In this document: in pieces, positions 1-64,000 of the stretch
Layout of the letters: every line of letters starts with the position of its first letter
Numbering within the stretch: the first letter of the stretch is position 1
From: Pristiophorus japonicus
Taxonomy: Eukaryota
Assembly (NCBI RefSeq): GCF_044704955.1
Contig: NC_091980.1
Coordinates: 130,634,001-130,698,000, forward strand
DNA: 64,000 bases
Reading direction: 5' to 3'
Translations under genes and position numbers: made by a program
Notes under the pieces: generated by a model
The model's input: the letters and a program-made list of their open reading frames with translations, nothing else
Told to the model about the DNA's origin: nothing
Databases searched by the model: none

Positions 1-611
1 TCCTTTGCTATCCAAAAATCTATTGCTCTTGAATATACTCAATGACTGGAATTCTCTAACCCAGGAGCTGTGGAGGCTCAAAGAGTCATCATGGAGTGAA
101 GAAATTTCTCCTCATCTCAGTCCTCAATGACCCCTGGTTCTAGTCTCTCTCCAGCAAGGGGAACCATCCTCCCTGCATCCAATCCTTCAAGTCCTGTAAG
201 AATTTTGTATATTCCTAATGACATCACCTCTCATCCTTTGAACCTTGAATAGAGGCTCAGTCTGCTCAATCTCTCCTCCTTGATCTTTCACATCCACCTC
301 ATGACTGACACACTCTTGTGTGAATGGCAGAAAGTAGAGGAGTTATTGCTTATCCAGGAGTAGAATTTAGTTTGACTGGACATGAAATATAATCCTGAAC
401 TTTAGTTTTATATGTTCAACCAGCAAAGGAAAAACTTTCATCATGCTATGGGGAGGTGAGGCTCAACTCCAATTGATGAAGTCAATGGCATTTTGCTAGT
501 TTACAAATGGTGTCTATCTTTTTAAGAATTCATTCATTCTGGGGAAAAATAACTCTTGCATTGTATATGAAGATCAAGGTCTAAATAGGCTGTCTTAATT
601 TCTCTCTGCAG

Positions 612-2962
<2,351 letters not shown>

Positions 2963-4739
2963 ACTGACTGGGATCAAGCTTATTGTGTTTAGTACTTGTA
3001 TTTATATAATCAGGCCCCTATACTGTAGGGAATGAATGCTTGTGACTTTGTACAAAAAGAGCTGAAACCCATAACAGTAAATAAACTGTTCAACATTGGG
3101 CTGTGTTTTGTCACCTTGTAAATTTGAGTGGTTACTTATTTTTCATTTAACATAACTTGGCTTCTATCAAACAAGAATTACACTGACCTGTGCAACATTT
3201 ATATGGGATTCAGTCTTATGAAATATGTTTTTCCCCCTTGTGTAATGTCTATGTATTGACTGGGCCATTCAGGCACCTGTTATAAGATCGAAAATGTTCA
3301 AGAATGTGTTAGGACAACTGACAGCCCCATGGGATATTGGCCCAGTGACCAAAAGTCTGGTCAGAGGTATGTATTGAGGCGGTACAGAGATGTTTAGGAA
3401 GGCATATCTAGAGCTTGGGACTGATAAGCTGTATACAATTACCTGTTCCAACGATCTGTTTTTTACAAAGGAGAATTCAATCCAACAAGATGTAACATCT
3501 GCTAAACGCAGGACCAATTTCCCAGTAATTCATTGTTGCACCATTTCAGTCCAATGAAGGAAAAAGTCCTGGATTAGCTTCCCATTTTGTCTATCTGCCT
3601 CGTGAACGAACAGCAGTTTGTATTCAATCGCTGCAACAGATCCTCTTCAGTTATGCAGGTCGTTCAGTAATGGGACTCATCACTGCTGCTTTAGGATTGC
3701 TGTTAAGCTTTGTAGGCAGAAAAGAAATATCTCAGCACACTGAACTCTGGGCACTACAATTGGGTGAGGAGGGAAAGCAACAGCTGTCATCAGCTTGTTG
3801 TCATAGCTTCAGTGCTTCGTGTGGATACCCTAGTGGTTCTGGGACAGCTTCTCTTCCGTCTGCTCCCCTAATGGTTGAATAACTTGCCAACACAACCTCC
3901 ATTCAAACATGAATAAGGTATTGCAAGACTAACGATACTCCAACAACATTTAATACTTGGGGAAGGTGTAAATGTATTTAATTCCACAAAGCAAAAGGCA
4001 CAAGATGTTAAACCCATTTCTGGCCACAATGCCTAAGCACTCAATTTATAAGCCTATCAATTTTTTTTTGTTAGTACCACTGTGAATTTCATTACTATCA
4101 CCCTGGATTAGATTTCTATTTCTCTCCTTCATGGCTATGAATGGATACAAATGGTACTACTGCTCCAATAATCCAGTGTTTACGAGTTATTTTTAGGAAT
4201 TTAACTGAGAACTGTGTTGAGTGCAATTAAATAGCCAGGCACAGACATTCCAGGTTAATGTCTTGGCAACACTCAAGCGCCTTTCGGCTATCGATGTTAC
4301 AAACTGTCATATATTGATGAGCCACAGTTCCACGAGTCGGCCTGGGTTTGCGTGCTGATGGGTTTGATGGCTTCATGTATCAACAAATCTCTAGCTCACT
4401 CGATGTGAAACTTTACAGGTGCTCGTGTTTTAAGAATTACTTACAATTTACAGCACAGGTAAAAGACCATTTGGGCCAACTGGGCCATGCTGTGGTTTAT
4501 GCTCCATGTGAAACTTGTCCCACCCTACTTCATCTAGACCTATTAGCATATCCTTCTATTCCTTTCTCCTTGTGTTTATCTAGCTTTCCCTTAAATGCAT
4601 CTATGCTCTTTGCATTCAGAGTTATTACTGCGTGTAGCTCAGTAAACGCACCGCTGCTGCTGTGGATTTTCTGTTAAGCTGTGTGGGTAAAGAAGTGAAT
4701 AACAGCTATAAAGATCCGCAATGTTTGAGCTGAAGGACA

Positions 4740-7297
4740 GCATTTATTGTCTGTCACTAATTGCCTTTGAGAAGGTGCTGGTCAGCCATCTTCTGGAACC
4801 GCTGCAGTCTTGTGGTGAAGGTACTCCAACAGTGCTTTTCGGGAGGGAGTTCCTGGATTTTGCCGCAGTGACGAAAAAGGAATGGTGATATAAACCAACC
4901 TGACTTGGAAATATAACGTGGAGGTGAACTTGCAGGCGATAGTATTCCCAAACTTCTGCTGCCCTTGTCCTTCTAATTGCTAGAGCTTGTGGGATGGCTT
5001 GTGCTGCTGAAAAAGCCTTGGCGAGTTGCTGCAGTGCATCTTGTCGATGGAACACACTGCAGCCATGGTGCACCGGTGGTGGAAGCAGTGAATGTGGAAG
5101 GTGGTGGATGGGATGCCAATCAAGCGGCCTGCTTTGTCCTGGATGGTGTCGAACTTCTTGATGATTGCTGAAACTGCACTCAGCCAGTCAAGTGGAGAGT
5201 ATTCCACCACACTCCTGACTTGTGCCTTGTCGATGCTGGAAAGACGTTAGGTGTCAGGAGGTGAGACACTCACCGCAAAATACCCAGCCTCTGGCCTGCT
5301 CTTATTACCAGAGTATTTATGTGGCTGGGCGAGTTCAGGTCCTGATCAGCGATGATCCCCAGGGGTTAATGCTGGGGAATTCAGCGGCAGTGAATGTTAA
5401 GGGCAGGTGGTTAGACTCTCGCTTTTTGCAGATAGTCATTGCCTGGCACTTGTGTGGTGCCATTGTTACTTGCCCATTATCAGCCCCACACTGAATGTCA
5501 TCCAGGTCTTGCTGCATGTGGGCATGGACTGCTTCATTTTCTGATGTCTTGCAAATGGAACAGAACACTGTGTAATCATCAGCAAACATTCCCACTTCTG
5601 GCCTTTATGATGGAGGGAAGTTCATTGATGAAGCAGCTTAAGATAGTTGGGCCAAGGACACTGCCCTGAGGTATTCCTGCAGAGATATCCTGGGACTGAG
5701 ATGATTGACCACCAACAACCACTTCCTTTGTGCTAGATATGAGTCCAGCTCATCGAGAGTTTTCGATATTCGCATCGACTTCAATTTTGCAAGGGCTACT
5801 TGATGCTGCACTCCATCAGGTGCTGCCTTGCTGTGAAAGGTAGTCACTCTCACCTCACCTGTAATTCAGCTCCTTTGTACATGTTTGGACCAAGGCTGCA
5901 ATGAGATCAGGAGCTGAGTGGTCCTGGCACAACCCAAACTGGGCATCGGTGAGCAGATTATTGTCGACAAAATCTTCCCTCACTTTGCTGATGATTGAGT
6001 GTAGACTGATGGGGCGGTAATTGGCCTGAATGGATTTGTCTGGCTTTTTCTGGACAGGACGTACCAGAGCAGTTTTTCACATTGTTGGGTAGATGCCAGT
6101 GTCTCTGTACTGGAACAGCTTGGCTAGAGGTGTGGCCATGAATTTACAGATTGTGGTGCAATACAATTCTGCAGTTGCTGATGACACAGTGCCTCATGGA
6201 TGCCCAGTTTTGAGCTGCGAGATCTGTTTTGAATCTATTCCATTTAACACTGGTCAAACCACTCACCACAAAGGAGGGTGTCCTCAGTGTGAAGACAAGA
6301 CTTTGTCTCCACAAGGACTGTGTGGTGGTCACTGCTACCAATGCTGTCATGGACAGATGAATCTGTGACAGGTAGATTGCTGTGGATAAGATCAGTAGGT
6401 TTTTCCCTTGTGTTGATTCTCTCACCATCTGTCGGAAGCCCAATCTCGATGCTATGTCTTTCAGGACTCAGCCCGCTTGCTCAGTGCTACTGAGCCCCTC
6501 TTGGTGATGGACATTGAAGCCTATTGCTATATCAGTGCTTCTTCCAAGTGGCCTTCAACATGGAGGTGTACTGATTCATCAGCTGAGGGAGGGCGGTAGG
6601 TGGTAATCAGCAGGAGGTTTCCATGTCCAAGCTTGACCTAAACCCATGAGACTTGATAGGTTCCAGATTAAATGTTCAGGACTCCTACCGCTACTCCCTC
6701 CCGACTGTATACCACTGAGCCGCCACTTCTGGTGGGACAGGACATACGCAGGGATGGTGAAGGAGGAATCTGGGACATTGGCCGAAAGGTATGATTCTGT
6801 GATTATGACTATGTCAGGATGTTGCTTGACTAACCTGTGAGACAGCTCTCCCCATTTAGGCACAAGATACCAGATATTAGTGAGGAGGACTTTGCAGAGT
6901 CGACTGGGCTGGGTGTACCATTGTCATGTCAGAAGCCGGTGCCGAGGTCAATGCCGGGTTGTCCATCCTGTTTTATTCGAATTATTGTTTCTCGTAACGG
7001 TTTGTTATAACTGATCGGCTTGCTTGGCCATTTCAGAGGGCAGTTAAGACTCAACCACATTTTTTTAGGTTTGGAGTCATATCGGCCAGATTTCCTTCCT
7101 GAAGGACATTAGTGAAGCAGATTGGTTTTTATGACAATCCGACAGCTCCCTGGGCAACATTACTGATACTAGCCTTTTATTCCAGATTTTAATTTAATTA
7201 ACTGAATTTCAATTCCCCAGCTGCCATGGTGGGACTTTGGATTATTAGTCCAGGCCTCTGAATTACTTGTCCAGTAACTTAACCACGATGTTACCGC
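4740..7297 (-). mobile_element. Decayed non-LTR retrotransposon (CR1-group-like LINE; APE endonuclease plus RT), unit 1 copy
   Basis: Minus-strand fragments PKWGELSHRLVKQHPDIVIITESYL (endonuclease), MFADDYTVF (RT) and EYSPLDWLSA...DTIQDKAGRLIG (C-terminal); many frameshifts and deletions. Boundaries approximate. Confidence 0.8.
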
Positions 7298-7991
7298 ACT
7301 CTTTGCATCTCTCAATGGCACTTTTGGACTATCGATGTCACCACAATTCATACATTGATGAGTCACAATTCTACAAGTCATGTTGGGTTTTGCGTGCTGA
7401 TGAGTTTCACGGCTTCATGTTTCAGATAAAACAAATTCTTCAGCTCACTTGATGTGAAAAACTTTACAGATGCCCTTGTTTTAAGAATTACATAGAATTT
7501 ACAGCACAGAAAAAGGCCATTCATCCTGGCAAATTGCAGTGGTGAGTGGTCCTTCTTGAACCTAAAACGCATCTAGGATGAGGTGAGGAAACCAATGGGA
7601 CAAGATCGATTTAATTGTCTTTCAATCATGAGCATGGAGAGCGAAGTACTGAGAGGACTTGATTCACACACTGAGCCTCCTCCCAACTTCATTTAACCCT
7701 ATCAGCATATCCTGCCAATCCTTCCTCCCTCATGTGTTTATCCAGCTTCACCTTAAACACTGTCTATGCTTTTTGTCTCAACTATTCCTTTTGACAGCGA
7801 GTTAAAAATTCTGAACACTCTCTGAGTAAAGAAGTTTCTTTGAAGTCTCTCTTAGATTATTAATTCTAACTTTCTATATAATTCTATGGAGATCAGAACT
7901 GTGCGCAATACTCCAAGTGTTGTCTAGCCAAGGTTCTGTATAAACTTAACATGCTGCACAGGGATGTGGTTCTGTTCACCTCAACTGTGTT

Positions 7992-9336
7992 CTCCCTGTG
8001 GCCGAGGAGCTCCGTCCGGAGTCACAGTGTGTATTTCGTCCCCTACGGGTAACAACGGACATGATCTTTGTAGCACGCCAATTGCAGGAAAAATGCAGGG
8101 AGCAACGCCAGCCCTTATACATGGCATTTTTTGATCTTATAAAGGCCTTTGAGACTGTCGACCGTGAGGGCTTATGGAGCGTCCTCCCTCCATTTTGGAT
8201 ACCCCCAAAAGTTTATCAACATTCTTCGCCTGCTCCACGTCGACATGCATGCCGTGATCCTTATCAGCGGATTTGTTACAGACGATTCCACGTCCGAAGC
8301 TGGGTCAAACAGGGCTGCTTCATCGCTCCAAAGATTTTCTCAATCTTCCTCGCTGCCAACTCCACCTTACTGTCAACAAGCTTCCTGCTGGAGTGGAACT
8401 AAACTACAGAATCAGTGGGAAGCAGTTTAACCTATGCCCTCTCCAGACCAGTGCAAGACCACCCAAACCTCTGTCGTTGAACTGCAGTATGCGGACGACG
8501 CCTGCGTCTGCGCACATTCTGAGGCTGAACTCCAGGATTTAGTCGATGTCGTCACTGAGGCATATGAAATCATGGGCCTTGCACTTAACATCCATAAGGG
8601 AAAGTGCCTCCATCAGCCTGTCTTCGCCGCACAGCACGGCCCCCCGGACATCAAAATTCACGGCGTGGCCCTCGACAATGTGGACCACTTCCCATACCGC
8701 GGGAGCCTCCTGTCAACAAAGGCAGACATCGATGCGGAGATTCAATATCGCCTCCAGTGCGCCAGTGCAGCCTTCAGCTGCCTGAGGAAAGGAATGTTCG
8801 AAGACCAGGCCCTCAAACCTACCACCAAGCTCACGCTCTACAGGACTGTAGTAATACCCACCCTACTGTATGGATCAGAGGCATGGACGACTTACAGAAG
8901 GCACATCTCGTCGCTGGAGATATATCACCAAAGATGCCTCCGTAAGATGCTGTAAATTCCCTGGGAGGACAGATGCACCGACATCAGTGTCCTCGCGCAG
9001 GCTAACATCCCCAGCATTGAAGCACTAACCACATGAGATCAGCTTTTCTGGGCAGGCCACTTAGTCCACATGCCAGACATGAGACTCTCTAAGCAACTGC
9101 TCTGTGCGGAACTCTTTTATGGCAAACGAGCCAAAGTTAAGCAGCGGAAACGTTACAAGGACACCCTCAAAACCTCTCTGATGAAGTGCGACAGCACCAC
9201 TGATGCCTGGGAGACTCTGGCCGAAGTCCATCCTAGTTGGAAAAAGTGTATCCGGGAGGGCGTTGAGCTCTTCGAATCTCAACGCTGCGAGCGTGAAGAG
9301 GTCGGGCAGTGGAAGGAAGGTGTGGTAAATCAGTGA
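7992..9336 (+). mobile_element. RTE-clade LINE ORF remnant (5'-truncated; 3' end removed by a deletion)
   Basis: PESQCVFRP..TTDMIFVARQLQEKCREQ..LYMAFFDL.KAF, ELQYADD, LLYGSEAWT, MPDMRL.KQLL are RTE/BovB-type RT motifs; frameshifted. Confidence 0.87.
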
Positions 9337-10374
9337 ATAAAGCTATAATATGATCCAATTTATCTTAATTTGTATTTATTAACAAATTCTCTTTGTTTCT
9401 TGCAGCAGCTGTATCATCTGATTATTTTGATTTTTTTTTCCTGGGATCTTGAGCTTGATGAAGTTTATTTGGAATACATTCTGTACACAATGCAAGGAAT
9501 TCAGAATTTGTATCCTCATTCTAAATCACTGCATGGATTTTCCTTACCTTGCTGGTTCAATGGGTGATGTCATAAAAATAAATCTAGGCCATTTCGGAGG
9601 GATGTCAGGAAGTATTCTTTCCCACCAGTGTGGTGGAAATCTGAAACACTTTCTTTCTCAGCCATCCCTCACCTCCACGGGGAGGATGGGAAGAAAGTGT
9701 TATAAATGTTTCTGCTTCCCTCCTGTTCCTAGTATTTCTCTCCACTAATTTTAAGTACCAGTTTGTATCCTTCTGTCTTTCCTCTAACTTTTTGCAATCA
9801 TAAAGCAGATAGTTAATCATCAATTGTCTGTGCTCAGTGGACTCTCCCTTAACCCCTGTGACCTTCACCAAGCACCCTTAAATTCTGAGGGGTTCTCATA
9901 ACTTTTATTCTGTGGTCTCTGGTTCTCCTCTACAATGCTTTGATTTGTGTAGACTGTCAAATTAATGCTGCTTGTGGTAGTTTTAGTTCCTTGGCATGAA
10001 TGCAGCCAGTAAAACTCGGTTAGTTTTTCTTTTTTTTATATATGAATTCTGCATTGGGACTAGATCTAGTTTAGGCAGTTGCTTTTACTGCCCGTCAACT
10101 AGCCTGTACAAAATGTATTTGGGTTAATAAACAATTATTATTGGAGCATGCTACTGGTGACCAGGGTATAAATCTTGTGGCAATTCCTTCACCTAATTTC
10201 CAGAGCTACAATGAATATTGGGTGCCAAGATTCAGGTTCCAGTTTTAAGCATGTTCAATCAAAGCTGAATTGGTGATCGAGTGATGCAGCACAGGAGGCT
10301 ATTCAGTCCATTGTGCCTTGCTGAATGTTGGGTGGAGCGATACAACTGTTTCCATAGCCTACAAATTTTTCTAA

Positions 10375-11778
10375 ATCACGTAAGAGGATGAGACTGGGGA
10401 ATTAGTAATGGGCAACATAGAGATGGCAGAAAATCTGAACAAATATCTTGTATCTCTCTTTACAGTAGAGGACAGTAACAACATTCCAATGGTGGATAGT
10501 CAAGGGGCTATCGGGGGGAGGTACTTAATGCAATAACAATCACCTGAGGAAGTAGTACTCAGTAAGATAATTGGGCTCAATTATGTCCTGATGGCTTGCA
10601 TCCTCGGGCCTTGAGAAGCAGGGATTGTGGATGTATTGGTTATAATTTACCAAAATTACCTGGATTCTGGGGAGGTCCCAGCAGATTGGAAAGCTGCAAA
10701 TGTAATGCCCCATCCTTTTTTTTTAAATAAAAGAAACTTTTGACCAGTTAGCCTAATATCTGATAGGGAAAATGTTGGAGTCCATTATTAACATCGCAGG
10801 GACATTTGGATAAGCAAAATTTGATCAGGCAGAGTCGGCATGGATTTGTGAGGGGAAGTCGTGTTTGACAAATTTGCTGGAATTCTTTGAGGATGTAATG
10901 AACAGGGTGGATGAAAGTGAACCAGTGGCTGTTTTGTATTTGGACCTCCAGAAGGTATTTGAGAAGGTGCCACAAAAGATTATGGCACAAGATGAAAGTT
11001 CACAGGCTTTGGGGATAATATATTAGCATTGATAGAGGATTGGCTAAAGAACCGAGTCAGGATAAATGGTTCATTCTCTGGTTGGCAACCAGGATCTAGT
11101 AGAATGCTGCAAGGATCAGTGCTGGGACCCCAACTATTTACAATCTATATTACATTCTGTCCCTCCTTCCAAGTCGGTTACGTCGCCTAGTTTGTTCCTC
11201 CCAACTTTGTATCAGTAATGTGTGAGGAGAACACACTTCTGCAGAAGGACATAGGCAGGCTAAGTGAGTGGGCAAAAATTTGACTGTAGGAAAGTGAGGT
11301 CATGCACTTTAGCAGAACAAGAATCAAAGAGCAAATGTTTATTGAAATGGAGCAAGATTGCAAAGTGCCGCAGTACAGCAGGATCGGAGCGGAGGTGGGT
11401 GGGGTGTGGTGGGTGCCTCTACTCATTTGGAATTCAGAAGAATGAGGTGAACTTATTGAAGTGTATAAGATTGAGGGGGCTTGACTGGGTGGATACAGAG
11501 GATGTTTCCACTGATGGGGAAACTACAACTAGAGGGCATGATCTTAAAATAAGGGGCTGCCCATTTAGAACTGAAATATCTTGAGCGGTGTCAATCTGTG
11601 GAATTCACTGCCTGAGCTGTGGAAAGCTGAGACATTGAATAAATTTAAGACTGTAATACAGTTTCTTAAATGCTAAGGGGTTATGTGGGGATGAGTCCAT
11701 GATCAGATCAGCCATAATCTTAAATGGTGGAACAGGCTCTGAGCTGTGTGGTCTACTCCTGTTCATATTTCTCATGTT
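10375..11778 (+). mobile_element. Decayed CR1 LINE ORF2 and 3' end in B1 intron 1
   Basis: CR1-type segments (DWKAANV.P, QHGF..GKSCLTNLLEFFEDV, YLD.QK.F, GSVLGP, TRGHDLKIRG); internally deleted. Boundaries approximate. Confidence 0.78.
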
Positions 11779-12513
11779 AGGTTTCCCTATGGCTGGAGCT
11801 GAGATTATCCAATGTATTTACCAGGTTAATTGAGTAGGTTCTAGTTTCCATAAATATACATACAAGTTCAGTGAGACTGAGCTCTTGAAGCAAGAAAAAT
11901 GAGTTTGGCTTCATGTACAGTGCCCATGCTGATGGGTCTGCCATGCAATAATCAACTACTCTTCTGATCCCTCCGCAGTCCTTCTACTTTGACCGGGATG
12001 ATGTTGCCCTGCGTCACTTTGCTGAGTTCTTCAAGGAGCAGTCACACGAGGAACGTGAGCATGCTGAGAAACTGATGGAATTCCAGAATCGGCGTGGAGG
12101 CCGAATCATCTTGGCAGACATCAAGGTTTGGCTCCATAAACGAGGGGCCTTCTGTTTGGTTCCCCTTAGACTGATTGTTCACAATACATTGTAAAGGAGT
12201 TGGTTCCAATTCCACAGGAACCAGCAATTTGGACAAACTGGTCCATGCTGGTGATCAGGCTCCAGATGTCGTCCTCCCACCTTGCTTTATCCAGCAACAT
12301 ATCATTCTGTTCCTTTTTCCCTCATGTACTTATTTAGCTTCCCCTCAAATACATCTATGCTGTTCACCTCATAAATTTGACACCGTTAGTTGACTTAATG
12401 CAGTAATTCAATATTCTAACATATTGGTTCATGGTAACCTAAACTTCTGATTTCATTTTTTCATCCCTAATTTCCTTCAATACTGTCCTATTTACAAATG
12501 TGTTTTTACTGTT

Positions 12514-15500
12514 TGTACTATTACATATGTGCCATCAGAGGGCACTGCAGTCAGACTTGCAGGTTACCTGTACAGGTGTGCCAGGCGCAGTACAGAAGGC
12601 AGGTCACCAGGTATGATCCTCACCACCGAGAGTTCCATTATGTAAAGTCCTGTCCCCTCAGTACAGATTCACATGAGGCATGTGGTGAAGTCAAGGTCAC
12701 TCTGGACCTACACCTTTATTTCAAGCTCTGGAATGCTGCACTTGCCTGAGACCTGTCCTTGTATACCTGTCTCTTGCAAGTGCATCACTGGTGGTAAGGT
12801 ATGCTGGTGGTTACAGTTCAATCTTATTCGTCATGTATAGTATGTTATATATATTCACCCTCCCCCCAAGGTCTTGTTGTCTTTATAGGTTCAGTCTCAG
12901 GTGGTCTACGCTCTAGCATGGAGCGTCTGAGTTGTGGTTCAGTTGTTTGCCTTGGTGTCTGTTTGTTTTTCTTTGGGTGTGGTTGCTGGTATCTTGCCTG
13001 GGCTGTCTGTTGCGATTGCCCTTTCCTCAGGTTGTTCTCTCCATCTGTCCATCAGTTGTGATGCGAGTTCCACATTGTAGTCTGCCCCTCTGGTTCCACA
13101 GTGTTGTTGGTAAATCTAATTTTGACTTGGCCTACATGCCTCTGGCAGGTTTTGCCATTGTCCATTTGTACTACCAGTAGCCTGTTTCCTTCCTTGCCCG
13201 TTACTGTCCCTGCAAGCCATTTGGGACCCCTGCCATAGTTTAGTACAAACACTTTGTCCCCTATCTCATTCCATCTCCCCCTCGCATTTCTGTCATACTA
13301 CTCAATCAGCTTATGGCGCTTTGCCTCAACGATTTCATGCATGTCTGGGAGGATTAATGAGTGCCTTGTTTTTAAAGTCTTTAACATCAACAGTTGCACA
13401 GGGGGATCCCAGTCAATGAGTGCGGACGAGATCTGTATGCCAGCAGCAGTCGTGACAGGTGATCCTGTAGCATGCGACCTTGTATTTTAAGCATGCCTTG
13501 TTAAATGATTTGCACTGCTCTCCACCTGGCTGTTGGAGGCCGGCTTGATGTGATTTATGCCATGGTCAATTAAAAAATCTTGGAATTCTGTGCTGGTGAA
13601 GCACGGACCATTGTCACTGACCAATATGTCAGGGATTCCGTGCATTGCAAACGTAGTTGCAAGGTTCTCCAGTGGTGGAGGTTGTGCACGTGTTAAAAAT
13701 AGTGCACTCGATCCACTTTGAAAATGCATCTCCAACTACGAGGAACATTTTGGCCATGAATGGGCCTGCATAGTCGATGTGCACCCGCGACCACAGTTTG
13801 GTAGGCCAGGGCCCAGGGGCTCAGGAGACCCTCCCTGGGGGCATTGCTGAGCTGGGCACAAATGGTGCACCTTCGTACGCAGAGCTCCAAGTCCGCGTCA
13901 ACACCAGGCCACCAGATGTGGGATCTGGCTATGGCCTTCATAATGATCCCCGGGTGCTCGCAGTGGAGCTCCCAGACAAATGCCTCTCTGCCTCGCAGAG
14001 GCATGTCGACTCGGCTGCCCCACATCAGGCAGTCTGCTTGTAGTGATAGCTCATGCATGCGCCTGTGAAAGGGTTTAATTCCTCGGGGCAGTCATCGCGA
14101 GCCAGTCACCAGTTAGGACACATCTTTTTACGAAGGATAGCGTGGGGTCGCTGGCCGTCCAGGCTCTGATTTGGCGAGCCATCATTGGCGAACCTGTGGA
14201 CTCCAAGGCATTGATTGCCATGACTATCTTCGTCCTAGTCATCAGACCCTTCCGTGGTCGCCAGGGGTAGCCTGCTGATCGCGTCGGCACAGTTGTCTGT
14301 GTGCCTTATGGTATAGTCGTAGGACGCCAGCATGAGTGCCCACTGTTGAATTCTCACTGGGGCGTTAGCGTTTATTGCCTTGCTCTTGGATGTGAGGGGC
14401 TTGTGGTCGGTTTCTAACACGAACTTGGCTCCGAAAAGGTATAGGTGCATCTGTTTGACACTGTACACGCACGCGAGCGCCTCCTTCTCCACCATTCTGT
14501 ACCCGCGCTCCGCACGCGAAAGTGACCTGGAGGCATAAGCTATGGGTTGTAATTTGCCCGCACTATTGACATGTTGCAAAATGCACCCGACCCCATACGC
14601 TGACTCATCGCATGTGAGAACTAGCTTTTTAAATGGATCAAAGACTCAAAACACTGTTGGAACACAGAAGGTTGTGTGCCTTTATTGAAAGCGCATCCCT
14701 GCCACCCCCAAAACCAATCACACCCCTTCCTGAGTAGCACATGGAGAAGCTCCAGCAGCGTGCTCAAGTTCTGCATAAAGTTCCCAAAATAATTGAGTAG
14801 CCTGAGAAAGGCGTGCAGTTCTGGGGCCTGGGTGCTAGGCGAATTGCTTCTGTTTTGGGCACTGTTGGGCAGATTCCATCAGTGGCAAACCTTCTGCCCA
14901 AAAATTCTACCACTGGTGCGAGAAACAGGCACTTTGATTTCTTGACTCATCGGCAGACCTGATCCAACCGCTTTCGTACTTCCTCCAAATTATGGAGATG
15001 GGAGTCGGTGTCCATGCCCGTGATGAGTATGTCGTCTTGCAATACAACCGTCCCCGGGATGGATTTGAGTAGACTCCATGTTGCACTGGAATATGGCAGC
15101 TGCCGACCTGATACTGAATGGGCGTCGATTGTACATGAAAAGGCCTCTGTTAGTTGATGGTGAGTAGCTTGGATTCTTTGGTCAATTCTTGCGTCATATA
15201 TACAGATGTGAGCTCTAGTTTTGAGAAGTTTACCTGCAGCCAATGTGGCAAATAAGTCCTCCACTCTGGGCAGTGGGTACTGGTCCTGTAGGGAGACTCT
15301 GTTTATGGTAGATTTGTAGTCCCCACAGATTCGTACGGATCCATCAGGCTTCATGACTGGGACGATGGGACTTGCCCAGACGCTAAATTCCACAGGTGAT
15401 ATAATGCCTTCCTGCAGAAGCCTGTCTAGTTCGTGTTCAATCTTTTCCCTCATCACACAGGTTACAGCTCTGGCCTTGTGATGGACCGGTTGAGCATCCT

Positions 15501-17267
15501 GTGATGTAGATTTTGACTTTGGCCCCTTTGAAAGTGCCCACACCTGGCTGAGAGATGTTCAAATTGCTTTATAACTGTTGAGCAGGAGGTCCATCCCTCT
15601 AATGACATAGCATGGACATCATCCCATTTTCAGCTTAGTTTTGCCAGCCAGCTTCTCCCCAGCAGTGCTGGGGGGTCTCTGGGGACAATCCACAGGGGAA
15701 GTCTGTTCACTGTCCCTTTTTGTGTGACAGAGAGCATGGCGCTGCTGAGGACTAGTACGATTTCTTTGGTATAGGTCTTTAGTTTGGTGTCGACCCTTGA
15801 GTTTTGATCTGTCTTTTATGCGGCCACAGTTGTTCAAATTGTTGAGGTCCCATGAGAGATTGACTCGCTCCTGTATCCAGCTCCATGTTGATGGGTATAC
15901 CATTGAGTCAGACCCTCATCATTTATAGGTGGCGTCCTGTTGTAGGAGCAGCGGCCATTGATCATGTTGACCCGCTGTACATCGGTGTCCCGGATACTGT
16001 CCCCACCGTCTTCTGGTCCGCTTTCCGACTCATCCGATTTGTATACCAGCCGAGCTGTTTTTTGCATAGGTGGGCGAAATGCCCTGTATATTCACAGTTC
16101 CTGCAAACAGCCTGCAGAAATTGACACCCCCTTGATGAGTGCCCACCCCCACACCTCCAGCACAGACCGCTTCCATTGTTCCCAAAGAATGAGCTGTGTC
16201 TGGCTGATCTCTCGAGCTTCTCTCAGTTTGTAGTTGATTGCTCGCATTGTGGGTTGATGTGTGAATGTCCTTTTCTGTGGCCCTTGATGGCTTCTTGTAC
16301 CACTGCCTGCTGTCGAGAGCCTGTTCTCCCAGTTTGGTCTGTGGGGGAGCAGCTTGTTTAATGCTGTGAACTACTTGTTCTGATATTTTGTTAGTTGTCG
16401 TACCTGTATTGTAAATCAACCTTGTTTGTTCTTCTCCCACCAAGAATGTCTGCAACCAGTGCTGCTGCCTCTAAGGTCAAGTTCTTGGTCTCTGAGCTTT
16501 TGGAATATGCCTGCTTGGCCTATTCCTTCAATGAAAAGTCTCTCAGCATTTCTCTCCTCAGTTCATCGGAGAACTCCCAGACTAGCCAACCTCAAGTTCT
16601 GCCACAAAGTTGGGTCTGCTCTGGCCCACACAGCGTCTGTAGTTGTAGAACCTGTGTCTGGCCATGTGTCGGCTACTCGCCAGCTTCAGGTCGACTCTTA
16701 CCAGTGTGCTCAATTCTTCAAATGACTTGGGTGCCAGCAGATCCTTTATTAAAGCGTATGTTTTCAAGCCACAGCTGGTCAAGAGATGAGCTCTTCTCTT
16801 GTCTGCTTTGTCGTCTCCTAACCAGTCTTTTGTTACAAAGCTTTGCTGGAGCCTTTCTATCAATCCCTCCCAATTGTCTCCAGCATTGTACTTTTCATCT
16901 AATCCGTTGTTTGCCATTCTGTAATCCCGTAACTTGTCGCCACTGTAAAGTCCTGTCCCCTCAGTACAGATTCTCACAAAGCATGTAGTGAAGTCAAGGT
17001 CACTCTGGACCTGTACCTTTATTTCACAGCTCTGGAATGCTGCACTTGCCTGAGACCTGTCCTTGTATACCTGTGTCTTGCAAGTGCACACCTGGTGGTA
17101 AGGTATGCTGGTGGTTACAGGTCATATCTTATCAGTCATGTATAGTATGTTAGGATACAGTTATATATAATAATGTAAGATATATGACACATTAAATGAA
17201 CTAAGGTCACTACAGTTAAAGTACAATACATTGCCTCGTGGAGTCATTATCAGAGCATCTAAAGACA
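12514..17267 (+). mobile_element. Older Gypsy-type solo LTR (~200 bp; halves 12514-12640 and 17190-17267) split by the Gypsy provirus
   Basis: The joined halves read TGTACT...CCATCAGAGGGCAC...CATTAAA...TGCCTCGTG...AAGACA and share motifs with the inner LTR. No clear TSD. Confidence 0.55.
12641..17189 (-). mobile_element. Ty3/Gypsy LTR retrotransposon, decayed gag-pol, in B1 intron 2
   Basis: LTRs 12641-~12854 and 16944-17189, TSD CATTA, PBS TGGCGACAAG next to the 5' LTR. gag, RT ([31 protein letters not shown]), RNase H (LETDHKPL), integrase (HCEHPG...CTIC, VSDNGPCFTS); RT-RH-IN order. Confidence 0.93.
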
Positions 17268-17634
17268 AAAAAAAACTTAGTTTAATCTGACTTTCCTCTT
17301 CAGAAACCAGAGCAGGATGAGTGGAGCAATGGTCTGGAGGCCATGCAGAGAGCTCTGCAGATGGAGAAGAATGTGAACCAGAGTCTGCTGGATCTGCACA
17401 AACACTCCACTGGGAGCACTGACCCTCATGTAAGTTTCCCAATGCTTCAATGTGGGCTTTTGGTTAAGTTGCTGTCCTTGAACTTAATTTAAAAAGATCT
17501 CTGTGCCCAATAGCTTTGTGTTGGGTCTATTTCAGGGAAGATTTTGTAAGTGTCTGATCCCAGAACATTTTTGTAAAAGCAAGTTTTCATCTAAATGATG
17601 CAGTAATTCCATCAATTTCAATTGCACCACTTAA

Positions 17635-17892
<258 letters not shown>

Positions 17893-18469
17893 TGATGCTT
17901 CTGATCAGTACTCTTGTTTATACAATATGTGTGAGACTCTGTCCTACACAAAATGATGGATTTGTACAGGCTGAGACCTGGGCTCTTGATGTGAAATGTA
18001 ATCAACTGTAAATAAACTGTTCAATATTGGACTGGGTTTTGTCTCCTTGCAATTAGTGGTTGCTTATTTTCCATTTACTGTAACTTGTTTGCAGCACAAG
18101 TATTGCACTAGGCTATGCAACAATCATACATTGGCCTCCTGTGCTGTAACCACTCAGCTGGCTCTCCAAGAGCACTTCAGCTCGTCCTACTCCCTTGCAT
18201 TTTCCCTGTTGCCCTGCAATGTTTTTCCTTCATGTACTTGTTCAATCCTATGATTGAAAATGTCTTCGCCACCCTCTCGGACAGTGCAATCCAGATATTA
18301 ACCACTCATTGCATAAAAGTTTATCCTCATGTCAGCTGTGGTTCTTCTGCCAATTGTCTTAAATTTGTGTCTGCTGGTTCTCGTCCCTTCTACGAGTGTT
18401 AATAGTCCTATAATTTTGCTCGTTGCTGGGATAATTTCAATATATTGACAGTTATATTCATAAAAACAT

Positions 18470-20410
18470 AAGAGCAGTCGTTGTCCATTTTGGTTCTGTA
18501 AAGACTGCACCACCATTAAATATGATCATAACTAATCCTTTACCACCACCATGTTCATGCTTTTACCCCATAGCCCTTGATGCCTTTTGTATCAAGATAT
18601 CTCACATCCTTAAATATATTCAGCAATTGGGCTCCACTGCCTTCTGCAGTCAATACTTCCCCAGTTTCCCCATCCTGAGTGAAAACATTTATTATCTTTG
18701 TGCTAAATTTCCTACAGCATATTCTGAGCCTGTGACTTTTTATTCTCAACTTCCCAGCAAAGGGCTACTTCCTCCCCACATCCAATCTCTCCAAACCAGT
18801 CTGAATTTTATGATTTAATACGATCCCCTTTCACTCTTCTGGTGAATACAGGCCTGGTCAAGCTATTCTCTCGTCATACGACAATCTTTCCATCCAAGGA
18901 ATCAGTCTGGTGGAACTTCGCTGCGCTCTTAAGGAGACCCAAAACTGTGCACAATACACCAGGTGTAGTTTCACCAAGGCCATGTATAATTGTAGTAAGA
19001 CATTCTTGCTCCTGTACTGTGGAAAAATTGTAAATATTAAATTTGGTTTCCTCCTCCAAATCTATTTAGAAATGTGATTAGTTGGGGCCCAAGCACCGAT
19101 CCCTGTGGTATCCCACTAGTCACGACTCACCACCCAGGAAAAGACCTGTTTATTCCGACTGTGTTTTCTATCAATTAACCAATTTTCAATCCACAGTATA
19201 TTACCCCCAATCCCATGTGCTTTAATTTTGCGCACTAACCTCTTGTGGGACTTTATCAAAGGCCTTCTGAAAATCCAAATACATGACATCCACTGGTTCT
19301 CCCTTATCTAATCTCAGTTACATCCTCGAAAAAAAACTCCAGTAGGTTTGTCAAACACAATTTTCTTTTCATAAATCCATATTGACTTTGTCTCATCCCG
19401 TTGATAGTTTCTAAGTGTCCCTTTATCACATTCTACTAATGTTAGACTAACCGGGCTGCAGTTACCTGTTTTCTTTCTCCTTCCTTTTTAAAATAGTGGG
19501 GTTACATTTGCCACCCTCCATTCTGCGGCAACTGTTCCATAATCTGTAGAAATTTGGACGATGATAACCAATGCAACCACTATTTCCATGGCTACCACTT
19601 TTATTCCTCTGGGATGCAGATTATCAGGCCCTGGGGATTTATCAGCTTTCAGTCCCATTAGTTTCTCCAGCACTATTTTCTGACTAATAATCATTACCTT
19701 TAATTTCTCTTGCTCACGAGATCCTTAGTTCCCTAGCATTTCTGTGATGTTATTTGTGTCCTCTTCTGTAAAGACAGAACCAAAGTATTTAATTGTTCTG
19801 CCATTTCCTTGTTCCCCATTATAAATTATCCCATTTGTGACTGAAAAGGACCTACATTTGTCTTCACTAATCTTTTTCTTTTTACAGACTGGGAGAAACT
19901 TTTACAGTCGGTTTTTATGATCCTTGCAAGTTTAGTCTCACACTATTTTCCTCCTCTTAAACAATCTCTTGGTCCTTTTTTGCTGAATTCTAAATTGCTC
20001 CCAATCCACAGGATTGCTACTTGTTCTGGCAACTTTGTATGACTCTTCTTTGGATCTAATACTATCCTTATATTCTTGTGTAAACCATGGTTGGGCCACT
20101 TTTCCTTTTGTGTTTTTGCAGCAGAAAGGAATGTATAATTGTTGCAATTCATGTATTCGTTACTTAAATGTTCGCCATTGACTATCCACCATCATGCCTT
20201 TTAATGACTCTTCCCAATCTATCATAGCCATTCCTCATACCTTCATAGTTTCCTCTGTTTAGATTTAGGACCTAGTTGTGCATTGGACAACTTCACTTTC
20301 AATCTTTATAAAGAATTCAATTATGTTATGATCATTCTTCCCGAAAGGACCCCGCACAAAAAGACTATTAATTAACCCCTTCTCATTGTACAATACCCAA
20401 TCTACGATAG
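18470..20410 (-). mobile_element. Mosaic of decayed CR1 LINE fragments
   Basis: Minus-strand LKADKSPGPDNLHPR...WRVANVTPLF and QPWFTQE.KDSIRSKEESYKVAR are CR1 ORF2 segments. Boundaries approximate. Confidence 0.75.
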
Positions 20411-20452
20411 GTATTCAGACATGTTGAAGATCTAATTTCAAATGTACGTATA

Positions 20453-20657
20453 TGTAACGACTCAAAAATCTGGTTCCTGAAAACTCACTCAGGTGCAACA
20501 TCATCCATCTTTATTCTAGCACAAGAGTGCCAGTGTGACAAAGACACCCAGCTTATATACAGGTGATCAAGCACACATGCCACGTGTGTCCAGCCCGATG
20601 ATCTCCAACCGCGGCGCCCTCTGGTATCTTGTGACTCCCAAGCATTAAGACATAAGA
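20453..20657 (-). mobile_element. Short Gypsy-type solo LTR
   Basis: TGTAAC...CATAAGA (one terminus mutated), 5-bp TSD GTATA, TATA and AATAAA on the minus strand. Confidence 0.65.
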
Positions 20658-21001
20658 GTATATTTTGCAAATTCTATTCATGCATTTCAATCTAGCGTTG
20701 CAACGCTGTAATACAACAAGTGAAAATGTTCACGTTTGTTCAGCCACATAAGGCAGTGAGACCACAGGTACATTTTAGTGTCTTAAAGGAGGCAGAGAGG
20801 TTTACATAATAACATGCTATGCCATTTGGCACCTCGAGCCTGTTCCGCCATTCAGTAAAATCATGACTGGTCTGATCTTGGTCTCAATACTTTCCTGCCT
20901 GTTCCCCATAACCCTTGACTCCGCTATTGTTCAAAAATCTATCTATCTCCACCTTAAATGTATTCAATGACCCTGCCTCCACACATGCGCACAGACACAC
21001 A

Positions 21002-21215
21002 CAGTACTGAGTGAATGCCGCACTGTCAGAGGGGCAGTACTGAGGGAGTGCCGCACTGTCAGAGGGGCAGTACTGAGGGAGCGCCGCACTGTCAGATGGG
21101 TAGGACTGAGTGAGCGCCGCACTGTCAGAGGGACAATACTCACAGGATTCTTCACTGTCGGAGGAGCAGCACTAAGGGATTGCCACACTGTCTGAAGGGC
21201 AGTACTGAGGGATTG
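21002..21215. repeat. 33-bp minisatellite (CAGTACTGAGGGAGTGCCGCACTGTCAGAGGGG), probably SINE-derived
   Basis: Units start at 21002, 21035, 21068, 21101 and 21134, then degenerate. Confidence 0.8.
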
Positions 21216-21469
21216 TTGTACAGACTCATGTTTGATTCAGGTTGGTCAACTGTGCTCATTGGTGGCATCTCCCCCGAAAGGGTAGTGCCTGTGGTGTGAT
21301 TGGTGGCTCTGGATCTGAATCACTGCCGCACTCTCTGCCCCATCTAAAGCAGAGTTTTAATCCAAGGGAACACCTCTCATCAGCTCATCGAGGACTGAAC
21401 CACTTCTGCACTGAAATCAGACGTCACGGCTTTGGATCTCTGGGATACACCAGCATGAAAGGTCAATGA

Positions 21470-21720
21470 CCAGAGGGGAGAGATGAGGACGATTATTTTA
21501 ACGCAGCGTGTTGTTGTGATCCGGGACGCACTGCCTGAAAGGGTGGTGGAATCAGATTCAACAGTAACTTTGAAGAGGGAATTGCATATACACTTGACAA
21601 ACGTTGCAGGGCTATGGGGAAGTAGCTGAGGAGTGGGATGAATTGGATCGCTCTTCCAAAGTGCCTGCACAGGCACGATGGGCCGAATGGCCTCTTTCTG
21701 TGCTGATAGAATCTATGATG
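21470..21720 (+). mobile_element. CR1 LINE 3' end fragment
   Basis: TQRVVVIRDALPERVVESDS segment followed by the GGCACGATGGGCCGAATGGCCT..CTGTGCTG tail. Confidence 0.7.
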
Positions 21721-21748
21721 AGCCAGACAGTTAGAGCATAACTGAGCC

Positions 21749-21802
21749 TCATCATTTCAATCAGATTTAAATATTCATCATTTCAATCAGATTTAAATAT
21801 TC
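21749..21802. repeat. Perfect 26-bp tandem duplication (also at ~53272-53325)
   Basis: TCATCATTTCAATCAGATTTAAATAT x2. Confidence 0.8.
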
Positions 21803-21912
21803 TTTCGAGTCACTGAAAACCGACTGTAAAAGGACTCGTCTAACACATCAAATTGAGGGGCAGGAAAAGACCAGCTGGTCCATCAAGCCTGCCCCAAAAC
21901 ATGCCGGAGCAA

Positions 21913-22283
21913 ATCATAGAATCATAGAATGGGTACAGCACAGAGAGAGGCCATTCGGCCTGTCGAGCCCGTGCCGGCTCTCTTCGAGAGCACTTCAGCT
22001 AGTCCCACTCCCCCGCCCTTCCCCTGCAACCCTGCTATTAATTTTTCCTTCAGGTACTTATCCAATTCCATTTTGAAAGCCACGATTGAGTCTACCTCCA
22101 CCACCCTCTCGGGCATTGCATTCCAGATCCCAACCACTCGCTGCGTAAACATGTTGACTTTGGTTCTTTTGCCAGTCACTTTAAATCTGTGTCCTCTGGT
22201 TCTCGACCCTTCTGCCAATGGGAACAGTTCCTGTCTATCGACTCTGTCCAAACACCTCATGATTTTGAATCCCTCTATCAAAT
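21913..22283 (-). mobile_element. CR1 LINE 3' end with (ATTCTATG)n tail
   Basis: IEGFKIMRCLDRVDRQELFPLAEGSRTRGHRFKV...FTQRVVGIWNAMPERVVE; ATCATAGAATCATAGAAT tail seen on the + strand. Confidence 0.85.
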
Positions 22284-22689
22284 GGAGATTTGGATGACAA
22301 TGTGTTCAGTAATGTTCACTCCCTCTCATTCTCACTCAATATATTGAATTTTACCAGACATCATTCCATGAGAATAAAAATGAAAGATTGTTGATGCCCC
22401 CATGTAGCCAATCCTCAGACACATGCCCATTCTCTGTATTCGAACTGGGGGCAGTTCACACCACCCACAGGATGGAATTCCCATTCCACTGGCCAATGCT
22501 TGGTTTGTAAATGCACCAAGACGACTTGATTGCTTTGAATATTGTCTCAGTGCCACAGAAACTTGCAAGTAACAAACTTCGCCAGATTATGAAAAACCCC
22601 TTTGGCGAAAGTAGAAAATTATAATTTCATTCAAGTGAGAGCGTTAAACAACGGCACGCTTTTAGATTTGAAGACGTTCAAGGAACCCA

Positions 22690-22931
22690 AAGGTAGTGAC
22701 ATCACCAAGACTGATCTTCCCCAGACTCCTCCTACAAATCCCCTCTCCTTTGTTAATTGGTGCCTCAATTCAGAGAAGATTCCTGATTGGCTCTGAGGGA
22801 TTGTCAATCATCATTGGTGATGTCATACCCTGTTTGAATGCAGCTGTTCCAATGTTATAAATACAGGAGCTTGTAGAAGACAGTGTGAGTTTCAGAACTG
22901 TGCAGAAGATAGTGAAATATAGAAAGTGAAG
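22690..22931 (+). promoter_or_regulatory. Proximal promoter and 5' leader of ferritin A2
   Basis: TATAAATA 22856-22863; inverted CCAAT boxes (ATTGG at ~22756, ~22786, ~22813); TGACATCA pair at 22697 and 22818. Conserved in A3. Confidence 0.65.
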
Positions 22932-25516
<2,585 letters not shown>

Positions 25517-27249
25517 ACTGTCTGGGATCAAGCTTATTGTGTTTAGTACTTGCATTTATATAATCAGGCCCATATATTGTAGGGAATGAAGGCTTGTGAC
25601 TTTGTGCAAAAAGAGCTGAAACCCACAACAGTAAATAAACTGTTCAACATTGGGCTGTGTTTTGTCACCTTGTAAATTTGAGTGGTTACTTATTTTTCAT
25701 TTAACATAACTTTATTTCCATCAAACAAGAATTACACTGACCTGTGGAACATTTATATGGGATTCAGTCCTATGAAATGTGTTTTCCCCTTGTGTAATGT
25801 CTATGTATTGACTGGGCCATTCAGGCACCTGTTATAAGATCTAAAATGTTCAATGGTGTGTTTGGACAACTGACAGTCCCATGGCATATTGGCCCAGTAC
25901 CCAAAAGTCTGGTCAGAGGTATGTATTGAGAAGGTACAGAGATGTTTAGGAAGGCATGTCTAGAGCTTGGGCCTGATAAGCTGTATCCAATTACCTGTTC
26001 CAATGATCTGTCTTTGTACAAATGACAATTCAATCCAACAAGATGTAACATCTGCTACACTTAGAGCCAATTTCCCAGTAATTCATTGTTGCACCATTTC
26101 AGGCTAATGAAGAAAAAGTCCTGGATTAGCTTCCTATTTAGTCTATGTGCCTCGTGAACGAACAGCAGTTTGTATTCAATAGCTGCAATAGATCCTCTTC
26201 AGTTATGTAGGTCGTTCAGTAATGGGACTCATCTCTGCTGCTATCGGCTTGCTGTTAAGCTTTGTAGGCAGAATAGCAATATCTCAGCACACTGAACTCT
26301 AGGCACTACAATTGGGTGAGGAGGGAAAGCAACAGCTGTCATCAGCTTGCTGTCATAGCTTCAGTGCTTCGTGTGGATACCCTAGTGGTTCTGGGACAGC
26401 TTCTCTTCCATCTGCTCCCCTAATGGTTGAATAACTTGCCAACACAACCTCCATTCAAACATGAATAAGGTATTGCAAGACTAACGGTACTCCAACAAAA
26501 TTTAATACTTGGGAAAGGTGTAAATGTATTTAATTCCACAAAGCACTCAATTTATAAGCCCATCAATTTTTTTTTTTGTTAGTACCACTGTGAATTTCAT
26601 TACTTTCACCCTGGATTCGATCTCCATTTCTCTCCTCCGTGGCTATGAATGGATACAAATGGTATTGTTGCAGCTCCAATAATCCAGTATTTACTAGTTA
26701 TTTTTAGTAATTTAACTGAGAACTGTGTTGAGTGCAATTAAATAGCCATGTACAGACATTCCAGGTTAATGTCTTGGCAACACTCAAGCGCCTTTTGGCT
26801 ATCGATGTTACATAATCTCATATATTGATGAGCCACAGTTCCACGAGTCGGCCTGGGTTTGCGTGCTGATGGGTTTGATGGCTTCATGTATCAACAAATC
26901 TCCAGCTCACTCGATGTGAAACTTTACAGGTGCTCGTGTTTTAAGAATTACTTACAATTTACAGCACAGGAAAAAGACCATTTGGGCCAACTGGGCCATG
27001 CTGTGGTTTATGCTCCATGTGAAACTTGTCCCACCCTACTTTATCTAGACCTATTAGCATATCCTTCTATTCCTTTCTCCTTGTGTTTAACTAGCTTTCC
27101 CTTAAATGCATCTATGCTCTTTGCATTCAGAGTTATTACTGCGGGTAGCTCAGTAAACGCACCGCTGCTGCTGTGGATTTTCTGTTAAGCTGTGTGGGTA
27201 AAGAAGTGAGTAACAGCTATAAAGACCCGCAATGTTTGAGCTCAAGGAC

Positions 27250-29831
27250 AGCATTTATTGTCTGTCACTAATTGCCTTTGAGAAGGTGCTGGTCAGCCAT
27301 CTTCTGGAACCGCTGCAGTCTTGTGGTGAAGGTACACCAACAGTGCTTTTCGGGGGGAAGTTCCTGGATTTTGCCGCAGTGACGAAAAAGGAATGGTGAT
27401 ATATTTCCAAGTCAGGTTGGTGTGTAACGTGGAGGTGAACTTGCAGGCATTAGTATTCCCAAACTTCTGCTGCCCTTGTCCTGCTAATTGCTAGAGCTCG
27501 TGGGATGGCTTGTGCTGCTGAAAAAAGCCTTGGCGAGTTGCTGCAGTGCATCTTGTCGATGGTACACACTGCAGCCATGGTGCACCGATGGTGGAAGCAG
27601 TGAATGTGGAAGGTGGTGGATGGGGTGCCAATCAAGCTGCCTGCTTTGTCCTGGATGGTGTCGAGCTTCTTGATGATTGCTGAAGCTGCACTCAGCCAGT
27701 CAAGTGGAGAGTACTCCACCACACACCTGACTTGTGCCTTGTCGATGCTGGAAAGACGTTAGGTGTCAGGAGGTGAGACACTCACCGCAAAATACCCAGC
27801 CTCTGGCCTGTTCTTATTACCAGACTTTTTATGCGGCTGGGCGAGTTCAGTTTCTGATCAGCGATGACCCCCAGGGGTTAATGCTGGGGAATTCAGCGGC
27901 AGTGAATGTTAAGGGCAGGTGGTTAGACTCTCGCTTTTTGCAGATAGTCATTGCCTGGCACTTGTGTGGTGCCATTGTTACTTGCCCATTATCAGCCCCA
28001 CACTGAATGTCATCCAGGTCTTGCTGCATGTGGGCATGGACTGCTTCATTTTCTGATGTCTTGCAAATGGAACAGAACTCTGTGTAATCATCAGCAAACA
28101 TTCCCACTTCTGGCCTTTATGATGGAGGGAAGTTCATTGATGAAGCAGCTTAAGATAGTTGGGCCAAGGACACTGCCCTGAGGTATTCCTGCAGAGATGT
28201 CCTGGGGCTGAGATGATTGACCTCCAACAACCACTTCCTTAGTGCTAGATATGAGTCCAGCTCATCGAGAGTTTTCGATATTCGCATCGACTTCAATTTT
28301 GCAAGGGTTACTTGATGCCGCACTCCATCAGATGCTGCCTTGCTGTGAAAGGTAGTCACTCTCACCTCAACTGTAATTCAGCTCCTTTGTACATGTTTGG
28401 ACCAAGGCTGCAACGAGATCAGGAGCTGAGTGGTCCTGGCACAACCCAAACTGGGCATCGGTGAGCAGATTATTGTCGACAAAATCTTCCCTCACTTTGC
28501 TGATGATTGAGTGTAGACTGATGGGGTGGTAATTGGCCTGAATGGATTTGTCCTGCTTTTTCTGGACAGGACGTACCAGAGCAGTTTTTCACATTGTTGG
28601 GTAGATGCCAGTGTCTCTGTACTGGAACAGCTTGGCTAGAGGTGTGGCCATGAATTTACAGATTGTGGTGCAATACAATTCTGCAGTTGCTGATGACCCA
28701 CAGTGCCTCATAGATGCCCAGTTTTGAGCTGCGAGATCTGTTTTGAATCTCTTCCATTTAACACTGTGGTCAAGCCACTCACCACGAAGGAGGGTGTCCT
28801 CAGTGTGAAGACAAGACTTTGTCTCCACAAGGATTGTATGGTGGTCACTGCTGCCAATGCTGTCATGGAGAGATGAATCTGTGACTGGTAGATTGCTGTG
28901 GACAAGATCAGTAGGTTTTTCTCTTGTGTTGATTCTCTCACCATCTGTCGGAAGCCCAATCTGAATGCTATGTCCTTCAGGACTCAGCCCGCTTGCTCAG
29001 TGATTCCGAGCCCCTCTTGCTGATGGACATTGAAGCCTATTGCTAATATCAGTGCTTCTTCCAAGTGGCCTTCAACATGGAGGAGTACTGATTCATCAGC
29101 TGAGGGAGGGCGGTAGGTGGTAATCAGCAGGAGGTTTCCATGCCCAAGCTTGACCGGAACCCATGAGACTTGATAGGGTCCAGATTAAATGTTCAGGACT
29201 ACTACCGCTACTACCTCCCGACTATATACCACTGAGCCGCCACCTCTGGTGTGTCTGCCCTTCTGGTGGGACAGGACATACGCAGGGATGGTGAAGGAGG
29301 AATCTGGGACATTGGCTGAAAGGTATGATTCTTTGATTATGACTGTGTCAGGATGTTGCTTGACTAACCTGTGGGACAGCTCTCCTCATTTAGGCACAAG
29401 ATACCAGATGTTAGTGAGGAGGACTTTGCAGGGTCGACTGGGCTGGGTGTACCATTGTCATGTCAGAAGCCGGTGCCGAGGTCAATGCCAGGTTGTCCAT
29501 CCTGTTTTATTCTAATTATTGTTTCTTGTAGCGGTTTGTTACAAATGATCAGCTTGCTTGGCCATTTCAGAGGGAAGTTCAGACTTAACCACATTGCTTT
29601 GGATTTGGAGTCATATTGGCCAGGTTTCCTTCCCTCTGGACATGAAGGAAGCAGATTGGTTTTTATGACAATCCGATAGCTCCCTGGGCATCATGACTGA
29701 TACTAGCTTTTTATTCCAGATTTTAATTTAATTAACTGAATTTCAATTCCCCAGCTACCGTGGTGGGGCTTTGGATCATTAGTCCAGGCCTCTGAATTAC
29801 TCGTCCAGTAACATAAGCACTGTTTTACCGT
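27250..29831 (-). mobile_element. Decayed CR1-group-like LINE, unit 2 copy
   Basis: Paralog of 4740-7297 (MFADD, EYSPLDWLSA motifs). Confidence 0.8.
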
Positions 29832-30524
29832 ACTCTTTGCATCTCTCAATGGCACTTTTGGAGTATCGATGTCACCACAATTCATACGTTGATGAGTCAC
29901 AATTCTGCAAGTAATGTTGGGTTTTGCGTGCTGATGAGTTTCACGGCTTCATGTTTCAGATAAAACAAATTCTTCAGCTCACTCGATGTGAAAAACTTTA
30001 CAGATGCCCTTGTTTTAAGAATTACATAGAATTTACAGCACAGAAAAAGGCCATTCAGCCTGGCAAATTGCAGTGGTGAGCGGTCCTTCTTGAACGTAAA
30101 ATGTATCAAGGATGAGATGAGGAACCGAATGGGACAAGATCGATTTAATAGTCTTTGAATCATGAGCATGGAGAGCGAAGTACTGAGAGGACTTGACTTC
30201 GCACACTGAGCCTCCTCCCAACTTCATTTAACCCGATCAGCTTATCCTTCCAATCCTTCCTCCCTCATGTGTCCATCCAGCTTCCCCTTAATCGCGTATC
30301 TGCTTTTTGTCTCAACTATTCCTTTTGATAGCGAGTTAAACATTCTGAACACTCTCTGAGTAAAGAAGTTTCTTTGAAGTCTCTCTTAGATTATTAATTC
30401 TAACTTTCTATATAATTCTATGGAGATCAGAATTTGCGCAATACTCCAAGTGTTGTCTAGCCAAGGTTCTATATAAACTTAACATGCTGCACAGGGATGT
30501 GGTTCAGTTCACCTCAACTGTGTT

Positions 30525-32013
30525 CTCCCTGTGGCCGAGGAGCTCCGTCCGGAGTCACAGTGCGGATTTCGTCCCCTACGGGTAACAACGGACATGATCT
30601 TTGCAGCACGCCAATTGCAGGAAAATGCAGGGAGCAGCGCCAGCCTTTATACATGGCATTTTTCGATCTTATAAAGGCCTTTGAGACCGTCAACTGTGAG
30701 GGCTTCTGGAGCGTCCTACCTCCATTTTGGATAGCCCCAAAAGTTTGTCAACATCCTTCGCCTGCTCCACGTCGACATGCATGCCGTGATCCTTATCAGC
30801 GGATTTGTTACAGACCCATTCCACGTCTGAAGCGGGGTCAAACAGGGCTGCGTCATCGCTCCAACGCTTTGCTCAATCTTCCTCGCTGCCAACTCCACCT
30901 CACTGTCAACAAACTTCCTGCTGGAGTGGAACTAAACTACAGAATCAGTGGGAAGCAGTTTAACCTATGCCCTCTCCAGACCAGGTCCAAGACCACCCAA
31001 ACCTCTGTCGTTGAACTGCAGTATGCGGACGACGCCTGCGTCTGCGCACATTCTGAGGCTGAACTCCAAGATTTAGTCGATGTCGTCACTGAGGCATATG
31101 AAATCATGGGCCTTGCATTTAACATCCATAAGGGAAAGTGCCTCCATCAGCCTGTCTTCGCCGCACAGCATGGCCCCCCGGACATCAAGATTCACGGCGT
31201 GGCTCTCGACAATGTGGACCACTTCCCATACCGCGGGAGCCTCCTGTCAACAAAGGCAGACATCGATGCGGAGATTCAATATCGCCTCCAGTGCGCCAGT
31301 GCAGCCTTCGGCTGCCTGAGGAAAGGAGTGTTCGAAGACCAGGCCCTCAAACCTACCACCAAGCTCACGCTCTACAGGACTGTAGTAATACCCACCCTAC
31401 TGTATGGATCAGAGGCATGGACGACTTACAGAAGGCACATCTAGTCGCTGGAGATATATCACCAAAGATGCCTCCGTAAGATGCTGTAAATTCCCTGGGA
31501 GGACAGATGCACCAACATCAGTGTCCTCGCGCAGGCTAACATCCCCAGCATTGAAGCACTAACCACATGTGATCAGCTTTTCTGGGCAGGCCACTTAGTC
31601 CACATGCCAGACATGAGACTCCCGAAGCAACTGCTCTATGCGGAACTCCTTTATGGCAAACGAGCCAAAGTTAAGCAGCGGAAACGTTACAAGGACACCC
31701 TCAAAACCTCTCTGATGAAGTGCGACAGCACCACTGATGCCTGGGAGACCCTGGCCGAAGACCATCCTAGTTGGAAAAAGTGTATCCGGGAGGGCGTTGA
31801 GCTCTTCGAATCTCAACGCTGCGAGCGTGAAGAGGTCAGGCAGCGGAAGGAACGTGTGGTATATCAGTGACACCCATCCCCTTCCCCCGACGAATATCTG
31901 TCCCATCTGTGACAGGGTCTGTGGCTTTCATGTTGGACTGTTCAGCCACCAACGAACTCACTTTAGGAGTGAAAGCAAGTCTTCCTCGATGTCGAGTGAT
32001 TGTCTATGATGAT
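30525..32013 (+). mobile_element. RTE-clade LINE remnant with 3' end
   Basis: ELQYADD, LLYGSEAWT, C-terminal CPICDRVC...SHQRTH zinc finger, (GAT)n tail. Confidence 0.88.
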
Positions 32014-32047
32014 GGGTTCAGCTGCAGGTATTCCTCGCTCTCAGCTC

Positions 32048-32295
32048 AGAACTGCGCCAATGGTTAACACTCATCTGTGCCTTTTTATCTCTAGAATTGA
32101 CTATTTCAATGCTCTCCTGCTTGCCTTACATGCTCCATAAACTTAAGCTTATCCAAAACTCTGCTGCCCGTATCCTAACACACACCTAGTCCCACTCACC
32201 CATGACCCCTGTGCTTGTGGACCATCATTGGCTCCCGGTCTGACAGCGCCTCAAATTCAAGATTCTTATCCTTGTATTAAAATCCCACCATGGCC
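32048..32295 (+). mobile_element. L2 LINE ORF2 C-terminal fragment (also ~61590-61815)
   Basis: SRIDYFNALL...LIQNSAARILT...PVL..HHWLPV.QRLKFKILILV. Confidence 0.7.
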
Positions 32296-32299
32296 CTTC

Positions 32300-32462
32300 C
32301 CTCACCTCTTTTCCCAGCACATTGATAATATCGGTGCTGTTTCCTGCTCTCACAATAAACTGGAACATTTAATTCACTATGTTCCCAATTTCCACCCTTC
32401 ACTCACCTTCACATGGTCCATTTCTGTCACTTCACTTCCCTTTCTCGACTTCTCTGTCTATC
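32300..32462 (+). mobile_element. Penelope-like element RT fragment (also ~61820-61985)
   Basis: LFSQHIDNIGAVSCS...NFHPSLTFTWSISVTSLPFLDFSV matches the PLE RT RYIDD...FHPSL.FT...LPFLD block. Confidence 0.65.
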
Positions 32463-32609
32463 GTCTCAGTCTATCAGACAAATATCCAATGAGTTGTTTG
32501 GATGTTGCTTCAAACCCGCAGATACCTGCAAATGATCAACCCACTGAACAATCCAGAACTATTAAAAAAACACTGACTCGCAAACAACAGAAGATTCAAT
32601 GAATCTTTC

Positions 32610-32830
32610 AAGGTGGCCATTAACTGGTCCAGACAGAGCACGGTCGATGGGGTGTTCCCTCTGTCTGCCTGCCTCTCTTCTGCGGCTATATCCGCGCCCG
32701 GGTATCCCTGGATTGGGAGCATGCGGTGTCTGCCGGTATGCTTGAGGCTTTCCGTCATCGGAGGGCACCAGAGGGAGGGGAGCGCAGCGTGGATACAGGG
32801 AAATAATGTAAAATTTTAAAAGTTTTTTTG
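32610..32830 (+). mobile_element. Tx1/L1-clade LINE 3' fragment (also ~62133-62350)
   Basis: KVAINWSRQ...CLPLF.GYIRARVSLD.EHAVSAGMLEAFRHR.APEG resembles a Tx1-type ORF2 C-terminus. Confidence 0.5.
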
Positions 32831-33019
32831 TTAGTTTTGTCATAATGTGGGTCTGTAAGTTTATTCCCCCTTATAAAGGGAGCACTTATGGTTTAAGTGT
32901 TTCCGATAGCTGAATTAAACATTCCAATTAATTAGCCCAAAGAATAGAGAATCCAATTAAACCTGTGACTCTGGATATTTGAACTGTGTTTGAGGAAAGT
33001 TAGGACAATTGAGATCCTC

Positions 33020-33271
33020 ATTGAGTTGTCAGCCAATGATGCTCATTCTTCAAAGATCTGACTGGCTCTGGGAGTCCATCTCCCTCCTTCCTTTACTTGA
33101 TTGGTGCTCTGAGAAGATGCAACTTCTGATTGGGTATTGATGACTGTCACTCATCATCAAGAATGCCACAACCTGGATTATCCCTCAGTATAAATATAGG
33201 TGTTTGAGATTGGCAAAATGTTACCTTTGTACTTCGACAAAGTTTTTACTTTGGAAAAATAAAATATTAAG
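33020..33271 (+). promoter_or_regulatory. Proximal promoter and 5' leader of ferritin B2
   Basis: TATAAATA 33189-33196; CCAAT at ~33033 and inverted CCAAT boxes (TGATTGG ~33098, CTGATTGG ~33126). Conserved in B3. Confidence 0.6.
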
Positions 33272-49495
<16,224 letters not shown>

Positions 49496-50084
49496 AGCTT
49501 CTGATCAGTACTTGTGTTTATACAATGTGTGTGAGACTCTGTCCTACATAGAATGGTGGCTTTGTACAGGCTGAGACCTGGGCTCTTGATGTGAAATGTA
49601 ATCAACTGTAAATAAACTGTTCAATATTGAGCTGGGTTTTATCTCCTTGCAAGTTACTGGTTGCTTATTTTCCATTTACCATAACTTGTTTGCAGCACAA
49701 GTATTGCACTTGGTTATGCAACAATCATACATTGGCCTCCTGTGCTGTAACCACTCAGCCTGTTGAGCCTCTGCTGGCTCTCCAAGAGCACTTCAGCTCG
49801 TCCTACTCCCTTGCATTTTCCCTGTAGCCCTGCAATGTTTTTCCTTCATGTACTTGTTCAATCCTATGATTGAAACTAGCTTCACCACCCCCTCGGGCAG
49901 TGCAATCCAGATATTATCCACTCACTGCATAAAAGTTTATCCTCATGTCAGCTGTAGTTCTTCTGCCAATTGTCTTAAAGTTGTGTCTGCTGGTTCTCGT
50001 CCCTGCTGCCAGTGCAAACAGTCCTATAATTTTTCACTTTGCTGGAATAATTTCAATATATTGACATTCCTATTCACAAAAAAC

Positions 50085-52010
50085 ATAAATCGGAGCAGTA
50101 GTAACCCATTTGGTCATGTGAAGCCTGCACCGCCATTCAATATGATCATTACTGATCCTTTACCACCACCATGTTCATGCTTTTACCCCATAGCCCTTGA
50201 TGCCTTTTGTATCAAGATATCTCATATCCTTCTTAAATATATTCAGCAATTGGGCTCCACTGCCTCCTGTAGTCAACAGTTTCCCAGCTTCCCCATCCTG
50301 AGTGAAAACATTTCTCATCTCAGCGCTAAATTTCCTACCCCGTATCCTGAGCCTGTGACCTTTTGTTCTCAACTTCCCAGCCAGGGGGTACTTCCTCCCC
50401 ACATCCAGTCTCCAAACCAGTCTGAATTTTATGATTCATTCAGATCCCCTTTCACTCTTCTGGTGAATACAGGCCTGGTCAACCCATTCTCACTTCACAC
50501 GACAATCTTTCCATCCAAGGAATCAGTCTGGTGGAACTTTGCTGCGCTCTTTCTTGGTTAAGGAGACCCAAAACTGTGCACAATACACCAGGTGTCATTT
50601 CACCAAGGCTGTGTATAATTGTAAGACATCCTTGCTCCTGTACAGTTGGAAAAAAAATTGTAAATATTACATTTGGTTTCTTCCTCCTCCAAATCTATTT
50701 ATATACGTGACTAGCTGGGGCCAAAGCACTGGTTCCTGTGGTATCCCACTCGTCACTGCCCACCACCCAGGAAAAGACCTGTTTATTCTGACTGTTTTCT
50801 ATCAATTAACCAATTTTCAATCCATGGCAGTATATTGCCCCCAATCCTATGTGCTTTAATTTTGCTCACTAACCTCTTGTGGGACTTTATCAAAGGCCTT
50901 CTGACAATCCAAATACACTGCATCCACTCGTTCTAATCTCAGTTACATCCTCAAAAAAAAACTCCAGTAGGTTTGTCAAACAATATTTTCGTTCCATAAA
51001 TCCATATTGACTTTGTCTAATCGTGTTATTTTCTAAGTGTCCCTTTATCACATTCTACTAATGTTAGGCTAACCGGGCTGCAGTTATCTGTTTTCTTTCT
51101 CCTTCCTTTTTAAAATAGTGGGGTTACATTTGTCACACTCCATTCTGCGGCAACAGTACCATAATCTGCAGAAATTTGGAAAATGATAACCAATGCATCC
51201 ACTATTTCCATGGCTACACTTTTAGTCCTCTGGGATGCAGATTATCAGGCCCTGGGGATTTATCAGCTTTCAGTCCCATTAGTTTCTCCAGCAGTATTTT
51301 CTGACAATCATTCCCTTCAATTTCTCTTGCTCACTAGACCCTTAGTTCCCAAGCATTTCTGTGATGTTATTTGTGTCCTCTTTGAAGACAGAACCAAAGT
51401 ATCTAATTGTTCTGCCATTTCCTTGTTCCCCATAATTTATCCCATTTGTGACTGAAAAGGACCTACATTTGTCTCAACATTTTCTTTTTACATACTGGGA
51501 GAAACTTTTACAGTTGGTTTTTATGATCCTTACAAGTTTAGTCTCATACTATTTTCCCCCTCTTAAACAATCTCTTGGTCCTTTTTTGCTGAATACTAAA
51601 CTGCTCCCAATCCTCAGGATTGCTACTTGTTCTGGCAACTTTGTATGACTCCTCTTTGGATCTAATACTATCCTTAATTTCTTGTGTAAACCATGGTTGG
51701 GCCACTTCTTTTTGTGTTTTTGCAGCAGAAAGAAATGTATAATTGTTGCAATTCATGCATTCGTTCCTTAAATGTTAGCCATTGACTATCCACCAACATG
51801 CCTTTTAATGAATCTTCCCAATCTATCATAGCCATTCCTCATAACTTTGTAGTTTCCTTTGTTTAGATTTAGGACCTAGTTTTGGATTGGACAACTTCAT
51901 TTTCAATCTTCATGAATAATGCAATCATATAATTCTTCCCTAAAGGGACCCGCACAAAAAAACTATTAATTAACCCCTTCACATTGTACAATACCCAAGC
52001 TACGATAGCT
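50085..52010 (-). mobile_element. Mosaic of decayed CR1 fragments, unit 2 copy
   Basis: Paralog of 18470-20410. Confidence 0.75.
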
Positions 52011-52050
52011 ATTCAGACATGTTGGAGACCTAATTTCACTTGCATGTATA

Positions 52051-52253
52051 TGTAATGACTCAAAAATCTGGTTACTGTAAACTCACTCAGGTGCAACATT
52101 ATCTATCTTTATTCCAGCCCGAGTGCCAGTGTGACAAAGACACCCAGCTTTTGCACAGGTGATCAAGCGCACATGCCACGTGGAAACAGCCCGATGATCT
52201 CTGACCGCGGCGCCCTCTGGTGTCGTGTGACTCCCAAGCATTAATACATAAGA
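52051..52253 (-). mobile_element. Short Gypsy-type solo LTR, unit 2 copy
   Basis: Paralog of 20453-20657; TSD GTATA/GTCTA. Confidence 0.62.
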
Positions 52254-52574
52254 GTCTATCTTGCAAATTCTATTCATGCATTTCAATCTAGCATTGCAAT
52301 GCTGTAATACAACAATTGAAAATGTCCATGTTTGTTCAACCACAGGTACATTTTAGTGTCTCAAAGAAGGCAGAGAGGTTTACATAACATGCTTATGCCA
52401 TTTGGCAACTCGAGCCTGTTCCGCCATTCAGTAAAATCATGACTGGGCTGATCTTGGTCTCAACACTTTCCTGCCTGTTCCCCATAACCCTTGACTCCGC
52501 TATTGTTCTAAAAATCTATCTATCTCCACCTTAAATGTATTCAATGACCCTGCCTCCACACACGCACGCACACG

Positions 52575-52740
52575 CACAACTGAGTGAGTGTCGCACTGTC
52601 GGAGGGGCAGTACTGAGGGGAGGCAGTACTGAGGGAGCGCCGCACTGTCAGAGGGACAATACTCACAGGATTCTGCACTATCGGAGGAGCAGCACTAAGG
52701 GATTGCCACACTGTCTGAAGGGCAGTACTGAGGGATTGTT
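52575..52740. repeat. Contracted copy of the 33-bp minisatellite
   Basis: CAGTACTGAGGGA...CACTGTC units, fewer than in unit 1. Confidence 0.7.
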
Positions 52741-52994
52741 GTACAGACTCATGTTCGATTCAGGTGGGTCAACTGTGCTCATTGGTGGCATCTCCCCCGA
52801 AAGGATAGTGCCTGCGGTGTGATTGGTGGCTCTGGATCTGAATCACTGCCGCACTCTCTGCCCCATCTAAAGCAGAGTTTTAATCCAAGGGAACACCTCT
52901 CATCAGCTCATCCAGGACTGAACCACTTCTGCACTGAAATCAGACGTCACGGCTTTGGATCTCTGGGATACACCAGCATGAAAGGTCAATGACC

Positions 52995-53805
52995 AGAGGG
53001 GAGAGATGATGACGATTATTTTTACGCAGCGAGTTGTTGTGATCCGGAACGCACTGCCTGAAAGGGCGGTGGAATCAGATTCAACAGTAACTTTGAAGAG
53101 GGAATTGCATATATACTTGACAAAAGTTGCAGGGCTATGGGGAAGGAGCTGAGGAGTGGGACGAATTGGATCGCTCTTACAAAGTGCCTGCACAGGCACG
53201 ATGGGCCGAATGGCCTCTTTCTGTGCTGGTAGGATCTATGATGAGCCAGACAGTTAGAGCATATCTGAGCCTCATCATTTCAATCAGATTTAAATATTCA
53301 TCATTTCAATCAGATTTAAATATTCTTTCGAGTCATTGAATACCGACTGTAAAAGGACTCGTCTAACACATCAAATTGAGGGGCAGGAAAAGGCGAGCTG
53401 GTCCATCAAGCCTGCCCCAAAACATGCCGGAGCAAATCATAGAATGATAGAATGGTTACAGCATAGAGGGAGGCCATTCGGCCCGTCGAGCCCGTGCCTG
53501 CTCTCTTCAAGAGCATTTCAGCTAGTCCCACTCCCCCGCCCTTCCCCCGCAACCCTGTTATTAATTTTTCCTTCAGGTACTGATCCAATTCCTTTATGAA
53601 AGCCACGATTGAGTCAACCTCCACCACCCTCTCGGGCATTGCATTCCAGATCCCAACCACTCGCTGCGTAAACATGTCACCTTTGTTCTTTTGCCAGTCA
53701 CTTTAAATCTGTGTCCTCTGGTTCTCGACCCTTCCGCCAATGGGAACAGTTCCTGTCTATCGACTCTGTCCAGACACCTCATGATTTTGAATCCCTCTAT
53801 CAAAT
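52995..53805. mobile_element. Two CR1 3' ends (+ 52995-53240; - 53436-53805)
   Basis: Paralogs of 21470-21720 and 21913-22283. Confidence 0.75.
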
Positions 53806-54439
53806 GGAGATGTAGGTGACGATGTGTTCAGTAATGTTCACTCCCTCTCATTCTCACTCAATATAATGAATTTTACCAGGCATCATTCCATGAGAATAAA
53901 AATGACAGATCGTTGATGCCCCCATATAGCCAATCCTCAGACACATGCCCATTCTCTATATTCGAACTGGGGGCAGTTCACACCATCCACAGGATGGAAT
54001 TCCCATTCCACTGGCCAATGCTTGGTTTGTAAATGCATCAAGACGACTTGATTGCTTTGAATATTGTCTCAGTGCCACAGAAACTTGCAAGTAACAAACT
54101 TCGCCAGATTATGAAAAACCCCTTTGGCGAAAGTAGAAAATTATCATTTCATTCAAGTGAGCGCGTGAAACAACGGCACACTTTCAGATTTGAAGACGTT
54201 CAAGGAACCCAAAGGCACTGACATCACCAAGACTGATCTCCCCCAGCCCCCTCCCCTTTGTTAATTGGTGCCTCAATTCAGATAAGATTCCTGATTGGCT
54301 CTGAGGGATTGTCAATCATCATTGGTGATGTCATACCCTGTTTGAATGCAGCTGTTCCAATAGTATAAATACAGGAGCTTGTGCAAGACAGAGTGAGTTC
54401 CAGAACTGTGCAGAGGATAGTGAAATATAGATAGTGAAG

Positions 54440-57078
<2,639 letters not shown>

Positions 57079-58302
57079 AGGCTTGTGACTTTGTACAAAG
57101 AGCTGAAACCTACAATTGTAAATAAACTGCTCAACATTGGGCTGTGTTTTGTTACCTTGTAAGTTTGAGTGGTGACTTATTTTTCATTTAACATAACTTG
57201 GTCTCCATAGAACAAGGATTACACTGAGCTGTGCAACTGAGTTATATGGAATTCAGTCCTATGAAATGTGTTTTTCTCTCATGTAATGTCTATGTATTGA
57301 CTGAGACATTTAGGCACCTGTTATAAAATCAAACAATGTTCAATGGTGTGTTTGGATAACTGGCAGCCCCATGGGATATTGGCCCAGTGACCAAAAGCCT
57401 GGTCAAAGGTATGTAATAAGGAGGTACAGAGATGTTTAGGGAGGCTTCTCTAAATCTTGGGACTGAGAAGCTGTATACAATTACCTGCTCCAACTATCTG
57501 TCTTTGTACAAATGACAATTCAATCCAACAAGAAGTAACATCTGTTAAACACAGGCCAATTTGCCATTAATTCATTGTTGCACTATTTCAGTCCAGTGAA
57601 GAAAAAGTCCTGGATTTGCTTCCTATTTAGTGTATCTGCCTCGTGAACAGCAGTTTGTATTCAATAGCTGCAACAGATCCTGTTCAGTTATCCAGGTAGT
57701 TTAGTAGTGGGACTGACCACTGCTGCTATAGGCTTGCTGTTAAGCTTTGTAGGCAGTAAGCAATGTCTCAGCACACTGAACTCTGGGTACTACAATTGGG
57801 CGAAGAGGGAAAGCAACAGGTGGCATTAGCTTGCTGTCACAGCTTCATTGATTGGTGTGGATACCCTCGTGATTCTGGGACAGCTTCTCTACTGCCTGCT
57901 CCCATCATGGTTGAATAACTTGCCAACACAACCTCCATTCACATGAATAAGGAATTGGGTAAGGTATTGGAAGACTAACGATACTCCAACAAAATTTAAT
58001 AGTTGGGGAAGGAGTAAATGTATTTAATTCCACAAAGCAAAAGGCACAAGATGTTAAACCCATTTCTCCCATGCCCTGGCCATAATGCCTAAGCACTCAA
58101 TTTATAAGCCTACTATCAACTTTTTTTTTTTAGTACCTTTGTGAATTTCATTACAATCACCCTGGATTAGATCTCCATTTCTCTCCTTCGTGGCTATAAA
58201 TGGATTCAAATGGTATTGCTGTGGCTCCAATAATCCAGTGTTTACAAGTTATTTTTAGGAATTTAGTTGAGAACTGTGTTGAGTGCAATTAAATTGCCAA
58301 GT

Positions 58303-59353
58303 ACCACGAAGGAGGGTGTCCTCAGTGTGAAGACAAGACTTTGTCTCCACAAGGACTGTGTGGTGGTCACTGCTACCAATGCTGTCATGGACAGATGAAT
58401 CTGTGACAGGTCGATTGCTGAGGACAAGATCAGTAGGTTTTTCCCTTGTGTTGATTCTCTCACCATCTATCAGAAGCCCAATCTGGATGTTATGTCCTTC
58501 AGGACTCAGCCCGCTTGCTCATTGCTGCCGAGCCCCTCTTGGTAATGGACATTGAAGTCTATTGCTAATATCAGTGCTTCTTCCAAGTGGCCTTCAACAC
58601 GGAGGAGTACTGATTCATCAGCTGAGGGAGGGCGGTAGGTGTAAATCAGCAGGAGGTTTCCATTCCCAAGCTTGACCTGAACCCATGAGACTTGATAGGG
58701 TCCAGAGTAAATGTTCAGGACTCCTACCGCTGCTCCCTCCCGACTATATACCACTGGGCCGCCACCTCTGGTGGGTCTGCCCTTCTGGTGGGACAGGACA
58801 TACGCAGGGATGGTGAAGGAGGAATCTGGGACATTCGCTGAAAGGTATGATTCTGTGCTTATGACTATGTCGGGCTGTTGCTTGGCTAACCTGTAGGACA
58901 GCTCTCCCCATTTAGGCACAAGATACCAGATATTAGTGAGGAGGACTTTGCAGGGTCGACTGGGCTGGGTGTACCCATTGTCATGTCAGAAGCCGGTGCC
59001 GAGGTCAATGCCGGGTTGTCCATCCTGTTTTATTCTAATTATTGTTTCTCGCAGCGGTTTTTACAACTGATTGGCTTGCTTGGCCATTTCAGAGGGCAGT
59101 TACGACTCAACCACATTGCTTTGGGTTTGGAGTCATATCGGCCAGATTTCCTTCCCGAAGGACATTATTGAAGCAGATGGGTTTCTATGACAATCCGATA
59201 GCTCCCTGGGCAAATTTACTGATACGAGCTTTTTATTCCAGATTTTAATTTAATTAACTGAATTTCAATTCCCCAGCTGCCTTGGTGGGGCTTTGGATCA
59301 TTAGTCCAGGCCTCTGAATTACTCGTCCAGTAACATAACCACGATGTTACCGT
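58303..59353 (-). mobile_element. 5' half of the CR1-group-like LINE, unit 3 copy (RT half deleted)
   Basis: ORF 58506-58919 PKWGELSYRLAKQQPDIVISTESYL...RGGG...TYRPPS is an APE endonuclease. Confidence 0.8.
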
Positions 59354-60047
59354 ATTCTTTGCATCTCTCAATGGCACTTTTGGTGTTTCGATGTCACCAC
59401 AACTCGTACGTTGATGAGACACAATTCTACAAGTCATGTTGGGTTTTGCGTGCTGATGGGTTTGACGGCTTCATGTTTCAGACAAAACAAATTCTTCAGC
59501 TCACTCGATGTGAAAAACTTCACAGATGCCCTTGTTTTAAGAATTACATAGAATTTACAGCACAGAAAAAGGCCATTCAGCCTAGCAAATTGCAGTGGTG
59601 AGCGGTTCTTCTTGAACGTAAAACACATCAATGATGAGGTGAGGAACCGAATGAGAAAAGATCGATTTAATAGTCTTTCAATCATGAGCATGGAGAGCGA
59701 AGTACTGAGAGGACTTGACTTCACACATTGAGCCTCATCCCAACATCATTTAACCCTATCAGCATATCCTTCCAATCCTTCCTCCCGCAGGTGTTCATCT
59801 AGCTTCTCCTTAAACGCGTCTATGCTTTTTGTCTCAACTATTCCTATTGATAGCGAGTTAAACATTCTAAACACTCTCTGAGTAAAGAAGTTTCTTTTGA
59901 AGTCTCTCTTAGATTTTTAATTGTAACTTTCTGTATAACTCTATGGAAATCAGAACTTTGCACCATATACCAAGTGTTGTCTAGCCAAGGTGCTAAATAA
60001 ACTTACCATGCTGCACAGGGATGTGGTTCAGTTCACCTCAACCATGT

Positions 60048-61536
60048 TCTCCCTGTGGCCGAGGAGCTCCTCCCAGAGTCACAGTGCGTATTTCGTCCCC
60101 TACGGGTAACAACGGACATGATCTTTGCAGCACGCCAATTGCAGGAAAAATACAGGGAGCAGCGCCAACCCTTATACATGGCATTTTTCGATCTTATAAA
60201 GACCTTTGAGACTGTCGACCGTGAGGGTTTATGGAGCGTCCTCCCTCCATTTTGGATATCCCCAAAAGTTTGTCAACATCCTTCGCCTGCTCCACGTCGA
60301 CATGCATGCCGTGATCCTTATCAGTGGATTTGTTACAGACTCATTCCACATCCGAAGCGGGGTCAAACAGGGTTGCGTCATCGCTCCAAAGCTCTTCTCA
60401 ATCTTCCTCGCTGCCAACTCCACCTCACTGTCAACAAGCTTCCTGCTGGAGTGGAAATAATATACAGAATCAGTGGGAAGCAGTTTAACCTATGCCCTCT
60501 CCAGACCTGGTCCAAGACCACCCAAACCTATGTCGTTGAACTGCACTATGCGGACGACACCTGCGTCTGCGCACATTCTGAGGCTGAACTCCAGGATATC
60601 GTCGCTGTAGTCACTGTGGCATATGAAATCATCGGCCTTACACTTAACATCCAAAAGGGAAAGGTCCTCCACCAGCCTGTCTTCGCCGCACAGCACGGCC
60701 CCCAGACATCAAAATTCACGGCGTGGCCCTCGACAATGTGGACCACTTCCCATACCGCGGGTGCCTCCTGTCAACAAAGGCAGACATTGATGCGGAGATT
60801 CAATATCGCCTCCAGTGCGCCAGTGCAGCCTTTGGCTGCCTGAGGAAAGGAGTGTTCGAAGACCAGGCCCTCAAACCTACCACCAAGCTCACGCTCTATA
60901 GGGCTGTAGTAATACCACCCTACTGTATGGATCAGAGGCATGGACAACTTACAGAAGGCACATCCAGTTGCTGGAGCTATATCACCAAAGATGCCTCCGT
61001 AAGATCCTGCAAATTCCCTGTGAGGACAGACACACCGACATCAGTGTCCTAACGCTGGCAAACGTCCCCATCATTGAAGCACGAACCACATGCAATCAGC
61101 TTTGCTGGGCAGGCCATTTCGTCCACATGCCAGACATGAGACTCTCTAAGCAACTGCTCTATGCGGAACTCCTTTATGGCAAACGAGCCAAAGTTGAGCA
61201 GCGGAAACGTGACAAGGACACCCTCAAAACCTCTCTGATGAAGTGCGACAGCACCACTGACGCCTGGGAGACCCTGGCCGAAGACCATCCTCATTGGAAA
61301 AAGTGTATCCGGGAGGGCGTTGAGCTCTTCGAATCTCAATGCTGCGAGCGTGTAGAGGTCAGGCAGCGGAAGGAACGTGTGGTATATCAGTGCCACCCAC
61401 CCCCTTCCCCCGACGAATATCTGTCCCATTTGTGACAGGGTCTGTGGCTTTCATGTTGGACTGTTCAGCCACCAAAGAACTCACTTTAGGAGAGAAAGCA
61501 AGTCTTCCTCGATGCCGAGTGACTGCCTATGATGAT
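60048..61536 (+). mobile_element. RTE-clade LINE remnant, unit 3 copy
   Basis: AEELLPESQCVFRP, ELHYADD, MPDMRLSKQLLY, (GAT)n tail. Confidence 0.88.
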
Positions 61537-62529
61537 GGGTTCAGCTGCAGGTATTCCTCGCTCTGAGCTCAGATCTGCGCCAATGGTTAACACTCATCTG
61601 TGCCTTTTTAATCTCTAGAATTGACTATTTCAATGCTCTCCTGCTAGTCTTACATGCTCCATAAACTTAAGCTTATCCAAAACTCTGCTGCCCGTATTCT
61701 AACACACACCTAGTCCCACTCGCCCATAACCCCTGTGCTTGTGGACCATTATTGGCTCCCGGTCTGACAGCGCCTCAAATTCAAGATTCTTATCCTTGTA
61801 TTAAATCCCACCATAGCCCTTCCCTCACCTCTTTTCCCAGCACATTGATAATATCGGTGCTGTTTCCTGCTCTCACAATAAACTGGAACATTTAATTCAC
61901 TATGTTCCCAATTTCCACCCTTCACTCACCTTCACATGGTCCATTTCTGTCACTTCACTTCCCTTTCTCGACTTCTCTGTCTATCGCCTCAGTCTATCAG
62001 ACAAATATCCAATGAGTTGTTTGGATGTTGCTTCAAACCCGCAGATACCTGCAAATGACCAACCTACTGAACAATCCAGAACTCTTAAAAAGACACTGAA
62101 TCGCAAACAACAGAGGATTCAATGAACCTTTCAAGGTGGCCATTAACTGGTCCAGGCAGAGCACGGTCGATAGGGTGTTCTCTCTGTCTGCCTGCCTTTG
62201 TTCAGCGGCTATATCCGTGCCCGGGTATCCCTGGATTGGGAGCACGTGGTGTCTGCCGGTATGCTTGAGGCTTTCCGTCATCGGAGGGCACCAGAGAGAG
62301 GGGAGCGCAGCGTGGATACAAGGAAATATTGTAAATTTTTAAAGTTTTTATGTTAGTTTTGTCATAATGTGGATCTGACAGTTTATTCCCCCTTATAAAG
62401 GGAGCACTTATGGTTTAAGTGTTTCCGATAGCTGAATTAAAATGCCCAAAGAATAGAGAATCCAATTAAACCTGTGACTCTGGATATTTGAACTGTGTTT
62501 GAGGAAAGTTCGGACAATTGAGATCCTCA

Positions 62530-62780
62530 TTGAGATGTCAGCCAATGATGCTCATTCTTCAAAGATGTGATTGGCTCTGGGAGTCCATCTCCCTCCTCCC
62601 TTTACTTGATTGGTGCTCTGAGAAGATGCAACTTCTGATTGGGTATTGATGACTGTCACTCATCATCAAGAGTGCCACACCCAGGATTATCCCTCAGTAT
62701 AAATATTGGAGTTTGATATTAGTGAAATGTTATCTTTGTACTTCTAAAAAGTTTTTACTTTGGAAAAATAAAATATTAAG
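62530..62780 (+). promoter_or_regulatory. Proximal promoter and 5' leader of ferritin B3
   Basis: TATAAATA 62698-62705; several CCAAT/ATTGG boxes. Confidence 0.6.
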
Positions 62781-62882
62781 ATGGCTTCTCAAGTGTGTCA
62801 GAATTACCACAAGGACTGTGAGGATGCTGTCAACAAGCAGATCAACATGGAGCTCCATTCCTCCTATGTTTATCTCTCTATG
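62781..62882 (+). CDS. FTH1-like: Ferritin gene B3 exon 1 (gene continues past the window)
   Basis: [34 protein letters not shown] followed by the GTGAGT donor. Confidence 0.92.
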
Positions 62883-64000
62883 GTGAGTTTTGTATTTTTT
62901 GCCACTTTACAATGGAGACTATGTAATGTGAATTTATGAAATCCTGTGCAGTACACAGCCCACCTATTTCTCTCTTTCTGCCCACCTGCCCTGAATCTAT
63001 GCAGTGAGTTCACTTTAAAGCTATAATATGATCCAATTTATCTTAATTTGTATTTATTAACAAATTGTCTTTGTTTCTTGCAGCAGCTGTATCATCTGAT
63101 TATTTTGATTTTTTTCCTGGGATCTTGAGCTTGATGAAGTTTATTTGGAATACATTCTGTACACAATGCAAGGAATTCAGAATTTGTATCCTCATTCTAA
63201 ATCACTGCATGGATTTTCCTTACCTTGCTGGTTCAATGGGTGATGTCATAAAAATAAATCTAGGCCTTTTCGGAGGGATGTCAGGAAGTATTCTTTCCCA
63301 CCAGTGTGGTGGAAATCTGAAACACTTTCTTTCTCAGCCATCCCTCACCTCCACGGGGAGGATGGGAAGAAAGTGTCACAAATGTTTCTGCTTCCCTCCT
63401 GTTCCTATTTCTCGCCACTAATTTTAAGTACCAGTTTGTATCCTTCTGTCTTTCCTCTAACTTTTTGCAATCATAAAGCCAGATAGTTAATCATCATTTG
63501 TCTGTGCTCAGTGGACTCTCCCTTAACCCCTGTGACCTTCACCAAGCACCCTCAAATTCTGAGGGGTTCTCATAACTTTTTTATTCTGTGGTCCCTGGTT
63601 CTCCTCTACAATGCTTTGATTTGTGTAGACTGTCAAATTAATGCTGCTTGTGGTAGTTTTAGTTCCTTGGCATGAATGCAGCCAGTAAAACTCGGTTAGT
63701 TTTTCTTCTTTCATATATGATATGAATTCTGCATTGGGACTAGATCTAGTTTAGGCAGTTGCTTTTACTGCCTCTCAACTAGCCTGTACAAAATGTATTT
63801 GGGTTAATAAACAATTATTATTGGAGCATGCTACTGGTGACCAGGGTATAAATCTTGTGGCAATTCCTTCACCTAATTTCCAGAGCTACAATGAATATTG
63901 GGTGCCAAGATTCAGGTTCCAGTTTTAAGCATGTTCAATCAAAGCTGAATTGGTGATCATGAGTGATGCAGCACAGGAGGCCATTCAGTCCATTGTGCCT

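Follow-up and report, generated by a model that had tools for sequence, protein, structure and literature searches.

The window, by which we mean the whole 64-kb stretch of DNA analyzed here, contains six ferritin copies, all located on the plus strand and arranged in the order A1-B1-A2-B2-A3-B3. The repeat unit measures 24–32 kb, corresponding to 12–16 kb per gene across the 64-kb window. The only complete and unbroken genes are A2 and B2, while A1 and B3 are cut off by the ends of the window and two of the six copies (A3 and B1) are broken. The coordinates of the genes and of their promoter and leader features are summarized in Table 1.

Table 1. Ferritin genes, promoter elements and leaders in the 64-kb window.
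Feature	Position	Strand	Remarks
Ferritin A1, exons 2–4	612..2962	+	exon 1 and leader beyond the window
Ferritin B1, exons 2–4 only (11979–12125, 17304–17429, 17740–17895)	9336..17895	+	
A2 distal inverted CCAAT box (ATTGG)	22756..22760	+	100 nt before TATA; kept in B
A2 DECA-CCAAT composite, predicted PBX/PREP and NF-Y site	22786..22809	-	GAnnGAC, 12-nt spacer, CCAAT
A2 TATAAATA box	22856..22863	+	
A2 CAGTGT	22881..22886	+	at the predicted cap site; not an IRE loop
A2 predicted 5' UTR	22887..22931	+	45–50 nt, purine-rich, weakly structured (-4.6 kcal/mol), without IRE; start inferred
Ferritin A2, four exons (22932–23033, 24464–24610, 24852–24977, 25361–25516)	22932..25516	+	
B2 DECA-CCAAT composite, 12-nt spacer	33129..33152	-	additional ATTGG at 33100
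B2 TATA box (33189–33196) and leader	33189..33271	+	predicted UTR 52–57 nt, without CAG(T/A)G
Ferritin B2, exons 33272–33373, 43480–43626, 48904–49029, 49340–49495	33272..49495	+	
A3 promoter and leader	54294..54439	+	composite 54294–54317, TATA 54364–54371, without IRE
Ferritin A3, pseudogene as assembled	54440..57002	+	two frameshifts
B3 promoter, leader and exon 1	62638..62882	+	composite 62638–62661, TATA 62698–62705, leader without IRE
B3 exon 1	62781–62882	+	remaining exons beyond the window

Both A2 and B2 consist of four coding exons of 102, 147, 126 and 156 nt, separated by three introns. Gene A2 has an intact ORF of 531 bp encoding 176 amino acids, with an AATAAA signal 118 nt past the stop codon. 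Neither indels nor premature stop codons were found in the exons of B2, the first two introns of which are long and contain retroelements. Copy A3 has lost 2 nt in exon 1 (54440–54539) and 1 nt in exon 4 (56848–57002). In B1, a deletion of approximately 1.6 kb at 9336/9338, with a CAGTGA motif close to either end, took both the promoter and exon 1.

The encoded proteins were examined at the residues that bind or oxidize iron, using the numbering of a salmon ferritin paper (PMC4117605). Residues E24 and Y31 are kept in all four copies in which exon 1 is present, and E54, E58, E59, E61, H62, E104 and Q138 are kept in all five copies of exons 2–4. The vertebrate M-chain ferroxidase centre (E24, E58, E59, H62, E104 and Q138) is complete in all copies that carry the relevant exons. 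Among the L-type nucleation residues, E54 and E61 are found in 5/5 copies, and position 57 is in all five a histidine and not an acidic residue. Since the ferroxidase residues are kept and the ORF has a length of 531 bp, the chains appear to be M-like with an intact ferroxidase centre. For comparison, the ORFs of the salmon M1 and H chains are reported to be 531 bp and 534 bp long, respectively (PMC4117605). Position 164 is a valine in A1 and A2 and a glutamate in the other three copies.

The dN/dS ratios were estimated from the first 137 codons of exons 2–4, leaving out the six codons that start at the exon-4 indel of A3. The ratios were in the range of 0.18–0.46 for nine of the ten pairs and 1.0 for the A1/A2 pair, in which four changes are set against one. 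Every pair showed a higher ratio than the 0.056–0.118 reported for the salmon ferritin isoforms (PMC4117605). CpG decay was observed at the Arg codons of positions 46, 72, 73 and 76, where several replacements change Arg to Cys, His or Trp. We conclude that the array is undergoing birth-and-death evolution, in which copies come and go while purifying selection is relaxed.

It may be argued from these data that the array consists mostly of decaying duplicates with little or no expression, in which case a missing iron-responsive element (IRE) would be physiologically meaningless. The two frameshifts in A3, the loss of the promoter and exon 1 from B1, the several Arg-to-Cys/His/Trp changes at CpG codons and the raised dN/dS ratios are all in line with such decay, as is the finding that none of the promoters has a CpG island (observed/expected 0.25–0.40, as compared to 0.36 for the window). 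However, the ferroxidase residues are all retained in 5/5 copies, dN/dS is below 0.5 in 9/10 pairs, the splice sites and AATAAA signals are intact, and the promoter motifs have been retained across the old A/B split. We therefore regard general decay as quite unlikely.

The A and B types are approximately 96% alike at non-synonymous sites and show a synonymous divergence of 0.11–0.19, whereas their flanks and introns share only 45–65% identity. Because the exons are so much more alike than the introns and flanks, the comparison suggests that the A/B pair is old and that gene conversion has homogenized its coding exons.

Textbooks treat the IRE control of cytosolic ferritin as a constant among vertebrates. 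The segment 22856–22931 extends from the TATAAATA box of A2 through the last base before the ATG at 22932. Counting from the first T of the TATA box, the ATG follows at 76 nt in both A copies (A2 and A3) and at 83 nt in both B copies (B2 and B3); if the 8-nt box itself is left out, 68 nt remain for the A type and 75 nt for the B type. An earlier sequence-only reading had placed approximately 70–75 nt between TATA and ATG, which comes near to the distances measured from the end of the box.

No match of any kind was obtained at the Rfam gathering level in the 64-kb window. With the threshold relaxed to E≤10, no IRE family was matched across the whole window, including the whole intergenic stretches between the copies, nor in the approximately 1.2 kb surrounding each leader, nor in the 51 nt around the CAGTGT of A2. 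In total, seven Rfam scans were run without a natural positive control and gave 0 IRE matches. A custom relaxed hairpin scan covering 2 kb before every ATG recovered 200/200 synthetic hairpins and identified no candidates between TATA and ATG in any of the four leaders. Outside the leaders, the same scan yielded 19 weak candidates, 8, 4, 6 and 1 for the respective ATGs, none closer than 204 nt to the ATG and all therefore upstream of the TATA box.

The features expected of an IRE are a C14-G18 loop pair, an AGU triplet, U or C at position 19 (CAGUGH), a bulged C8 and an upper helix of five base pairs (PMC8466369). None of the 19 candidates from the relaxed scan displayed all five, and the best candidate with a canonical loop (A type, approximately 1.6 kb upstream) formed 4/5 upper and 0/4 lower pairs. 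We also searched for CAG(T/A)GN hexamers from the TATA box to the end of exon 1 in the four copies. A loop hexamer of the CAGUGH type is present in A2 alone (CAGTGT at 22881), where the bulge position is occupied by A and 2/5 stem pairs are formed. Copy A3 has CAGAGT at 54389, with G at the bulge position, and CAGAGG at 54411, with A at the bulge position, both with 1/5 stem pairs. Thus, the bulged C at position 8 is missing in A2 and A3, and the five-bp upper helix is not formed in either. In the minimum free energy fold of the A2 DNA stretch, the loop holds GAAGACAG and not CAGUGU. In B2 and B3, the stretch from TATA through exon 1 is free of CAG(T/A)GN hexamers. These results agree with the earlier statements that the CAGTGT of A2 has unpaired flanks and is replaced by CAGAGT in A3, and that the B leaders have no CAGTG.

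A strict hairpin scan produced seven plus-strand matches, each with 4/5 pairs and none in any leader, and two matches with 5/5 pairs, both antisense in B intron 2. Four plus-strand matches with five pairs from the relaxed scan (21027, 21060, 23330 and 54835) were rejected, as they depend on a 3' bulge, carry G at position 19 and are located in a 33-bp repeat or in intron 1; the 33-bp repeat unit yields false IRE-like matches. The outline around the CAGTGT of A2 presumably resembles that of a ferritin IRE, with UGU located six bases 5' of the loop. The salmon ferritin IRE is reported to have a UGC bulge at the matching place (PMC4117605). A decayed IRE in the A leaders is considered unlikely, since Rfam gave no IRE match at E≤10 on the 51 nt, the B leaders show no trace of an IRE, and the site coincides with the predicted cap.

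The four leaders represent two sequence types and not four independent cases (85% identity between A2 and A3 and 94% between B2 and B3 over 300 nt), and one of the four, the A3 leader, belongs to a frameshifted copy. Within this set, the Rfam scans and the relaxed hairpin scan confirmed the central claim of the sequence-only reading: none of the four visible ferritin leaders holds an IRE. The A and B leaders align weakly (z 2.4). Because the leaders of both types are short, of similar length and weakly alignable, loss of the IRE probably predates the duplication that gave rise to A and B.

The consequences of these findings depend on where the mRNA starts. As is well established, a cap site is located approximately 25–32 nt from a TATA box, and all four copies have a YR dinucleotide at 26 and at 31 nt from TATA. 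The candidate starts are 22882 or 22887 in A2 and 33215 or 33220 in B2, which gives predicted leaders of 45–50 nt for the A type and 52–57 nt for the B type. With such a start, the CAGTGT of A2 would coincide with the cap or precede it, leaving no space for a 5' arm. An ATG at 33218 in B2 and at 62727 in B3 overlaps the predicted cap; if transcription of these copies began at the upstream one of the two possible starts, a short uORF would begin 3 nt from the cap.

Alternatively, the mRNA could start further upstream or in a non-coding first exon, and thereby include an IRE, or a hairpin resembling one, that the scans missed. An AG dinucleotide lies directly 5' of the ATG in 4/4 copies and could serve this reading as an acceptor, the relaxed scan left its 19 weak candidates within 2 kb of the ATGs, and the start site is a prediction from sequence. 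However, the pyrimidine fraction upstream of all 34 AGs in the leaders is 0.24–0.65, as compared to 0.76–0.94 for 15 real acceptors, and no polypyrimidine tract precedes the ATG (fraction 0.24–0.29), which makes an upstream non-coding exon unlikely. None of the 19 candidates combined all five IRE features, the best one with a canonical loop lacked the lower stem entirely, and Rfam found no IRE in the 64 kb, whole intergenic stretches included. A hidden upstream IRE is in our judgement very unlikely. Taken together, the sequence favours the TATA box as a real promoter. The earlier reading had also proposed that the array escapes IRP control and that its output is set by transcription and gene dosage. 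The first part is supported insofar as a predicted start approximately 26–31 nt after TATA would imply escape from IRP control; "gene dosage" has to be discounted, as 2/6 copies are broken.

A comparison of A2 and B2 over the 148 nt ending at TATA gave an alignment with a z-score of 6.4. These 148 nt contain six exact A/B blocks of at least 6 nt, which include both ATTGG boxes and TATAAATA. No similarity was detected in the 280 nt further upstream of this block (z 0.0 and -1.3). The A/B similarity is higher still in introns 2 and 3 and in the 3' flank (z 11–16), so that conservation alone supports a promoter function but does not prove it. At least two inverted CCAAT boxes are located within 130 nt of TATA in 4/4 promoters. 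A DECA-CCAAT composite is present on the minus strand in 4/4 promoters and nowhere else in the 64 kb, as compared to 0.31 expected occurrences and to 0/100 shuffles reaching four, figures that apply to a pattern picked after the alignment had been seen and to four sites that descend from one.

The spacer between GAnnGAC and CCAAT is 12 nt in 4/4 composites, which is inside the one-strand rule of 11 ± 1 bp. The canonical DECA-CCAAT spacer is given as 11, with 12 rated as tolerated from models. Such sites are described as targets of maternal factors in the zebrafish blastula, but also as not ovary-specific and often insufficient to drive expression, NF-Y and the TALE factors being ubiquitous. 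Among other elements, MRE-like motifs were found in 2/4 promoters and an E-box adjoins TATA in the A type only. In the predicted 3' UTRs, Musashi-like motifs were seen in 2/5 and Pumilio-like motifs in 3/5, all short enough to occur by chance. The background literature also included 10.64898/2026.02.16.706105, PMC6023610, PMC4112806, PMC8395497, PMC1488847 and PMC13701976.

Large ferritin arrays have been described in sharks. The Greenland shark is reported to have 155 "FTL" and 179 "FTH1" copies, in clusters that share synteny with great white shark clusters and have an age of at least 250 My (bioRxiv 10.1101/2024.09.09.611499). The largest cluster contains 104 + 118 genes in approximately 4.1 Mb and has ovary-specific RNA (10.1101/2024.09.09.611499); the density works out at approximately 18 kb per gene and the two classes are near 1:1. 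The array in the window is alike in being a tandem array of two classes near 1:1, here in the form of an A/B alternation at 12–16 kb per gene. It is different in that FTL and FTH1 are the labels given to the classes of the shark clusters, while A and B both appear M-like, and the figure of 90% or more for residues shared with human orthologs given in the preprint may not fit the copies here (10.1101/2024.09.09.611499). Judged from the appearance of its protein and repeats, the DNA is presumably that of a cartilaginous fish. By analogy, the window probably belongs to a shark ovary ferritin cluster. The earlier suggestion that the array might suit iron loading of the oocyte thus gains outside support from the ovary-specific shark clusters, to which we assign the window by inference only.

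The terms iron, IRE, responsive and UTR have 0 occurrences in the main text of the shark preprint (10.1101/2024.09.09.611499). Nothing on the IRE status of fish or shark ferritins was found in PMC9224801, PMC3944790, PMC13007054 and 10.1101/2020.05.01.071498, and the literature searched did not yield any claim that IREs are missing from shark ferritin clusters, most subscription papers being outside the search. Arrays and their ovary expression are already in print, and IRE-less ferritins are already known in invertebrates.

Reports of IRE-less M chains exist for some teleosts. In Atlantic salmon, the 5' IRE is kept in all three ferritin isoforms M1–M3 (PMC4117605), which means that IRE loss is not a general trait of M chains; the premise of the earlier reading, that fish M chains do not usually lose the IRE, thus holds for salmon. 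The genes described here resemble the salmon M chains in their four exons, 531-bp ORF, ferroxidase centre and E54/E61, but differ in having no IRE and in having His instead of an acidic residue at position 57. Outside the vertebrates, nearly all atypical ferritins of invertebrates, including sponge, are described as IRE-less; schistosomes have a yolk ferritin, and according to a cited title their ferritin mRNAs are without IREs. The array shares with the IRE-less invertebrate ferritins an mRNA that would be outside IRP control. Vertebrate mitochondrial ferritin is intronless and IRE-less. In contrast to invertebrate and mitochondrial ferritins, the genes in the window contain introns, encode conventional cytosolic chains of the vertebrate type and have kept their iron sites intact.

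The IRE-less, M-like paralogs could also be transcription-controlled genes of a somatic stress or immune expansion, similar to fthl27 of the hadal snailfish, for which 14 mostly tandem copies, high expression in most tissues and protection against ROS have been reported (PMC10746142). The two systems are alike in that ferritin output is raised through tandem copy number, and different in that the snailfish expansion is recent, limited to 14 copies and expressed in most tissues. Ubiquitous NF-Y and TALE factors would suit a somatic role, as would the finding of a CPE in 0/5 predicted 3' UTRs. However, the ARE consensus was found in 0/4 of the 600-nt regions upstream of the TATA boxes, shark clusters of such size are reported to be ovary-specific (10.1101/2024.09.09.611499), and IREs are unmentioned in the main text of the snailfish paper (PMC10746142). 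A somatic array is thus unlikely, though worth keeping in mind.

The reading that we favour, and consider reasonably probable, is that the window belongs to a long tandem array of alternating A/B M-like genes, most likely an ancient shark ovary cluster, with IRE-less leaders, IRP-independent translation and an output set via transcription and working copies. Each gene would have a compact TATA promoter with predicted NF-Y (CCAAT) and PBX/PREP (DECA) sites and would be transcribed into an mRNA with a leader of 45–57 nt from the predicted start, in which no IRE is observed. At low iron, IRPs are described to repress ferritin translation via an IRE near the cap; with a leader lacking an IRE, IRP1/2 could presumably not block translation. 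The output would then be set by transcription and the number of working copies, and the growing oocyte might stock ferritin even when free iron is low. The stocked ferritin may serve the embryo as an iron reserve and mitigate oxidative damage, and an IRE-bearing somatic ferritin would be expected elsewhere in the genome. Ovaries of vertebrates are described as rich in ferritin mRNA, and ferritin has been found in amphibian and snail eggs.

A broader and more tentative hypothesis, plausible but short of what we would call probable, is that sharks have a separate egg ferritin system, at least 250 My old, consisting of hundreds of M-like genes without IREs under a TATA/NF-Y/TALE promoter. Copy number would here replace post-transcriptional iron sensing, as in histone and rRNA arrays, and maternal ferritin would be loaded into the very large yolky oocytes independently of IRPs. 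If true, such a system would be a vertebrate parallel to the yolk ferritins of invertebrates. Loss of IRE control in human L ferritin is reported to cause disease. The array would suit the large ovary-expressed shark ferritin clusters, if it is one of them, and an intact, intron-bearing and IRE-less array would offer a concrete reason for the unexplained ovary-specific expansion of shark ferritins. Shark ferritin copy number has been tied to longevity through ferroptosis, a link cited in the literature; if the cluster is both ovary-only and IRE-less, egg provisioning would be favoured over this link.

Several repeats and insertions were observed around the genes. Intron 1 of B2 contains an insertion of 7.3 kb (34157–41470) that is missing from B1 and B3 and is flanked by two LTR-like direct repeats of 560 bp, which are 89.6% alike. 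Its internal broken ORFs on the minus strand are envelope-like by eye, with a Pfam match for 0/3 fragments. A decayed LTR-retrotransposon pol region (RT/RNase H) is located in intron 2 of both B1 (13693–17121) and B2 (45032–48110), the latter with a Pfam match for 45751–46455. Tandem repeats with units of 33 bp and 26 bp are found upstream of A2 and A3 (21002–21212 and 52622–52738; 21749–21802 and 53272–53325). A decayed LINE reverse transcriptase lies just 5' of each B promoter position (7950–8955, 30461–31444 and 60001–61435) and has been copied with the unit.
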